Below the pieces are notes generated by a model. The model made no database searches and was not told the DNA's origin. It saw only the letters and a program-made list of their open reading frames with translations. 64,000 nt of DNA, from positions 54,145 to 118,144 of the forward strand of contig JAGWLG010000009.1 in assembly GCA_028864975.1 (NCBI GenBank). The letters are read 5' to 3'. Positions 1-64,000 of the stretch are shown here, one piece after another. The stretch comes from Thermoplasmata archaeon. GTDB taxonomy: Archaea; Thermoplasmatota; Thermoplasmata; Lutacidiplasmatales; UBA184. Every line of letters begins with the position of its first letter. Position 1 is the stretch's first letter. The position numbers and the translations under genes were made by a program.

Positions 1-123
1 CCGGCCAACGCGCTCGAGATCGACGAGATGCTGGGGATAGGGCCTCCGCCGTGGAGCGGCAGGCTTGACCAACCGGCCATCCCCTCGGCGTCCACCGCTC
101 CGGCCTCCACGGACGCTCCCTGA
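1..123 (+). CDS. 3' end of a CDS running in from outside the window (product unknown)
   Basis: Open frame from base 1 (PANALEIDEMLGIGPPPW...) to TGA 121-123. Confidence 0.35.
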   Translation, partial: PANALEIDEMLGIGPPPWSGRLDQPAIPSASTAPASTDAP

Positions 124-290
124 AGGTCGTGGACACGCAGGGACGGGCGGCAACGCCAACCCTGCCCGCAAAGGACTTCGTTCGTCGTCCCCACGGTGCG
201 GTCGCTGCTCCGCCGGGCCAACGATGGGTCCCAGCAGGTCGGATGGGTCCCGGGCCTTCCGATGCGTGAAACGCCACGCGGAGGACCCGC

Positions 291-491
291 TCAGTGCTTG
301 CGGATGAGGTTCTTCGGGTGGACGTTGCCGCTCTTGGGCTTAGCCCACGCGTATCCGCGAAGACGGGCGGTGCTCCCGAACCCGCAGCGGGCGCAGGAGC
401 GCTTGCGCACGTGGTAGGAGTGATGGCCGCACCTCCGGCAGCGGATGTGGACGATCCGTCCACCGCTGCGGGATGGTGTTCCCTTACCCAT
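291..491 (-). CDS. rpl37e: 50S ribosomal protein L37e
   Basis: MGKGTPS start, CRRCG...CARCGFG zinc finger, conserved position next to lsm. Confidence 0.95.
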   Translation of the reverse strand: MGKGTPSRSGGRIVHIRCRRCGHHSYHVRKRSCARCGFGSTARLRGYAWAKPKSGNVHPKNLIRKH

Positions 492-515
492 CGGACCTCT
501 TCTCCTGGGGCCCCC

Positions 516-728
516 CTAGGGGGCAACGTACAGAACGCTGTCGCCCCTGAAGAGCGCGGTCCCACAGGGCTTGGTCGTGCCGTTCTCCAGCACCTCGACG
601 GTGTCGTTCAGGACGAGGTTCATGTGCTGGTCGAACCCGTCCAGGACCCCACGGTAGGTCTTCCCGCCCTTGACCTCGACCAGGACCGACTGGCGGAGGT
701 ACTTTTGGAAGACCTCGATGGGCTTCAT
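516..728 (-). CDS. lsm: Sm-like (Lsm) RNA-binding protein
   Basis: Sm1/Sm2 motifs GVLDGFDQHMNLVL and LFRGDSVLYV; start placed at ATG 728. Confidence 0.93.
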   Translation of the reverse strand: MKPIEVFQKYLRQSVLVEVKGGKTYRGVLDGFDQHMNLVLNDTVEVLENGTTKPCGTALFRGDSVLYVAP

Positions 729-765
729 GGGGGTGCGGGGCACCTGCGGGACCGTTCTTAACGTT

Positions 766-1128
766 TCACGCCGAGGGCGCGGGAAGCCGGACCAGGGGCC
801 GACCACAACGGGGACAGAGCGAGGTACTCTTCTCCTCTCGCCACCCACAGGCGGTGCACAGCCACTTCCCCGGATAGGCCCTTGGCCTCCTCCACCAGGG
901 GAGGGGCGCTTCGGACGGGAGGGGCGCCCCGGGTCGGACCAGGGCGCGGCTCCAGCGCCCTTCGTCCCAGAAGAGCACCAGGCCAAGAGCGAGGATCGCC
1001 CCCCCAGCGGCAAGGTACCTCCAACCGCTTCCCGCCGCTCCCAGGGTGGTCAGGAGGGCCCCCAGCAGGACGAGGAGGTTGGCCGCCGGCAAGCGGACCA
1101 TCTTGCGTAGGACCGGGGACGGTGCCAA
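766..1128 (-). CDS. Small membrane protein with C-terminal zinc ribbon
   Basis: Two hydrophobic helices then CTACG...CPRCG. Confidence 0.6.
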   Translation of the reverse strand: MAPSPVLRKMVRLPAANLLVLLGALLTTLGAAGSGWRYLAAGGAILALGLVLFWDEGRWSRALVRPGAPLPSEAPLPWWRRPRAYPGKWLCTACGWREEKSTSLCPRCGRPLVRLPAPSA

Positions 1129-1210
1129 GGCGACCTGCTTTCCCCCTCACGGCCAAGGGGAGGGACGGGAACGTCCGCGTGTAAATAGCCAGGACGAGTG
1201 GTCGGTAGCC

Positions 1211-2158
1211 ATGACGAGGTCCCGCGCGCGGAGCGCTTCAGGGAAGGCCCCGGAGAAGATGGCCGCCTCCCCGAACCCTCGAACGGTCCGCACCCTCCGC
1301 TTGGGGCACGGACGCGTCCTTCCGATCGGGGCCAGGACGCTCGTCATGGGCGTTGTCAACGCCACCCCCGACTCGTTCTTCGATGGCGGACGCTTCGCGA
1401 CGGTCCCGGCGGCCGTCGACCACGCCCTGAGGTTGGTGTCCGAGGGAGCTGACCTCGTCGACGTCGGAGGGGAGTCGACCCGCCCAGGGGCGAGGGAGGT
1501 CTCTGCCGCCGAGGAGCTCTGTCGGGTCGTTCCCGTCCTCGAGTCCCTTCGAGGACGCGTCAAGGTCCCGATCTCCATCGACACCCGAAAGCCCCAGGTC
1601 GCAGAAGCGGCGATCCGGGCCGGTGCGGACCTCGTGAACGATGTCGAAGGCCTGGGATCTCCAGCGATGCGAGAGGTCGTGCGACGCGAAGGCGTTGCGG
1701 CCGTCATCATGCACATGCGGGGTGCTCCAAAGGACATGCAGCAAGATACCCGCTACGACGACGTCGTAGGGGAAGTGCGCGACTTCCTCCGGCAGCAAGC
1801 CCTCGCCGCCGAACACATGGGGATCCCTCATGACCAGCTCGTTATCGATCCCGGGATCGGGTTCGGGAAGTCGGTCGAAGGGAACCTGGAGCTCCTGCGG
1901 AGCCTCCCGGAACTGCGATCGTTGGGCTATCCCCTGATGGTCGGCGCATCGAGGAAGTCGTTCCTAGGGGCACTGCTCGGCGGAGTCCCCACCGAGCAAC
2001 GCTTGGGGGCTTCCGTCGCCGCGGCCCTCGCCGCCAGCCTCGGAGGGGCCGACATCGTTCGCGTCCACGACGTGGCCCCGACGGTGGAAGCGCTCAAGGT
2101 CGCCGACGCGGTCCGCTCGGGCGCGTCGCGGGGTCGGCCCGTTCCGTCGGACCCCTAG
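1211..2158 (+). CDS. folP: Dihydropteroate synthase
   Basis: MGVVNATPDSFFDGG, DVGGESTRPG, IDPGIGFGK, GASRKSF, IVRVHDV; TATA-like GTAAATAG at 1181-1188 supports ATG 1211. Confidence 0.95.
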   Translation: MTRSRARSASGKAPEKMAASPNPRTVRTLRLGHGRVLPIGARTLVMGVVNATPDSFFDGGRFATVPAAVDHALRLVSEGADLVDVGGESTRPGAREVSAAEELCRVVPVLESLRGRVKVPISIDTRKPQVAEAAIRAGADLVNDVEGLGSPAMREVVRREGVAAVIMHMRGAPKDMQQDTRYDDVVGEVRDFLRQQALAAEHMGIPHDQLVIDPGIGFGKSVEGNLELLRSLPELRSLGYPLMVGASRKSFLGALLGGVPTEQRLGASVAAALAASLGGADIVRVHDVAPTVEALKVADAVRSGASRGRPVPSDP

Positions 2159-2625
2159 GCGCCTCGGGACCGCCGCGCGCGTCGGGCCCTGCGCGGCCCC
2201 TCGGGTCTCGGCAGGGCCGCAGCGTCCTCTCGCTCGACAGCGACCTCGGTCAGCTCGCTGGGCTCCTCAGGGGCAGGCACCGGAGCTTGAGAGGTGCCAG
2301 CCTTCCTTTGGACCTCTCCCAGCTCGAGCAACATCGAGTTCGTCGCCTCCTGGAGGGCGAAGAGGAACGCGCGCTCGGCCTCCTTGACGGAAGCAAGCAC
2401 CCTCGGGTCCCGGGGGCCCCGACGCAGGCCCTCCTCCGCGGCCTTCCGAAAGGCGGAGACGGCGTGGAGGCCGGACATGAGCGTCGAGGGGTTCAGAAGG
2501 GCCGCGAGGAGGAGCTTCGCATGCCGGTCCAGCTCCCCCTGGATGAACGTCGGCTCGGGGAGCCACTTTCGGATCTTCTCGCGCGCGGCCGTCGCTTGAG
2601 GTTTCGCTTGGGACCTACGAGGCAT
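2155..2625 (-). CDS. Hypothetical helical protein, overlaps the ArsA-family gene end
   Basis: 156-aa ORF with normal composition, 11-nt overlap with upstream gene. Confidence 0.65.
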   Translation of the reverse strand: MPRRSQAKPQATAAREKIRKWLPEPTFIQGELDRHAKLLLAALLNPSTLMSGLHAVSAFRKAAEEGLRRGPRDPRVLASVKEAERAFLFALQEATNSMLLELGEVQRKAGTSQAPVPAPEEPSELTEVAVEREDAAALPRPEGPRRARRARRSRGA

Positions 2626-3805
2626 GTTGGGGGACCTCCTTGGAAGGTAGGAACTCGATGAGGAGGGACCCCCCCGAGAAGACGGCCTTCCCGAGCTTGG
2701 CCCCGATGTACGCGTAGGGCAGGAGCAACGTCCGCCGGTACCATCCCACCTTGACGTAGAGCGTGTCGCCGCGCGAGGAGACCTCGAGCGCCTCCTCCCC
2801 CGCGAACGGGAGCTCGATCTTCACGTACTTCTTCCCCGATCGGGAGAAGAAGCGGACCGGCTGGGCCCGCGCGAAGATCCTCGTCGGGTCCTCCGCGTCG
2901 AACACGTCCGTGCCGAGGCGGCGAAGCCGCTCCAGGCCCAGGACCTCATGGGGATAGCGGGGCGAGCGCCGCATCGGGACGCCACCGAAGTACTCCTCGA
3001 TGAGACCCAGGTTCGCTTTCTGCTCCGCGAGTGCCTGCTCGAAGAACTTCCCGTCCAGCTGGTCCGAGAAGACCCGGTTCACGACGAGCATCTCGATCGG
3101 CAGACCGAAGAGGCAGAGGTAGGTGTAGGCCCGCTGGGTCTCGGTGATGACCATCCGCTCGGGATTGAGCACGAGACGGACAGAGGTCCGGTCCGGGTCA
3201 GAGAGCATGTTGCGCACCCGACGGAAGCGCAGGTAGAGGTCCTCCAGCGATTCGAAGAACCGGTCCGAGGGCAGCGGGGTGCGCATGAGGCGCCCCACCG
3301 TGGGTCGGGCGACCTTCATCATCCTCTTCTCGAGCTTGAAGAACCGGTCGAAGTACCACTGGACGGCGTCCGGGAAGGAGAGGAGCCGAAGCGTGTCGGC
3401 CGTCGGAGCGGTGTCGACGATGGCGACGTCCCAGGACTTCTCCCTCTCGTACCGCTCGAGGAGGAGCAGAGCGGCGATGAGCTCCATGCCGGGGATCACC
3501 ACGACCTCCTTGGCCGTGATCTCCTCGACCCCCTGGGACTGGAGCAGGGCGGTGAGGTAGTTCGAGATCTCGGCCCAATGGCGTTCCATCTCGGCCAGGA
3601 CGTCGATCTCCTGTCCCCACAGTCGGTCGGTCACCTTCGTGGGGTCGCGCCCGAGCGATACCTGGAGCGAGTCCCCGAGCGAGTGCGCGCTATCGGTCGA
3701 CATGACGAGCGTGCGGTGGCCATGGGCGGCGGAGGCGAGCGCCGTGGCGGCCGCGAGGCTCGTCTTCCCCACGCCGCCCTTCCCCGTGTAGATGATGGTC
3801 CTCAC
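2615..3805 (-). CDS. ArsA/Get3-family ATPase with C-terminal HSP20-like domain
   Basis: GKGGVGKT Walker A, STDSAHSLGD switch I, DTAPT switch II, beta-rich C-terminus (YVKIELPF...YVKVGWYRRTLLLP). Confidence 0.92.
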   Translation of the reverse strand: MRTIIYTGKGGVGKTSLAAATALASAAHGHRTLVMSTDSAHSLGDSLQVSLGRDPTKVTDRLWGQEIDVLAEMERHWAEISNYLTALLQSQGVEEITAKEVVVIPGMELIAALLLLERYEREKSWDVAIVDTAPTADTLRLLSFPDAVQWYFDRFFKLEKRMMKVARPTVGRLMRTPLPSDRFFESLEDLYLRFRRVRNMLSDPDRTSVRLVLNPERMVITETQRAYTYLCLFGLPIEMLVVNRVFSDQLDGKFFEQALAEQKANLGLIEEYFGGVPMRRSPRYPHEVLGLERLRRLGTDVFDAEDPTRIFARAQPVRFFSRSGKKYVKIELPFAGEEALEVSSRGDTLYVKVGWYRRTLLLPYAYIGAKLGKAVFSGGSLLIEFLPSKEVPQHAS

Positions 3806-4002
3806 GGCGCCTCCTCGTCTCCTTCGAGCGTATCCGCCTCGTTCCTCGCGTCCTTCTCCAGAACGAGGGCCCCCTCATAGCCGCAGCGGCGGCAGCGATA
3901 ACGGGTCCCCCCGAAGAGCAACGGGTCGCGGTCGACCTCTGGCGAGAGACACTTGGGGCAGAGGAGGATGGACGGTCCTCGGGGCCGTCGGCGGACCGGC
4001 AC
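3802..4002 (-). CDS. Small zinc-finger protein
   Basis: CPKC...CRRCGYEG; stop overlaps the ArsA GTG; start at GTG 4002 inferred. Confidence 0.65.
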   Translation of the reverse strand: MPVRRRPRGPSILLCPKCLSPEVDRDPLLFGGTRYRCRRCGYEGALVLEKDARNEADTLEGDEEAP

Positions 4003-4027
4003 GTTCTTCCCTCCGAGGGTGAAGGGC

Positions 4028-6640
4028 CTACGGCTCCTCGTCCTTCTCCGAAGGGGGGTTCGGGGGGGAGCCCTCCCCTTCGCTCTCCAGGGCGGGAGGG
4101 GGCGGTGAGGGTGGCGGGGGGGCCGAGCCTTCCGCAAGCGTAGTGGCAACCTGCTCCGGCGCCGACGCTTCCCCGGGGGCGACGAGCCGAACGGCGGCCT
4201 TGACCTCATCCCCCTCCTCGATGCGGATGATGATGACGCCGAGGGTGTTGCGCCCCTGCTCCCGGATCTGGCGGACAGGGCTACGGATCGTGATCCCTTT
4301 CTGGGTGGTAACGAGGATCTCGTCCTCTTCACGGACCGGGATGACGGCGACGACCTCCCCGTTGCGGCCGCCCGTCTTGATGCCGATGACCCCGCTCGCG
4401 CCCCGCTTCGTGAGGCGGTACTCCTCCACCGGCGTGCGCTTGCCGAAGCCCGTCGAGGTGAGGGTCAGGAGCGATGGGAACGTGGGGCTCACCGGGCTCA
4501 TCCCGACCACCTGGTCCTTCTCGCCCAGGCGGGCCCCGATGACGCCGTAGGTGGCCCTCCCCATGGGGCGCAGCTCGGTCTCCTTGAACCGGATGACCTG
4601 CCCTTCCTTGGTCGCGAGGAGGATCTCGCTATCGCCCTGGGTGAGCGCGACGTCCACGAGCTCGTCCCCTTCCTCCAGGAGGATGGCCTGGATCCCGCTC
4701 ACGCGGATGTTCTGGTAGAGGGTGAGCTCGGTCCGCTTCACGAGCCCCTTCGCCGTCGCGAAGACGAGGGTCCCGGGCCCCTCGAGCCCCCGGACCGCGA
4801 GCTCGGTCTGGATCTTCTCCCCTTGCTGGAGCCGCGGGAGGAGGTTGACGATCGCCTTCCCCTTGGCATGGCGTCCGAGCTCGGGGAGCTCGTAGGCCTT
4901 CAGTCGGTACACGCGGCCCTTGCTGGTGAAGAACAGGACGTCGTCGTGCGTCCGCGCGGCGAGCGCGCGCGTCACGAAGTCCTCCTCCTTCGTCTCCATC
5001 TGGACGAGGCCCTTGCCGCCGCGGCGCTGGCGGCGGTAGGAGTCGAGCGGCAGCCGCTTGATGTACCCGTCGTTCGAGATCAGCACGACGATGTCCGTGT
5101 CGGGGATCAGGTCCTCGAGCGAGTGCTCGGTGAACGCGGAGGTGAGCTGTGTCCTTCGCGCATCCCCGTACTTCTGTCGGATCTCCTCAAGCTCGTGGTC
5201 GACGACCTTGTCCAGGACGTGCGGGCGGGCAAGGATCTCCTCGAGCTCCTTGACGAGGTTCTTCTTCTCCTCGGACTCCTCCAGGATCGACTCGCGCTCG
5301 AGGGCGGTGAGCCGAGCGAGCCGCATGTCGAGGATCGCCTTGGCCTGCTCCTCGGAGAGGAGGAACTTGCCCATGAGCGAGGCCTGCGCGGTGGGGACAT
5401 CCTTCGAGCGGCGCAGGAGCTTCACGATCTCATCGATGTGGTCGATGGCCGTGAGGAACCCCTCGAGGATGTGCAGGCGTTCCTGCGCCTTTCTCAGGTC
5501 GTAGGTGCTCCGTCTTCGGACGATCTCGCGACGGTGGTCCAGGTGGAGCTGCAGGAGCTCCTTCAGCGGGAGGACGCGGGGTCGGCCGTCCACTAGGGCG
5601 AGGTTGATGATCCCGAAGGAGACCTGGAGCTTCGTGTGGGTGAAGAGCTGATTGAGGACGATCTCGCTCTGGGCGTCCCGTCTCAGCTCGAAGACGACGG
5701 AGATCCCGTCCTTGTCGCTCTCGTCCCGGAGGTCGGTGATGCCGTCGATCCGCTTGGACTTCACCAGCTCGGCCGTTTCCTGGAGGAGCTGGGACTTGTT
5801 GACCTCGTAGGGGATCTCCGTCACGACGATCTCGTTGCGGTCGTCGCGGACGCGCGACTCCGCCCGCGCCCGGATCTGGATGATGCCGCGCCCCGTCGTG
5901 TAGGCCTCCTTCAGGCCCTCCGTGGAGACGATCCCACCCGTGGGGAAGTCGGGGGCGGGGACGAACTTCATGATCTCCTCGAGCGGGAGGTTCGGGTCGG
6001 CGAGCAGCGCGCGCAGCGCGTCGACGACCTCGCCCAGGTTGTGGGGGGGCATGTTCGTCGCCATCCCCACGGCGATGCCGCTCGCCCCGTTCACGAGAAG
6101 GTTCGGGAGCTTCGAGGGGAGCATCCGCGGCTCCTTGAGGCTCCCGTCGAAGTTGTCGGTCCATTCGACCGTCTCCTTCTCGATGTCCTGGAGCATCTCT
6201 TCCGCGAGCGCGCCCAGGCGGGCCTCGGTGTACCGCATCGCGGCGGGGGTGTCCCCATCGATGGAACCGAAGTTCCCCTGCCCTTCGATGAGCGGGTAGC
6301 GGAGCGAGAAAGGCTGGGCCATCCGGACCAGCGCATCGTAGACGCTCATGTCGCCGTGCGGATGGTACTTCCCCAGCACGTCCCCCACCGTGCGCGCGGA
6401 CTTGCGGAACGGCTTGTCGTGGGTCGCCCCAGATTCCCACATCGACCACAGGATGCGCACCTGGACCGGTTTCAGACCGTCGCGGACGTTCGGGAGCGCG
6501 CGTCCGACGATGACGCTCATCGCGTAGTCGATGTAGGAGCGGTGCATCTCCCGCTCCAGGGGTTGCAGCCGGACCCGGCTCCCCTCAGGATGGGCCTCCG
6601 CGGGGGGAGGTGGAGGGGGCGACGCCGGGGCTTCCGCCAT
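4028..6640 (-). CDS. gyrA: DNA gyrase subunit A
   Basis: [29 protein letters not shown] catalytic Tyr, GyrA-box QRRGGKG, beta-pinwheel repeats; start at ATG 6640. Confidence 0.97.
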
Positions 6641-6693
6641 GATGCACCGAGGGTGTTCCGAGGCTCGCGTCCCGAGGATAAGGGCGTTGCGCC

Positions 6694-8115
6694 TCAACCC
6701 GAAGAGGGTACCGCGGTGCTCTCGGCGGAGGGGGGGGCATGGAGCCCTCCGATCTGACCTTCCACGATCCTTCCGGCCTCGCGCAGGAAGTCCGCCTCGC
6801 GTCCCCGCGGGATGGTCGCCCCGCTCGCGACGGCGTGCCCTCCCCCTTCCCCCCCGACGGCGGCCGCAGCCTCGCGGCACGCCCGGTCGAGGTTCAGTCC
6901 CTGGCCCGTCAGCCAGAGCGTCCCGCGGGAGGAGACCTTGACCGCCTCCCCCTTCGGCGCCAGGGCGACGATGGGCCGCAGCGGGTCGGCAAAGTAGGCG
7001 AGCGCGAGCCCGGCGATGGTCCCGGCGAGGTCCGGCTTGGGCGCCTCGAACCACTGGAGGTGTGGCTCCCGGTGGAGCGCGCCCTTCTTCTCGAGGCGCT
7101 CGAGCCCTTCCAGGACCTCGCCCCGCCATCGAGCCTCGAGCTCCCGTGCGCGCTGATGTGCCCCGGGGTCGCCCAGGGCGAGCGCGATGCCGAGGGAGGG
7201 CTCCCCCTCGCGCCCGCAGGCGTTCTGCCATCGGGACAGCTCGTTCGCTTCCCACCCTCCGTGAGGGAGCACGATCCGCTCCTCGCGCAGCCGTTCGCAG
7301 AACTCCGGGCGCGCCCCTTGCGTGAGAAGCTGGGACAGGAGCGCGCTCGCGAGCCGGCGCCCCTCCTCCTCCCCCAGCGAGCCCACAGGGGCGGTGGGGG
7401 GAAGCCCCAACGAGGAGAGCAGCGTGCGTGCCGAGGCGATCCTTCCCGAGATCCCGACGAAATAGGGGTCCAGGCTGGACGCGAGCGCCTCCTCGAGCGA
7501 AGGACCGACCAGGTTGAGCGAGGACCGGCGGGTGAGCGCTCCCCGGGCCTGAGCCTCCTCGATCAGCTTGCGGTTCAATCCCTGGAACCCTCCGACGTGC
7601 ATGCGGTCGGCGATGGCGCCGGAGAGCCCGAAGGCGAGGAGGTCGAAGGCGCCCGGAAGCAGCTCGCGGGCGAAGAGGTAGGTGAGCATGCTCGCCGAGA
7701 GCTCGGTCATGCCGTCGACTCCCCAATGGTGGGGGTTGACGAAGGCGAGCGATCTCGCGGTCGGGGTCACCCCAGGAGGGACATGGTGGTCGAGCACGAT
7801 CACCGGGCGGTCGTGCGCGGCGAAGAGGTCGAGGAAGCTCGACCCGGTGTCCACGACCAGGAGCGGGCCCCGGGTCGCTCGCAGGACGCGATCGACCCCC
7901 GCTTGTTCCACGCCCAGCAAGGGGGAGAGCTGCCAGGAGCGCCCCAGTCGCGACAGGGTGAGGGCGGCCACGCTCGCCGAGGCGATTCCGTCGCCGTCGT
8001 TGTGGTAGAGGACCCGCCAGCGGCCGGGCGAGGAAGCGAAGAGGTCGGCCGCCGCGCGGAGCTCTCGCGAGGCGTTGGGGTCCGCGACCAGTCCCTCCAG
8101 GGACGGACCGCTCAT
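6694..8115 (-). CDS. RecJ/Cdc45-like DHH phosphoesterase
   Basis: HNDGDG, VVDTG, LDHH, IADR motifs and DHHA1 [10 protein letters not shown]; ATGA overlap with rps15. Confidence 0.9.
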
Positions 8116-8567
8116 TGGACCATGAGGGCCGCGGTCTCGCTGCTGTAGCGCCACTCGGCGGGCAGTCGGCCGCGCTTACGGTAGTAGCGCGAGAGACGGC
8201 GGATCTTCGATTCGATGAGGTTCAGTCCCCGTCGGTTGGACAGGTCCTTCGGATGGTGTTCCAGGTGCTGCTGGAGGTGGACCACCCGCTTGAGCAGCGC
8301 CGAAAGGTCCTCGGGCAGCGTGGGCTTCGTTCCCTTCTCCTCAAGGAAGGCGGTCAGCCGCTTTCCCGTGAGAAGTCGCGTGGAAGGGACCCCGTAAGTG
8401 TCGCGCAGCGACAGCCCGATCTGGGACGGGGTCGTGCCGGCCTTCGCGAGCCGCAGGACCTCTTCCTCGACCTCGTCCTTGTCCAGCGGGACCCACGACG
8501 GGAGCGCCACCGGGAAGGGCCTACGGCTAGAGGCCTTGCCGCGATGCGAGGAATGGAGCCGGCTCAT
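8112..8567 (-). CDS. rps15: 30S ribosomal protein S15 (S15P/S13e)
   Basis: MSRLHS..., [24 protein letters not shown]. Confidence 0.97.
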
Positions 8568-8594
8568 GGGGGGGAGCGGCGAACCTGGGTTCGC

Positions 8595-8601
8595 TATTTA
8601 A
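8595..8601 (-). promoter_or_regulatory. Archaeal TATA box for the rps15 operon
   Basis: TTAAATA on the minus strand ~28 nt upstream of the rps15 ATG. Confidence 0.65.
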
Positions 8602-8618
8602 GGACGAAGGGGGCGAAG

Positions 8619-9026
8619 TCACTTCACCCGTTGGCCCTGGGCCGAGAGCCGTTGGGAGTCCTCGAGGAACTTCGCGAGGAACAGCTTCCCCTCCCCGTTG
8701 ATCCGGTAGTGAGGGCCGAAGTCCCGCTGACGCGTCCAGGACCGGACCGTACCTCCGACGTGGTCGACCATGCGGTTCCGCACCAACAGGCCGACGATGA
8801 CGGGGACCTTGACCCCCGCCTTCTGGACCGACCAATGCTCGAGGGTCATCGTCGAGATCTCGTCCAGCTCGAGCCCCTTCTCGCGCTCGTCGTGGAAGCT
8901 CTCCGCTTGGTTGAGCAGTCGTAGGACCTCCACCAGGGCGGCGCGGGTGGGGTCGGCGGGCTCCCCACGGGGGGGCGTGACCTTCGCCGAGGCGCTTGGG
9001 ACCGACGGACGCGACGGCGTGGGCAC
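8619..9026 (-). CDS. Hypothetical protein, possibly winged-helix
   Basis: Globular-looking C-terminal ~100 aa ending PHYRINGEGKLFL; start at GTG 9026 inferred. Confidence 0.55.
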   Translation of the reverse strand: MPTPSRPSVPSASAKVTPPRGEPADPTRAALVEVLRLLNQAESFHDEREKGLELDEISTMTLEHWSVQKAGVKVPVIVGLLVRNRMVDHVGGTVRSWTRQRDFGPHYRINGEGKLFLAKFLEDSQRLSAQGQRVK

Positions 9027-9090
9027 GGCGGAAAAAAGGAGCGCGCCCTCATTATCATTGTGGGGCCCCCGCTCCCCCCCCGGGAGGCCC

Positions 9091-9753
9091 TCACCCCGGG
9101 GCACGAAGCACGAGGGCGAAGTGCCCCCGCGAGAACGGCGCAAGGTCGACCGTCTCGAGCAAGTCCAACCCTTCCTGCTGGAGGTGGCGGGTCGCATCCT
9201 TGAGGACCGCTCGTGGTGGTGCTGTCTGGGTCACGGACCGGGTCTTGAGCATCAGGAGACCCGTGCCATGCGGCTTGAGCGAAGCGCGGAGGTTCTCGAG
9301 GAAGATCTCCACCTGGCCGCGCTGGGAGACGTCCTGGTAGAGGTGGTCGACCTCCCCGCAGTCGGCCCTGTAGCGCTCGGGGAGCTGGACATCCGCCAGG
9401 ACCGGCAGGACGTTCTCACGTCGCTGGGAGAGCGCCAGGAGGGCACCGAAGGCGCGGGGGGACTTCTCGACGACGTGGACCGTTCCTCGGGGGAGGATGT
9501 CGGAGAGATGGCTCACCGTCGTCCCATGCCCCCCACCCAGGTAGAGGACCGACCGGACCCGCTCGTAGGGCCATTGCCGGCCCCCCTGCGCGACGAAGGC
9601 CCCGAGCTTGCTCCGCCAGGGGTCGATCCGCCGGTACTCGACCCCATCCTCGACGACAAGGTCCTCACCGTAGACCTTCTCTCCGGGGCGCAGGTTCACG
9701 GTGTAGAACCCGGGCCCCCGACGGAAGAGGCCCGGGCGAAGGAGCTCCTGCAT
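9091..9753 (-). CDS. flpA: Fibrillarin-like rRNA/tRNA 2'-O-methyltransferase
   Basis: VYGEDL, YRRIDPWRSKL, VLYLGGGHGTTVSHLSD, YQDVSQRGQ; start at ATG 9753. Confidence 0.93.
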   Translation of the reverse strand: MQELLRPGLFRRGPGFYTVNLRPGEKVYGEDLVVEDGVEYRRIDPWRSKLGAFVAQGGRQWPYERVRSVLYLGGGHGTTVSHLSDILPRGTVHVVEKSPRAFGALLALSQRRENVLPVLADVQLPERYRADCGEVDHLYQDVSQRGQVEIFLENLRASLKPHGTGLLMLKTRSVTQTAPPRAVLKDATRHLQQEGLDLLETVDLAPFSRGHFALVLRAPG

Positions 9754-9776
9754 GCTGAACGAAGCCTCCCCGGCCC

Positions 9777-10247
9777 TCAGGGCCGGACCGCGACCACCAT
9801 CTCCACTTCCACGGGGGTGTCCAGAGGCAGGCGAGCGGCGCCGATCGCGGCGCGAGCATGGCGGCCCGACTCGCCGAAGACCTCCACGAGGAGCTCCGAC
9901 GCTCCGTTCGCCACCTCGGGCTGGGCGGTGAACTGGGGAGCGCTCGCCACGAAGACCCCGACCCGGAGGATCCGCTCCACCCGGTCCAGGTTGCCCAGCA
10001 CGCTCCGCAAGGCCGAGAGCGAGTTCAAAGCCGCGAGCCGGGCCGCTTCCTTCGCTCGCTCGACGGTGACGTCCGATCCTACGAGGCCCTTCGCCAGGAG
10101 CTGCCCGTCCCGGAGCGGGAGCATGCCCGAGACCCACGCCTCCCCGCCGTGGACGACCACAGGTGCGTAGGCCCCCTTGGGCGCAGGAGGCGGAGGAAGC
10201 TCAATCTTCCGGAGACGCAAGGCCTCCTCCGCGCCGGTCGAGGTCAT
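9777..10247 (-). CDS. RidA (YjgF/YER057c/UK114) family protein
   Basis: GAYAPVV, WVSGMLP, VANGASELL, HARAAIGAARLPLDTPVEVE. Confidence 0.92.
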   Translation of the reverse strand: MTSTGAEEALRLRKIELPPPPAPKGAYAPVVVHGGEAWVSGMLPLRDGQLLAKGLVGSDVTVERAKEAARLAALNSLSALRSVLGNLDRVERILRVGVFVASAPQFTAQPEVANGASELLVEVFGESGRHARAAIGAARLPLDTPVEVEMVVAVRP

Positions 10248-10362
10248 CCTTCAGGGCGACCTAGGTCGGGGCATAAGCGTCGCTCCCGTTCCCCAAGAAG
10301 GCCCCCCCTTGCTTGCGCTCCGCCGGAAGCGATATGCCATACCTCGTCCATCCCGTTTCTCC

Positions 10363-12396
10363 ATGACCCTGCGAAGCACCTTGCCCTCGGGTGTGAAGGG
10401 TCCGGGTTCGTGGCGGATCACACTGGCCCCCGTGCTCTTGTCGGTGGTGCTCGTGCTGCTCTCGGGAGCCGCCTTCGGCGGAGGACCTGCACGTCTCCAC
10501 CCTGCTCCGGTCTCGGACTCCTCCGCCCTTCACCACCGCATCTCGAGCAGTGTCCGCCCGGGGACGTCCCCCACCCCACAGGACCGGGGCGCGTTCGCCG
10601 TGGGCCTGACCATCATGACCCCCGAGGGCCCGAACCAGCCCGCGACCCTTCCCGTGGGGGTGAAGGCCACGGCCACTCCGAGCGATCCCAACTGCACGTC
10701 CGGCTTCCAGTTCGCGTTCAATTGGGGTGACGGAACGCCGAACACGACGGACACGAACGGGACCGACAGTCACTACTACAGCACGGCGGTCGCCAACCTA
10801 TCCACGGTCGACGTCACCGTTCAGGTCACCGACTGCAGGGGGAAGACCGGTCAGGGATTCGACTCGCCCTTCTTCTATCCCCCGGTCACGGCGACGCTCT
10901 CCACCCAACTCGCGCCGGCCTCGACGCCGCTGATCGCTCGGAACGTGTCTTCCCTGCAGCTGAACCTGACGGTCTCCAACATCCAGGGAGGGGCGTTCGG
11001 TGCCGTCCCCCCGTACTTCGTCAATTGGACCTTCGGCGATGGTGGGAAGCTCCCACTCGTCCCGCTCTCCTCGGGAGCCAACGGGTTCGCCGACACGGAG
11101 GTGCATACCTTCCTCCGCCCCGCCTCGTGGTCCGGACCCGACATTTTTACCGTGAGGGCTTGGGTCACGGACCGAGCCAACGGGAATTTCACAACCTCGC
11201 TCGAGGTCCAGCTCAACGGGACCCCGGCCATCGCTCATCCCCCTTCCGGGCCGTTGCCAGCGCTCTACCTCTACGCGATCATCGGCGGTGTTGGGGCGGC
11301 CGTCGCGGTCGTCGCCGTCGTTCTGGTCCGTCGTCGGACCACGAGAAAGCTCGGTGGAAAGGCACCCGAGGAGGGAACGGGCGACGTCGCGGACGATGGC
11401 TCCGTGTCGACGAAGACGGGGAAGTCGACCCCGGCTTCCAGCTCAACGCTCTCGGCGGGTGACCGACCCCTAGCGTCGAAGGTGTCCGGGTCCACGGCCA
11501 TGCCCGGCGAGATGGGGTCGTCCGGTCCCCCTCTCGCCTCCGAGCCCTCCGTGAAGCCCTCGCCCGCGGTCGTGGGCAGGCCTTCCCGCGCGGCGGCGAC
11601 CTTCCCCTCCACCCCAGCCGTTTCCGATCCGGCCGCACCCGTTCCCTGCATCATCTGTGGTACACCCTTGCCATCGACCGATGCCCCATGCCCTCGCTGC
11701 TCTCCCGAACGCTCGAGGGGCGTTGAGGTGGCCCCGCCTTCCCCGATCGAAGCGAGCGGTTCGGGCCTGGGACCGTCCAGTCCTCCGCTTCCGGGGCTGG
11801 CGAACACCGGCTTGACGCCCCCTCCGCTCCAGGTCGCTGGACCGGCCGCTCCTCCGACCGCCCCCTCGTCTCCCGCCCCATTCCCCCCGACGGCTCGCCC
11901 CATGACCGCTCACCCGTCGATCTCGTACGCTCCGGTGGCCCCGATGCCGGAGATCGAGCCCTTGCCCCCGACACACGCCCCCGCAGGTCCCGAGCCCGGC
12001 GTCGACACGACCCCGGTCATGCCGCTCGCCCCCCGGCCGAAACCGGAGCGAGCTGCATCCGAGCCCGCTCAGGCTCCCGCGCCCGGACCTGCGACCCCTG
12101 GGGGATCGGCGACAGCTCCACCCGCCGCGCCGAAGGGTGGCGCACCGGCGGGGTCGGCCGCCCCCTTCCTCTTCCCCGTCTCTCATAAGGCCCTTTTCGA
12201 GACTTTGGTGACCAGTGCTCCGGCTCCCAGCCCGGGCGCGGAGCCACCGACCGCGCCCTCCACCTCCAGCCTCGAGGGCGTGACGTCGTCGATCCCCGCA
12301 GCGCCCCCGAGCTCGGTGGCCACGAACTGCATGGTCTGCGGCGGGCCCTTGCGAGAGGGCTATTGCGCCTCCTGCAAGATGAACTGGCGAGAGTGA
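10363..12396 (+). CDS. Membrane-anchored PKD-domain protein with Pro-rich cytoplasmic tail and two zinc ribbons
   Basis: N-terminal hydrophobic signal, FNWGDGT and WTFGDG PKD motifs, TM helix LYLYAIIGGVGAAVAVVAVVLV-RRR, CIIC..CPRC and CMVC..CASC. Confidence 0.8.
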   Translation: MTLRSTLPSGVKGPGSWRITLAPVLLSVVLVLLSGAAFGGGPARLHPAPVSDSSALHHRISSSVRPGTSPTPQDRGAFAVGLTIMTPEGPNQPATLPVGVKATATPSDPNCTSGFQFAFNWGDGTPNTTDTNGTDSHYYSTAVANLSTVDVTVQVTDCRGKTGQGFDSPFFYPPVTATLSTQLAPASTPLIARNVSSLQLNLTVSNIQGGAFGAVPPYFVNWTFGDGGKLPLVPLSSGANGFADTEVHTFLRPASWSGPDIFTVRAWVTDRANGNFTTSLEVQLNGTPAIAHPPSGPLPALYLYAIIGGVGAAVAVVAVVLVRRRTTRKLGGKAPEEGTGDVADDGSVSTKTGKSTPASSSTLSAGDRPLASKVSGSTAMPGEMGSSGPPLASEPSVKPSPAVVGRPSRAAATFPSTPAVSDPAAPVPCIICGTPLPSTDAPCPRCSPERSRGVEVAPPSPIEASGSGLGPSSPPLPGLANTGLTPPPLQVAGPAAPPTAPSSPAPFPPTARPMTAHPSISYAPVAPMPEIEPLPPTHAPAGPEPGVDTTPVMPLAPRPKPERAASEPAQAPAPGPATPGGSATAPPAAPKGGAPAGSAAPFLFPVSHKALFETLVTSAPAPSPGAEPPTAPSTSSLEGVTSSIPAAPPSSVATNCMVCGGPLREGYCASCKMNWRE

Positions 12397-12497
12397 CCTG
12401 CTCCCCCCGAACCCCTCTGGGATCGTAGGATCGCCACGAGGGGAGACCGCCCGAACTACGAGGAAGAGGTCGTCGGAGGAAACGCTCTTACCTTCCC

Positions 12498-14216
12498 GTG
12501 GTAACGGGTACCGTGGTCGGAGCGACCCTCGACCCCGAGCGCGGGATCCCTTCCCTCGAAGTGCCTCCGGGGGCCACTTCCGAGGAGAGGTCCTTTGCCG
12601 CCGTGGAACGCGAGGTGGTCGAGCACCTCTTCCGTCTCTCCCCCGGATTGGCGGTGGTCCTGGGGATCCACTCGTACGACGGGCTGCTTCCGGACCTCGG
12701 CAGGTCCAGCGTTGAGAACTGGGCCCGTCGAAGCCAGGAGCTCCTCGCGAAGCTTGGCGCCTTCGGAGACAAGGAGCTCTCCCGCGACCGTAAGCTCGAC
12801 CGGGACCTCCTCCGGCTCCGCCTGAGGAGCGAGCTCTTCGACCTGGTCGACTACCTCTACCTGGACCGGCTTCCTCTCGCCTACGTCGGGCCGCTCGAGC
12901 TCGTCCCCTACACGGCCCGCCCCTATGCTCCTGCCGCGCATCGGGCCGAGGCGATGGTGCGCGTGCTGCGAGGGGCCCCATCGCTGCTGCGCACGGGGCT
13001 TGAACGCCTCTCGCGTCCTCTCCCCGAGGCCTTCGTGAAGATCGCCCTCGCGATGGCCGAAGGTCTGGTCCCTCACTTCCGGGAGAGCGAGAGCTTTGTC
13101 CGGAACGAGGCCCCGTCGCTCTTGCGGGAATACCAAGCTGCGCGCGAGGGGGCCGAGGCTGCCGCCACTGGGTTCGTGGAGCATCTTCGAGGCTCCCTGC
13201 CCGGGGCGACGGGCGACTTCGCCCTCGGCCCCGAGCGTTTCCAGCGGTTGCTCAAGGTCCGGGAGGGGCTCGAACTGCCCTGGGCGGCGCTCGAAAAGGA
13301 AGGATGGGAGGACCTGCGCCGGAACCAGAGACGGTTGGAGGAGATCGCCCGCTCGGCCCGCCCCCCGACGACCAAGGAAGCGGTGCTCAAGGCGATGGCC
13401 GCGGACCACCCCCGGGCCGAGGACCTACTGAGCGAGGCTGCGGGCCAGGTCGAGGAGACCCGCAGGTTCGTCCTCGACAAGGAGCTTGTCACGATCCCGA
13501 CGCCCGAGCGATGTCGCGTGGAGCCGACCCCGCTCGTCGACCGGGCCTGGACCACGGCGAGCATGGACCCGCCCGGTCCCTTCGAGACCTCGACCCATGA
13601 AGGGGTCTACCACGTCACACCGGTCGAGGACTCCTGGGACGCCGAGAAGAAGGAGCAATGGCTCGCGTCGTTCAATCGACCGGTGCTTCGGAACGTGACC
13701 GCCCACGAGGTCTACCCCGGGCACTACGTCCAGTTCCTCCACTTCCGGGCCCACACCTCCACCCTCACCCGACGGGTCTACCTCTCGGGGGCTTTCACAG
13801 AGGGTTGGGCCCACTACACGGAGCAGCTCATGATCGAGCAGGGTTTCCGTGCGGGGGAGCCCGCGGCGGAGCTCGCGGAGCTTACCGACGCGCTCCTTCG
13901 TGACGTGAGGCTCCTCGCCTCGGTCGGAATGCACGCCAGGGGGACGACCGTGGCCCAGGCGACCACGCTCTTCGAGAAGGAGGCCCACATGGAGCACTTC
14001 CCCGCCGAGCGAGAGGCGATGCGGGGAACCTTCAACCCCGAGTACTTCGGTTACACACTGGGCAAGCTGGCGATCCTGAAGGCCCGTCGAGCCTACTTCG
14101 AGCGCCACCCAGGCTCCTCGCTCAAGAGCTTCCACGACCTCCTGCTCTCCTTCGGGGCCCCGCCGGTCGGCTTCCTCGAACCTCTGCTGCTGGGGACGGA
14201 GCTTCCTTCTCCGTGA
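12498..14216 (+). CDS. DUF885-family zincin-like protein
   Basis: AHEVYPGHY, FTEGWAHYTE and YTLGKLAI motifs. Confidence 0.88.
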   Translation: MVTGTVVGATLDPERGIPSLEVPPGATSEERSFAAVEREVVEHLFRLSPGLAVVLGIHSYDGLLPDLGRSSVENWARRSQELLAKLGAFGDKELSRDRKLDRDLLRLRLRSELFDLVDYLYLDRLPLAYVGPLELVPYTARPYAPAAHRAEAMVRVLRGAPSLLRTGLERLSRPLPEAFVKIALAMAEGLVPHFRESESFVRNEAPSLLREYQAAREGAEAAATGFVEHLRGSLPGATGDFALGPERFQRLLKVREGLELPWAALEKEGWEDLRRNQRRLEEIARSARPPTTKEAVLKAMAADHPRAEDLLSEAAGQVEETRRFVLDKELVTIPTPERCRVEPTPLVDRAWTTASMDPPGPFETSTHEGVYHVTPVEDSWDAEKKEQWLASFNRPVLRNVTAHEVYPGHYVQFLHFRAHTSTLTRRVYLSGAFTEGWAHYTEQLMIEQGFRAGEPAAELAELTDALLRDVRLLASVGMHARGTTVAQATTLFEKEAHMEHFPAEREAMRGTFNPEYFGYTLGKLAILKARRAYFERHPGSSLKSFHDLLLSFGAPPVGFLEPLLLGTELPSP

Positions 14217-14277
14217 ACCGATCAGGCCTCCACCGGAGCGGGGTGTGAGCGGACGAGACTGGGCCCCCCCACGTCCC

Positions 14278-15114
14278 ATGGGCGCGGCGTTCCGCCGACA
14301 CTACGAACGCCAGGCCGACGAGGCTCACCGCGTCCGCTCGGGAAGGAGCGTGATCGAGTTCGAACGCCAGAAGGAGATCCTCACACGCTTCCTCCCGCGC
14401 CCACCGGCCCGGGTCCTGGACATCGGGGGGGGACCCGGGGCGTACTCGCTCTGGCTGGCGCACCAAGGATACGAGGTCCACCTCCTCGATGTGATGGGGC
14501 TCCACATCGAGGAAGCGAAGCGGAGGGCCCAAGCGCAGCGGGTAGCGATCGACGCCACGGTCGGAGATGCCCGTGCACTTCCGTACCCGGACCGCTTCGC
14601 GGACGCGCTCCTCCTGATGGGCCCCCTCTACCATCTCACGGACCCTGCCGGTCGGAAGGCCGCCCTCCTCGAAGCGCGGCGGGTCCTTCGCCCGGGAGGG
14701 CTGCTCGCGACCGTCGGGATCTCGAGGTTCACCTCGATGCTGGACGGTAGCTGGCAGGGATTCATCCGCGACCCCAAGTTCCGACCGATCGTCTCCCGCG
14801 ACCTTCGGTCAGGACAGCACAGGAATCCTCCCGGTCATCCGTCCTACTTCACGACGGCGTACTTCCACCACCCCGAAGAGCTGCGGTCGGAGATCAAGGG
14901 GGCGGGCTTCCGCGACGTGCACGTGGTCGCCTCGGAAGGCTTCCTCTGGTGGACCCCCGGGATCCTGGAACTGTGGAAGGACACCCATCTACGGGAGTAC
15001 CTCAAGGGACTCCTCCGACGCGTCGAGGAGGAACCTTCGCTGATCGGTCTCGGCCCCCACCTGATGGGCCTCGCGCGGCGCCCAAGGCGCCGAGCGCTTC
15101 CTAGCGCACCATGA
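14278..15114 (+). CDS. Class I SAM-dependent methyltransferase
   Basis: VLDIGGGPG, VGDARALP, LLMGPLYHL. Confidence 0.88.
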   Translation: MGAAFRRHYERQADEAHRVRSGRSVIEFERQKEILTRFLPRPPARVLDIGGGPGAYSLWLAHQGYEVHLLDVMGLHIEEAKRRAQAQRVAIDATVGDARALPYPDRFADALLLMGPLYHLTDPAGRKAALLEARRVLRPGGLLATVGISRFTSMLDGSWQGFIRDPKFRPIVSRDLRSGQHRNPPGHPSYFTTAYFHHPEELRSEIKGAGFRDVHVVASEGFLWWTPGILELWKDTHLREYLKGLLRRVEEEPSLIGLGPHLMGLARRPRRRALPSAP

Positions 15115-15667
15115 GCCAGCAGTCGCGTGGGACCCCTTCGAAGACCTCGTGGCCCTCGAGCCTCCGCGCCTTGCGGAACCGGGCCTTCTCGAACGCGCGT
15201 ACCGATCGCGGGTTGTCGACGCGGGGGTCGGCCATCACCCGGTCCGCGTGCCGTTCGCGCTTCAGGAACTCGCAAAGGAGATCGATGCTCCTCGCGCCTA
15301 GACCCTGGCCCCAGAGGTCGGTCTCCCCGAGGAACAGGTCGATCCCGAAGGTCCGCTCCTCCGGAGCGAAACCGAAGCGAAGTGCATCCTCTCGCAGAAT
15401 GCGATAGAACTGGAGGAAGCCGACCGGCCGACCCGCGACCTCCAGGATGCACGGCTGGTACTCCTCGACCCGGGACGCCCCCGGGTCCGTCTCCCTCCCG
15501 AAGTAGTGCCGCCGGACCCCCTCCTCGTCCAAGGGCCGGTCGCGTCCCGAGTAGAACTGGATGACCTTGGGGTCGGAACGCCAGCGGGCGAGCATGCGGG
15601 TGTCCTCTTCCATGGCGGAGCGGATGCTCAGGTCGCCCGAGGAACAGATCAGGGTCAAGGCCGTCAT
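15101..15667 (-). CDS. GNAT acetyltransferase (AAC(6')-like subfamily)
   Basis: GIDLFLGETDLWGQGLG, DPRVDNPRSVRAFEKARF; start at ATG 15667. Confidence 0.85.
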   Translation of the reverse strand: MTALTLICSSGDLSIRSAMEEDTRMLARWRSDPKVIQFYSGRDRPLDEEGVRRHYFGRETDPGASRVEEYQPCILEVAGRPVGFLQFYRILREDALRFGFAPEERTFGIDLFLGETDLWGQGLGARSIDLLCEFLKRERHADRVMADPRVDNPRSVRAFEKARFRKARRLEGHEVFEGVPRDCWLMVR

Positions 15668-15769
15668 GCGCAGGAGCACGCTAGGCTTCTCGCTTTGGCT
15701 CTTCCGTTCGGTCCCCCCGGCACCACTGGACCGCCGGCCTTTATCCACCGGTCCTCGGTCGGGCCCACC

Positions 15770-16105
15770 ATGACGTGGGACCCTCAGACCTACTCCTTCG
15801 ACCGCTGCTCCTCCTGCGCCGCACCGGTGACCGAGCTTCTCGTGGTCCGGACCGGCGAGGTCGCGGACGACTGGCTCTGTGCGGGATGCGCGGGTCGGTT
15901 CCGGTCGGGGCTTGGCGCCCTCGGGGCGAACCAGGTGATCGCTTCCACCCCGCTCCGAGTGTCGGAGGACCCCCTTTGCCCCTACCACCAAGGCGCGGAG
16001 GCGAACGCCTGCAAGCTGCACCGATGGGGGAACCGTGTGTTCCTCACCAAGATGGCCCGGAAAGGTAGTGGTCGCAACGTGGGCCACTTTCCCGGGGTCC
16101 GCTGA
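15770..16105 (+). CDS. Small Cys/His-rich hypothetical protein
   Basis: CSSC, CAGC, CPYH, CKLH motifs; fills the intergenic gap. Confidence 0.5.
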   Translation: MTWDPQTYSFDRCSSCAAPVTELLVVRTGEVADDWLCAGCAGRFRSGLGALGANQVIASTPLRVSEDPLCPYHQGAEANACKLHRWGNRVFLTKMARKGSGRNVGHFPGVR

Positions 16106-16255
16106 CCAGGGGCTAACCCGGGGGGGTGAGACGACCCGCCGCTCTCGTGGATGCCGCCTCTGCACCGAACGAGAGCTCAGCCCAGCTCGAGACGCTGCGT
16201 CCTCCGCGCAAGCGAGGGGAGGGCGAGCACGCTCTGCCAGGAAGGGGGGGCGAGC

Positions 16256-16636
16256 TCAGCGCTTGCCCGCGGGCTTGGCGCCCGGCTTCGCGTAGTCCTT
16301 CATCCCCTGGATGTCGATCGAGACCACCGGCTCGTCCCCTACGACCCACGCGTCGTGCCCCGGGGGGATGAGGGCGACCTCGCCTGGGCGGATCTCCTGC
16401 TCCGTGCCATCGTCCATCTTCACGCGCAGGACCCCCGACACCTGGAAGGAGAGGTGAGGCATCTGGCAGCTTTTCGTCTTGGCGATGGGTTGCAGGTCCT
16501 TCGACCACTTCCATCCAGGCTGGAAGGTCGCACGTCCCAGGGTCAGCCCCCCGACGTTGACGATCTCGATCTTGCCGTTCGGTACGTTCCTCGCCTCGTG
16601 CGGGGCACTGAAGCTGTGCTTCTCGGGCTTCGCCAT
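16256..16636 (-). CDS. Cupin-domain protein
   Basis: FQPGWKWS, CQMPH, IPPGHDAWVVGDEP. Confidence 0.88.
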   Translation of the reverse strand: MAKPEKHSFSAPHEARNVPNGKIEIVNVGGLTLGRATFQPGWKWSKDLQPIAKTKSCQMPHLSFQVSGVLRVKMDDGTEQEIRPGEVALIPPGHDAWVVGDEPVVSIDIQGMKDYAKPGAKPAGKR

Positions 16637-16771
16637 GCCCAGCAGCAATCGTCTCACATATGAAACAATTTCGCGCCATGACCGTGACAGGCGGTTGGAG
16701 GCCTCCGCCGCTGCTCGCTGGGCTGGAACGCGGGACGGTTCTCTTGAGTCGGCGAAGGATGACCCCACGAG

Positions 16772-16783
16772 TGTCGGAGGAGG
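16772..16783. repeat. 12-bp direct repeat of the tRNA-Met 3' end (att-like)
   Basis: TGTCGGAGGAGG identical to 18802-18813. Confidence 0.7.
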
Positions 16784-16887
16784 TACCAGAATCCACGCGA
16801 GGGTGTTGATCCCGCGGCATCGTTGGGGTGGACAATCAGTCCAGCGGGCCGGCCATCTTTTGGGGAGGGGGCGGTGAGGGCCGCGGA

Positions 16888-17121
16888 CTAGCTCTCGAGA
16901 AGCTCTGCGAACTCCTCAGGTGAGACTCCCGCAATACGCAGGCAGGCGCGGAGCGTACCTCGCTTGAGGGGCCCTTCGTGGATCGGGATGACGACGAGCC
17001 CGAAAACACCTGGCTTGCTCATGATGTAGTGGCTCCCTGTTTGGCGTCGAAACACCCATCCGGCGCGTTGGAAACCGCGGATGGCCTCGCGAGGGGAGAT
17101 GTTACCGAGGTTTGTCCCCAA
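16888..17121 (-). CDS. hicA: HicA-family toxin (mRNA interferase)
   Basis: RQTGSHYIM, VIPIH, GTLRACLRIAG; TTG start abuts the hicB stop. Confidence 0.9.
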   Translation of the reverse strand: MGTNLGNISPREAIRGFQRAGWVFRRQTGSHYIMSKPGVFGLVVIPIHEGPLKRGTLRACLRIAGVSPEEFAELLES

Positions 17122-17385
17122 TCAGACCGCCGCTAACTCAACTCGGAAGGTTCGGACAGCCCGCCCGGCTTCCGAAGGCTTGCGGGGATGGGCCTGCTGG
17201 GCGAGTACCTCAAGATACCCCTCGATGGCGTCAGCGATGTTCTTACGGATTCCCGACAGATTCTCGGCTTGGGTCACGCAACCCGGCAACTCCGGTACTT
17301 CCGCCCAGTATCCGCCTTCTTCGGCCTTGTAGACCTTGACGGTGAATCCACTCCTCATCACACGGGGGACGCGGCGAATGGCCAT
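17122..17385 (-). CDS. hicB: HicB-family antitoxin (short form)
   Basis: EEGGYWAEVPELPGCVTQAENL..IADAIEGYLE. Confidence 0.9.
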   Translation of the reverse strand: MAIRRVPRVMRSGFTVKVYKAEEGGYWAEVPELPGCVTQAENLSGIRKNIADAIEGYLEVLAQQAHPRKPSEAGRAVRTFRVELAAV

Positions 17386-17644
17386 ATTGGTTCCGTCTGG
17401 GCTTGACCAGTGGCCACGACTCGTCGTTACGGTCGCGCGGGAGCCCTAGACCAGACCCTCAGCGGGTCCGCTTCGCTTTCGATCTTCGGGACCGCGCCAA
17501 CCTCGGGAGCCGCCTCAGCACTCTTGCGATAGCGAGCGCGGGGCCCTTCTGCCCGGCGGCGCGTTTGTCGCGCGAGGCATTCTTCTCGCGGGGTTGGGCC
17601 GAAGCGAGGTTGGCGGAAGGTCGGTGTTCCCTGCGTATAGCACG

Positions 17645-18619
17645 CTACGAGAGTCGGCCGGAAGAAGCGAGGACCCTAAGGGCGTTCAGCGTAATCATCT
17701 CGTTTCGCCCTTCCCGCCCCCAATCCACCACATCGGTGTTGGCCCCGGAACCCTTTCCCAAGCGCCAATAACGTCCCTCGATGTGCCAGGTACCGTCCTT
17801 CGCGCGCTTGGCCTCGACAATATCGAGAGCTTCCCGAGTCCTTGGGTCCCCCAGTTCTCCGACCTGATCGAGCACTCGAAGGGCCTGGAGCACGTCGTAG
17901 TGCCAGTAGAGTGGGTAGTGGAGTTTGACCCATCGCGGGTCAACTACCGCCTCCGCTCGGCAGGACTTGAACAGTCGATGCTTCAGGAAGAACTCGGCGG
18001 CCCGATCGACCGCTTCGCGAACGGACTCGTCGTTGGTAGCCTGTAGGTATCCGTTCAGCCCCCAGAGCGTGGCGAGACTCTCGTAGAAGGAGGAGTGATG
18101 GGCGTCCTCGGAAGGGTCGCAGTTCCACCCTCCGTCGGGCCACTGCCATCGGACGAGCCCATGCGCGATTCGTTGGACCGTCGGACCCTCCACCATACCC
18201 AATCGAGCGCATACGCCCAGAGGGTTGCCGACTACGGACGCATGAACTCTGAATCGTCCTCGGACCTGGTCTGGTTCTGTCCGAAGATACGGGAGCTGAG
18301 AGAGCACGAAGTTTGCCGCACGGTGGGCTGCTTCGTTCTCGGGAGGAACACCAAGCTCGACAGCGGAGACCAGTCGCCATGTCGCCCCGGCCCACTTCTT
18401 ATACCAATGCACGCCGAAGCCCCCGTCGACTCGCTGGCCCGAAAGAAGAGCACGGAGACGAGGTCCGCCAGGGATCTGCTCCTTCGCAGAGCGTACCTCG
18501 CCAAGCCGTTCAGTCTCCCCGAGAACCTGCGTGCGAGTGAAGTAACGAACCGAGGGGTCCTTCGACTGGAGGAGCCACCGGACTCCCGGATCGTTTCTAA
18601 GCATCTCCGTGATCGTCAT
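17645..18619 (-). CDS. Prenyltransferase/squalene-cyclase-repeat (alpha/alpha toroid) protein
   Basis: QRVDGGFG and QWPDGGWNC QW-like repeats, LHYPLYWHYDVLQALRVL. Confidence 0.75.
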   Translation of the reverse strand: MTITEMLRNDPGVRWLLQSKDPSVRYFTRTQVLGETERLGEVRSAKEQIPGGPRLRALLSGQRVDGGFGVHWYKKWAGATWRLVSAVELGVPPENEAAHRAANFVLSQLPYLRTEPDQVRGRFRVHASVVGNPLGVCARLGMVEGPTVQRIAHGLVRWQWPDGGWNCDPSEDAHHSSFYESLATLWGLNGYLQATNDESVREAVDRAAEFFLKHRLFKSCRAEAVVDPRWVKLHYPLYWHYDVLQALRVLDQVGELGDPRTREALDIVEAKRAKDGTWHIEGRYWRLGKGSGANTDVVDWGREGRNEMITLNALRVLASSGRLS

Positions 18620-18801
18620 TCGGGATGCGATACTTCAGCCACGTCGTCATGATCTTGGAATCTCCGTGCATTCGTCCGCCATCGCCAGGGCAGGCTTCTT
18701 CCCGCGGGCGTCGATTCGTCCGATGCGTGAAGGCCCTCAATGCCCTAACCTCTGAACTTCAGAGACATGACCAGAATACTGACGGGATTACGAAAATCGT
18801 A

Positions 18802-18906
18802 TGTCGGAGGAGGGATTTGAACCCTCGGCCCCAGGATCTCTCCGGCCCCTCGCGTGAACGAAGGGCCCTATGAGTCCCGTGCTCTACCAGGCTGAGCCAC
18901 TCCGAC
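18802..18906 (-). tRNA. tRNA-Met(CAT), elongator, with 31-nt intron at 37/38 (18838-18868)
   Basis: GTCGGAG/CTCCGAC acceptor stem, CGGGA-CTCATA-intron-A-TCCTG anticodon arm, GAGGG-TTCAAAT-CCCTC T arm, relaxed BHB. Confidence 0.92.
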
Positions 18907-18945
18907 GTATTGCGCTGGACGCGCCGACACGGACCGGGCTATAAC

Positions 18946-19686
18946 TCATGCCGGCGGCGCGGCGACAGGGGGCGAGGTCTCGGGGGCGGGGACCTCCTGC
19001 GGTCCCTCCGGGGCACCCTGCGCCGGGGTCGGCTCCGCCGGAGCGGGCGGGGCCTCGGGAATCGGGCCCTTCACCTCGCTCGCACGGATCTCGATCTTCT
19101 TGAGAGGATAGAGGGGACGGAGCCCGTTCGACAGGGCCTTTCCCAGCTCCCCGTCCAGCATGTCACGGACCAGGTCCGCGGCCACCTTCTGCGACGCGAC
19201 CTGGGTCAAGAGCTCCCGCATCTTCATCCGCATCCGGGAACGGAGCTTCGCCTGGAGACGGTGCTCGCTCACCGCGACGGGCTTCAAGGTGATCTCGACC
19301 CCATCCTTGCTGACGACCGTGATCGAAAGGTCGATCTTCGAACGCTTGCGGCGGGCGAGCCGGCGGATGTAGTCCGAGGTGAGCTCGTGGCCGACGAACC
19401 GAGCGTTCGCCACATGCTCCTGGGCGTTCGCTTCCTCGATCGCGAAACGGAGCTTGATGTGGGCCCGGGCCACGTCGGTCCCGCCCGAGAGCTCCGAGAG
19501 GGTCGTCTCGAGGGAGCGTCCGATGATGGCTTCGGGCTCGGTCGCGAGGGTCTCTCCGAGCTCCACGTGCTGGAAGAGCCCGGGGGCGCGGACCTTGAAC
19601 CAGACCTTGGACCGCCACTTGTCCTTGACCGTACGTGCGAGGGTGGTCTTCTTCTTCTCGCCGCCGCCCTCTTCCGCCGGGGACAT
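18946..19686 (-). CDS. rps3ae: 30S ribosomal protein S3Ae (eS1)
   Basis: KDKWRSKVWFKVRAP, GHELTSDYIRRLARRKRSKID, IYPLKKIEIR-like C-terminus. Confidence 0.96.
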   Translation of the reverse strand: MSPAEEGGGEKKKTTLARTVKDKWRSKVWFKVRAPGLFQHVELGETLATEPEAIIGRSLETTLSELSGGTDVARAHIKLRFAIEEANAQEHVANARFVGHELTSDYIRRLARRKRSKIDLSITVVSKDGVEITLKPVAVSEHRLQAKLRSRMRMKMRELLTQVASQKVAADLVRDMLDGELGKALSNGLRPLYPLKKIEIRASEVKGPIPEAPPAPAEPTPAQGAPEGPQEVPAPETSPPVAAPPA

Positions 19687-19813
19687 GGGTGGAAGCGGGC
19701 CAGACGGGTTCCTTCATAAGTCTTGTCGAGAAGGAGGGGACCGGTCGGAGCCCACGTCCCGCGCCTGAGGGCGGCCTCCAAAGCTAATTAGGGACCCTCC
19801 AACTGCCGCGCCC

Positions 19814-21364
19814 GTGGCCGCCAAAGGGGTCGCCGCCGCATCGACCAGCGCCTCGGCAGGGGCGGGGGGTGGACGTGGAGCGGCCTCTCAGCTCCCTCAG
19901 GTCGAACTGCTCTATCGAACGCCCGGGGAGGTCCTGCACGACCACCTGACGGGGCTCATGACGGCCCTCCAGGGCAAGGGGCTCTCCCGAGAGGAGGCAT
20001 TGGCCTCCCTCTTCCCCAAGACCGTCCTCCCGTACGAGACCTACGAGGACACGATGGCCGCCCTGCTGTCGGGCGCCCACCTCCTCTTCTTCGGCCCCTC
20101 CGGGAGCGGGAAGACGAACCTGGCGAAGGAGCTCTGGGACCTCTACCCCAAGACCATCTGGACGGTCGACGGATGCCCCCTGCTGGACCACCCCGCCTCC
20201 ATCCTCGATCCCGCCGCGGCCGCCGAGGCCCCACCTTGCCCGATCTGCACCCGACGCTTCTCTCCTGACGGAGCCCCCGACGGGTTCGACCCGAAGAGGG
20301 TGGATCCCTCGAAGGTCCCGGTGCGGAAGATCACCCTCCGAGAGGGGTTCGGGTTCGCCAGGATCCAGGGATCTTCGGAGGTGTTCCCCGACCACCTGAC
20401 GGGCAACATCAACCTCCTGAAGCTGGAGCAGGTAGGCGACCCGATGAGCCCCCTCGTCCTCGAGCCGGGGAAGCTCCTCCAGGCGAACCGTGGGTTCCTC
20501 CTTGTCGATGAGATCGGGAAGCTCCCGCTCGGGACGCAGAACGTGCTGCTCCAAGCGTTGCAAGAGGGGACCGTCACTCCCGCGAAGTCGCGGGAAAGCT
20601 TCCCTTCACGCTTCGTCGCGGTCTGCACGTCCAACCTCTCCGACCTTGACAACATCAACGACCCGCTCTCCGACCGCCTGACCTCGGTCCATGTCGAGTT
20701 CAACCGGGTCCACGGACGGAACCGACGGATCGTGGAGTTGGCACGGCACGGGCCGGCCATGGCGTGGGTGCCGGAGGTCCTCCTGGACGCCGGCGTCCGA
20801 GTGATCGAGCTCTGGCGCGAGAAGATGTCCGACGACAACCCCGACGTGGGGGAGGTCGGAAGCAACCGTACCCTCATCGACGTCGGCTTCCGGATGGAGG
20901 CCTACGCCAAGCTCAAGGGCCATTCCTGGCCGACCTACGAGGACCTGAAATCGGGGCTGCTGCACGGGATGCGGGGGCGGATCCGGGCCCGCAGCGGCGA
21001 CTCCTTCCAGCAGAACAGCCGCCTCGTCTCCGAGTTCGTCGAGCGCCACGCGGAGGAGGCGGTGAAGCGCTCCGCGACGGTCTACTGGTGCCGATTCTTC
21101 CGCGATCGTCTGAAGGGGAACAAGGCCGAGGGGGAGGGGGTCGTCTCCGAGGGCCGGCGTCTCTCGAAGGACTCGGCGCTCGTCGCCCAGGTCGCGAGGG
21201 GCGAGCCGCTCTTCCCGCGCTTCCAGGAGTTCTCCAAGTGGGTGTCGGAACGGGAGAAGCTCCCGAGCTCCGTCTCGTCCGCCGAAGCGGCCATCGGGGA
21301 GTTCGCCCTGCTCGAGAAGTTCTCCCTCTTCAGCTGCGAAGAGGGGAGCGATGACCGCGAGTAG
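19814..21364 (+). CDS. AAA+ ATPase (PrkA/Mg-chelatase/MoxR-like clade)
   Basis: GPSGSGKT Walker A, LLVDEIGK Walker B, GCPLLDHP...CPIC insertion. Confidence 0.88.
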   Translation: MAAKGVAAASTSASAGAGGGRGAASQLPQVELLYRTPGEVLHDHLTGLMTALQGKGLSREEALASLFPKTVLPYETYEDTMAALLSGAHLLFFGPSGSGKTNLAKELWDLYPKTIWTVDGCPLLDHPASILDPAAAAEAPPCPICTRRFSPDGAPDGFDPKRVDPSKVPVRKITLREGFGFARIQGSSEVFPDHLTGNINLLKLEQVGDPMSPLVLEPGKLLQANRGFLLVDEIGKLPLGTQNVLLQALQEGTVTPAKSRESFPSRFVAVCTSNLSDLDNINDPLSDRLTSVHVEFNRVHGRNRRIVELARHGPAMAWVPEVLLDAGVRVIELWREKMSDDNPDVGEVGSNRTLIDVGFRMEAYAKLKGHSWPTYEDLKSGLLHGMRGRIRARSGDSFQQNSRLVSEFVERHAEEAVKRSATVYWCRFFRDRLKGNKAEGEGVVSEGRRLSKDSALVAQVARGEPLFPRFQEFSKWVSEREKLPSSVSSAEAAIGEFALLEKFSLFSCEEGSDDRE

Positions 21365-23291
21365 CCCCACCGAGGCGACCCTCCCCTCCCCCTCGAACAC
21401 CGCTCCCGCGGCGATCGCCCTACCGGCCTGTGAGGCGGTGAGCGAGGAGCTGGAGGACGACGACCTTCTCTCGCTCCTCGCCAAGGACCGGATGGTCCGC
21501 GCGCTCGCCGAGCAAGGGCTGGGGGGGGTCCGTGAGATCGTCCGGGAGGAGGAGGCGAAGGGGGGTCGGTTCGCCGAGCGCGTCGCCTCGCTTCGGGAGC
21601 GCCTCCGCCGCCAGTTCTCGCGCCAGGTCCACCACCTCCAGCAGGAGTACCGCCGCAAGGAAGACGATCTGCGCCTTCGTCAGGAGGACCAGCGACGGCT
21701 CCTCGAAGCGGAGATCGCACGCTTGCAGGAGTCGCTCCAACGAGCTCGAGAGCTCTCGGCTCCTTCGCTCAAGGCCGACCAGGACCTGATGGAGGCCGTA
21801 AGGTCGGCGCTCCTCCTCCCGACGGACGCGCTGAAGCGGGCCTCGCGGGAGCGCCCCCCATCGCTCTGGCAGCGGATCCGGGCCTTCTTCTCGCACCTGT
21901 GGCAGGCGATCTTGCGCCTCTTCGGAAGAGGGAAGCGGGCGGAGCCCCGGAGGAAGCCCTCCGAGGGTCGGACCGTCACCATCGGGCGCCTGGCCTCCTT
22001 CGGCCGAACGCTCTCGCCGGACAACGCGGGGGACCTCTTCGGTCAGCTCACCCCGGCCCAGATGAAGGCCATCCAGGACGCGACGGAGCAGCGGCTCCGG
22101 GACCGGACCCGCGACCTCACGCGCCAAGGAAAGGAGTCCGAGGTCGAGGTTCGTCGCCGGAGGGACGACCTGGCCCGGGAGGCCGAGGCCGCGCGGGCCG
22201 AGGCGCTCCGCCGCGCGGAGGAGCAGACGCGGGCGGGGGTGGAGAAGAAGGTCCGGGACGAGCTCAAGGAGCGCGGATGGGTGCGCGAGCGGAGCGGCCA
22301 GATGGCCATCACGTACGCCCTCGTGGAGAAGTTCGCACGGCTCGTGTTGGAGGAGGAGTCCCGGTCCCTCCCTGAGGGACTTCGGATGTCCCTCAAGGGC
22401 TCGGCCTCCACGGGTCTCTACGAGAAGGGCAGGCTCCGTCAACTGGACGAGGTGGCGCGGCTCGACCTCGTGGGCTCCCTGGTCGAGAGCCGACTGCGCG
22501 GGTCGCGGCACCTCATCGAGGATGCCTCCTACGTCTACCGGGAGATCCGCTCGGAGAGCCTGCACGCGGTGCTGCTCCTCGACACGAGCGGCTCCATGGC
22601 CGAGGGGGAGAAACTGCCCGCGGCGAAGAAGGCGTTCCTCGCCCTCTACATGGCGATCCGCCGTCGCTATCCGGATGCCGTGCTCGACGTCGTCGCCTTC
22701 GACAACAATGTGCGGGTGCTGGACCTCGTCTCCCTGTGGGAAGCGAGGCCCGGGGCCTTCACGAACACGGGGGAAGCCCTACGGACCGCCCACGAGCTCC
22801 TGCGCTCCTCCCGGGCCCATCGGAAGGAGGTCTACCTGATCACGGACGGTCTTCCGGAGGCCTACAGCGAGGAGACCGGCGAGGTCAAGAGCGGCAACCT
22901 CCAGAAGGCGCTGGAATCCGCGCTCCAGCGCGCGACCGAGCTGAGGACCGTGGGGCCGCTCGCCTCGACGATCGTCCTGCTCAAGTCCGAGGACCCCTCT
23001 TTCGAGAAGGCCGCACGGGCGCTCGCGCGCGTCCTCGGGGGGAGCGTGGTGATCACCGACCCGAGAAGGCTCGCCTTCGAACTGCTCGTCCGGTTCATCG
23101 GGGACCAGCCGATGGAGCGCGCTGCGCCCGCGGGCCCCTCCGAGCCCACCGCCCCGCACCCTCCCGCCGCCAGCGCCTCCGCCCCCACGGTGGGGGTGTC
23201 CGTCCCGGGGGGTACGGCTCGCGACCGCCGCAAGGCGCGACGCGCCTCGGGCGGAGGGGGCACTCCCCCTTCGGCGCCCTCCCCGTCCTGA
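21351..23291 (+). CDS. Coiled-coil plus von Willebrand factor A (VWA) domain protein
   Basis: MIDAS DTSGS, TNTGEAL, LITDG; long charged helical N-terminus; 14-nt overlap with the ATPase. Confidence 0.88.
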   Translation: MTASSPTEATLPSPSNTAPAAIALPACEAVSEELEDDDLLSLLAKDRMVRALAEQGLGGVREIVREEEAKGGRFAERVASLRERLRRQFSRQVHHLQQEYRRKEDDLRLRQEDQRRLLEAEIARLQESLQRARELSAPSLKADQDLMEAVRSALLLPTDALKRASRERPPSLWQRIRAFFSHLWQAILRLFGRGKRAEPRRKPSEGRTVTIGRLASFGRTLSPDNAGDLFGQLTPAQMKAIQDATEQRLRDRTRDLTRQGKESEVEVRRRRDDLAREAEAARAEALRRAEEQTRAGVEKKVRDELKERGWVRERSGQMAITYALVEKFARLVLEEESRSLPEGLRMSLKGSASTGLYEKGRLRQLDEVARLDLVGSLVESRLRGSRHLIEDASYVYREIRSESLHAVLLLDTSGSMAEGEKLPAAKKAFLALYMAIRRRYPDAVLDVVAFDNNVRVLDLVSLWEARPGAFTNTGEALRTAHELLRSSRAHRKEVYLITDGLPEAYSEETGEVKSGNLQKALESALQRATELRTVGPLASTIVLLKSEDPSFEKAARALARVLGGSVVITDPRRLAFELLVRFIGDQPMERAAPAGPSEPTAPHPPAASASAPTVGVSVPGGTARDRRKARRASGGGGTPPSAPSPS

Positions 23292-23315
23292 GCCGAGAGA
23301 AGAGGTCGAACGCTC

Positions 23316-24794
23316 GTGGTCAGGCGAGGTCCAGGGTCGGAGGGGGACACGCTCGTCGACCACCTCGAGTCGTTCTCGCAAGAGCTCCTCCGGGAGGCCT
23401 ACCTCGTCGGAGCCGGCAGGAAGGCGCGGGGCGACGAGGCCCGGATCTACCGGAGGTGGCGCACCCTCTTCCTTCCCTCGGCGTGGTCGCGTCTCCCCTC
23501 CGGCCCCCCGCGGACCCGAGCCCGCCTCGAGGAGTTCCTCAAGGTCGGCTACGTCGACCGGGCGGTCGCCCCCTGGCAGGACCGAAGGCGCAACCGTCTC
23601 CTTCGGTCGACCGTCCTCTGGGAGGGCCGTAAGGTCCCGTTCTTCTCGGCCAGCGTTCAGCTGGCGGAGCTCCCACGTCGCGAGGATCGCCGTGCGCTCT
23701 ACGGCGAGCTGGCGAAGGTGTGGCGGTCCGTGGCCGAGGAAGAAGAGGGCGTGTGGGCGACCTTCCAGGAGGGCACCCGCTCCCTAGGCTTCTCGGACGG
23801 ACGCGCGGCCTCGGAAGCCCTCTTTCACTACGGCATCCCGCGCCTGCTTCGCGAGACCCGCAGGTTCGCCTCCTCCACCCTCTCGATCTATGCTCCGTTA
23901 CTTCGGGAGCGCGCGGAAGCGGAAGGGCTCGCCCCCAAGGACCTCCGAACCTACGATGCCGGTCGGCTTCTTCGGGGGATGGGGTGGAGCGCGAGCTTCC
24001 CCAAGGACGGGCTCGTCCCCTTCCTCCGGCGGTTCCTACGGGGGACGGGCCTTCCTTGGGGGGTCTTCCGACCGGACCTCGAGGTGAGGCCACGGAAGAA
24101 CCCCCGTGCCTTCTGCGCCCCCGTCCGGGTCCCCGAAGAGGTCTATCTCGTGCTCCGCCCGACCGGGGGGTACGAGGACTACCACACCGCGCTCCACGAG
24201 ATGGGACACGCCCTGCATTTCGGGCTCACCGACCCCGCGCTCGACCCGGTCTTCCGTCGACTCGGGGATGCCTCGCTCACCGAGGGGTGGGCGTTCGTCC
24301 TCGACCTGCTCTTCCTCAACCCCTCGTTCGTGCGGACCTCCCTGCACGACCGCGAGTTCGTGCGGTTCGTCGCCCTGGCCCAGATCTGGATGTTGAGGAG
24401 GTACGCGGGCAAGATCGCCTACGAGTCCCGGTTCTTCCGCGACCCCACCGACCCTTCGCTACGCTCGCTCTATGTCCGGAGCCTCCAGAGGACGACCCTG
24501 GTCCGACCGGACGAAGAGGGGAGCATGGCCGATCGCTGGCGCTCCGACGTGGACCCCTGGATGTACACCGCGGCCTACCTTTGCGCGTGGATGTTCGCGG
24601 GGGCGTTCACCGAGCTCCTCGAGAGGCGATGGGGGGAGCGTTGGTGGTCGCGCCGGGAGGCGGGAGCCTTCCTGGCGAGGCTCTGGTCGCACGGTCTCCA
24701 CCCCACCGTCGAGGAGCTCTCCGAGGAGTTCGGGCTGGGGGCGCTCTCCCTGCTTCCTCTCGAAAGATTGGTCCGGCGGGCGCTCGGGGACTGA
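23316..24794 (+). CDS. M3-like (oligoendopeptidase F/gluzincin) metallopeptidase
   Basis: HEMGHALH zinc motif, downstream TEGWA, KNPRAFC. Confidence 0.82.
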   Translation: MVRRGPGSEGDTLVDHLESFSQELLREAYLVGAGRKARGDEARIYRRWRTLFLPSAWSRLPSGPPRTRARLEEFLKVGYVDRAVAPWQDRRRNRLLRSTVLWEGRKVPFFSASVQLAELPRREDRRALYGELAKVWRSVAEEEEGVWATFQEGTRSLGFSDGRAASEALFHYGIPRLLRETRRFASSTLSIYAPLLRERAEAEGLAPKDLRTYDAGRLLRGMGWSASFPKDGLVPFLRRFLRGTGLPWGVFRPDLEVRPRKNPRAFCAPVRVPEEVYLVLRPTGGYEDYHTALHEMGHALHFGLTDPALDPVFRRLGDASLTEGWAFVLDLLFLNPSFVRTSLHDREFVRFVALAQIWMLRRYAGKIAYESRFFRDPTDPSLRSLYVRSLQRTTLVRPDEEGSMADRWRSDVDPWMYTAAYLCAWMFAGAFTELLERRWGERWWSRREAGAFLARLWSHGLHPTVEELSEEFGLGALSLLPLERLVRRALGD

Positions 24795-24818
24795 GGGAGG
24801 GCCTTCCTCCCCCTACCT

Positions 24819-25259
24819 CTACGATTGACCCAGCTGCTGAAGACGGGTCTGACGGGCGCTCTGGATCTGGGTCAAGGCCTGGTTCGCCGTGTTGGGGTCG
24901 TGGAAGGCGATGCTCTGGCCATTGATCACGAGGTTCGCGGGAGCTTGGCCCCCCAAATTGCTGAAGGGATTGCCGATCGGGGAATAGTCCGAAGCAGCAT
25001 TCCCCGCAGCGTTCCCTGCGGCCTGAGAGGCGGCGTTCGGGTTCCCGTCCACGACCTGGGCATCCTGGATCGCCTCGAGGTCGACCCCCCAGGAGACCTC
25101 ATGATGCCCCCCCAGGCCGCCGATCCCGCCGCCCTTCATCAGGAAGCAGCGTTGGTCGGTCAGGTGGAACTCCCCGTGATGGGTCTTCCACTGACCGAGG
25201 ACGTGTTCGTTCTGTCGCAGCGGCGTTGCGGGTTGGTTCTGGTGTCCGAAGAGCGGCAC
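24819..25259 (-). CDS. Hypothetical protein, possible PH-like fold
   Basis: GEFHLTDQRCFLM pattern, C-terminal helix; GTG start. Confidence 0.6.
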   Translation of the reverse strand: MPLFGHQNQPATPLRQNEHVLGQWKTHHGEFHLTDQRCFLMKGGGIGGLGGHHEVSWGVDLEAIQDAQVVDGNPNAASQAAGNAAGNAASDYSPIGNPFSNLGGQAPANLVINGQSIAFHDPNTANQALTQIQSARQTRLQQLGQS

Positions 25260-25340
25260 GCGACCACCGCCCTAGGTAAGGAGGTCCCCCCTGATGTTCT
25301 TGCCGATGCCGCCGGGCCGAGGGGGGCCGCGCCTCCCCCA

Positions 25341-26433
25341 TGCTCTGTTGAATGAATAGGGGGGAGGAGTCCCTCCAGCGATGCCGCTCGGCTTGGGCTA
25401 CTCGATCCGGTATCCCTGGCCCTCGCCGTACTCCCGCAGCTCGTCGTAGGCCCACGCCCTCTGGTAGCCTTCCGCCACCAGTCCCGTAGGGGAGCGCGAG
25501 AGCACGTTCTCGCCGAACTTCCGCTTCATCGCCGAGAAGATCCCCTCCGTCCCCGGCCAGCGCATGCCGTACCCCTTCTGCGCTGCCCAGTCCCTGTATC
25601 CGAGCGCCCCGTACTCCCGAATCGCCCGACGCCGATGCTTGGCTCCGGGCGGGCGGCGTTTCGGACACGACTCCGAGTTCCGGGCGATCTTGATCACCGG
25701 CTCGGTCCCGGTTTCGTGGAGGGCCGTGAACATGTCGTAGGAGTCGAACGCCCCGTCCCCGTAGAACTTCCCTACACGGTATCCTCGTCGCGTCGCCTCC
25801 CGGACGTGGGTCGCGGCCGTCCCGGCCTCCGAATGACCCTTCCCCTCGATGTGGACCTCGATCCCGATCACCTTCTTGCGTCGCACGTCCGCCGTGATCA
25901 CCACCACCAAGTGCTTCCTCTGCCGAGCCTCCGGGTCCCCGTAGCGGAAGATCCGGTACTCCCCGGCGTTGGTGGTCTTCAGGCCGGTCCCATCCGAAGC
26001 CACCTCCAGGTCCTTGTAGGCCGGCATCCGAATCTCTGGGGTCAAGGCGTGGAGACGGTGCCAGAGGGTGGTGTAGTCCGGGGCGGTGGGGATGATCCCC
26101 AGCTTGACCATCCTCCGGGTGATCCCCTCGAGGCCCCGGTAGTCCACCAGCTGCTTCCAGATGACCAGCCACCGGACGAACGACTCGGGGACCTGGTACT
26201 GCCCCCCTCGTTTGCCCCGATTCATGGAGGCGAGCTCCTTGTCCCAGTGTCGAAGAGGGCGGAGGTCTAGGTAGAACTCGCCTCGGAGGACGAGGGATTC
26301 GTTGTAGGCGGGCCAGTCGCGGTGGTCCTGGTAGGGCTTGCCCCATCGGGCGGACATCCTCCCGGGGTGGGGGATCAGGGGGTCGTTCCCTTCGCTCCAG
26401 TCGAACCGGGGTTAGGGTTCATTCAACACAGCA
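25341..26433 (-). mobile_element. IS5-family insertion sequence (IS903-like), 1093 bp
   Basis: 16-bp terminal inverted repeats TGCTCTGTTGAATGAA (25341-25356) and TTCATTCAACACAGCA (26418-26433), 15/16 match; 9-bp target duplication CCTCCCCCA at 25332-25340 and 26434-26442. Confidence 0.95.
25398..26357 (-). CDS. IS5-family DDE transposase
   Basis: DWPAYNESLVLRG, PDYTTLWHR, ASDGTGLK, YGDGAFD, TEGIFSAMKRKFG. Confidence 0.95.
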   Translation of the reverse strand: MSARWGKPYQDHRDWPAYNESLVLRGEFYLDLRPLRHWDKELASMNRGKRGGQYQVPESFVRWLVIWKQLVDYRGLEGITRRMVKLGIIPTAPDYTTLWHRLHALTPEIRMPAYKDLEVASDGTGLKTTNAGEYRIFRYGDPEARQRKHLVVVITADVRRKKVIGIEVHIEGKGHSEAGTAATHVREATRRGYRVGKFYGDGAFDSYDMFTALHETGTEPVIKIARNSESCPKRRPPGAKHRRRAIREYGALGYRDWAAQKGYGMRWPGTEGIFSAMKRKFGENVLSRSPTGLVAEGYQRAWAYDELREYGEGQGYRIE

Positions 26434-26517
26434 CCTCCCCCACCAGGCATCATATAGGCCGAAGAACCCCCCTCGACACCGGGTGGTGCCGGACCGCCCG
26501 GGGAGCGTGATCGTCCC

Positions 26518-27807
26518 GTGGGAAAGGCCTCGGTCCAGGCGGAGTGGCAACCGCTTCGACGCGTCGTCGTCCGCCGCCCTGGGATGGAGACGTTCTTCGG
26601 CCTCCTAGAACCCTTCTCCTCCCTCTACGAGCGCGTCTTCTCCTTGGAAAAGGCGCGCCGGGAGCACGACGAGCTCGTCGAGACCCTCCGGCGCGGCTTC
26701 GGGGTCCACGTGCAGTACCTCGACGAGATCCTTCTGGAGGCGGCGGGGAGGGACCCCGAGTTCTACAAGGAGCTGGTCGACCGCGCCATGTCCACGATGC
26801 AGTTCGCCGGCGCGGGGGCGCGGCGGGCGCGCCGGGAGTTCGCGCTGAATCTCCAGCTCCTCGACCGGGAGCAGTTGATCCAGGTCCTCGCCCTCGCCCC
26901 GATGATCACCTTCGTGAAGAAGAAGGGCGCGCGCAGCATCCTCCCGTTCACCACGCTGCGCGTCCCGCTCACGAACCTCTTCTTCATGCGCGACCAGCAG
27001 GCCGTCGGGGACCGCGGGATCATCCTCGCGCGCTTGGCGAAACCCCAACGGCGGCGCGAGACGGAGATCACCTCCTTCGCTTGGCAGGCGCTCGGAGAGC
27101 CCCCGGTCCTCTCGATCCGTCGTGGGACCTTCGAGGGGGGTGACTTCCTCCCCGCGGGGGACTTCGCGCTGCTCGGGACGGGGGACCGCACTTCCCCGGC
27201 CGCGATCCAGGAGATCTTGTCCGCGGGGGTGGGGTTTGTCGAGGTGGGCGTGGTCCACCAACCCCGCCACCCGCTCCTAGACGCGCCCGATCCGATGGTC
27301 AACATGCACCTCGACACGTACATGAACTTCGCCGGGGAGCGCGTCGCGGTCGGCTACCCGGACATGCTTCGGGCCGCTCGCGTCGAGGTCTACCGACGGA
27401 GCGATGGAGGGCGATACCGCCTCGTCCGCAGCACCCGCCTCCTCCGCTACCTCGAGGTCGACCACCGGTTCCAGGTTGTGCCGATCACGACCTTGGAGCA
27501 GCTCTGCTACGCGACGAACTTCCTCACCGTCCGCAACCGTCGGATCCTGGTCCCCGACGTCGCTCGCAACGCCGAGAAGGTGCTGGCGAACCTTCGCAGG
27601 GCGGCGGAAGCGAACCCGGCCAAGTACCATCGACTGTACCTTCGCGCGAGCGTCGACTTCGGAGAGCTCCGGAGCACGGGGAGCTTCTTCCCGCACAAGC
27701 CGCTCGCCAAGGAGGTCGGGATTGAGGCCACCCAGGTTCCTCTCGCGAACCTGACCGGGGCCTTCGGCGGCGCTCACTGCCTGACCTGCGTTCTGGAGCG
27801 CAGCTGA
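26518..27807 (+). CDS. arcA: Arginine deiminase / amidinotransferase-family protein
   Basis: NLFFMRDQ, FEGGDF, MHLDTY, GGAHCLT catalytic Cys. Confidence 0.88.
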   Translation: MGKASVQAEWQPLRRVVVRRPGMETFFGLLEPFSSLYERVFSLEKARREHDELVETLRRGFGVHVQYLDEILLEAAGRDPEFYKELVDRAMSTMQFAGAGARRARREFALNLQLLDREQLIQVLALAPMITFVKKKGARSILPFTTLRVPLTNLFFMRDQQAVGDRGIILARLAKPQRRRETEITSFAWQALGEPPVLSIRRGTFEGGDFLPAGDFALLGTGDRTSPAAIQEILSAGVGFVEVGVVHQPRHPLLDAPDPMVNMHLDTYMNFAGERVAVGYPDMLRAARVEVYRRSDGGRYRLVRSTRLLRYLEVDHRFQVVPITTLEQLCYATNFLTVRNRRILVPDVARNAEKVLANLRRAAEANPAKYHRLYLRASVDFGELRSTGSFFPHKPLAKEVGIEATQVPLANLTGAFGGAHCLTCVLERS

Positions 27808-28029
27808 CCTAGCGCCCCTCCACCGTGGTCCCCCTCGAAGCTTGATGTGGGTCCGCGGGATGACCCGTTCGGCCTTTGGCCAGGAGGTCTCCGGAAATGG
27901 TCGCATCTCTCGGATCTGTCGCGCCCCCGGAGACCCTGTAGACCCTCGCGTCCGCACGGCCCTCGGTGGCCGGGGGTCCGTTGAACATGGACGAACTTCC
28001 GGAGCTTCTTGGGTCGTGGGCCGGCCAAC

Positions 28030-28770
28030 ATGCCCAACACACCGTACCTGGACAAGAGCGTCCGCTGGCGACTGAACACCGGGAACCTCGCCTTCCACGA
28101 GCTCCGCTACCGAGAGGTCGCGGACGCCATCCTGGACGCGGGGCTCGCCACGGAGGTGATCTCGAAGATCGGCTCCGGGAAGGAGGCCGACGTCTACCTG
28201 GGCCTCCTTCATTCCCGGAGGGTCGCGATCAAAGCCTACCGGTACTACCGCACTTCGCACCGAGGTCTGCGGCCGGTCAAGGCCGAGGAGCTAGGCCAGG
28301 TCGCCTCGCGGGAGTTCGAGCTCCTCTCCTACGCGTTCGTGGGGGGCGCCCCGGTCCCCGAGCCCATCGAACGGGACGAGTACATGCTCTCGATGGCCTT
28401 CTTGGGAACGGCCGACGGCCCCGCCCCCCGCCTCAAGGATGTGCGACTGGAGGAGCCCGGGCCCTTCCTCGACGAGGTTCTCGAGGGCGTGGAACGCCTG
28501 TCGAAGGCCGGGTTGGTGCACACTGACCTCTCCCCGTTCAACATCCTCGTGCACGACGGCCATCCCTGGGTCATCGACTTCGCGGATGCTCTGCGGGTCG
28601 ATCGATTGGGCTCCTCCCCCTGGGAACGGTTGACGCTCGCCCGGACCGCCCTGACGAACGGCCTGGGGTCGCTGCGCAAGTACTTCCGGCGTTATGGTCT
28701 GGACTTTGAAGAAGCCCCGCGGGTGGACCGCATCATGGAACGGCTGGACCGCTTCGGGTTGATGCGATGA
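28030..28770 (+). CDS. RIO-type Ser/Thr kinase
   Basis: IGSGKEADVY, VAIKAYR, VHTDLSPFNIL, VIDF; alternative start at 28009. Confidence 0.9.
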   Translation: MPNTPYLDKSVRWRLNTGNLAFHELRYREVADAILDAGLATEVISKIGSGKEADVYLGLLHSRRVAIKAYRYYRTSHRGLRPVKAEELGQVASREFELLSYAFVGGAPVPEPIERDEYMLSMAFLGTADGPAPRLKDVRLEEPGPFLDEVLEGVERLSKAGLVHTDLSPFNILVHDGHPWVIDFADALRVDRLGSSPWERLTLARTALTNGLGSLRKYFRRYGLDFEEAPRVDRIMERLDRFGLMR

Positions 28771-29561
28771 AGTACCCGGCTTCCTCTCGATCACGCTCGA
28801 GGGCCCCAGCCTTCTTCCTCCTCCTGCGCGGTCCGCTCGGGGTGGGGAAGTCCACCGTCGCGCGGGCGCTCTCCCGCAAGCTAGCGGCGAAGGTCGTTTC
28901 GATGGACCGTGTGGTCGACCGATGGGCCTGGGACGGGGGTTCGGAGAGGCTCTTCCTCCGGGCCAACGTGGTGGCCGCGGAGATCGCCCGTCCCTCGCTC
29001 GAAAGGGCCGTTCCGGTGATCTTCGACGGTTGCTTCTACTGGAGGAAGGTGATCGAGGACCTGCGGGCCCGCCTTCCGTACCCCTCGAGGGTGGTGACCC
29101 TCCGCGCCCCCCTCGCGGTCTGCATCGAGCGCGACAGCGAGCGGAGGACCTCCTACGGCGAGGGGAGTGCGCGCGCGGTCTACCGGAAGGTGCGGCGAGA
29201 ACGGGTCGGGACGAGCGTGGATGCCTCGGGGGACCTCACAAGCACGGTAGAAGCCGTTCTCGCCCTCCTCAACGGGAGGGGACGATCGGGTGACGACGCT
29301 CGAGCTCCAGCAACTCGGGAGGGGTCAGGTCCAGGCATCCGACGAGCCGAACCACGACGGAAGGTCCAGGCCTCCGTCCCGACGAAGGACGCCGGCCCAG
29401 GCGCGACTCGAGCGCCCCCAGGAGCGAGTGCTTCTCGGCGGGGGAGAGGTGATGGAGGGGCGCGAGGCTCCTCTGCTTCACCGCGAGCTCCACACCGCGC
29501 GCCAGGTCCTGGCGATGGGCGTGCTCGAGCTCGGGGAGGAGCTCACGCTGGAGATAGTTGA
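28767..29561 (+). CDS. P-loop nucleotide/small-molecule kinase-like protein
   Basis: RGPLGVGKST, VIFDG, APLAVCIERD; ATGA overlap with RIO kinase; low-complexity tail after ~29280. Confidence 0.8.
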   Translation: MKYPASSRSRSRAPAFFLLLRGPLGVGKSTVARALSRKLAAKVVSMDRVVDRWAWDGGSERLFLRANVVAAEIARPSLERAVPVIFDGCFYWRKVIEDLRARLPYPSRVVTLRAPLAVCIERDSERRTSYGEGSARAVYRKVRRERVGTSVDASGDLTSTVEAVLALLNGRGRSGDDARAPATREGSGPGIRRAEPRRKVQASVPTKDAGPGATRAPPGASASRRGRGDGGARGSSASPRAPHRAPGPGDGRARARGGAHAGDS

Positions 29562-29646
29562 TCGCCTCACGCTCGGGAAGGTTCGACGGCACGGAGGGCG
29601 TGCGAGCACGGGAGGCCGCTTCCTGCGGCGTAGGCGGGTTGCCCAT
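29269..29646 (-). CDS. Hypothetical protein downstream of the pilus locus
   Basis: Helical-looking 125-aa ORF; overlaps the kinase tail in antisense. Confidence 0.4.
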   Translation of the reverse strand: MGNPPTPQEAASRARTPSVPSNLPEREAINYLQRELLPELEHAHRQDLARGVELAVKQRSLAPLHHLSPAEKHSLLGALESRLGRRPSSGRRPGPSVVVRLVGCLDLTPPELLELERRHPIVPSR

Positions 29647-29722
29647 CTTGGTGCTGGGGACCGAGGTCCTCGTACGAACGAGCGGGGCGTCGGTACTTAA
29701 GCGGCGAGTCGCCAGGGTGACA

Positions 29723-31540
29723 TCACGCGGCGGCGGCGACGCCCGGGGAGCCCGGAGGCATCGGCGCCTGGGGCCCGGAGGTCTTCACGCCCGCCTTGGC
29801 CATGTCTTCGCGGCACTCCGTCAGGCACCCCGCGGGCTCCTTGTAGTAGAAGGCGACCAGGCGGCCCACGTCGCGGTGCGTGAAGGGCTTCTGACGCGTC
29901 GCTTGAGCCTCCTTCCAGCGCATGAACTCCAGGACCTCGACGCGCCGGCGGACCTCGCGCTCCATCTCCTTCATCGTCCAGTTCTTGAGCACGGCGACCT
30001 GCTCGTAGACGTAGGAGTGCCCGCTGTAGAGGAAGGTGTCGTCCGGGGCGTTCCAGGTGTAGACGGCGTTCGTGATCAGCTCGTTGGTCTCGGGGTCCAG
30101 ACCCACGATCTCGGTCAGGCTCTGGACGCGCCGGGTCATCTTCGTCCCCACCTTCACCTGCTTCTGGAGCAGGACCAGGTGGAGCGCGGCGACGAGCGAG
30201 CGGGGGAGCGAGATGGGGGGGTTCTCCATCCGGTGGACCATCGCCGAGACGGATTCCGCGTGGAAGGTCGTGTAGCATGTCTTCCCCGTGGCCATCGCCT
30301 GGAAGACGATGAACGCCTCCGCGCCACGCACCTCTCCGACCATCAGGTACTGCGGGCGTTGGCGTAGCGCCGCCGCGAGCAGGTCGAACATGTCGATCTC
30401 TCCCGGGGCCTTTCCCGTGAGCACGTTCTTCATCCCGAACCCGCTGCGCGTGAGCGACGGGATCCAGTTCTCGTGCGGGAGGTTGAGCTCGCGCGTGTCC
30501 TCGATGGAGACGATCTTCATCTGGGGGGGGATGAACAGCAGCACGGCGTTGAGCGTCGTGGTCTTCCCCGAGGCCGTCCCTCCGCAGACCATCATCGAGC
30601 GGCCGTTCTCGATGGCCACCCAGAGGTAGGCCATCATCTCGGTGCTCATCGTCTTGAACTTCATCAGGTCGACCGGGGTGAACGGGTTGTCCCGGAACCG
30701 CCGGATGGTGAAGGTCGACCCCTTCTTCGTCACGTAGATCCCGAGCGTCGCCTGGAGACGGCTGCCGTCCGGTACCGTCGCATCCAGGACCGGGCTCGCG
30801 ACGGAGATGTGCTTCCCCGAGCGCTGCGCGAGCCACACGACGAAGGCGTCCAGCTCCTGCTCGTTCGTGAACTTCATGTTCGAGCGGATCGACTGGTGCT
30901 TGCGGTGGTAGATGTAGATCGGAACGCCCACCCCGTCGCACGAGATGTCCTCGACCTCCGTGTCGGTCATCGGCGCGTCCACGATCCCGTAACCGATGAA
31001 GTCCCGTTCGAGGTAGTAGAGGACCCGGCCCTTGGTGACGGGGGCGGGGGAGAGGTCCCACTCCCGCAGCATGTTGTCGACCATTCGGCGCATCTCCCGG
31101 CGCTTCGTGATCGGATCGACCTCGGGGAGAGGCTGGAAGCGGTCGATGAGCGCCACCTTGAGCCGCGTTAGGAGCTCCTCCTCCAGCGGCGAGAGGGGGG
31201 GCTCGATGACCTCGTACATGTATTCGTTGCGAGCGTTGTTGAACGTGATCCGGACGTAGGCGTAGGGCTCGCGGATCGGATAGGTCTCGATCTCCGTGGT
31301 GTCCGCGTCCGGTAGCCCGGGCTTGGGCGTGGGGACCGACCCGCTCGTGGCGTAGGTGAGCTGGGCCATCTTCACCTGCCGGGGGAAGGTCTTGTCGCCC
31401 CGGTTGAGCGTGGCCGAGACCTTGAGGTGGAAGGGGAAGAAGATCTTCTTTCGGCGCTCCACCGTCGGCACCGCGGGACCGCGATGCGCGGCGGGAGCAC
31501 CACCACGCCTCTTCGAGGTCTTCTGGAGGTTCGTGCTCAT
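29723..31540 (-). CDS. Type II/IV secretion (archaeal T4P, FlaI/PilB-like) ATPase, copy 2
   Basis: EDISCDG, GGTASGKTT, SIEDTRE, MVGEVRG, TFHAES. Confidence 0.95.
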   Translation of the reverse strand: MSTNLQKTSKRRGGAPAAHRGPAVPTVERRKKIFFPFHLKVSATLNRGDKTFPRQVKMAQLTYATSGSVPTPKPGLPDADTTEIETYPIREPYAYVRITFNNARNEYMYEVIEPPLSPLEEELLTRLKVALIDRFQPLPEVDPITKRREMRRMVDNMLREWDLSPAPVTKGRVLYYLERDFIGYGIVDAPMTDTEVEDISCDGVGVPIYIYHRKHQSIRSNMKFTNEQELDAFVVWLAQRSGKHISVASPVLDATVPDGSRLQATLGIYVTKKGSTFTIRRFRDNPFTPVDLMKFKTMSTEMMAYLWVAIENGRSMMVCGGTASGKTTTLNAVLLFIPPQMKIVSIEDTRELNLPHENWIPSLTRSGFGMKNVLTGKAPGEIDMFDLLAAALRQRPQYLMVGEVRGAEAFIVFQAMATGKTCYTTFHAESVSAMVHRMENPPISLPRSLVAALHLVLLQKQVKVGTKMTRRVQSLTEIVGLDPETNELITNAVYTWNAPDDTFLYSGHSYVYEQVAVLKNWTMKEMEREVRRRVEVLEFMRWKEAQATRQKPFTHRDVGRLVAFYYKEPAGCLTECREDMAKAGVKTSGPQAPMPPGSPGVAAAA

Positions 31541-31543
31541 CGC

Positions 31544-32578
31544 TCAGCCTCCTGGGAGCACCACCGGCGGGACAATGAACCGCATGATGAACCAGCCGAC
31601 GGCGAGCATGACGCCGCCGTGCAGCATCCCCTCCGAGAGGCGTCCGGAGTGGATGACGCCCGCCATCATCCCGTCGCCCACCGCGTGGACGATGACGGCC
31701 GCGAGGAAGGCCAGGAAGACCGCCGGGATGAACGCGATGGAGATCCCCACTCCGCCGTTCCCCGCCGCGCTCGCGGCGGAGGACTGGAGCCCGGCTCCCG
31801 CCGTGACCATCTGGGGAAGGAACGTGACCGCCATGATGATGATCGTCACGAGGAAGACGAAGAACGAGATGTAGATCACCGTGAGGTAGGTGAGCATCGT
31901 GATCTTCCGCTGCTCCTCGTTGAGCTGGGTCTCGCGCGTGTCGTGTGCGACCATGGTGAGGACGTCCGCGACGTTCCCCCCGGCCTCGTTCGCCTTGATG
32001 ATGATCGAGACCACGCGGCGGGTCAGCGGGGTGTCGATCCGCTCCTGGAAGAGGGTGAGCGCGTGGGCCACCGGGACGCCCCACTCGAGCTGGCTCGCCA
32101 TCCGCTTGATCTCCTCTGTGAGCCGGCCGTAGCGCCCCTTGCTCGCAACGATGATGGCCTCGGGAAGCGTCATGCCGAAGCGACCGGCCTCCGCGACATC
32201 GCGCAGGAAGTCCGGAAGACGGGACTCGATGTTGTCGATCATCGTCGCTTGACGGTAGGCGACGATCCCGTAGGGGAAGAGCACCGCGAGGCCCCCGATC
32301 ACGGCCCAGTCGACCAGGGCGTTGGTATGGAACGACGCGTTCGCCTGGTCCTCCCCGGCCCGGAGGGTGAGGGCTCCGGTGGTCCCGGCGATGATCCCGA
32401 TGACGATGCAGACGACCATCACGGCCAGGCCAATGTAGAAGATGTAGATCGTGCGGAATCCCGCCTTCTTCGTTCGGGTGGCGGTCGCGATCACCGGGAC
32501 CACGGACCCGGCGGACTTCGAGACCTTGGGCTTGCCGACCCCGCCCGGGGCCTGGATCTTCACGTTCGCTGTCGCCAT
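31544..32578 (-). CDS. TadC/FlaJ-like (T2SS-F) platform membrane protein, copy 2
   Basis: RLPDFLRDVAE..G, YGRLTEEI, EAGGNVADVL, multiple TM helices. Confidence 0.92.
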   Translation of the reverse strand: MATANVKIQAPGGVGKPKVSKSAGSVVPVIATATRTKKAGFRTIYIFYIGLAVMVVCIVIGIIAGTTGALTLRAGEDQANASFHTNALVDWAVIGGLAVLFPYGIVAYRQATMIDNIESRLPDFLRDVAEAGRFGMTLPEAIIVASKGRYGRLTEEIKRMASQLEWGVPVAHALTLFQERIDTPLTRRVVSIIIKANEAGGNVADVLTMVAHDTRETQLNEEQRKITMLTYLTVIYISFFVFLVTIIIMAVTFLPQMVTAGAGLQSSAASAAGNGGVGISIAFIPAVFLAFLAAVIVHAVGDGMMAGVIHSGRLSEGMLHGGVMLAVGWFIMRFIVPPVVLPGG

Positions 32579-32579
32579 G

Positions 32580-33605
32580 CTACTTCCCCTCGTTCGCGGC
32601 CAGGTACATGAGCGTCACGAAGGCGAACTGTCCCAGCGGGATCATGAGGCCGATGATCGCCCATAGGAAGGTCAGGACCTGGGCCCCGTAGTTCCCGACG
32701 ATGGCGAAGATGGCGAGCATGATCACGAGGAAGAGGGGGAACGCGACGATGGTCGTCACGAAGACCTCGGCGAGGAGACCCATGCTCTCCACGCGCTTCA
32801 GGAGGTCGAGCTTGTTCTCGCGCTCGTACTGTTCGGCCTTGAGCAGGAAGTAGGGCTTGAGCAACCCTCCGCTCGTCGCGGTGGTCACCACCCCCTGCAG
32901 GAAGTCCTGGAAGCGCTTGGAGGGGGTCCGGTTCGCGCCCTGCTTGATCGCGGTCAGGATATCGATGCCCAGGAGCTCGGTGTCCCGGGTGATCCATGCC
33001 GCTTCCTCCGCGACCTGGCCGTAGATCTTCTGCTGGCCGAGCTCCTTGAAGATCGCATCGATGTTGACGTCAGCGCTCGCCATCGCGGAGACGAAGCTCA
33101 TCGCGGCGGAGATCTTCACGTCGATCTTCTTCCCGCGGGACTTCGCCCGGGAGTGGGGCGCGCTCCTCAGGATCATCGGCAGGACGAAGAACATGATGAG
33201 GACGAGGACCGCGCCGATCGCGATCGGGATGAAGATGTTGAGGCCGCCCAGGACCCCCAGGAGCAGGATGATGACCCCGGCGAGGGCGAGCCCCGCGGGG
33301 AGCAGCACGACCCACTGGAGGAACATCACGTAGGCCAGGTATTCGTCGGCCCGGATCCTCATGTGCGCGCGAGGGAGCTCCTCGGCGAGGAGCGGGTCGG
33401 GGTTGCCCCGGACACGGTCCTTGAACATCCTCCAGGCCGTCACCTGGAGCGGCGTCAGCCCGGCGAAGTCCGGTTGCTCGCCCTTCTTCAGGCGGACGGC
33501 GCGGTGGACCTTCTCATCCACCTTCACCACGGCCGCGTGGGTCCGGTAGAGCGACTTGCGCTCCGCTTCGAGCCGGCCGAAGCTATCGACGGCTTCCGGT
33601 GCCAT
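32580..33605 (-). CDS. TadC/FlaJ-like (T2SS-F) platform membrane protein, copy 1
   Basis: YGQVAEEAAWITRDTELLGIDI, TPSKRFQDFLQG, TM helices. Confidence 0.92.
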   Translation of the reverse strand: MAPEAVDSFGRLEAERKSLYRTHAAVVKVDEKVHRAVRLKKGEQPDFAGLTPLQVTAWRMFKDRVRGNPDPLLAEELPRAHMRIRADEYLAYVMFLQWVVLLPAGLALAGVIILLLGVLGGLNIFIPIAIGAVLVLIMFFVLPMILRSAPHSRAKSRGKKIDVKISAAMSFVSAMASADVNIDAIFKELGQQKIYGQVAEEAAWITRDTELLGIDILTAIKQGANRTPSKRFQDFLQGVVTTATSGGLLKPYFLLKAEQYERENKLDLLKRVESMGLLAEVFVTTIVAFPLFLVIMLAIFAIVGNYGAQVLTFLWAIIGLMIPLGQFAFVTLMYLAANEGK

Positions 33606-35264
33606 TTACGCCGCCACCTCCGGGCGGTAGCCGATCTTGGTCATGACCTCGGTCGCATCGCGGTAGTAGCTCGTGACCAGCTTCCAGATCTGGCGATAGT
33701 CGACCATCTTCTGCTCGACCATGTACTTGACCACGGCAACGCGCCGCTGGAACTCCGCCTCCATCTCTTCGTGGGTCAGGTTCTTGAGCTCCATCAGGGT
33801 GTCGAAAAGGAACGAGTGGCCCTTGAAGTTGAACGCATCCTTCGAAGGGTCCCATTCGTAGACCGTGTTCGTGATGAGCTCGTTCGTCTCGGGCTCGAAA
33901 CCGACGATCTCCAGGATCTGCTTGATCCTCCGGACGACCGAGTCCCCCACGCGCCCCTGGTACTGGATGATGACCGTGTTGAGCGCGGCGAGCAGGATGC
34001 GCGGCGTGTTGATGGGGGGGTTCTCGAGACGGTTGACCATGCTCTTGACGCTGTCCGCGTGCATGGTCGAGTAGGTACAGTGGCCCGTGGCCATCGCCTG
34101 GAACATCGTGTAGGTCTCCTTCCCTCGCACCTCCCCCACGATGATGTAGTTCGGGCGCTGACGCAACGCCGCACGGACCAGGTCGAACATGTCGACCTCC
34201 CCGGCGGCCTTCCCGTCCGGCCCCCGGTCGCCGGAGCCGCTCCGCGTCGCTCCGGGGATCCAGTTCTCGTGGGGCAAGTTCACTTCCCGGGTGTCCTCGA
34301 GCGAGACGATCTTCGCTGTGGGGGGGATGAACAGCGCCGCCGCGTTCAGCGTCGACGTCTTGCCCGAAGCAGGCCCACCGCAGATGATCATCGACTGCTG
34401 GTTCTCCGCCGCAAGCCAGAGGTAGGCGACCATCTCGGGGCTCGCCGTCCCCGCCAGCACGAGGTCGACGGGGGTCCAGGGCTTCTCCTTGAACCGACGG
34501 ATGGTGAAGCTCCCGCCGCGGGTCGTGACCTCCCGCGCATAGGTGGCTTGGACACGGTGCCCTTCGGGAGTGGTCCCGTCCAAGATGGGGGCGGAGCGGG
34601 AGACCTGCTTGCCGCAGCGCTGACCCAGGCTCACGACGAAGCTGTTGAGCGCGTCCTCGTCATCGAAGATGACGTTGGTCTTGACGCTCTCGTACTTCTT
34701 GTGGAAGACGTAGAGCGGGACCTCGACGCCATCGCAGGAGATGTCCTCCAGCGCCTCGTCCGCCATCAGGACGTCCACGGGTCCGTAGCCGACGAAGTCG
34801 CGGAGGATGTAGTAGGAGATCCGCTCCAGCGACAGCGGCGAGAGCGAGACCGAGCGGGTCTTGAGGTAGTTCTCGACCGTCTGACGTAGATGGGCCCGCT
34901 TGTCCGCGGTCTTCATCTTCGTCCCCTCGGCACCCAGGAGCTTGTCCAGGGTCTCCTTGATGTGTTTGAGGACGGTCTTCTCGCTCCCCGTGAGCTGGGG
35001 CTCGATGACCTCGTAGAGGTACTCCTTCGTACGGTCGTTGTAGGTCACCCGCGAGAAGGAATAGGGAGGCTGCACTCCCACCAGTTCCACCAGCCGAGAG
35101 GCCTTTTCCGGTGGTGGGGGAACGGCGGTGATGTAGGTGCCCGCGAGGTCCGCGCTCCCCTCTTTCGCTCCCGGTTCGGCGCCGGGGGCCGACGGCTTCG
35201 CCTTGAGCTTCCCCTTGGGGACGCGGATGACGTAAGCACCTTGGGTGGTCTGGGTCGTCGCCAT
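33606..35264 (-). CDS. Type II/IV secretion (archaeal T4P) ATPase, copy 1
   Basis: EDISCDG, GGPASGKTS, SLEDTRE, IVGEVRG, TMHADS. Confidence 0.95.
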   Translation of the reverse strand: MATTQTTQGAYVIRVPKGKLKAKPSAPGAEPGAKEGSADLAGTYITAVPPPPEKASRLVELVGVQPPYSFSRVTYNDRTKEYLYEVIEPQLTGSEKTVLKHIKETLDKLLGAEGTKMKTADKRAHLRQTVENYLKTRSVSLSPLSLERISYYILRDFVGYGPVDVLMADEALEDISCDGVEVPLYVFHKKYESVKTNVIFDDEDALNSFVVSLGQRCGKQVSRSAPILDGTTPEGHRVQATYAREVTTRGGSFTIRRFKEKPWTPVDLVLAGTASPEMVAYLWLAAENQQSMIICGGPASGKTSTLNAAALFIPPTAKIVSLEDTREVNLPHENWIPGATRSGSGDRGPDGKAAGEVDMFDLVRAALRQRPNYIIVGEVRGKETYTMFQAMATGHCTYSTMHADSVKSMVNRLENPPINTPRILLAALNTVIIQYQGRVGDSVVRRIKQILEIVGFEPETNELITNTVYEWDPSKDAFNFKGHSFLFDTLMELKNLTHEEMEAEFQRRVAVVKYMVEQKMVDYRQIWKLVTSYYRDATEVMTKIGYRPEVAA

Positions 35265-35280
35265 TTCTCGTTCCTAGCTC

Positions 35281-36228
35281 CTAACTGGGGTTACCGATGC
35301 CCATCTGGATGGTGAAGGTTGCGACCGTGAAGGTGAAGGTGGGGACCGTCGGGAAGTAGACATGCATCTGTTGGAGCTGGTCCACCAGCCCCAGGTTCGC
35401 GGGGCAGGTCGCGGGGCTGAACTGCGGGACGATCCCGTTCTGCTTGAGCACATTCCCGAGGAACGACTGCCAAGCGCACGGGTAGTAGGTGTCGAAGGTC
35501 ATGTTCACCGCGGTGTTCGAGGTCTGCCAGATCTGGCTCTGGATGTAGGTGACATAGACCTCGTTGGTGCCGGTGGAGGAGAGCCGCGTCGTGTTCCCGT
35601 ACATGTAATAGAGGGTGATCGAGAGGGCCTGCTGGAACCCCGTCCCGGTCGCGGTGATGCTCGGCTGGTAGAGCATCGTCTGCTGGTTGCCTCCCTGGGT
35701 CTGGAAGAGCCCTCCGAGGGTGATGACGTAGGTCACGGGAGTGTAGTAGCGGTTGGGGAGGACCATCGAGATCTCGGCGGGGGAGTTGTTCCAGTACGTG
35801 TTCCCATGAGGTTGCGGAGGCCCGTAGGGCGATGCGGACATGTTGAAACTGACATTGGCGTAGAGCTGGGGGATCTGGAGGAAGGAGAGGGTCCCCTGCG
35901 TCGGAGTGGCGAAGACCGGGATCCCTCCGGACTGCATCGTGACCGGGGTCGAACATCCGTGCCCGGGGATGTTGTAGAGCGCAAGGAGGTCCATGCACTG
36001 CTTGACCTCCCCCAGCTGACCGGCGACCTGGTTCGCGAACATCGACTCGTTGTCGGCCATCCAGAGGGGAAGGAACTGGGTCAGGAAGATCCCGAACAGG
36101 GTCATGAACACGAGAAGGGCGAGCAGGGTGCCTACCACGGCCGCGACCCCGCGGGAGGAGCGCTGGAGCCGCCGCCCCCGTAGCCTCTTGAGGGGACGGC
36201 CGGGGATGCGGTCGCGTGGGCAAGACAT
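35281..36228 (-). CDS. Large pilin-like protein with class III signal peptide
   Basis: Basic N-terminus, then RG|VAAVVGTLLALLVFMTLFGIFL hydrophobic helix; first gene of the T4P operon. Confidence 0.82.
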   Translation of the reverse strand: MSCPRDRIPGRPLKRLRGRRLQRSSRGVAAVVGTLLALLVFMTLFGIFLTQFLPLWMADNESMFANQVAGQLGEVKQCMDLLALYNIPGHGCSTPVTMQSGGIPVFATPTQGTLSFLQIPQLYANVSFNMSASPYGPPQPHGNTYWNNSPAEISMVLPNRYYTPVTYVITLGGLFQTQGGNQQTMLYQPSITATGTGFQQALSITLYYMYGNTTRLSSTGTNEVYVTYIQSQIWQTSNTAVNMTFDTYYPCAWQSFLGNVLKQNGIVPQFSPATCPANLGLVDQLQQMHVYFPTVPTFTFTVATFTIQMGIGNPS

Positions 36229-36369
36229 CGGTGAACAACCCCTCGGGCCACCGACCCGTTGGGCGTAAGGATGTACCTCGAAGCCCGTCTTAAACCCTCC
36301 CCTGGGGGTCGCCCGAAGCCTCGAGGGCCGTCCAAATCATTAAACCCTCGCCCCACTGGAAGCCGACCC

Positions 36370-36861
36370 ATGACCGTCCAGGAGATCTCCCTTGTCGTGG
36401 CGAACCGCCCCGGGGCCTTGCGGGATGTCGCCCACCTCCTCGCCGAAGGCAGGATCAACGTCGCGGCCCTCTCGGTCGCTTCTCAGGGGAACCGGAGCTT
36501 CTGCCGCGTCGTGGTGAACGATACCGAGAACGCCCTCTGGCGGCTGAGAAAGGCCGGCTACAAGGTCGACGCGACCGACCTCCTTATCGTCCATATGGAG
36601 GACAAGGCCGGGGCGCTGGTGCGGGTCCTGGATGTCCTGGCCGCCAAGAAGATCAACGTTCTCGCCGCCTGCATCCTCGTCACCCGGGCCCACCAGCGGG
36701 TCCTCATCGGTCTGGCCGTTACGAACCCCCAGCGGGCGCGAACGATCCTCTCGGACAGCGGATTCCTGGCCCCGGGAGCGGAGGAGCTGGTGACCAACGC
36801 CGACCTGGTCGCGGGCACCCCCTCGGCGGTCCCCGGGGAATCGGTCGGTCTGCTCCTCTAG
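36370..36861 (+). CDS. Tandem ACT-domain protein
   Basis: VANRPGAL..VAHLLAEGRINV and MEDKAGAL..VLDVLAAKKINV. Confidence 0.88.
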   Translation: MTVQEISLVVANRPGALRDVAHLLAEGRINVAALSVASQGNRSFCRVVVNDTENALWRLRKAGYKVDATDLLIVHMEDKAGALVRVLDVLAAKKINVLAACILVTRAHQRVLIGLAVTNPQRARTILSDSGFLAPGAEELVTNADLVAGTPSAVPGESVGLLL

Positions 36862-38069
36862 CCCGAGCCGGCATCCGGGGAGGCCGGCCCTCGTGCAGGG
36901 TCCCTGAGGCGGCCCGCTCTCCGCGGAGGTAGGGGGGCCACCGAGAGGGTGACCCCTGCTCCCGGCTGCTCCCGTTCGACCAGCGCCCGTACCGACTCCA
37001 TCTGGCGGCGGTAGGTCTTGCTGTCGCCCTCTCGGATCGCCTTGCGGAGCCCTCCCAGGGCCGTCTCCAATCGGGTGAACAGGGCTTCCGAGGCGGGGTT
37101 CAAGGTCTGGATGTCGAAGGAAAGCTCGGGGTTCTCCGAGGCGATGATCCCGGCGGTCTCCGCCTGGCGGAGGAAGCTCGTGGGAGCGGCGCGGAAGAGC
37201 TCACCGGGGGGGCGAGGGTTCTCCGCGAGGGCGGCCCCGAAGAGCAAGCTCACGACGTGGGGAAGGGCCAGGGTCTCGGCCATGAGCGCGTCGTGCCGCT
37301 CGATCGGTAGCTCGTTGATCGTGAGCGAGCTCGCGGCGAAGAGCCTCCGGGCCCGTTCGTTGGCCCGGGCGTCCCCGCAGTCCAGGATAAGGAGGTTCCG
37401 GCCGGAGAGCGTGCGCGCCGAGGGCCCGAAGAGCGGGTGGACGCTCGTGATGTGGAACCCCGCGTCCACGCCACGCCGGATCCAGGGAAGGATGGGCTGC
37501 TTGATCGAGAGGATGTCCAGGATCGTCCCCTCGGCCTCGGTCTTGAGGAGCTCCCGATAGACCGCGGGGGCGGCCCGCATGGGTGTCGCGACCACCACGA
37601 CGTCCGCGTCCTGGGCCGCGCGAGAGAGGTCCGACTGAACGGAGTACCCGCGGGCCCGTCGCGGGTCCGCCCGTGGGTCGAGGACCCCCACGCGATGCCC
37701 CCCTGCCCGGAGGAACTCTCGGACCCAGGCTCCCATCGCCCCTTCGCCGCCCACGACGAGGACGTCCGACGCGCGCGGAGCGCCGCGGGCACCCTCGCCC
37801 ATCCGCTCCTGGGCACGGACGGCCTCCTCGATGAGCCATCGGGCCAGCGCCTCGGCGCGCTCGGGGGGGACCTCGACGCGTGCCAGGTCCTCCGTCCAAC
37901 GTTCGAGGACACTGCGCTCCGCGGCGTAGTCGCGGATCGGCAGGCCGACCGACCGTTTCGCCTCCCCGATCTGTCGCGCGATCGCCAAGCGGCGACCGAC
38001 GGCGGAGCGGATCTCGGCGTCCGCCTTCGCGAGCTCCGCCCTCAGCTCCGAGAGATCAGGGTCCGCCAC
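36858..38069 (-). CDS. tyrA: Bifunctional chorismate mutase / prephenate dehydrogenase
   Basis: N-terminal AroQ (LRAELAKADAEI..R..IGEAK..PIRDYAAE), VGGEGAMG, DILSIK, SVHPLFGP. Confidence 0.9.
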   Translation of the reverse strand: MADPDLSELRAELAKADAEIRSAVGRRLAIARQIGEAKRSVGLPIRDYAAERSVLERWTEDLARVEVPPERAEALARWLIEEAVRAQERMGEGARGAPRASDVLVVGGEGAMGAWVREFLRAGGHRVGVLDPRADPRRARGYSVQSDLSRAAQDADVVVVATPMRAAPAVYRELLKTEAEGTILDILSIKQPILPWIRRGVDAGFHITSVHPLFGPSARTLSGRNLLILDCGDARANERARRLFAASSLTINELPIERHDALMAETLALPHVVSLLFGAALAENPRPPGELFRAAPTSFLRQAETAGIIASENPELSFDIQTLNPASEALFTRLETALGGLRKAIREGDSKTYRRQMESVRALVEREQPGAGVTLSVAPLPPRRAGRLRDPARGPASPDAGSG

Positions 38070-38140
38070 GGACGTCCTCGGCCTCGCACAGAGGTATCCA
38101 CCTTCCTGGCATAACCCCCCGGGGGGTGGGACGAAGGACG

Positions 38141-38674
38141 ATGAAGACGCTCGAGGTCCGTCGCCATAGCCTGCGCACCCCGCCAGAGGAGCACCTGTCC
38201 AAGGAAGGCCTCGAGCTCGCCGAAGACGTCGGCCGAAGTTCCGGGGGCTTTGCTGCCGCCCTCTCGAGCCCCCTCCCTAGGGCCAGGGAGACGGCGGAAG
38301 CCATGGGGGTCGTCCCGACCCGAGTGGAGGAGCTGTGGAGCTCCCTCGGAGAGGCGGACGACCTTCCCTGGCCGGCGACGTTCCTGATGTGTCGGGAAGC
38401 GTTGGCCCGCGGAGGAGGCGCGGCCCGGCTTTCCGGTCGTCTGGTCGCTTCAGCGCTACGGCTCGTCCAAGAGGTACCGGAGGATACCTCGGCGCTGATC
38501 ATCACCCACGGAGGTCTGCCGGAACTCCTCGCCGCGGCGCTCTTCCCTGCCGAGGACGCTCGCGCCTGGGGCGGCGCGTTGCGTTGCATGGAGGGGATCC
38601 GGATCACGTTCGAGGGGGGTCTACCGGTTCAGATCGGTGTCCTTCGGCTGGACCCGGGGCGGACCCGCCTCTGA
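38141..38674 (+). CDS. Histidine phosphatase superfamily protein
   Basis: RRHS, SSPLPRARETA, IITHGG. Confidence 0.8.
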   Translation: MKTLEVRRHSLRTPPEEHLSKEGLELAEDVGRSSGGFAAALSSPLPRARETAEAMGVVPTRVEELWSSLGEADDLPWPATFLMCREALARGGGAARLSGRLVASALRLVQEVPEDTSALIITHGGLPELLAAALFPAEDARAWGGALRCMEGIRITFEGGLPVQIGVLRLDPGRTRL

Positions 38675-38730
38675 GGACGAAGCCGTTCTCGGGAAGCCTT
38701 CTTAGGTCCCTCGAATCTGCGCCCCGCCGC

Positions 38731-38802
38731 GCGGACATAGTGTAGTGGTTAGCACGCAAGCTTCCCAAGCTTGCTACCCGGGTTCGAATCCCGGTGTCCG
38801 CA
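38731..38802 (+). tRNA. tRNA-Gly(CCC)
   Basis: GCGGACA/TGTCCGC acceptor, CAAGC-TTCCCAA-GCTTG anticodon arm, CCGGG-TTCGAAT-CCCGG T arm. Confidence 0.95.
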
Positions 38803-38936
38803 TCGTGGAAACACCGTCGAACGAGAGGGTTTGAGACCCCCTCTAATCTGATGGACAATCGGGCCCATCGAGGCGGGCCCACGTCGTGCCCGAGACGGTG
38901 TCCGCGGTCACGCTCCCCTCTTCTCGGATCTCTCGC

Positions 38937-39848
38937 TCAACCGATCTCGCGCTGTGCTCGCGTCCGAAGGAACTTCACGTTCTCTTCGAACTGCCCGGGC
39001 TCTTTCCACGCTCGGAACCGCGTGGGAACTCTGGGAACCCTCCGTGAAGGCAACGGTAGCGCGAGGATCGTCTCCAGGTAGTCCTGCATCGTCGTGATGC
39101 TCTCCCCCGTACCAATGGGCCCGTGACCTGGCACGACGCGTTCAGGACGAAGGTGTTCGATCTCCTTCAGGACCTTGAGCCAGTGCTCGGGGTCTCCGGA
39201 GGTGAGGTTCGGATGGGTCCCGCCGACCACCAGATCGCCCGCGCACACGACCCGGTCCTCGGGAAGGTGAAGGAGGGCGTCGCTCTCGGTGTGGCCGCTG
39301 CCAAAAGAGAGGAGTTGCGCCCTGCGCTGCCCTGGGAGCGTGAGGCGGTCGCGGAAGGTTCGGTTGGGAACGGTAAGATGGAGGTTGGGTGCGGCCCGCA
39401 GGACCCAACGGTTGAGTTCGAGAACGCCCCCGAGGTACGCCTTGGCGTCCTTCGTGGGAGCCGATCGCACCATCTCCTCGAGCCCTTGCACGTCCTTCTG
39501 AAGAGACTCGACCGAGATCTCCGAGGCGAGGGTCTCCCTTCGCTCGGTGAGGATCCGCTGTGTTCCCGTCGTGGAGTACCTGGGCAAGGATGCGAACACC
39601 TGGTTGCCGAGGAGATGGTCCAGGTGCCAGTGGCTGTTGGCCGCGAGGGTAGGATGTCTCCCGGTCGCCTCCACGGTCGCTCGGACCAGGTCCTCGGCGG
39701 CAAAGGGCGTGAGCGAGGTATCGAAGACCAGCACCTCCGATCCGAGGTCGACCAACGTCGAGTTCGAGAGGGCGCCCCCGCTGCTCCGGGCGTGGGCGAA
39801 GATCGCTCCCTCGGTCAGGGTCTCGAAGTCGTAGTGGACCGACCGCAT
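38937..39848 (-). CDS. Metallo-beta-lactamase-fold hydrolase (glyoxalase II/cyclase-like)
   Basis: SHWHLDHLLGN, GHTESD, AGDL, VPGHG. Confidence 0.9.
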   Translation of the reverse strand: MRSVHYDFETLTEGAIFAHARSSGGALSNSTLVDLGSEVLVFDTSLTPFAAEDLVRATVEATGRHPTLAANSHWHLDHLLGNQVFASLPRYSTTGTQRILTERRETLASEISVESLQKDVQGLEEMVRSAPTKDAKAYLGGVLELNRWVLRAAPNLHLTVPNRTFRDRLTLPGQRRAQLLSFGSGHTESDALLHLPEDRVVCAGDLVVGGTHPNLTSGDPEHWLKVLKEIEHLRPERVVPGHGPIGTGESITTMQDYLETILALPLPSRRVPRVPTRFRAWKEPGQFEENVKFLRTRAQREIG

Positions 39849-39948
39849 AGTGGTCTCACGGGCCGCCCTTCGGTCACCCCCCACGGGCCATGCTCCCGGC
39901 CGACTTGATGGCTGCTCAGACGCCCCGACGCAGGACCATCCTGGACCC

Positions 39949-40566
39949 TCAGCGCGGGTCGGGGGTGCGGGAGCCGGCCCGCCTCCTCCGGCGCACGTCT
40001 TCTCCCGAGGTCATCGACACCACCATCTCCCGTGGGGGAGCCATCTTGATCTCCCCCTCGGAACCGCGAGGGGCCTGCGCACCACGCGACACTGATCGCG
40101 GGGTGTCGTCGGTCTCGTCCTCGACGGGTCCGAGGTTCCGCAGCATGCTCTCGAGCCCGTTCTGCACGGTGCGTAGCTCCTCCGACGAAAGACCGGTGAG
40201 CATGGCCTGGACCCGACGTGCACGCCAGGTCTCGCTCCCGCGGGCGGCCCGTTCCCCCTGAGGGGTCAGCGTGAGGGTCACGACACGGCGGTCCTCCTCG
40301 CTGCGGAGCTTCCGGAGGAGCCCCTTGGTGGCGAGCCGGTCCGAGAGCCCGGTCACGTCCGCCGGCGTGACCCCCAACAGGGGGCAGAGGTGTCGTGGGG
40401 GGAGGGGTCCGTGCTCGAGGAGCGCCCTCAACAAAGTCCCCTGCCGGTCGGTGAGGGAGGACCCCTCTGGCCCTCCGTTCAGGTACTCCAGCGACCTCCA
40501 ATAGCAGAGCCGGAGCAGTCGTAGGAAGGTCTCGCGGTGGTCCGCCGTCGCTCCTTCGGTCGTCAT
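39949..40566 (-). CDS. MarR-family transcriptional regulator
   Basis: LTDRQGTLL, VTGLSDRLATKGLLRKLRSEEDRRVVTLTLTPQG. Confidence 0.9.
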   Translation of the reverse strand: MTTEGATADHRETFLRLLRLCYWRSLEYLNGGPEGSSLTDRQGTLLRALLEHGPLPPRHLCPLLGVTPADVTGLSDRLATKGLLRKLRSEEDRRVVTLTLTPQGERAARGSETWRARRVQAMLTGLSSEELRTVQNGLESMLRNLGPVEDETDDTPRSVSRGAQAPRGSEGEIKMAPPREMVVSMTSGEDVRRRRRAGSRTPDPR

Positions 40567-40567
40567 G

Positions 40568-41074
40568 CTATGCCCTCGCGCATGGTAGGTCCGTCAACGA
40601 AGGAGGTCGGTCCCGGACCGGGGCGGGGTCGGGACGATTTGCCAGAAGCAGCAAGGACGAACGGAGGGCTAGCGCGAAGCGAGCAGAAGCGGTCGATGCC
40701 GCAGAGCCCTTGCCGGGCGGACTATCGCCCGAAGAGGAGCCGGTCTCTCCCGAGGACCGAGCGGCCCCGCCGCTCCCTTCCACGCCTCGGGTGCAGGACG
40801 GGGAGGTCCGTCCGGTGCCGGCCGCATGGCCCTTCCGCCCACTCCCCCCCGGTCCTCCTAGGCAGCTAGGGCGCCCCCGGCCTCGCAGGTGCTGGGCGCG
40901 GAACGCCCCCAACGCGACCGGCACGGGACGAGGGCGAAGGTGAGAGCCATGCGAAGCACCCCCCGGTGCAAGAGAGGGGCTGGTCCCGGTCGAGACGACC
41001 CCGAGTCCCACGAGGAAGAGCGCGACGAGGAGGGCCGTCAACCCTCGCCAGAGCCCCCGGGACCCTCGGAACAC
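40568..41074 (-). CDS. Possible membrane/secreted low-complexity protein
   Basis: Signal-like GLWRGLTALLVALFLVGLGVV, G/S-rich middle, hydrophobic C-terminus; uncertain. Confidence 0.3.
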   Translation of the reverse strand: MFRGSRGLWRGLTALLVALFLVGLGVVSTGTSPSLAPGGASHGSHLRPRPVPVALGAFRAQHLRGRGRPSCLGGPGGSGRKGHAAGTGRTSPSCTRGVEGSGGAARSSGETGSSSGDSPPGKGSAASTASARFALALRSSLLLLANRPDPAPVRDRPPSLTDLPCARA

Positions 41075-41222
41075 GACCGAGAGAGGGAACCAGCCTATTT
41101 CTACGCCACCCGATACGCAACTGGAGCATCCCGGAGCGGCGAAAGATGGTGAGCTCGTCCCGGAGGCCGCGCTGGACCGCGATAGGGTTCGAACGAACGA
41201 GGTCCAGTGAGGGAGCCATGCC

Positions 41223-42323
41223 GTGAGCGGTGGCGAGGACCCCGCCGGCTTCGCCACCCTAAGCGACCTGGAGGCGTCGGCGAGGGCGAAGGTCATCGAC
41301 CCGGTTTGGGCCTATGTCCAGGGGGGAGCGGGAGAAGAGCGGACCCTCCGCGCGAACCGGGAGGCCTTCGAGAGGACGTGGCTGCGCCCCCGAGTGCTGG
41401 TCGACGTCTCCTCGGTCGACGCGGCGACCTCGTTCCTGGGGACGCGCAGTTCCGTTCCCTTCTTTGTCGCCCCCACGGCCTTCCAGGGACTCGTTCACCC
41501 CGACGCGGAGGCTGCGACAGCGCGCGCGGCCGCCTCCGCGGGGGTCCTCGCGGTCTTCAGCACGGTCACGACGCTCTCCATGGAGGCGATCGCTCGGGCG
41601 GCACCGGAGGGCCCGCGGTGGTTCCAGCTCTACCTTCAGAAGGACTGGTCGCTCACCGAGGATCTGCTCCACCGCGCTGAGCGGGCCGGCTACCGGGCCG
41701 TCGTCCTCACCGTCGACGCCCCCGTCCTCGGGACACGGGACCGCCAATTCCAACGGGGGTTCGCCCTGCCCTCCGACATGCCGGTGGGGAACCTCCCTCC
41801 CTTGCCGCCGGTCGAGGGAAGAAGCCTCGCCCAAGCGGTCCACGCTGCCCTGCGGACCGATAGCGGAGCGACGTGGGCGACAATGGAAAGGGTCCGGGAG
41901 TCCACGAAGCTCCCGCTGGTCGTGAAGGGCGTTCTGACCGCGGAGGACGCCGCTCGGGCCGTCGAGCTCGGGGCGAAGGGCGTGGTCGTCTCGAACCACG
42001 GTGGACGTCAGCTCGACGGGGCCCCCGCCTCGCTCCGCGCGCTCCCGGAGGTCGTCCGCGCGGTGGGGTCCAAGGCCGAAGTGTACCTGGACAGCGGGAT
42101 CCGCCGAGGCTCCGACATCCTCGCCGCCCTGGCCCTGGGGGCGAGGGGTGTGGGGATCGGTCGACCCGTGCTCTGGGCGCTCGGTTGCGGGGGAGAGGCC
42201 GGGGTCGCGAAGCTCCTCCGTCTCCTGCGTGAAGAGCTCGAGACCTCGATGCGGCTCGCCGGGCGCCGTTCCATCGGAGAGGTGGACTCCTCCCTGGTCG
42301 AGGCCGACGGTGCGCTCCCGTGA
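41223..42323 (+). CDS. FMN-dependent alpha-hydroxy acid oxidase/dehydrogenase
   Basis: YVQGGAGEE, WFQLY, LTVDAP, VVSNHGGRQLDG, DSGIRRGSD. Confidence 0.95.
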   Translation: MSGGEDPAGFATLSDLEASARAKVIDPVWAYVQGGAGEERTLRANREAFERTWLRPRVLVDVSSVDAATSFLGTRSSVPFFVAPTAFQGLVHPDAEAATARAAASAGVLAVFSTVTTLSMEAIARAAPEGPRWFQLYLQKDWSLTEDLLHRAERAGYRAVVLTVDAPVLGTRDRQFQRGFALPSDMPVGNLPPLPPVEGRSLAQAVHAALRTDSGATWATMERVRESTKLPLVVKGVLTAEDAARAVELGAKGVVVSNHGGRQLDGAPASLRALPEVVRAVGSKAEVYLDSGIRRGSDILAALALGARGVGIGRPVLWALGCGGEAGVAKLLRLLREELETSMRLAGRRSIGEVDSSLVEADGALP

Positions 42324-42355
42324 GGCGGAGACCCCGGGAGCTCGCGCTACGGTAG

Positions 42356-42471
42356 TCCCGGCTGCCTGACTCGAACAGGCGACCTGAGGATCTCTGCCTC
42401 GGGGGAACCGCCGAGCTCTCGGTCGGCGGACCGGACTACAGTCCCCCGCTCTACCACTGAGCTAAGCCGGG
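42356..42471 (-). tRNA. tRNA-Tyr(GTA) with 44-nt intron at 37/38 (42392-42435)
   Basis: CCCGGCT/AGCCGGG acceptor, GGGGA-CTGTAG-intron-A-TCCTC, GCCTG-TTCGAGT-CAGGC; BHB central helix CUGU/GCAG. Confidence 0.93.
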
Positions 42472-42531
42472 TGCTCGCGAGGACAAGGGCGAGGTAGAAA
42501 TGCCCTTCTACCGGGATGGTGAGGGGCCCTC

Positions 42532-43158
42532 TCACGGGAGCAGGGCCCGGAGGCCCGCGAGGACGTCCTCGACGCTGCCGTCCGCCCGGAGCGTCCTCAG
42601 GAGCCCGCTCTTCCGATAGTAGTCGAGCACCGGCGCGGTTTCCCGGTGATAGACCGCGAGGCGCGTGCGGACCGCTTCCTCCCGGTCGTCCGGACGTTGG
42701 ACGAGCTCGCTTCCTTCGCGGTCGCACTTTCCCGGGGCCTTCGGAGGATGGCTACGGAGGTTGTAGATGGCCCCACATGTGGGGCAGCTGCGCCGCTCGG
42801 TCAGTCGGGGGAGAAGCTCGCTCTCCGGGATCTCGAAGTAGATGACCCGCTCGAGGGGGACGAGGTCGCGCAACGACTCGGCCTGGGCGACGGTCCTGGG
42901 AAAGCCGTCCAACAGGCATCCCGGGTGGGCGTCCGGCTCTTGCAGGCGCTCCCGAAGCAGTCCCAGCACCAGCGCATCCGGGACAAGCTTGCCGGCCTTC
43001 ATCGTTCCCTCGGCTTCCAAGCCCAGGGGAGTGCGGGCCTTCACCGCGGCCCGGAGCATGTCACCAGTGGAGAGGTGAGGGATCCGGAGCTCCTTCGCGA
43101 GCAGCTTCGCCTGGGTCCCCTTGCCCGCGCCGGGGGGTCCGAGGAACGCGAGGTGCAT
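42532..43158 (-). CDS. adk: Adenylate kinase (bacterial-type, zinc-lid)
   Basis: GPPGAGKGTQ, HLSTGDMLR, LDGFPRT, CPTC...CDRE lid, QRPDD. Confidence 0.95.
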   Translation of the reverse strand: MHLAFLGPPGAGKGTQAKLLAKELRIPHLSTGDMLRAAVKARTPLGLEAEGTMKAGKLVPDALVLGLLRERLQEPDAHPGCLLDGFPRTVAQAESLRDLVPLERVIYFEIPESELLPRLTERRSCPTCGAIYNLRSHPPKAPGKCDREGSELVQRPDDREEAVRTRLAVYHRETAPVLDYYRKSGLLRTLRADGSVEDVLAGLRALLP

Positions 43159-43216
43159 GGCGCGCCTTCCGCCACTTCGAGCCCTAATTAATCTGTGGCT
43201 TCCGCTCGTGCCCACC

Positions 43217-44455
43217 GTGAGCGTCGACCGAACAGCCCCCTCGGCCGGGTGGGGCGACCTGTTGCGGCACCGTCGGTTCGTCCTCTACCTCGCGACCCTC
43301 TCCGTGGGCGACATCGGCTACTCGGTCTACGCCGTCGCGGCCCCCTGGCTCGCCTACCAGGTCACGCACAACTTCGTGGATGTGGGCGCGGTCCTGGCCG
43401 CGGAGTTCGGCCTGTACGCGTTCTCGTTCATCGCCGCTCCCTTCGTCGACCGGGCCCAAGAGAAACGCATCGTGCTGCTCTGGGGATATGCGCTCCAGGC
43501 CGTAGCCGCAAGTTCGATCGGGGTCCTGGCGATCGAGCAGAAGCTCACCTTCCTCCTGCTGCTTCCCCTGGTCTCGATGATCTCCCTGGTCTGGGATTTC
43601 ACCTGGTCGGCGAACAACACGATCCCCCCGTTGCTCTTGCCCAAGGAGGCGCTCTTCCGGGCGAGCGGGCTCTCCGGGGTCCTCTCCGGAGGGAACCAGG
43701 TCACGGGGTTCACCGTGGGAGGAGCGCTCATCCTGCTGACCGGCCCGGGAGGAGCGATGCTCCTCTACGGTGCCCTGAACGCCGCCTCGGCCGTCCTCGC
43801 ACTGGGGATCACGACCCAAGGGTCTCCCTCGGCCCAGGGTCCGGTCTGGCAGACGATGGTCGAAGGATGGCACGCGTGGTGGGGAGGGTCGAACGGCCGG
43901 CCGCTTCGGTCGTTGAGCCTGCTGGTCGCCGTGCAGGGGTTCTTCGCCCCGGGGTCCGTCCTGCTCATCACCTCGATCGCGAGCCGGGCCGCCGCCTCCC
44001 AGTTCACCTACGGGGTGCTCTTCACCGCCTTCGTGCTCGGCGGGGCGGCCATCGGTATCCTGCTCGGCCACTTCAATCCCCGACGTCATGTTGGGCTGCT
44101 CTTGCTGACGACCCCGTTGATCGCGGCGGGACTGCTTGCCTCGGCGGCGTGGGCGGAGAAGGTCCTGGCTTTGGGGGTGGTGCTCTGGTTCGCCTCCGGC
44201 ACCGCGATGCTGGGCTTCGAAGTGTGCTACCTGGTCTACCTGCAGGCCACCTCCCCCCCCTCGGAGGTCGCACGGACCACCTCCAACGTCTTCTTCTTCC
44301 GGGGGACCGCGAGGGCCACCGGTGCGATCGCGCTAGGGTTCGTCGCGACCTTCCTCCTGCCGACGACCCTCGCCCTTTGGATCGCCGGGGGCCTGGTCGT
44401 CTCCTCGGTCGTCGGGGCGGCCCTCTGGCCCTCGCTCAGGAAGGTCCAGTTCTGA
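43217..44455 (+). CDS. MFS transporter
   Basis: About 12 hydrophobic helices, PFVDR loop motif. Confidence 0.85.
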   Translation: MSVDRTAPSAGWGDLLRHRRFVLYLATLSVGDIGYSVYAVAAPWLAYQVTHNFVDVGAVLAAEFGLYAFSFIAAPFVDRAQEKRIVLLWGYALQAVAASSIGVLAIEQKLTFLLLLPLVSMISLVWDFTWSANNTIPPLLLPKEALFRASGLSGVLSGGNQVTGFTVGGALILLTGPGGAMLLYGALNAASAVLALGITTQGSPSAQGPVWQTMVEGWHAWWGGSNGRPLRSLSLLVAVQGFFAPGSVLLITSIASRAAASQFTYGVLFTAFVLGGAAIGILLGHFNPRRHVGLLLLTTPLIAAGLLASAAWAEKVLALGVVLWFASGTAMLGFEVCYLVYLQATSPPSEVARTTSNVFFFRGTARATGAIALGFVATFLLPTTLALWIAGGLVVSSVVGAALWPSLRKVQF

Positions 44456-44491
44456 CGGCACGCGGCCGCGACGTCCCCTACGAGCGGCCCG

Positions 44492-45202
44492 TCATCCCCG
44501 GGGGGCCTGGACGAGGGTCCCCTCGAACGCCTTCCCCTCCAGCGCAGCCCGGAGCTGAGGGAGGTTCCGCCCGTTCAGGATCGCCAAGGGGATTTTCGCA
44601 CGGAAGAGACGGTCGACCCCCAGCCGGTCGAACGGGAAGCTCTGACCGGCCACCCCGTCACGGGTGCCCTCGAAGACCCTCCGACGGAACTCGCCCATGT
44701 CCAGCAGGGGGATGCGCTTCGCGTCGGGGAACTTCTCCGGGTCCTTGTCGAAGAGCCCTGGGGTGCGGGTGGCGTTCACCATGCGCTCCGCACGGATCCT
44801 TTCGGCGAGCACGGCGGCGACGGCGTCGGTGGAGTGCCCGGGCTCCGTGCCTCCCATCACCACCACGGGCCATCGGCCCACCTCGTGCGCGGCCTCCGTC
44901 ACCGTGAGCAGGGGACGCGGCGGCGCGGCGGTGCCGAGGAGGAGGGCCAGCACGTGCGCGTGCAGACGCGTCACGTCGATCCCCAGCTCGTCGAGATCGC
45001 TCTCGGGCAATCCCAGCTCGCGCCCGAGCTGGATGTACTCCCGGGCCGTGCGGCCGCCTCCGACGACCACCGCGAGGGGGTGATGCTCACCCACCTCCAT
45101 GAGCGTCTTCGAAAGCTCCCGCAGGTAGCGCACGTCCTCGTCGCCCCTGAGAAGGACCGAGCCCCCGAGCGAGAGGACCACGGGGCGTCGAGCGGAGGGC
45201 AC
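44492..45202 (-). CDS. pyrH: Uridylate kinase (archaeal type)
   Basis: VLSLGGS, VVVGGGRTAREYI, GGTEPGHSTDAVAA, LFDKDPEKFPDA. Confidence 0.93.
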   Translation of the reverse strand: MPSARRPVVLSLGGSVLLRGDEDVRYLRELSKTLMEVGEHHPLAVVVGGGRTAREYIQLGRELGLPESDLDELGIDVTRLHAHVLALLLGTAAPPRPLLTVTEAAHEVGRWPVVVMGGTEPGHSTDAVAAVLAERIRAERMVNATRTPGLFDKDPEKFPDAKRIPLLDMGEFRRRVFEGTRDGVAGQSFPFDRLGVDRLFRAKIPLAILNGRNLPQLRAALEGKAFEGTLVQAPRG

Positions 45203-45336
45203 AGCTTGCGTGAAGGACCGCCACACTTGAAACGAGCGGCAGCTCGGCACGGCGAGGTTCGGCCCGGAGCTGCGAAGGACGAATCCCGACCGCCACCAGC
45301 ATTAAGGACCCCCAGGTCTCGCCGGGCCTGGCGCCG

Positions 45337-46215
45337 ATGCAGTCCGAAGGGCTGGAGAACGAGAAGATCCGCGCCGCGCGTGTCGCGACGCAGCTGGTCC
45401 CCGAGGACGCGACGGTCGCGCTGGGGAGCGGTTCCACCGCCCACCACGCGATCAAGGCGCTCGCGGCCCGGTTCCCAGGCGGGGGCGGGCTTCGGTGCGT
45501 GGCCTCTTCTCGTCGAAGCGAGGAGATCGCGAAGAGGTTCTCGCTCCAGATCGTCCCGCTGGAGGAGGTCGAGCGGTTCGACCTCATGCTGGACGGGGCC
45601 GACGAGGTGGCGCCGAATCTCACGCTCATCAAGGGGGGCGGGGGAGCGCACTTCCGCGAGAAGCTGCTGGCCCGGATGTCGGACAAGCTCATCGTCATGG
45701 TCGACCACACGAAGCTCGTGCGCAAGCTGGGCATGCGCTCCCCCCTTCCGGTCGAGGTGGTGCCGTTCTCCGTGCCTTACGTGGCCCGTGAGCTCTCGCG
45801 ACGGGCGCTCATGCCGACCTTGCGCATGTCCGCCTCGACCTCGTTGGAGGGCGAGCCGCTCCCCTTCGTCACGGACAACGGCAACCACGTGCTCGACTGC
45901 CGGGTCCCGTCCGAGATCCTGGACGAGAAGAGCTGGGACCTGCAGCTCCGGGCGACCCCGGGCGTTGTCGAGACCGGACTGTTCGTGAACATGGCCCACC
46001 TGGTCCTGGTAGGGATGCCCGATGGCCGGGTCGAGGAGCTCCGTCCGAAGGACGCCGCCCATCGGCCCTCGTCGGTCTCCTTCCTCGAGGAAGCCTTGAC
46101 CGAGCGCGCGAAGGCCCCGGCAGCCCCGTCCCCTCCGAAGCGAAAGGAGAAGGGGCCCCGCCTCCCCCGTCTCGGACGGCGCAAGCGAGCGGCAGCTGCC
46201 GTCCCCGCCCAGTAA
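45337..46215 (+). CDS. rpiA: Ribose-5-phosphate isomerase A
   Basis: LGSGST, DGADEV, IKGGGGA..REK, VTDNGN, GVVETGLF. Confidence 0.95.
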   Translation: MQSEGLENEKIRAARVATQLVPEDATVALGSGSTAHHAIKALAARFPGGGGLRCVASSRRSEEIAKRFSLQIVPLEEVERFDLMLDGADEVAPNLTLIKGGGGAHFREKLLARMSDKLIVMVDHTKLVRKLGMRSPLPVEVVPFSVPYVARELSRRALMPTLRMSASTSLEGEPLPFVTDNGNHVLDCRVPSEILDEKSWDLQLRATPGVVETGLFVNMAHLVLVGMPDGRVEELRPKDAAHRPSSVSFLEEALTERAKAPAAPSPPKRKEKGPRLPRLGRRKRAAAAVPAQ

Positions 46216-46365
46216 GGGGCGGTGGCGCAGATTACGTCATTCAACGAATCCGGGCGAGGGGTCCCCCGGGAACCGCACGACACTTGCCGAATTTCCTATC
46301 GGAAAAATGTCTCCGCACCATCTTTATCCCAGGCCAGGCCCTCGGGAGCCGTACGGGTTAGGTCC

Positions 46366-47151
46366 ATGCAAGGACACTACATCTCCCTCCGAAAGGAAGG
46401 GAAGGTCGGCGTCATCGAGATCAACAAGCCGAAGGCCAACACCTACGACCACGAGATGGTGCTGGAGTTCGGTCGTGCCATCGACGAAGTGCGGTTCGAT
46501 GACTCGATCAAGGTCGCGGTGACCACCTCGAAGGTCCCGAAGTTCTTCAGCGCGGGGGCCGACATCGAGATGCTCAAGGGCTCGGAGCCGGACTTCAAGG
46601 CGATGTTCTGCCTCAACTGCCAGGAGACGCTCACCAAGCTCGAGTCCACCCCGAAGGTGTTCATCGCCGCGTTGAACGGCCATACGGTCGGAGGGGGTCT
46701 CGAGATCGCGCTCGCCCATGACCTTCGCTTCATGATCGATGACCCCAAGCTCCAGATCGGTCTCCCGGAAGTGAACCTGGGGGTCCTCCCCGGCACGGGA
46801 GGGACGCAGCGGCTCCCGCGCCTCATCAACAAGTCGATCGCCCTCGACATGATGATCACCGGGCGCACGCTCAATCCCCAGGAGGCGCTCCACGTCGGCC
46901 TGGTGAACTACATCTACCCGGCGGACAGGTTCGAGCCCGAGTGGATGGCCTACGCCAAGCGCCTCGCCGAAGGGCCCGCGCGCGCCGTGAACCTGATCAA
47001 GCGCTCGGTCCAGGAAGGGGTCGAGATGACGCTCACCCAGGGGCTGGCCCTGGAGCGGGAGCTCCAGAACCGGCTCTTCGTCACCAAGGACGCGAAGGAA
47101 GGTCTCGCCGCTTTCATCGAGAAGCGTAAGGCCGTCTTCGCGGGGGCCTGA
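46366..47151 (+). CDS. Enoyl-CoA hydratase/isomerase (crotonase) family protein
   Basis: FFSAGADI, GGGLEIALAHD, LPEVNLGVLPGTGGTQRL. Confidence 0.92.
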   Translation: MQGHYISLRKEGKVGVIEINKPKANTYDHEMVLEFGRAIDEVRFDDSIKVAVTTSKVPKFFSAGADIEMLKGSEPDFKAMFCLNCQETLTKLESTPKVFIAALNGHTVGGGLEIALAHDLRFMIDDPKLQIGLPEVNLGVLPGTGGTQRLPRLINKSIALDMMITGRTLNPQEALHVGLVNYIYPADRFEPEWMAYAKRLAEGPARAVNLIKRSVQEGVEMTLTQGLALERELQNRLFVTKDAKEGLAAFIEKRKAVFAGA

Positions 47152-47177
47152 GCGATCGAACCCCAGAACCCCGAACC

Positions 47178-48026
47178 ATGACCGACCCCGCTTCTCCCGG
47201 TCCGTCCCCTCCTCCCGCTCCGAAGAGCCCGATGGAGCGGAGCCTGAAGGACGGTGGAACGGTCGTTCCGGTGCGGGAGGTGCTCTGGGGCGACAGCACC
47301 GGAGTCCGGAAGTACGAGACCTCGGACGAGCTCCCCCCCGAGATGGCCGACCTGATCATGCGTCTCATGGTCGTGCAGGCCGACACCGAGTATGGCTCGA
47401 TCCAACAGCACCGCCCTTGGCTGGACCACGCCCCGACCCTCGAGGACCGTTGGGTGCAGGCCCGGATCGTCGCCGACGAGGCGAGGCACGGGCTGCAGGC
47501 CTGCCGCATCCTCCGCGACTTCGGGGAGGAGGGAGAGCAGCGTATCACCGGCCTTCTTCGGACGAAGGAAGGGGAGCACAAGCTCGACGCTTTCAACATC
47601 CCGTTCGATTCATGGGCGGATGTCGGGGCCTTTACCTGCCTCGTCGACCGCGTGGGGGTCTATCAGCTCCGAGCGTTCCAGGAATGCTCCTACGGTCCTC
47701 TCGCACGTGCCATGCCCCTCATGCTGAGCGAGGAGCAGCTCCACCTCAATTTCGGGTTCAACGTCCTGCGCCGGATGTCCCGAGAGGGCGCCAAGTACTA
47801 CGGGACGAAGGAGGAAGCGCAGGAGGCCGTCGAAAAGTGGTTCCCTCGCGCCCTGGACATGTTCGGCCACTCCCGGTCCACCACGAGCGAGAACGCGATC
47901 CGCTGGGGGATCAAGCGGTGGACGAACGACGAGGCCCGTTCGCGCTACCTCAAGGAGGTCGCCCCGCTCCTCGAGGGGATCGGCCTCAAGATGCCGGACC
48001 CCGAGTGGAACCGTCGCATCCACTGA
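47178..48026 (+). CDS. Ferritin-like di-iron aryl-CoA epoxidase catalytic subunit (PaaA/BoxB-like)
   Basis: QADTE, DEARH, VDR, EEQLH di-iron ligand pattern; WFPRALDMFG. Confidence 0.85.
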   Translation: MTDPASPGPSPPPAPKSPMERSLKDGGTVVPVREVLWGDSTGVRKYETSDELPPEMADLIMRLMVVQADTEYGSIQQHRPWLDHAPTLEDRWVQARIVADEARHGLQACRILRDFGEEGEQRITGLLRTKEGEHKLDAFNIPFDSWADVGAFTCLVDRVGVYQLRAFQECSYGPLARAMPLMLSEEQLHLNFGFNVLRRMSREGAKYYGTKEEAQEAVEKWFPRALDMFGHSRSTTSENAIRWGIKRWTNDEARSRYLKEVAPLLEGIGLKMPDPEWNRRIH

Positions 48027-48089
48027 GCCTGGTGCGGTTTTCTCCCACCGCTCATTAACGCTTAAGGGGGACTACGTTCCCCCGGGGTC

Positions 48090-48626
48090 ATGGCGAAGCC
48101 TCCGGCGAAGATCGAGCCCCGACCCATCCGCCCCCCCGAGGACTGGCGCAAGACCGCAGTCATGCCCGGGTTCCACCGGTCGGTGGGGTTCGAGATCGAC
48201 CCGGCCGAGGCCCGCCCGGGAAGATGCATCGTACGCGGTCGGATCGAGGCCATGCACCTCAACATCAACCAGGTCGTGCACGGGGGCGTCTACTGTACCC
48301 TGCTCGACACGGCGATGGGCGCGGCCGTGGTCACGACGTTGGGGCCGCAGGAGGTGACCGCCACGACGAGCATCTACGTCGACTTCATCCGGCCGGCCCG
48401 GCTGGGCCAGGTCCTCAGCGCCGAGGGTGTGGTGACCCGGAGAGGGCGGAACATCGCCTTCGCGGACGGCAAGATCCAGGACGAGGAGGGGAAGCTCATG
48501 GGAACGGGGCGCGGCACGTGGTACATCTGGTCCCTCTCTCCGGAGAAAGGTCCTGCGCCCCGAGGGACGGTCCAAGGGGCCGCATCCCCCGCAGGTCCCT
48601 CCAAGGAGACCCCGCCCCGTCCGTGA
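48090..48626 (+). CDS. PaaI-family hotdog thioesterase
   Basis: NINQVVHGGVYCTLLDTAMG, VTRRGRNIAF. Confidence 0.92.
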   Translation: MAKPPAKIEPRPIRPPEDWRKTAVMPGFHRSVGFEIDPAEARPGRCIVRGRIEAMHLNINQVVHGGVYCTLLDTAMGAAVVTTLGPQEVTATTSIYVDFIRPARLGQVLSAEGVVTRRGRNIAFADGKIQDEEGKLMGTGRGTWYIWSLSPEKGPAPRGTVQGAASPAGPSKETPPRP

Positions 48627-48660
48627 CCCCTGCGAGGGGGGACCCCGGGCGCCCCTCTCC

Positions 48661-49239
48661 TCAAGGCAGCGTCGAGATCATCACGTTCTTCGCGGGGAAG
48701 TCGAAAGGGTAGCGCTCCGTGGGGTGCTTCAGGTCCTCGAGGAACGTGACGATGCCGGAGGCCGCCCCGAAGACCGAGGCGATCAGGAGCAGTTCGAAGA
48801 GCGGCGTCGCGCTGAAGTACGCGGAGACGTGCGAGACGGCGAGTGTCGCCCGGGTCCCGATCACCAGAACGACGAGGTAGGTGATCTTCGCTCCGTGCGA
48901 AAGGGCCTTGAAAAGGCCGAAGGCGCGCGTGGCCCGTGTCGCGGTCACGAGCCCGCCCAGGACCGCGATGGTCGTTCCCAACCCCAGGTAGAGGCTCGGG
49001 TCCAACCCGATCTGGATGGGCAGGTGGATCAGGACCGTCGTGAAGAACACGTAGGGAACTAGGACGAGGAAGAAGAAGATTGTCCCCGCCTTCGCGATAC
49101 CTTTCGCCACCTGCCACGCGGGGGCCGGAAGGTCGTAGGGGCCCACGCCCACCATAGGAGCCCCCTGGGGCGCGGTCGCGTCCGTGGGAGGAACGGAGGG
49201 CGGAGCCGGGGGCGGAGCGGGGGGCGAGGCGGCGCTCAT
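48661..49239 (-). CDS. Four-helix membrane protein
   Basis: Pro-rich N-terminus, four hydrophobic segments; ATGA-coupled to upstream gene. Confidence 0.75.
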   Translation of the reverse strand: MSAASPPAPPPAPPSVPPTDATAPQGAPMVGVGPYDLPAPAWQVAKGIAKAGTIFFFLVLVPYVFFTTVLIHLPIQIGLDPSLYLGLGTTIAVLGGLVTATRATRAFGLFKALSHGAKITYLVVLVIGTRATLAVSHVSAYFSATPLFELLLIASVFGAASGIVTFLEDLKHPTERYPFDFPAKNVMISTLP

Positions 49240-50093
49240 GGTAGCGGCTCCGGGGGAAGGGTGACGGTGACCGCCCCGCTCGTGATGGTCGCGACGACCT
49301 GCCCCCCAGCGAGGTTGCACCCAGAGGCGACCGTGATGTCGGTGGTCTGGTCGAACGTGCTGCCGGGCGCTGCCGCGAGGGAAAGGCTCCCTCCCCCGCA
49401 GGAGGTCCCGCCCCCCGCCGGGAGGACGCTCAACGTGAGCGCCCCCGTGTCAGCGTAGCTGGCCTCGTTGGTGAAGTTCACGCGGACCGGGACGATCGTG
49501 TTCCCTCCCGAGGTCGTCGGGGTGCCGGGGGTGACGGTGAACCCCTGGTAGGGTGCGGACCAGTTCTGGTCGCTCTCCATCGCCAGGCCGAAGTCGAACA
49601 TGCTCGCGTAGGAGCCGTTGATCCAGTACCAGCCCACGGTCGGCACGCTCCGGTAGAGGAGGTATCCGTCCTGCTGGAGGGTACGGGTCGGGAGCAGGAC
49701 GTGGACGTTGATCGGGACCTCGGTCCCCGGGGAGACGGTGACGCTGCTGCTGGACCCCTCCGCAAGAAGCCCCCCGGCCTTGAGCGCGAGGACGCCACCG
49801 ACGGAGAAGGTCATGGGAAAGCTCCCGTTGTTCCAAACGTAGAGCACTTCGCTCGTCACGAGCCCTTCCGAGGTCTGGAGTGTCGTGCCCGCTCCCGCTC
49901 CGTTACGGACCTGGGGAGGGTGCATCGCCAAGGAGACGATCGAGGCCACGAGGTAGAGCACGACGATCAGGACGGCAAGGATCCCGCTCCAGCGGAGGAG
50001 CCGCGCGAGGCGGTAGAGCGGCGGCTTGTTCCGCCGTACGAGCGGCGGCACTCCGGCCGCGCTCGACCCCACGACGGGGGGGGTCGCGTTCAA
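49236..50093 (-). CDS. Single-TM protein with extracellular beta-rich (Ig/LEA2-like) domains
   Basis: TM SGILAVLIVVLYLVASIVSL, Thr/Gly/aromatic beta-rich remainder; TTG start overlaps upstream TGA (TTGA). Confidence 0.75.
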   Translation of the reverse strand: MNATPPVVGSSAAGVPPLVRRNKPPLYRLARLLRWSGILAVLIVVLYLVASIVSLAMHPPQVRNGAGAGTTLQTSEGLVTSEVLYVWNNGSFPMTFSVGGVLALKAGGLLAEGSSSSVTVSPGTEVPINVHVLLPTRTLQQDGYLLYRSVPTVGWYWINGSYASMFDFGLAMESDQNWSAPYQGFTVTPGTPTTSGGNTIVPVRVNFTNEASYADTGALTLSVLPAGGGTSCGGGSLSLAAAPGSTFDQTTDITVASGCNLAGGQVVATITSGAVTVTLPPEPLP

Positions 50094-50737
50094 GGAGGTC
50101 CCCCCCGAGGCCCCTCGCGTGTTGCGGGCGGGGGACGGGGCGGGCCCCCCGAAGGGACCAAGGGCCCACCGCAGCCCGAGCAGAAGTTCGCGGCGGGGCG
50201 GTTCGTCGTCCCGCACTGCGGGCAGGGCGGAGCCGCCGCCTGTGGCGGCGGCCCGGCGCCCATCAGGAGCGGTGCCCGCGGAGCGTGCGCGCGCTTGTAG
50301 CTCCGCCCGAGGATGGCGCCGACGATGAGGGTGATGATCACGAGCGTGACCAGGACCATGCTACCGTAGAGCAGGAAGAGGAAGAACGACAGGATCGCGG
50401 CACCGGTTCCGTTCCCGAACCCGCTGTTGTTGTTGTTCGACCCACCACCTCCGGCGGGATCGCTCACGGAGGGGAGCGCTGGAGGGAGGGTCAGCCCCTC
50501 AGGCCCACCCGAGCCGCACCCCGGCAACGCTTCCCTGAGGGCGTAGGGGAACGTAGCGGGGGGGGCGGCGTTGGCCCTGATCGATGCAAGCCCTGACCCT
50601 GCCCCTACCAGGATCGCGAGGATCAGCAGGGTCGTTACGGAGAGGGGCCATCCCTCCTGCGAGCGCTCCACCACGTGGTAAGGGCGTGAGGGGGGTCTTG
50701 AGACTACTGTTTCCTGTGCATAGGGTCGGGGAAGCAC
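50090..50737 (-). CDS. Membrane protein with cytoplasmic zinc ribbon
   Basis: Signal/TM, G/N-rich linker, second TM, CPQCGTTNRPAANFCSGCG; start uncertain. Confidence 0.7.
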   Translation of the reverse strand: MLPRPYAQETVVSRPPSRPYHVVERSQEGWPLSVTTLLILAILVGAGSGLASIRANAAPPATFPYALREALPGCGSGGPEGLTLPPALPSVSDPAGGGGSNNNNSGFGNGTGAAILSFFLFLLYGSMVLVTLVIITLIVGAILGRSYKRAHAPRAPLLMGAGPPPQAAAPPCPQCGTTNRPAANFCSGCGGPLVPSGGPPRPPPATREGPRGGPP

Positions 50738-50865
50738 CGCTCCAAGTCCTCAACTCAGCGGTTCTCCCTCCTGCCCCCTCTCTCAGCGGTCGGGGAACCG
50801 GCCGCTCCCGGCAGGCTCCCCGCCCGGCCAAACGTATTTGCCTCTGGAGCGTCCTCGCCGGGGTG

Positions 50866-51084
50866 ATGACACCCACGGGTACCTCGAAGGGAAGAGAGGA
50901 AGTTCGCGACGAAGCCCAGGCCTTGGCGCGGGAGATGGCGCACGACATCCTCGAGTTCACTCGAGTGGGCTGGAAGCTCGCCGGTCAGGTCGGTCGTCTC
51001 GCGCTCCACGCCGCCGAAGACATGGCCAACGAGGCCGAGAAGACCTGGGAGCGCCGGAAGCCCAGTCGTGGTCGGGGGAAGTAG
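50866..51084 (+). CDS. Small helical hypothetical protein
   Basis: 72-aa Ala/Glu-rich amphipathic ORF before the 5S promoter. Confidence 0.5.
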   Translation: MTPTGTSKGREEVRDEAQALAREMAHDILEFTRVGWKLAGQVGRLALHAAEDMANEAEKTWERRKPSRGRGK

Positions 51085-51104
51085 CGGCGCCGACGGGGTC
51101 CTCC

Positions 51105-51111
51105 TTAAATA
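51105..51111 (+). promoter_or_regulatory. TATA box of the stand-alone 5S rRNA gene
   Basis: TTAAATA ~24 nt upstream of the 5S 5' end. Confidence 0.7.
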
Positions 51112-51134
51112 CTCCCGAAAAGTGGAAACTCCGC

Positions 51135-51251
51135 TGACGGCCAAAGCAGCGGGGAAACACCCGGTCCCATTCCGAACCCGGCAGTTAAGCCCGCCGGCGT
51201 TCCACGTGGTACTGAAGTGCGCGAGCCTACGGGAAGCGTGGAAAGCTGTCA
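51135..51251 (+). rRNA. rrf: 5S ribosomal RNA
   Basis: TGACGGCC..., CACCCGGTCCCATTCCGAACCCGGCAGTTAAGC conserved core, terminal stem TGACGGC/GCTGTCA. Confidence 0.95.
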
Positions 51252-51505
51252 GCACCTAACATGACAGCCCGGGCACTGTACAAACGCATTTGGCTGGGAG
51301 ATGTCACGAAAGGCCCCCGGACCGCCCCCCGTGGTAGCTTGGGCCCGTCTGGTTCCCGCCCGACCAGGCTAGCCGCGACATCGCCGTCCTCAAGCAACGC
51401 TAGTGGGCGAACGCCTCGCCCGGTTCCTCCGCCGTCGATCAGCAAGACCAACGCCGGATGTGAACTCCTTTCCCCTCGGGAGGACCCCGGGGACCCCCTA
51501 CACCT

Positions 51506-52489
51506 CTAGCTCTTCCCTTCCGGGAAGAGCGACGCCATCCTGGCGTCGAACCTGGAGAGGCCCTCGCGCATCTGGTCCTCGTCCACGCCGATGTAGTGCG
51601 TGGTCATGTCCACGGAGGCGTGGCCCATGAAGTTCTTCAGGTCGACCAGGCTCATGCCGCTCTGATAGGCCAGTCGGCCGAACGTTCTCCGCAGGTCGTG
51701 GTTCGAGACCCTGATCCCCAACCCTGACCGCCGGACGGCCCGGGTGAGAAGGTTGTCCAATCCTGAGGCTGAGCGAGGCAGGACCAGAGCATCGGAGGCC
51801 TTGCCCTCGACCCACGGCCCCAGGACCGCGGCGGTGGCATGGGTCATGGGGATCGTGCGCCACTTCCCTCCGACCCGTCCCTTGCCGCAGACACGCATCC
51901 TCCCCCGCTCGAAGTCGAGGTCCCGGACCCGGAGGCGTTTGACCTCGATCCTTCGCAGGGCGTTGCACCCTTCGAGCACGACCAGCACCTTCTCTGGGCC
52001 CTGGGCCGCTTGAGCGAGGACGAGCAGGTCGCGATGCTGCAGCCAACGCCGGCGGGTCGCTTCTCCTGAGGGCAGTCTCCAAGCTGCCGCATGGTCGGCG
52101 AGAGGGTGCCGAAGGCTTCGAAGGAGCCGGCGAAGGGCCGAAAAGTACACGGCGAGGCCGTTGCGGCTCCATCCGAGCCGGTCGCGCACGGCGCGCAAGT
52201 GCTCGGTGTCGAGCGCCTCCGGGCTAGGGGGCACGAGGTACCCTGCCCGGCGAAGGACCCCGGGGGTCCTCGCGATGTGCCACCGGATCCTTCGAGCCCA
52301 CTCCTCGCCCACCGAGCCCTCGCGGCGGACAGCTTCCCACAGGATGTTGGCCGCCGAGCTCCACACCTCATCGATGTCCGGTTTGGACCCACCTGAAGGG
52401 AGCGCCGACGATGGCTGCCCCCCGGATCCTACGGCAGGTGCTCCAAAGTCGAGGAGCGAGGACTGGGCGTGGGTCCCGTGCGGTGCCAC
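51506..52489 (-). CDS. Tyrosine recombinase/integrase
   Basis: LRRIE (R), GKG (K), HDLRRT (HxxR), MGH, THY (Tyr); no IntI-specific insertion. Confidence 0.92.
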   Translation of the reverse strand: MAPHGTHAQSSLLDFGAPAVGSGGQPSSALPSGGSKPDIDEVWSSAANILWEAVRREGSVGEEWARRIRWHIARTPGVLRRAGYLVPPSPEALDTEHLRAVRDRLGWSRNGLAVYFSALRRLLRSLRHPLADHAAAWRLPSGEATRRRWLQHRDLLVLAQAAQGPEKVLVVLEGCNALRRIEVKRLRVRDLDFERGRMRVCGKGRVGGKWRTIPMTHATAAVLGPWVEGKASDALVLPRSASGLDNLLTRAVRRSGLGIRVSNHDLRRTFGRLAYQSGMSLVDLKNFMGHASVDMTTHYIGVDEDQMREGLSRFDARMASLFPEGKS

Positions 52490-52685
52490 GCCGGGGAGTG
52501 ATGGCGCTCATCGGGTCATGAGTTGTGTCGTCGGTGAAGACGGGTGCGACGTGCTCGGGTAGCGTGAGCATTCGCAAGTACCCCTCGACCCGTCCTCGAG
52601 AGGAAAGCCCGGCATAGGACTATGTTTTGACGACCCGCCCCCGGAAAGGTGTACGGTGAGCCAGGCGGTCGGGGGCGCGGCACGA

Positions 52686-53795
52686 CTACGCGGCTCGCGG
52701 GAGCTTTAGTCGCCTTCCATCGATCTCGACCGCGGCGCCGGCGTTGATGACGAACCCGAAGTATCGCGACTTGTTCTTCCCCCCTGGAAGGAACCTGTTC
52801 GTCCCGATGGCGACCGTGATCGCACCCGCCTCGATATCCTCGAGCTGCGGAGTGTCGTGGAGCTTCGGGTTGAGGCCGATCCTCAACTGTGCGGGACGGT
52901 CTCGGTCCCGTCCGCCCTTGGCATAGGGCGCTTTGAACATCTCGTCCCACCCCGTCCGGTAGTGCTGTCGGACCAGGCGCCCCCCCTCGAATTCGAAGAC
53001 CCCTCCGGTCGCCTTGGTCGTGTCCGAGTAGCAGGACCGGTTCGCGCGGATCGTTCCCTCGGCGACGGTCGGGTCGAGGGCGACGGAGACCGACCCCGCG
53101 GGGAGACTGCTCAGGATGCGATACTTGTTCTTCCGATCCTGCGCCGTGGGTGTACCGGTGGCGATGACCGCACGGTTCCCCGAGAGCCCGAGCGTGAGGT
53201 CGGTCCCCTGGTCGTCGTGGACCCGGACGCGATGCCCCCGCTCCAGGGCCCGAGCAATAGGTGCGGCGGCTCGCTGCAAGGCGGCAGGGTTCACCATCGA
53301 GGCCTCGAGGAGCTGTCTCGTCCACGCCTCCTCGTCGACCCCGTAGGCTTTGGCCAGCGAGGGGAATGGCCGTCCGATCTCGAGGCGGGCCCCGCGCACC
53401 CCGGCTTTCGCTGCGGTGTTGTACCAGTTCTCGTTCCACGCGAAAGCCCTCTCCGCGCGAGGCCCCAGCTTCGTGAGGCGCAGCTTGTCCCCCGGTCCCC
53501 ACATGTGAACGTAGACGTCGGTCTTGCCGAGCGCCGCCCACTCGTGGGCGGGTTCTGCGCCGTAGAGCGTCTCCTGCTTCGCGGCGAGACCATCCCAGAA
53601 CGCTTCCTCATCTTCGTAGAGGACGAGCGGGTACGCCCGTAGGCGTCGCACCTCACGCGCGAGCGCCGTTGCCCACGGTAGGGAATGGCTCCAGCCTTCG
53701 ATGATGACGTTCTCTCCTGGACGGACCTTGAGGTACTGATTCAAGATCGAACGGGCGAACTTGGCTTCCGGCGCGACCGAGGGTCTGGTCGACAT
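52686..53795 (-). CDS. M29 (aminopeptidase T/AmpS)-fold protein with degenerate metal ligands
   Basis: LKVRPGENV, GTDLTLGL, LPAGSV, IGLNP, AIGTN family pattern. Confidence 0.75.
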   Translation of the reverse strand: MSTRPSVAPEAKFARSILNQYLKVRPGENVIIEGWSHSLPWATALAREVRRLRAYPLVLYEDEEAFWDGLAAKQETLYGAEPAHEWAALGKTDVYVHMWGPGDKLRLTKLGPRAERAFAWNENWYNTAAKAGVRGARLEIGRPFPSLAKAYGVDEEAWTRQLLEASMVNPAALQRAAAPIARALERGHRVRVHDDQGTDLTLGLSGNRAVIATGTPTAQDRKNKYRILSSLPAGSVSVALDPTVAEGTIRANRSCYSDTTKATGGVFEFEGGRLVRQHYRTGWDEMFKAPYAKGGRDRDRPAQLRIGLNPKLHDTPQLEDIEAGAITVAIGTNRFLPGGKNKSRYFGFVINAGAAVEIDGRRLKLPRAA

Positions 53796-53938
53796 GGACC
53801 GTCAGCGGGCCGCTCATATTTATGTCACGGGAGGAGCTGAAACCGTGGTCCCCATCAACGGGGACGCCCCTCTGGGTGAAACCAGATTTTCACCCAATTC
53901 TGATGGATTGATTATCGCCGGGAAGGCATGGTCCTGCC

Positions 53939-54529
53939 GTGAGCACCAAACGCAGCATCCGATGGAGCGAGGATTATCACCTGTACGTGGACTACGCGGA
54001 TCCCTTCGCCGAGGAGGGCGTCTTCCTGCGGATCGACCGGGGACTCTGCAAGGCCGTCGAATTGGACACCGCCAAGGACGGGCTCGAGGTGACCGTCAGG
54101 CTTCCCCCCGAGGTGGCGCCGATCCTTCATCCTGACGTCCGCAAGGAGTTGCGACAGTACTTCCGCCGCCCGACGAAGCGAGCGCTCGCCCGACAGTCAC
54201 GACAATGGACCAAGACGGCAGCCCGGTGGAAGCGTCAGGCGCGAGAAAGGCTTGCGAAACGCGCGAGCACTCCCCTGGCCTCGTTCGATACCGTTTGGAA
54301 GGACGTCCCATCGACCGTGGTCGAAGCGATCGAGTCTTGGAGGCGAGCGGTCCTCACGACCGACCCCGAAAGGGCGGAGCAGATCGCCAGGTGGTACGAG
54401 GGTCACACTCCCGAGTTTCCCCGCACGCCCGAGCAGGAACGACGCTGGAAGAAGATCATGGCCGATCTTCGACGGAGATCCAGCTCCAGCGAGAAGAAGA
54501 GGAAGTTGAGAACGCCGGTTTCCTGGTGA
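53939..54529 (+). CDS. Hypothetical protein
   Basis: 196-aa ORF with normal composition, GTG start. Confidence 0.65.
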   Translation: MSTKRSIRWSEDYHLYVDYADPFAEEGVFLRIDRGLCKAVELDTAKDGLEVTVRLPPEVAPILHPDVRKELRQYFRRPTKRALARQSRQWTKTAARWKRQARERLAKRASTPLASFDTVWKDVPSTVVEAIESWRRAVLTTDPERAEQIARWYEGHTPEFPRTPEQERRWKKIMADLRRRSSSSEKKRKLRTPVSW

Positions 54530-54937
54530 TCTCACGACGGCAAGTCGCGGGGTCGCTTGGAGAGCGCCCAGGAAATCTGAGGCCCGCCGGAGTGGCGTGG
54601 GAAGTGCGGGGCGGAGGGCTGTCGCGGGCCGACGATATACGTAGGAGTCGACGGGTGGATCACAAGGACGCGTGGGGGGCAACCCTGTATTCTTCGACCC
54701 GAGATGGGGCGCCTTCCTCTTTGCATGGAACTCGAAGGCCGATTGCGTGGTGCGCTCTGTCGGATCAAGGCGCGACCCGTTCCTCGACTCTCGGGTGTTC
54801 CAGGTTAGGGTGAAGGACCGTTAATCCTAGGAGGCCCGGGCAGGCTGTAGGTCAAGGCCGCTCCACTTCGCGTTGATAGTCAATTCGATGTGCTAATGCG
54901 CATCGGGTCGAGGGCCAAAACCGATTTGGAGGCAAAC

Positions 54938-56455
54938 ATGGGCGCACATCTGCCACTCCCGAGCGAGCTGAGCGAATTCCTCTCTCTACCAGGTCCGCAG
55001 TCGTTGCTGCTTCGGGGTTCTCCGGGCTCTGGCAAGACCACCCTCTCGATCTCCCTCCTCCAGGGCTTCCAAGGGAAGCGGGTCCTCGTGACCAGTCGGG
55101 TGTCGGCGGCGAAGTTGGAACAGGAGTTCCCATGGCTGGGGGAATCTGGACACCGGAGCATCGAGGTCATCGACACCACCGGGGCGACGGGGGACTCGAG
55201 GTCCACCTCCAAAGCGGAGCCGAGGATACGGGAGCTCCTCACGGGGGCGCAGCCCGACTCCGAAGATCTCCGGAGATTCCTGTGGCTTCCAGGACCGATG
55301 CAGCAGGCTTGGGGCGCGGCCTCCGAAAGTGCTCCGACCATCGTCGTCGTGGACTCCTGGGACGCGCTCGTGGAATCCTATCTGGGAGGCGCTTCGAAAG
55401 ATGGGGGAGCCTCTCCGAGCCGTGTCGATATCGAGCGCATCCTGCTCGAGCGGATGGGCTCGGCCCCCATCCACCTGGTCCTCCTCCTCGAGCGAGAGGG
55501 GCAGACCCCCCTGGACTACCTTGTGAACGGGGTCGTGCATCTCAAGACCGAATTCCAGGACGAAAGGTTGGAACGATGGCTCATCTTCCACAAGCTGCGC
55601 GGGATACGCATCGCGAACGCGATGTATCCGTTCAGCCTGGAGGGTGGGAAGTTCGAGTGTATCGAGCCCATGCGGCACCCCGAGAGCTTCCCGTCGGGAC
55701 GGGCCGAGCCCGAACCCGACGCGATACCGGGGCACATCTGGCCGGGGTCGAGCAGCTACGCGGACGGCTTTGGTCGCTTGCCCTTGGGCAGCATCACGAT
55801 GCTCGAGCTGGACTCGGACGTCCCGCAGTCGGTCCCCTACCTCCTGTTCTCTCCCACGGTCGCCCAGGTGGCCGGTCGGGGAGGGTCGGTCCTCATCCTT
55901 CCCGACACCGACGCCGATCCCGAGGTCCTATGGGGTCGCGTCCAGCCCAGCCTCTCTCAGAGGAAGTACCTCGACCATGTGCGTTTTGTCACTCCGACAG
56001 ACGGCAACGGTGCTTCCACCCTGGCTCCCACGTTCGATCGCACGCTCATCCACATCGGGCCGACGAACGGTAGCGGCGGATCGAAGTGGGAAGAACAGCT
56101 CGACACGTTCCTCGGTGAGGGTGAGGGCCAGGGAGCCCCGGGATTCGGGCTCTTTCACCTCTCGGGGATCCACGGGCTCACCAGTGCCTACAAGGTCCCC
56201 GTGGGGCCCGACATGATCGAGCGACTTCCCTCCATCGTCCGTAGGCTGGTTCGCGACAAGGCCATGCACACCGTCCTCGTTGGACGAAGCGGGGATCGTC
56301 TTCTCGAGGCGCTCCGCCGCGTCGCACCAAGCCACATCAGGGTCCGGATGCGCCAGGGCCGCATCCTTCTCCACGGCAGGTCGCCATGGACCCCGACGTT
56401 CCTGCTCGCCGCGGGTCAGGACCATGTTCCCTACGAGCTCCTCCGCGTCGTTTAG
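54938..56455 (+). CDS. GvpD-like KaiC/RAD55-family ATPase (two RecA-like domains, second degenerate)
   Basis: RGSPGSGKTT, VVVDSWDAL, LDYLVNGVVHL, KLRG; GGAGG SD before ATG 54938. Confidence 0.85.
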   Translation: MGAHLPLPSELSEFLSLPGPQSLLLRGSPGSGKTTLSISLLQGFQGKRVLVTSRVSAAKLEQEFPWLGESGHRSIEVIDTTGATGDSRSTSKAEPRIRELLTGAQPDSEDLRRFLWLPGPMQQAWGAASESAPTIVVVDSWDALVESYLGGASKDGGASPSRVDIERILLERMGSAPIHLVLLLEREGQTPLDYLVNGVVHLKTEFQDERLERWLIFHKLRGIRIANAMYPFSLEGGKFECIEPMRHPESFPSGRAEPEPDAIPGHIWPGSSSYADGFGRLPLGSITMLELDSDVPQSVPYLLFSPTVAQVAGRGGSVLILPDTDADPEVLWGRVQPSLSQRKYLDHVRFVTPTDGNGASTLAPTFDRTLIHIGPTNGSGGSKWEEQLDTFLGEGEGQGAPGFGLFHLSGIHGLTSAYKVPVGPDMIERLPSIVRRLVRDKAMHTVLVGRSGDRLLEALRRVAPSHIRVRMRQGRILLHGRSPWTPTFLLAAGQDHVPYELLRVV

Positions 56456-56569
56456 GGGGGCACTACCCACTTTGCTTCGTCCAAACCCTTCCGAGGTCGC
56501 GCACCCGGGCCCAGGCGCTCAAGTAGCCCTTCCCTTCAGTGGAGGTACTTCGGAGGACGGATCCCGCGT

Positions 56570-57175
56570 CTAGTCCGGTTCCTGTTCCGCGTGGAAGCGG
56601 ATGGGAGAATCGTCCTTCGGGGGCTTCTCCGGGGACTCTCCGCTTCCCTCGTCCCCTTCACGCTCCTCTTCCTCTGAGATCTCCTCGGCGACCAGACCGG
56701 AGACGCTCCGGATCTCCGCGAGGACGACCGTCGGGTCCTCACGATCGTCCAGGAGGAACAAGTACTCCGCGGGTGACTCCCCCTCCTCGGTCGGAGCGAC
56801 GGAACCATCGGAGAGAGCCTCCCCGCGCATGCGCACCCGCAACAGGCGGCGACTCTCCCCCGGCGGTTGGAGGATGTCCATCTTCAGGACGTCCCGATGA
56901 GGAATGGTCACATCGTCGGCACCCTCCTCCCGGATGCCTCCGAAAGGTCCGCCACTCAGGTCCGCCAAGTAGTGACGAAGGTTCCAGCTCGTGAGGACCA
57001 GGAGCCCGTGGCTGGTGTCAGGGTCGATCCGACGTACGCGGCCGTAGTACCAAATCGAGTCATCGATCTCGCCATTCTCGGAGAGGCGTACGGGGACACC
57101 TCGCCAGCAAGCGATGAACTTCTCTCCGGGGTCGAGCCGAACGTCCTGGTCGTAGGGGGACGGTAGCTTCTCCAC
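56570..57175 (-). CDS. Hypothetical protein, possible PH-like fold with acidic tail
   Basis: HGLLVLTSWNL pattern, Glu-rich C-terminus. Confidence 0.6.
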   Translation of the reverse strand: MEKLPSPYDQDVRLDPGEKFIACWRGVPVRLSENGEIDDSIWYYGRVRRIDPDTSHGLLVLTSWNLRHYLADLSGGPFGGIREEGADDVTIPHRDVLKMDILQPPGESRRLLRVRMRGEALSDGSVAPTEEGESPAEYLFLLDDREDPTVVLAEIRSVSGLVAEEISEEEEREGDEGSGESPEKPPKDDSPIRFHAEQEPD

Positions 57176-57527
57176 GTGGCTAACCTCGTGATGTGCGTTC
57201 GGCCGCAGGAAGGCAGCGGCTCTTCAAGATGCTGCCCGGAGATTCGCATGCGTGGATCGCACCCATGACGGTCGGCCTGCGGCAACGAATGTCGAGGCCA
57301 TGAATCCATCCTGACGTGCAGGTTGCGGGTTCGCGCTACCGTTACCCGCGGTCCGATCCAGCTCTTGGGTGAGGTCCTTCTTGCGTCGCCTGCGTCTGGG
57401 TCCATGAACGATCGCATGTTCCGACCAGAGCGCATGGTCCTCGTGCAGTCCCGAATGCACACGCGACTCGGAAACCGACCCAAGTCTGCGACCCCTTGGA
57501 TTGGGCCTTCCGGGTCGGAGGCCCGTT

Positions 57528-57743
57528 CTAGGGCACCTGAAAGGACGCGATCGCGAGCTGCAGAGCTATGCGCCGACGTTCCTCTGACGACCCCAATGAC
57601 TCACCGAACATCGTCTGCGCCTGTTGGCGGGCCGCCGGTTCGTTGGCCAGTTCGGTCATCACGGCGGACTGGCAGCTGGCCAGGCTCATGGTCATCCGAG
57701 CCCATCGCTTCACGAATTCCTTTGCTAGGTCGTCCTCTCGCAT
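57528..57743 (-). CDS. Small hypothetical helical protein
   Basis: 71-aa ORF; only composition supports it. Confidence 0.35.
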   Translation of the reverse strand: MREDDLAKEFVKRWARMTMSLASCQSAVMTELANEPAARQQAQTMFGESLGSSEERRRIALQLAIASFQVP

Positions 57744-57907
57744 GGTCGCGGAACCGGACGACGCCCCTTCAAGGTGCTGGAAGTCCGGGATCGGGCGTCG
57801 CGGGGGTTGAGGATGCAGCGCGACGTGGGTCCAGCCACCTCGTTGTCATGGGCGGGCGGAGAGCTCGCCTTCCCGGTAGGACCATTCGTGAAGTGTTCAT
57901 GGCAGGG

Positions 57908-57924
57908 TGCAATTGCGATTGCGC
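57908..57924. repeat. Palindromic site A (TGCAA-TTGCGA-TTGCGC)
   Basis: GCAA-N6-TTGC, intergenic, 52 nt beyond the relE-like stop. Confidence 0.6.
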
Positions 57925-57975
57925 CGCGAGTCGAGGTGGAGGGTGCCGGGAAACCCGCACCGGACCTGAGTTGGT

Positions 57976-58293
57976 TCAGAATCTGGAGGGGGGGAGTCGG
58001 TCCTTGTCTCTAAGGCGTGAGTAGAATCCTGGACGCGGCCCTAAGCCCAGAAACCTGACGATTTCGCCGTCCACATCGAAGATGGCCCTGAACCTGCGGG
58101 GAGGGAACTCATTGAGCTTCAACTCCCATAAGAGGGGATGATCCCGGATTCCGTGAATCGTGTATCCAAGGCCCGACCGAAACGGGCGATGAAGAATATC
58201 TGGGAGAATCTCCTCGAAGACCCTGCGAACTTCCAAGTCGAGAGCAAGATACTCTTCGTCGGCCGGCGAACGAAATGCCAGACGATGGATCAT
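57976..58293 (-). CDS. RelE/ParE-like toxin
   Basis: 105 aa, LWELKL..RRFRAIFDVDGEIVRFLGLGPR, directly after a small antitoxin-like gene. Confidence 0.75.
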   Translation of the reverse strand: MIHRLAFRSPADEEYLALDLEVRRVFEEILPDILHRPFRSGLGYTIHGIRDHPLLWELKLNEFPPRRFRAIFDVDGEIVRFLGLGPRPGFYSRLRDKDRLPPSRF

Positions 58294-58295
58294 GC

Positions 58296-58526
58296 TCAGT
58301 AGCCTTTCTTGGCCTGAGCACGTGAGCGTCGGATGATCTCGGAGCCTGGGACGTCCTCACCGGAGTGCCGACGTCGCTCCATTTCTTCGTACCACCCCGG
58401 GGGTACGTAGTCCTCGGCCATGTCCAGTAGGAACTGGTCCCAAGTCTGATTGGCCGTCTTCAGCTTCTGGAGACGTTCGATGACTTGGGCGTGCGCTGGA
58501 ATGGAACTTAGCCGGTCGGGTGCCAT
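58296..58526 (-). CDS. Antitoxin-like small DNA-binding protein (RHH-like N-terminus)
   Basis: SSIPAHAQVIERLQKLK..QTWDQFLLDM; 2-nt gap to the toxin; alternative start at 58550. Confidence 0.7.
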   Translation of the reverse strand: MAPDRLSSIPAHAQVIERLQKLKTANQTWDQFLLDMAEDYVPPGWYEEMERRRHSGEDVPGSEIIRRSRAQAKKGY

Positions 58527-58664
58527 ATCATGATGGTCAATGATGGCCATGTACTTAGGAGTTCGGGCATCAATGAGATGTGGCGCATGGTGGCCACCGA
58601 TTGGGGACAAGTTCACCTCATGGGCCGGGGGGAGAACCGGACCGTTGAGGCGCGTAGGCTGAGA

Positions 58665-58681
58665 TGCAACTGTGATTGCAC
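58665..58681. repeat. Palindromic site B (TGCAA-CTGTGA-TTGCAC)
   Basis: 14/17 identical to site A; between the two TA-like modules. Confidence 0.6.
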
Positions 58682-58703
58682 GCTACGTCAGACGACGATG
58701 TTG

Positions 58704-59309
58704 TCAGCGCTTCGTGAGGCGCAGGCGACGCGCCGGCGGAGAATCTGAGACCTTGCGGGCACGTGAGAGCATTTGCTCGTACTCCCGGACTACCTTCTCT
58801 TGAGCTACTTCGCTCTCCAGGTACTCAGTGTCGAATCGATCGACAAGCCGAAGGTAGAGCATGACCGCCTCGTCGAGGGCGTGCGCGGACTTCTTGCCGT
58901 AGTCTCCAGCAGCGTAAATCAGACGTCGGACGATGAGGTCCTCTGGGGCCGCGAGCCTGACCGGGCCGTGCGGTGTCCCCACGACCGTGGTTGCCTCCCA
59001 AAGTCCGGCGTACTTGTCTCGTCCAAGCTCGACCACCAGGCTGAGGTCGTTGCGAGTCCAATAGCGCCCGTCAAAGTCGAATCCCCACTGAGAAAGAATC
59101 GGGGCGAGCCGTGTCTTGCCCCCGACGATGTCCACGTCTCCGGAAACGTACATCCCATCGGTGTAGATCTCAATCGCTGAGCCGCCAACGATCACCAACC
59201 GGTCACCCAATCCCGATTCCGTCGCCAAGAGGGCGCCGAGAAAGGCAACTCGGCGATCTGGACGCGGTTCGTTAGAGAGGATTGAGTCGAACTCCTCGCG
59301 ACTAACCAT
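58704..59309 (-). CDS. Nucleotidyltransferase (DUF6036/AbiEii-like) putative toxin
   Basis: IVGGSA...SGDVDIV DNA-pol-beta-type NTase motif, AAPEDLIVRR. Confidence 0.78.
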   Translation of the reverse strand: MVSREEFDSILSNEPRPDRRVAFLGALLATESGLGDRLVIVGGSAIEIYTDGMYVSGDVDIVGGKTRLAPILSQWGFDFDGRYWTRNDLSLVVELGRDKYAGLWEATTVVGTPHGPVRLAAPEDLIVRRLIYAAGDYGKKSAHALDEAVMLYLRLVDRFDTEYLESEVAQEKVVREYEQMLSRARKVSDSPPARRLRLTKR

Positions 59310-59760
59310 GCTCGGAACCCCTCAATCCCGCTGCCTGAAGGACTCGGTCCTTCGACGCGTGTCGAATGGGCAGAGGCTTCCCTCGATAGGTCAGGGCGCG
59401 CCGGGTGTGGCCGCGAGGGGTTGGAAGGGCTCGCAATTGGGCAGCGATAGCGAGGGTGGACGGCCTGAGCCTCTGCTTCTCTGCCACCCAATCATCCAAC
59501 CACAGCATTCGCGCCCGCTTCCTAAGAAGCTGGACGAGGTCCGCATCCACCAGGGCATACCCTCTGCCGTCCTTGCTGACAATGCCCGCTGACGACGCAC
59601 GATGAAGCTCTTGGTAGACCTTGACTCGCGGAAGCCCCGTCAGGACTGCGATTCGGTACCCTGTCATGGGGTCTGGCGCACTGGCCAGCGCGGCAAGTGT
59701 CGCGAGGCGAGTGTGGCTTCCCGTGAACGCCTCCAGACCTGGATCAAGCCGCATCTTCAT
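59302..59760 (-). CDS. Winged-HTH protein, putative antitoxin partner of the NTase
   Basis: MTGYRIAVLTGLPRVKVYQELHR HTH; 8-nt overlap with the NTase. Confidence 0.75.
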   Translation of the reverse strand: MKMRLDPGLEAFTGSHTRLATLAALASAPDPMTGYRIAVLTGLPRVKVYQELHRASSAGIVSKDGRGYALVDADLVQLLRKRARMLWLDDWVAEKQRLRPSTLAIAAQLRALPTPRGHTRRALTYRGKPLPIRHASKDRVLQAAGLRGSEHG

Positions 59761-59931
59761 CAGATAGGATACAGTTGGGTTCCTATTTGTAGGATACCAA
59801 TAAGGTCCGTACTGCGAACTGACCATCTGGAGAGACGGAGAAGCGCGCGTTCACGGATATCCGATCGGTCTCCAAGCAAGGGCAGGAGCAAGAGCTCCCA
59901 ATGCGAATGTGGTACGTTGAACTCATCTATT

Positions 59932-59948
59932 CGCAAGGCCGATTGCAC
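59932..59948. repeat. Palindromic site C (CGCAA-GGCCGA-TTGCAC)
   Basis: GCAA-N6-TTGC; its 12-nt core AAGGCCGATTGC is repeated at 54735-54746. Confidence 0.6.
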
Positions 59949-60217
59949 CTCCTCTTGTCTGGGCGCGGGTTGCGCTGGATAGCTGGCGCCGAGATGTGGA
60001 AGTCGGTTTGCACCTGAGCTGTCCGAGTCGGAAGCATCGGAAGTCCAATGGCACGCTCCTCGATGCGGCCTCTCTCGAGTGGCCCGCGCTGTTCAATGGG
60101 TTGACTTCTTGGGAGGCCGCTCCATTCGCTGGCCGGTGGGTCATGTCAGTCGGTCGCCCGTCACGCGCGGGTCACGAGCGCGAGAGTGAGCCATCTCATG
60201 CGGGCCAACGCGACGGC

Positions 60218-60340
60218 ATGACGACTGAGGAATACGTGGCCGGCTTGGAATCAACTCTCTCGCCAGCCCAACGCAAGCGGCTCAAGCGAGTCGAGGAACT
60301 GATTCGCGAGGACGCTCGAATCCTCAGGGGCTTGGCTTAG
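60218..60340 (+). CDS. 40-aa antitoxin-like peptide
   Basis: C-terminal EELIREDARILRGLA resembles Phd/AbrB-type antitoxin tails. Confidence 0.4.
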   Translation: MTTEEYVAGLESTLSPAQRKRLKRVEELIREDARILRGLA

Positions 60341-60494
60341 GGGCGAAGGAACCCCGAATCCAGGCTACCGCGCGCTCTTCCTCCCCCATTCGTACGTCGT
60401 TCAGACCGTTCATGCTTGCAGCCACCTCAAGGCCTTGTCTGATGGAGAAGATCTCATTTCCGCCGACCGCGTCCTCCCCCCTTGGGGCGACTGA

Positions 60495-60932
60495 ATGAGC
60501 GAGAACGTGCCGGAGCCGCCAAACCTGTGGAAGGGGTGCACGACGGGTGCCGACCTGATCCCAACTTTGGATCTGGATGAAGAGGATGAGTTCGAGCTCT
60601 TCAATGCGGACCGGTCCAAGAGAGTAACTGGGCTGTGGGATGTGGATGGGAACTACCAGCTCTTCGTCTTTTCCCGGCCATCCCGCTCCGCGGTTCGATT
60701 AGCAGACAGTGCGGTCCACAAAGCCCGTGCGGAGTGCAAGAGTCTCTCCGAGAAGCTCTCTAACATCTCGAATGATCCGTGGCCTGGAGAAGTCGAAGAG
60801 GATGGTGCCATCGCAACCGGTCCTGGACTTGTGAGGGACATTTTCGAGGAGCAAGGAATCCCCTTCCAAGTGAAGGCCAGGAGCACATCGGATGGACTCT
60901 TCCCTTCGTCTGACGAGGCTCGCGGGCGATGA
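60495..60932 (+). CDS. Acidic hypothetical protein
   Basis: 145-aa ORF with ATG start. Confidence 0.55.
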   Translation: MSENVPEPPNLWKGCTTGADLIPTLDLDEEDEFELFNADRSKRVTGLWDVDGNYQLFVFSRPSRSAVRLADSAVHKARAECKSLSEKLSNISNDPWPGEVEEDGAIATGPGLVRDIFEEQGIPFQVKARSTSDGLFPSSDEARGR

Positions 60933-61002
60933 CGGACAAGCTGCGGTTGCACCCGCACGGTTGGGCGTCCGGATCGGGCAGATCTCATGAGCAGCGATCG
61001 CG

Positions 61003-61221
61003 TTGGCTGACATGGCTGCTCGAAAGTCAAGATCGGACCTCTCGCACCGCGCAATGACTTGGTGGAAGTCGGAAGGGCGTCAGCGTGTGCATGGACTCGA
61101 GTTTCATCTAGAAATCATCGAGATCATGACCCTCGGGTTCACAAAGGAGGAACGAGCTCTCCTCTCCGAAGTCGTTCGCCAGGTCCTTATGGGGGGCAAG
61201 TCCATTCGACGCTTCATGTGA
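61003..61221 (+). CDS. Small hypothetical protein
   Basis: 72-aa ORF upstream of the DUF2075 gene. Confidence 0.35.
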   Translation: MADMAARKSRSDLSHRAMTWWKSEGRQRVHGLEFHLEIIEIMTLGFTKEERALLSEVVRQVLMGGKSIRRFM

Positions 61222-61321
61222 TACCGTGTCGACATGTAAACCAGATCTCCCTCCCGAGGTTTGACACTGGCGCAACTACGGGCGCTACCATAATCACGGA
61301 CGAACGCTCGGGTGAAGCAGT

Positions 61322-63241
61322 TTGATGCTCGAGGAACGATGTGCTTGGGCTGGGCACTTCGATCAATTCGTCGGCCTACCGGACCGCACGCTCTTCTCGC
61401 ACCTCACACGATTCACCCGAGAGAAGGAACCACTCCAACTCGGCGCTTGGCGGGACAGTCTCGAAGCCCTCCAAAGAGAGGCGGGCGAGTGCATTCGAGC
61501 CAGCCCCGTTGCGAGTGGCTTCGGGGCGGTATTGGAGTACAAGCTCTCTGTCGACCGCGCGCGCCGGCCCGACGTGGTCGTCTTGGAGAACGGCTCGGTG
61601 GTCGTCCTAGAATTCAAGTCGACGGCGCACGTTCGACAGGCCGATCTCGACCAAGTCGCCGGGTATGCTCGGGATCTCGAGGGCTATCACGAAGCCAGCC
61701 AAAACCGCCACGTAATCCCGGTGCTCATCCCGATGAGATTCCGTAGCGGGAGGTTCCACCAAGGGTCCACGTGGATCTGTCCACCAAACGAGCTTGCAGC
61801 GTTGTTGCTCGATCTGACCGGTGGTACTGCTGCCGGGCGAGCGGACATTGAGAAGTGGGTTCGCTCCGAGTTCGTACCGCTCCCCAAACTCGTCGAGTCC
61901 GCTCGTCTCATTTTCGAACGCTCCCCCTTACCGTTCATACGGAGGGTCTCCGAGGCAGGCATTCCCAACCTGATCGAGAGGATGTTAGGGGTATGCCGCG
62001 AGGCCGCCCAGCGCGGGCAGCGCCACCTCATCCTGCTCTCCGGAGTGCCGGGCTCGGGGAAGACTCTCGCCGGACTCCAGCTGGTTCACCATCCAGGGCT
62101 TGATATCATCGCAACTGCAGGGTCATCCAATAGAGCCATTTCGCCCGCGGTTTTTCTCTCCGGGAACGGCCCCCTCGTAAAGGTCCTCCGACATGCGCTC
62201 GGAAGCAAAGTCTTCGTTACGGACATCTGGACGTATCTTCGCAAGAACCTCGAAGAGGGCGCACTTGCACCCCGCGAGCATGTGGTCGTCTTCGACGAGG
62301 CGCAGAGGGCGTGGGACCATCGAAAGGTCTTCGACAGCCATGACAGTCTCCTCGGCGATCGCTCAGAACCCCAACTTCTCCTTGAGAGCTGCGAGAAAGT
62401 TCGCGATTGGTGCACCCTGGTCGGGCTCTTCGGTGAGGGCCAGGAGATTCACTCCGGGGAGGAGGGGGGGATTCAACTTTGGATTGATGCAGTTTCAAAG
62501 AAGGATGGTACGACTTGGTTTGTTCATGGACCTGAACGCTGGAGGACCGGATTCGAAGCTGTGGGTGCCAGCTACGATTCGGCTCCCGAATTCGACCTCA
62601 CCCAGAGCATCAGGAGCCACCTGGCCGTGGGCTCGGCGGCTTGGGCATCCCTACTTCTGTCAGGTCGCCTGGGGGAGGCCAGGAACGTTGTAAGCTCTGG
62701 ACTGAGGGAGTTCCCAATCTACGCCACTCGTAGCTTGGAGGACGCGAAGTCCTACGTTCACGAGAGATACAGGGGTGAAGGGGACGGCTATCGATGGGGA
62801 CTCCTGGCGTCCTCCAAGGCGCGCAATCTCTCGGGGTACGGGGTTCGAAACGACTGGATGTCGACTAAGGTGGTCAACCACGGGGCCTGGTACAACGATG
62901 CTCCGACAGCCCCGAAGTCGTGTTGCCAGCTCCAGGACGTCGTAACGGAATTTGGTTGTCAAGGACTCGAACTGGATCTTCCGCTAGTGTGTTGGGGGGA
63001 TGACCTCGTTTGGAGCGGGACCAAGTGGACTTCCGACTCCAAGCCGAGCAAGGGGGTCGAGGATGCCTTGAGACTACGCCTGAATGCATACCGCGTGCTC
63101 CTCACTAGAGGCCGGGATGGGATTTGCATCTTCGTCCCGGAGTCACCGAAAGTGGAAATGGACAGCACCTACCGCTCACTCTTGGATGCAGGCGTGTCTC
63201 CCCTGCTTCCTGGCGTGAGCGAGGCCCAATCGGCACAATAG
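61322..63241 (+). CDS. NERD-like nuclease fused to DUF2075 (Schlafen group 3-type) helicase/ATPase
   Basis: RPDVVVL...VLEFKS PD-(D/E)xK motif, SGVPGSGKT, VVFDEAQRAW, TEFGCQGLELD, NAYRVLLTRGRDG. Confidence 0.9.
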   Translation: MMLEERCAWAGHFDQFVGLPDRTLFSHLTRFTREKEPLQLGAWRDSLEALQREAGECIRASPVASGFGAVLEYKLSVDRARRPDVVVLENGSVVVLEFKSTAHVRQADLDQVAGYARDLEGYHEASQNRHVIPVLIPMRFRSGRFHQGSTWICPPNELAALLLDLTGGTAAGRADIEKWVRSEFVPLPKLVESARLIFERSPLPFIRRVSEAGIPNLIERMLGVCREAAQRGQRHLILLSGVPGSGKTLAGLQLVHHPGLDIIATAGSSNRAISPAVFLSGNGPLVKVLRHALGSKVFVTDIWTYLRKNLEEGALAPREHVVVFDEAQRAWDHRKVFDSHDSLLGDRSEPQLLLESCEKVRDWCTLVGLFGEGQEIHSGEEGGIQLWIDAVSKKDGTTWFVHGPERWRTGFEAVGASYDSAPEFDLTQSIRSHLAVGSAAWASLLLSGRLGEARNVVSSGLREFPIYATRSLEDAKSYVHERYRGEGDGYRWGLLASSKARNLSGYGVRNDWMSTKVVNHGAWYNDAPTAPKSCCQLQDVVTEFGCQGLELDLPLVCWGDDLVWSGTKWTSDSKPSKGVEDALRLRLNAYRVLLTRGRDGICIFVPESPKVEMDSTYRSLLDAGVSPLLPGVSEAQSAQ

Positions 63242-63344
63242 CCGTTGCACCAACCGTACACGGAAGACGACCGACGTTCCCGATGCCGAAGGCCTCGTGT
63301 CGTCCGAAAGTGCTATCAGACGTTGATTTGGTCAATCCCACTGC

Positions 63345-63950
63345 ATGACTGCAATTCCTGCTGATTACGTTGCAGCCCTCATCGGAGCATTTGGGGCGGT
63401 CCTGGTTCTCTTTCTCCAATGGATGAGGGAGTTCTTCCAGGAAATATCGAGCAGGGACAAGTGGATCGGGAGACTGCGTCGGATATCGCCGGAGGTGAAT
63501 GCGGCCTTCCTCAGCCTCACCAACGACGGGCGGGGAGTGTTCTCTTTCGTGCCCCCTCTTCTCGCGGTTCTGCCTCTGCTCATCTTTCTGGTCCCCCCAT
63601 TGGGTGCTTCAAGCCCGGTTGACCGACTCGAGTTGGCTGGAATCATCGTGATCTTTGGGTTCGTGGCAATCCATCTCTTGGGGGCACACGCCCTACCAAA
63701 CCTCCTCCACTCGAGGGTGGCATCCGATGCCACATTCCGCTCCAAAGTCTCAAATCGCTACATGCTCCTCAATTTCTATCTCAACTACCTTGGAGCCTGC
63801 GTCTACGTCGCCGGCACGAATGTCTTCGACTTGATGACCTCGGGTACTAGCATCAACTGGCAGGACCTTGTCTTCGGACCCGGGTTCGACAAATTGACCC
63901 GGCCTCTCTCGGAGAATCCTGAGTGTAGGAAAACCGTAGAGAATATGTAG
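63345..63950 (+). CDS. Hypothetical multi-pass membrane protein
   Basis: Three to four hydrophobic segments, AT-richer codons. Confidence 0.65.
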   Translation: MTAIPADYVAALIGAFGAVLVLFLQWMREFFQEISSRDKWIGRLRRISPEVNAAFLSLTNDGRGVFSFVPPLLAVLPLLIFLVPPLGASSPVDRLELAGIIVIFGFVAIHLLGAHALPNLLHSRVASDATFRSKVSNRYMLLNFYLNYLGACVYVAGTNVFDLMTSGTSINWQDLVFGPGFDKLTRPLSENPECRKTVENM

Positions 63951-64000
63951 GAATCCTTCCTATCCCACCTCGTGGACCTCCGGTTCTTCCTCAAGCTCAT

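What the first reader, a model, noticed from the sequence alone, without database searches (positions are those of the whole stretch)
57908..59948. Two toxin-antitoxin modules partitioned by a repeated palindromic site (GCAA-N6-TTGC): cassette-like array or shared regulon
Seen: three intergenic sites, A 57908 TGCAA-TTGCGA-TTGCGC, B 58665 TGCAA-CTGTGA-TTGCAC and C 59932 CGCAA-GGCCGA-TTGCAC. All have a 6-bp spacer ending in GA. By manual scan they are the only exact GCAA-N6-TTGC matches in the 64 kb. A and B bracket the antitoxin/RelE pair; B and C bracket the HTH/nucleotidyltransferase pair. Established: inverted arms around a 6-bp spacer are the layout of tyrosine-recombinase sites (dif/pdif), and Acinetobacter pdif modules carry TA pairs between such sites. 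Inference: this may be an undescribed archaeal gene-cassette system acted on by a Xer-like enzyme, possibly the recombinase at 51506. Caveat: the spacers differ and the arms are short, which equally fits operators of one transcription factor, since each site also lies upstream of a gene.
Basis: partly seen in the sequence, partly recalled or inferred. Interest (0 to 1): 0.78.

Follow-up and report, generated by a model that had tools for sequence, protein, structure and literature searches.

The report
Palindromic cassette-junction sites in Thermoplasmata island
The three short palindromes are real copies of a 22-base site that, in a family of uncultured soil archaea, marks the exact joints where small accessory gene units (toxin-antitoxin and defence genes among them) are swapped between genomes, which points to a gene-cassette exchange system I could not find described for Archaea.

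Summary
The three GCAA-N6-TTGC sites are the only exact matches in the window. They bracket a ParE/RelE-type pair and a wHTH/nucleotidyltransferase pair.

They belong to a longer palindrome, R-GGTGCAA-N6-TTGCACC-Y. The window holds six copies, all between 53.9 and 63.3 kb, in a low-GC island at the contig end. In this genome the motif depends on the spacer: 17 strong sites with a 6-bp spacer against 0-2 for spacers of 3-9 bp.

In related Thermoplasmata MAGs the site forms large arrays. G008 has 51-72 copies, depending on cut-off, in about 190 kb. Nearly all are intergenic, and 11 lie between convergent genes. Recently shared DNA between genomes ends at the sites: 18 of 76 endpoints lie within 12 bp, against 1.2% by chance. 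One such site-to-site cassette encodes a homologue of the window's nucleotidyltransferase.

The cassette-junction reading is therefore supported and the shared-operator reading is disfavoured. The enzyme is not identified. The Xer-like integrase family that includes 51506 is the best candidate and the host XerA the second.

The local sites are degenerate and local breakpoints only partly fit. The three other genomes of the genus show no enrichment of the motif.

This scan noted the same kind of site before on other DNA (e1-1460389), and another cassette array in this genome (e1-5722901). I found no paper describing it.

The parts
53874..53895 (.). Site E, a variant copy (GGGTGAAA-N6-TTTCACCC, perfect 8-bp arms). 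It lies at the left edge of the low-GC island, 79 bp upstream of the M29 peptidase gene.
   Evidence: 14.9 bits with the matrix trained on relatives. DNA homology with the same-genus genome G002 ends at 53843, 31 bp from the site.
57905..57926 (.). Site A (GGGTGCAA ttgcga TTGCGCCG). It lies 50 bp downstream of the toxin stop codon.
   Evidence: 21.8 bits, rank 2 in the genome. One mismatch to the 14 arm positions.
58662..58683 (.). Site B (AGATGCAA ctgtga TTGCACGC). It lies 20 bp after the nucleotidyltransferase stop codon and 136 bp before the antitoxin start codon.
   Evidence: 21.2 bits, rank 3 in the genome. The paralogous module on contig C49 carries a decayed copy at the same place.
59929..59950 (.). 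Site C (ATTCGCAA ggccga TTGCACCT), upstream of the wHTH gene.
   Evidence: 18.3 bits. Three mismatches to the 14 arm positions.
59994..60015 (.). Site D (ATGTGGAA gtcggt TTGCACCT), 65 bp from C. The two form a pair of neighbouring sites with no gene between them.
   Evidence: 16.5 bits. Similar close pairs occur in G008 and G013.
63231..63252 (.). Site F, a weak copy (CGGCACAA tagccg TTGCACCA) that overlaps the stop codon of the helicase gene.
   Evidence: 12.1 bits. This is near the noise level for the genome (40 hits against 24 in the control at 12 bits or more).
57976..58293 (-). ParE/RelE-type toxin, 105 aa.
   Evidence: No Pfam or NCBIfam hit. In the ESM Atlas the feature score is 0.95 with 180 shared features. 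TM is 0.72-0.79 to clusters that carry PF05016.
58296..58526 (-). Antitoxin, 76 aa, probably ribbon-helix-helix. The start is set at 58526 from homologues.
   Evidence: Conserved in 7 homologous loci, with 24 invariant columns. It lies next to the toxin gene. The AlphaFold model is of low confidence (pLDDT 69), so the fold is not established.
58704..59309 (-). Nucleotidyltransferase of the DUF6036/DUF2204/AbiEii kind, 201 aa.
   Evidence: Pfam DUF6036 only at E 0.13. Atlas feature scores are 0.95-0.98 and TM 0.80-0.85. A 44%-identical homologue is the cargo of the site-to-site cassette at G008 372646-373754.
59302..59826 (-). Winged-helix DNA-binding partner of the nucleotidyltransferase. It overlaps that gene by 8 bp.
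   Evidence: Weak TrmB/IclR/Crp HTH hits, E 0.015-0.03. The pair is kept together in 17 of 19 homologous loci.
51506..52489 (-). Xer-like tyrosine recombinase, the candidate enzyme. It is neither XerA nor an integron integrase.
   Evidence: PF00589 E 7e-18. The R, K, HxxR, H and Y residues are present. XerA model 66.9 bits against a cut-off of 220, and IntI model 39.5 against 265. Co-occurrence with the motif and position in arrays.
53939..57743 (.). Module between sites E and A: a 196-aa ORF (+), a KaiC/GvpD-like ATPase at 54890-56455 (+), a 201-aa ORF (-) and a 71-aa ORF (-).
   Evidence: The 71-aa ORF is conserved in G005 and G072.
60495..63241 (+). Module between sites D and F: a 145-aa ORF and a Schlafen-group-3-type helicase at 61322-63241.
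   Evidence: PF09848 E 2.5e-59. In G002 the helicase lies directly beside the M29 peptidase gene.

Best explanation
The three sites are copies of a 22-bp palindrome, R-GGTGCAA-N6-TTGCACC-Y. This palindrome serves as the junction (crossover) site of a gene-cassette exchange system in one family of uncultured soil Thermoplasmata.

The last 10 kb of the window is a small, partly decayed array of such cassettes in a low-GC island. The ParE/RelE pair lies between sites A and B. The wHTH/nucleotidyltransferase pair lies between sites B and C.

Shown:
- The motif is real and depends on a 6-bp spacer.
- It is conserved as sequence, not as a hairpin.
- It is intergenic whatever the orientation of the neighbouring genes.
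- It forms arrays of tens of copies in relatives.
- Recently shared DNA between genomes ends inside it.

Inferred:
- One tyrosine recombinase binds the two identical 8-bp arms, cuts at the edges of the 6-bp centre and exchanges strands between copies whose centres match. This is how pdif sites behave.
- Cassettes carry their own promoters.
- The enzyme is either the Xer-like integrase family to which 51506 belongs (first choice) or the host XerA.
- In this genome the copies may be relics that arrived with acquired DNA.
For: Motif and spacer specificity.

Logo from 148 sites in five relatives: eight conserved positions in each arm and a nearly free centre. Only 2 of 50 double-mismatch sites are compensatory.

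Distribution:
- Patchy over 151 genomes of the order. At least 10 copies in 18 genomes, with reversed-pattern controls of 0-3.
- All 37 copies in G008 lie within 186 kb of one contig, at GC 54-64% against 67% in the flanks.
- G018 copies cluster in about 100 kb.

Position in G008: 49 of 51 copies are intergenic. The gaps are 27 tandem, 11 divergent and 11 convergent, which matches the background mix. Median distance is 104 bp to stop codons and 329 bp to start codons.

Junctions:
- G008 372646-373754 is 86-88% identical to two G013 copies in unrelated surroundings, and the homology runs from one site to the next.
- For inter-genome matches of at least 78% identity, 18 of 76 endpoints lie within 12 bp of a site centre, against 1.2% at random. 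Older matches show no excess.

Cargo of the G008 array is integron-like: GNAT, PIN, methyltransferases, glyoxalase and SnoaL.

Link to this locus:
- That mobile cassette encodes a 44% homologue of the window's nucleotidyltransferase.
- The island is GC 58-60%.
- About 7.4 kb between the M29 peptidase and the helicase is absent at that place in G002.

Enzyme:
- 28 of 58 genomes with a close homologue of the integrase have at least 4 sites, against 10 of 92 without one (odds ratio 7.7).
- The integrase gene lies in or beside arrays in 8-9 of 10 loci.
- Its active site is intact.
Against: - The local copies deviate from the consensus at 1-3 of 14 arm positions.
- The three other genomes of the genus show no enrichment of the motif.
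- Local boundaries fit only in part. The C49 paralogue of the RelE module ends near a decayed site B, but its other end is not at site A. The right edge of the G000-specific DNA is 1.3 kb from the nearest site.
- Homologues of both local modules in other genomes mostly have no site within 1.5 kb.
- No enzyme is shown. Integrase homologues also occur in motif-free genomes without sites, and the tree does not separate them.
- G008, with the sharpest array, has only a XerA-like recombinase, and that lies on another contig.
- Genomes that lack the motif have no dif-like copy of it, which argues against XerA.
- Within an array almost every 6-bp centre is different: 3 identical pairs in G008 and none elsewhere. 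A classical tyrosine recombinase would rarely recombine such sites.
- No excised circles or alternative junctions have been seen. All the genomes are MAGs.
Confidence: 0.65

Rival explanations
1. Shared operator. The sites are binding sites of one transcription factor, for example the wHTH at 59302 or the antitoxin, which co-regulates the neighbouring operons.
For: B and C lie upstream of the two operons, 136 bp and 103 bp from the start codons. Palindromes with a fixed spacer suit dimeric factors. Type II antitoxins regulate their own operons.
Against: - Site A lies downstream of the toxin gene.
- In G008, 11 of 49 intergenic sites lie between convergent genes, and the mix of gap types equals the background.
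- Sites are closer to stop codons than to start codons.
- The cargo around the sites is unrelated from one site to the next.
- The 80%-identical paralogous module has lost symmetry at its copy of site B.
- Homologous HTH/nucleotidyltransferase pairs mostly have no such site.
Confidence: 0.08
2. Inert relics. The local copies came in with horizontally acquired cassettes from a lineage where the system is active, and they do nothing in this genome. This is compatible with the main explanation for the family.
For: - All local copies are imperfect.
- The genus otherwise shows no enrichment of the motif.
- The island has the low GC typical of the arrays in relatives.
- Sites in this genome cluster in low-GC contig ends.
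Against: The genome still holds about 17-30 spacer-specific copies. It also has two intact integrases of the candidate family, in the window and on C23. A and B score as high as many sites in active-looking arrays.
Confidence: 0.3
3. RNA element. The palindrome acts in the transcript, as a 3' stem-loop, terminator or processing site.
For: Many copies lie 20-100 bp after stop codons. The arms could pair into a 7-8-bp stem.
Against: - The arms are conserved as sequence. Only 2 of 50 double-mismatch sites are compensatory.
- The flank is C-rich and carries no T-run.
- Sites also lie between divergent genes.
- No Rfam family matches.
- This reading does not explain homology breakpoints inside the site.
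Confidence: 0.04
4. REP/RAYT-like or nuclease-target repeat. A dispersed palindrome is spread or cut by a dedicated HUH transposase or a homing-type nuclease, and recombination there is a by-product.
For: It is a dispersed intergenic palindrome that sits after genes.
Against: No Y1 transposase was found in G008, G018, G021, G004 or G007. G008 has only a fragment of a serine recombinase and G021 has none. No conserved flank exists beyond 22 bp.
Confidence: 0.08
5. Chance. Three matches to a motif chosen after the fact in a low-GC stretch.
For: The 8-base core is at background frequency genome-wide. One shuffle in 100 gives three matches.
Against: Spacer-specific enrichment of the extended motif. 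An independently trained matrix ranks A and B 2nd and 3rd in 3.6 Mb. The same motif is found in dozens of relatives.
Confidence: 0.01

Closest known systems
dif/pdif modules of Acinetobacter plasmids (host XerC/XerD; PMC13141974, PMC6449649)
   Same: - Short inverted-arm sites with a 6-bp centre bound 1-3-gene accessory modules in either orientation.
- Toxin-antitoxin pairs are typical cargo.
- Centres differ from site to site.
- There is no module-borne recombinase.
- Crossovers fall in the sites.
   Different: - Here the two arms are identical, which suggests one recombinase rather than a XerC/XerD pair.
- 8 conserved positions per arm rather than 11.
- The arrays are chromosomal and reach about 190 kb, rather than lying on small plasmids.
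- The hosts are archaea.
- No resemblance to a chromosomal dif could be shown, and genomes that lack the motif have no such site.
Integrons and CALINs, including the archaeal ones (PMC9668308)
   Same: - Arrays of small cassettes joined at a repeated recombination site.
- Similar cargo: GNAT, glyoxalase, methyltransferases and toxin-antitoxin pairs.
- Arrays can exist without an adjacent integrase.
- Distribution is patchy.
   Different: - The site is a 22-bp symmetric palindrome, not a 57-141-bp folded attC.
- Cassettes point both ways and appear to have their own promoters.
- The candidate integrase fails the integron-integrase model (39.5 bits against a cut-off of 265).
- No attI/Pc arrangement was seen.
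XerA/dif of Archaea (PMC2958812, PMC8371274)
   Same: A single tyrosine recombinase acts on a site of two inverted repeats around a 6-nt spacer, with cleavage at the spacer edges. The window's integrase is most similar to XerA (PDB 4a8e, E 9e-11).
   Different: dif is a single-copy site with 11-nt arms. Here there are tens of copies per genome with 8 conserved positions per arm. The window's integrase is not a XerA orthologue (66.9 bits against 220).
dRS3 repeats and NIME arrays of Neisseria
   Same: A roughly 20-bp palindrome with a variable centre lies at the junctions of mosaic intergenic or accessory segments.
   Different: The hosts are bacteria. The sequence is different. The segments there are mostly non-coding, whereas here they are whole genes. 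I did not test this comparison.

Membership tests
Integron (IntI/attC) | Integrase with the IntI-specific domain | tested here: not met
   TIGR02249 39.5 bits against a cut-off of 265. PRK15417 21.6 against 435.
Integron (IntI/attC) | attC sites: 57-141-bp imperfect palindromes that fold as single strands. Cassettes share one orientation and are mostly promoterless. | tested here: not met
   The conserved unit is 22 bp with no conserved flank. The gaps holding sites are 27 tandem, 11 divergent and 11 convergent.
Integron (IntI/attC) | Cassette boundaries and exchange at the repeated site | tested here: met
   (in relatives). Only partly met at this locus.
dif/pdif module system | Site made of two inverted recombinase-binding arms around a 6-bp centre | tested here: met
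   Logo of 148 sites. The 6-bp spacer is required.
dif/pdif module system | Sites resemble the host's chromosomal dif and are used by the host Xer enzyme | tested here: inconclusive
   G008 and G021 have only a XerA-like tyrosine recombinase. Related genomes G004 and G007 have no site within 2 mismatches above the control level. No dif site was identified.
dif/pdif module system | Modules bounded by sites move between replicons or genomes | tested here: met
   One cassette sits in three unrelated contexts, with homology running from site to site. Endpoint statistics.
Archaeal XerA | Orthologue of XerA (NCBIfam NF040815) | tested here: not met
   Window integrase 66.9 bits against a cut-off of 220. 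A separate XerA-like gene lies on C73.
Tyrosine recombinase superfamily | PF00589 domain with the catalytic residues R, K, HxxR, H/W and Y | tested here: met
   PF00589 E 7e-18. All the residues are present and conserved in 11 family members.
ParE/RelE type II toxin-antitoxin | Toxin of the ParE/RelE fold, with an adjacent upstream small antitoxin gene | tested here: inconclusive
   No Pfam hit even at E 10. The Atlas lead is strong. The antitoxin gene is adjacent and conserved, but its fold is not established.
AbiE-like / DUF6036 nucleotidyltransferase pair | Pol-beta-type nucleotidyltransferase with an upstream wHTH partner | tested here: inconclusive
   DUF6036 only at E 0.13. Atlas TM 0.80-0.85 to DUF6036/DUF2204/AbiEii clusters. 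The partner is kept in 17 of 19 loci. No activity was tested.
Transcription-factor operator | Site placed upstream of the regulated genes | tested here: not met
   11 of 49 intergenic sites in G008 lie between convergent genes, and there is no preference for gaps that contain promoters.
REP/RAYT | A Y1 (HUH) transposase gene in genomes that carry the repeat | tested here: not met
   PF01797 was not found in G008, G018, G021, G004 or G007.

The most novel reading that the evidence does not exclude
A family of soil Thermoplasmata runs a previously undescribed gene-cassette platform. Chromosomal arrays reach about 190 kb. One- to three-gene modules are joined by a 22-bp symmetric core site whose 6-bp centre differs from copy to copy and acts as an address. 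Exchange is carried out by a single Xer-like tyrosine recombinase, either the orphan integrase family of 51506 or XerA. This would be a third kind of cassette system beside integrons and pdif modules, and the first in Archaea that is not based on attC.
Probability: 0.5. Interest if true: 0.85.

Novelty: new variant of a known kind. Interest (0 to 1): 0.74.

Why it matters
If the sites are true recombination sites, they define how a whole family of abundant, uncultured soil archaea gathers and trades defence, toxin-antitoxin and small metabolic genes. That would extend cassette-based genome plasticity in Archaea beyond the few attC integrons reported so far.

The system is also easy to test. 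It has a 22-bp symmetric site and a short list of candidate single recombinases. If it works, it would be a compact lox-like tool from archaea.

For annotation, the motif gives a simple marker of accessory-gene arrays in these MAGs. It may also explain why their assemblies break there.

Tried and rejected
- Pfam and NCBIfam on the four genes gave nothing at E 0.01 or below. At E 10 only weak hints appeared. PDB sequence searches were empty.
- Sigma-54-like promoter, CRP/FNR-type or NrpR-type operators and restriction sites were considered from memory. I dropped them because the sequences do not fit and the sites lie between convergent genes.
- No extended repeat surrounds the sites.
- No RAYT or serine recombinase is present.
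- I looked for an empty site in the same-genus genome G002 at the M29/helicase junction. None scored 8 bits or more.
- I looked for the window's own modules flanked by sites elsewhere. RelE-module homologues in g3 and g4 genomes have none. HTH/nucleotidyltransferase homologues mostly have none.
- Integrase loci in motif-free genomes show neither the site nor any recurring variant palindrome.
- The integrase tree is unresolved and does not separate array-linked members from the others.
- G021:C34 carries the same inner 16 bases as site B, but that genome has 42% GC and the surroundings are unrelated. I take this as coincidence. Enrichment in family f2 is therefore uncertain.
- No duplicated 5S rRNA end that would mark an integrated element was found in the window.
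- The antitoxin model was too weak for a fold search.
Full report
**What is in the window**

The window is the last 64 kb of a 118-kb contig of a 3.6-Mb, 67%-GC MAG. Its relatives are titled 'uncultured Thermoplasmata archaeon' from soil surveys. The last 6 kb has 58-60% GC.

All four genes between them are on the minus strand:
- A 105-aa protein with no Pfam or NCBIfam hit. It looks like ParE/RelE in the ESM Atlas by features and by predicted structure.
- An adjacent antitoxin. Homologues put its start at 58526, giving 76 aa. Its fold is not established.
- A 201-aa nucleotidyltransferase of the DUF6036/DUF2204/AbiEii kind.
- An overlapping winged-helix partner. The pair is kept together in 17 of 19 homologous loci.

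**Is it more than chance?**

The 8-base core alone is not. Genome-wide it has 19 copies, within the range of 6-20 for other spacer lengths.

Reading the flanks of those 19 showed a longer palindrome. GTGCAA-N6-TTGCAC with at most one mismatch has 17 copies at N6, against 0-3 at every other spacer from 2 to 11.

A matrix built only from sites in other genomes ranks A, B and C 2nd, 3rd and 9th in the genome. It also picks out three more copies in the window, at 53874, 59994 and 63231. Nothing else in the 64 kb scores above 8.5 bits.

With the arms alone, 17 sites reach 16 bits at spacer 6, against 0-2 at spacers 3-9.

In this genome the copies are mostly intergenic. They gather in low-GC contig ends: C124 1-17 kb, C10 1-8 kb, C7, C24 and the end of this window. 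These stretches carry defence and toxin-antitoxin genes: a methylase-Mrr fusion, a TIR-like protein, PIN/MazE, DpnI, Fic and archaeal ATPases.

**What relatives show**

The motif is patchy across 151 genomes of the order. Eighteen genomes have at least 10 copies of the 20-mer with at most one mismatch, many have none, and reversed-pattern controls give 0-3. The three other genomes of this genus have none.

In G008 (five contigs, 93% complete) all 37 copies lie within 186 kb of one contig, and 21 are perfect. At looser cut-offs there are 51 to 72 copies, against 2-5 for other spacers. GC there is 54-64%, against 67% in the flanks. G018 shows the same pattern over about 100 kb.

The logo from 148 sites is R-GGTGCAA-yNNNNr-TTGCACC-Y. 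Mismatches in one arm are almost never compensated in the other (2 of 50), so a protein reads the sequence rather than a hairpin being selected.

In G008, 49 of 51 copies are intergenic. The gaps are tandem, divergent and convergent in the same proportions as all gaps, with 11 convergent. Sites lie a median of 104 bp from stop codons and 329 bp from start codons. That argues against a promoter or operator role.

The cargo is varied: GNAT, PIN, methyltransferases, SnoaL, glyoxalase and cyclase/TPR proteins.

**Junctions**

A 1.1-kb segment of G008 (372646-373754) is 86-88% identical to two copies in G013 that sit in unrelated surroundings. The alignment begins at one site and ends at the next in all three.

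I then compared the arrays of five relatives and the islands of this genome. For matches between genomes with at least 78% identity, 18 of 76 endpoints lie within 12 bp of a site centre. Random positions give 1.2% (binomial p about 1e-18; the endpoints are not independent). Matches below 70% identity show no excess.

The gene inside the G008/G013 cassette is a 44%-identical homologue of the window's nucleotidyltransferase. This ties the local module to the mobile cassette pool.

Centres are almost all different within an array, but they are shared between genomes more often than simulated (35 identical pairs against a mean of 19). Some are locally collinear. In pdif plasmids the centres likewise differ, and recombination is seen between sites with matching centres (PMC13141974).

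**This locus**

The evidence here is weaker.
- The sites deviate at 1-3 of 14 arm positions.
- The RelE module has an 80%-identical paralogue on contig C49. Its homology fades just past a decayed copy of site B, but its other end is not at site A.
- Homologues of the two modules in other genera usually have no site nearby.
- In the same-genus genome G002 the M29 peptidase and the Schlafen-type helicase genes are neighbours. In this genome they are 7.4 kb apart and the peptidase gene is inverted. DNA homology stops 31 bp from site E on the left, but 1.3 kb from the nearest site on the right.

The local array may be old or inactive.

**The enzyme**

The 51506 gene is a tyrosine recombinase with all catalytic residues. 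XerA is its nearest known relative, but it is neither XerA nor an integron integrase.

For the integrase family:
- Homologues at 40-54% identity are widespread in the family.
- Genomes with a close homologue have at least four sites more often: 28 of 58 against 10 of 92 (odds ratio 7.7, p 6e-7, not corrected for relatedness).
- In 8-9 of 10 loci chosen by integrase homology, the gene lies in or beside an array. Often a site sits 60-150 bp from the gene.

Against it:
- Homologues in ten motif-free genomes have no site and no recurrent palindrome.
- The tree is a star.
- G008 has only a XerA-like recombinase, on another contig.

Against XerA: genomes that lack the motif have no dif-like copy of it.

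No Y1 transposase or usable serine recombinase was found.

In the window the integrase lies 252 bp from a 5S rRNA gene. It could equally be the integrase of an element that targets that gene, although no duplicated 5S end is visible.

**Known systems and novelty**

Known archaeal integrons use attC and IntI (PMC9668308). Both features fail here.

The layout and behaviour are closest to pdif modules. They differ in having symmetric arms, lying in chromosomal arrays and occurring in archaea.

Searches of the held literature found no description: the motif strings, Thermoplasmata with cassette terms, and XerA/dif.

Earlier notes of this scan reported a 22-base junction palindrome in another soil Thermoplasmata genome (e1-1460389). 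They also reported a cassette array after pheT in this genome (e1-5722901). That pheT array does not use this motif.

**Data caveat**

The tallies include genomes flagged as unpublished (G033, G044, G056). Locus L103, from G056, is one of the 19 loci counted. No specific claim rests on these genomes alone.

Noticed in passing
window 51133-51254 (+): A 5S rRNA gene (100.9 bits) lies 252 bp from the 3' end of the integrase gene at 51506-52489. This layout is typical of elements that integrate into stable-RNA genes. No duplicated 5S end was seen in the window.
   Followed up: partly
window 63879-64000; G000 contig C49 1764-1885 and 1891-2518 (L036): The last 122 bp of the contig are 100% identical (reverse strand) to a stretch of the 4.1-kb contig C49. 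In C49 that stretch abuts an 80%-identical paralogue of the RelE/antitoxin module. The assembly therefore breaks at a repeat shared by two cassette contexts.
   Followed up: partly
window 52686-53795 and 61322-63241; G002 locus L040 2147-3238 and 3388-5328: In the same-genus genome G002 the M29 peptidase and the Schlafen-type helicase genes are direct neighbours in tandem. Here the peptidase gene is inverted and 7.4 kb of other genes lie between them.
   Followed up: partly
window 59929-60015; G008 C2 366735/366766 and 376493/376527; L033 4092/4127: Pairs of sites only 31-65 bp apart, with no gene between them, recur in several genomes. They may be empty slots or composite sites.
   Followed up: no
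L104 1116-1135 (G065); L093 67-86 (G063); window 53874-53895: Palindromes with other arms but the same layout occur at cassette-like positions: GTTGTAA-N6-TTACAAC directly after a nucleotidyltransferase homologue, GGTCCAA-N6-TTGAACC, and GGTGAAA-N6-TTTCACC. There may be variant site families, which would make the motif counts underestimates.
   Followed up: no
G000 C124 1-17000 (L001), C10 1-8000 (L002), C7 (L003), C24 (L004): Other low-GC contig ends of this genome carry the same site between defence genes: an N6/N4 methylase fused to an Mrr-type nuclease, a TIR-like protein, PIN/MazE, DpnI, a Hypoth_Ymh protein, Fic, a double AsnC-HTH protein and DUF234 ATPases.
   Followed up: partly
G008 C2 329831-348230 and G018 C5 472502-478473: Sites with the same 6-bp centres (TGCCTG, TGCCTC, TGCCCC, GGTCCG) occur in roughly the same local order in two species. 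The DNA between TGCCTC and GGTCCG is 8 kb in one and 0.75 kb in the other.
   Followed up: partly
window 54890-56455 (+): A 521-aa KaiC/GvpD-type P-loop ATPase with a DUF7504 region lies in the first module of the island, next to unannotated 196-aa and 201-aa ORFs.
   Followed up: no
G021, G023, G024 (family f2, about 42% GC): The 18-mer with one mismatch gives 23-26 hits against 0 in the reversed control, but the copies are scattered and one examined copy may lie inside a gene. The control contains CG and may be too low in AT-rich genomes. Presence of the system outside family f1 is uncertain.
   Followed up: partly
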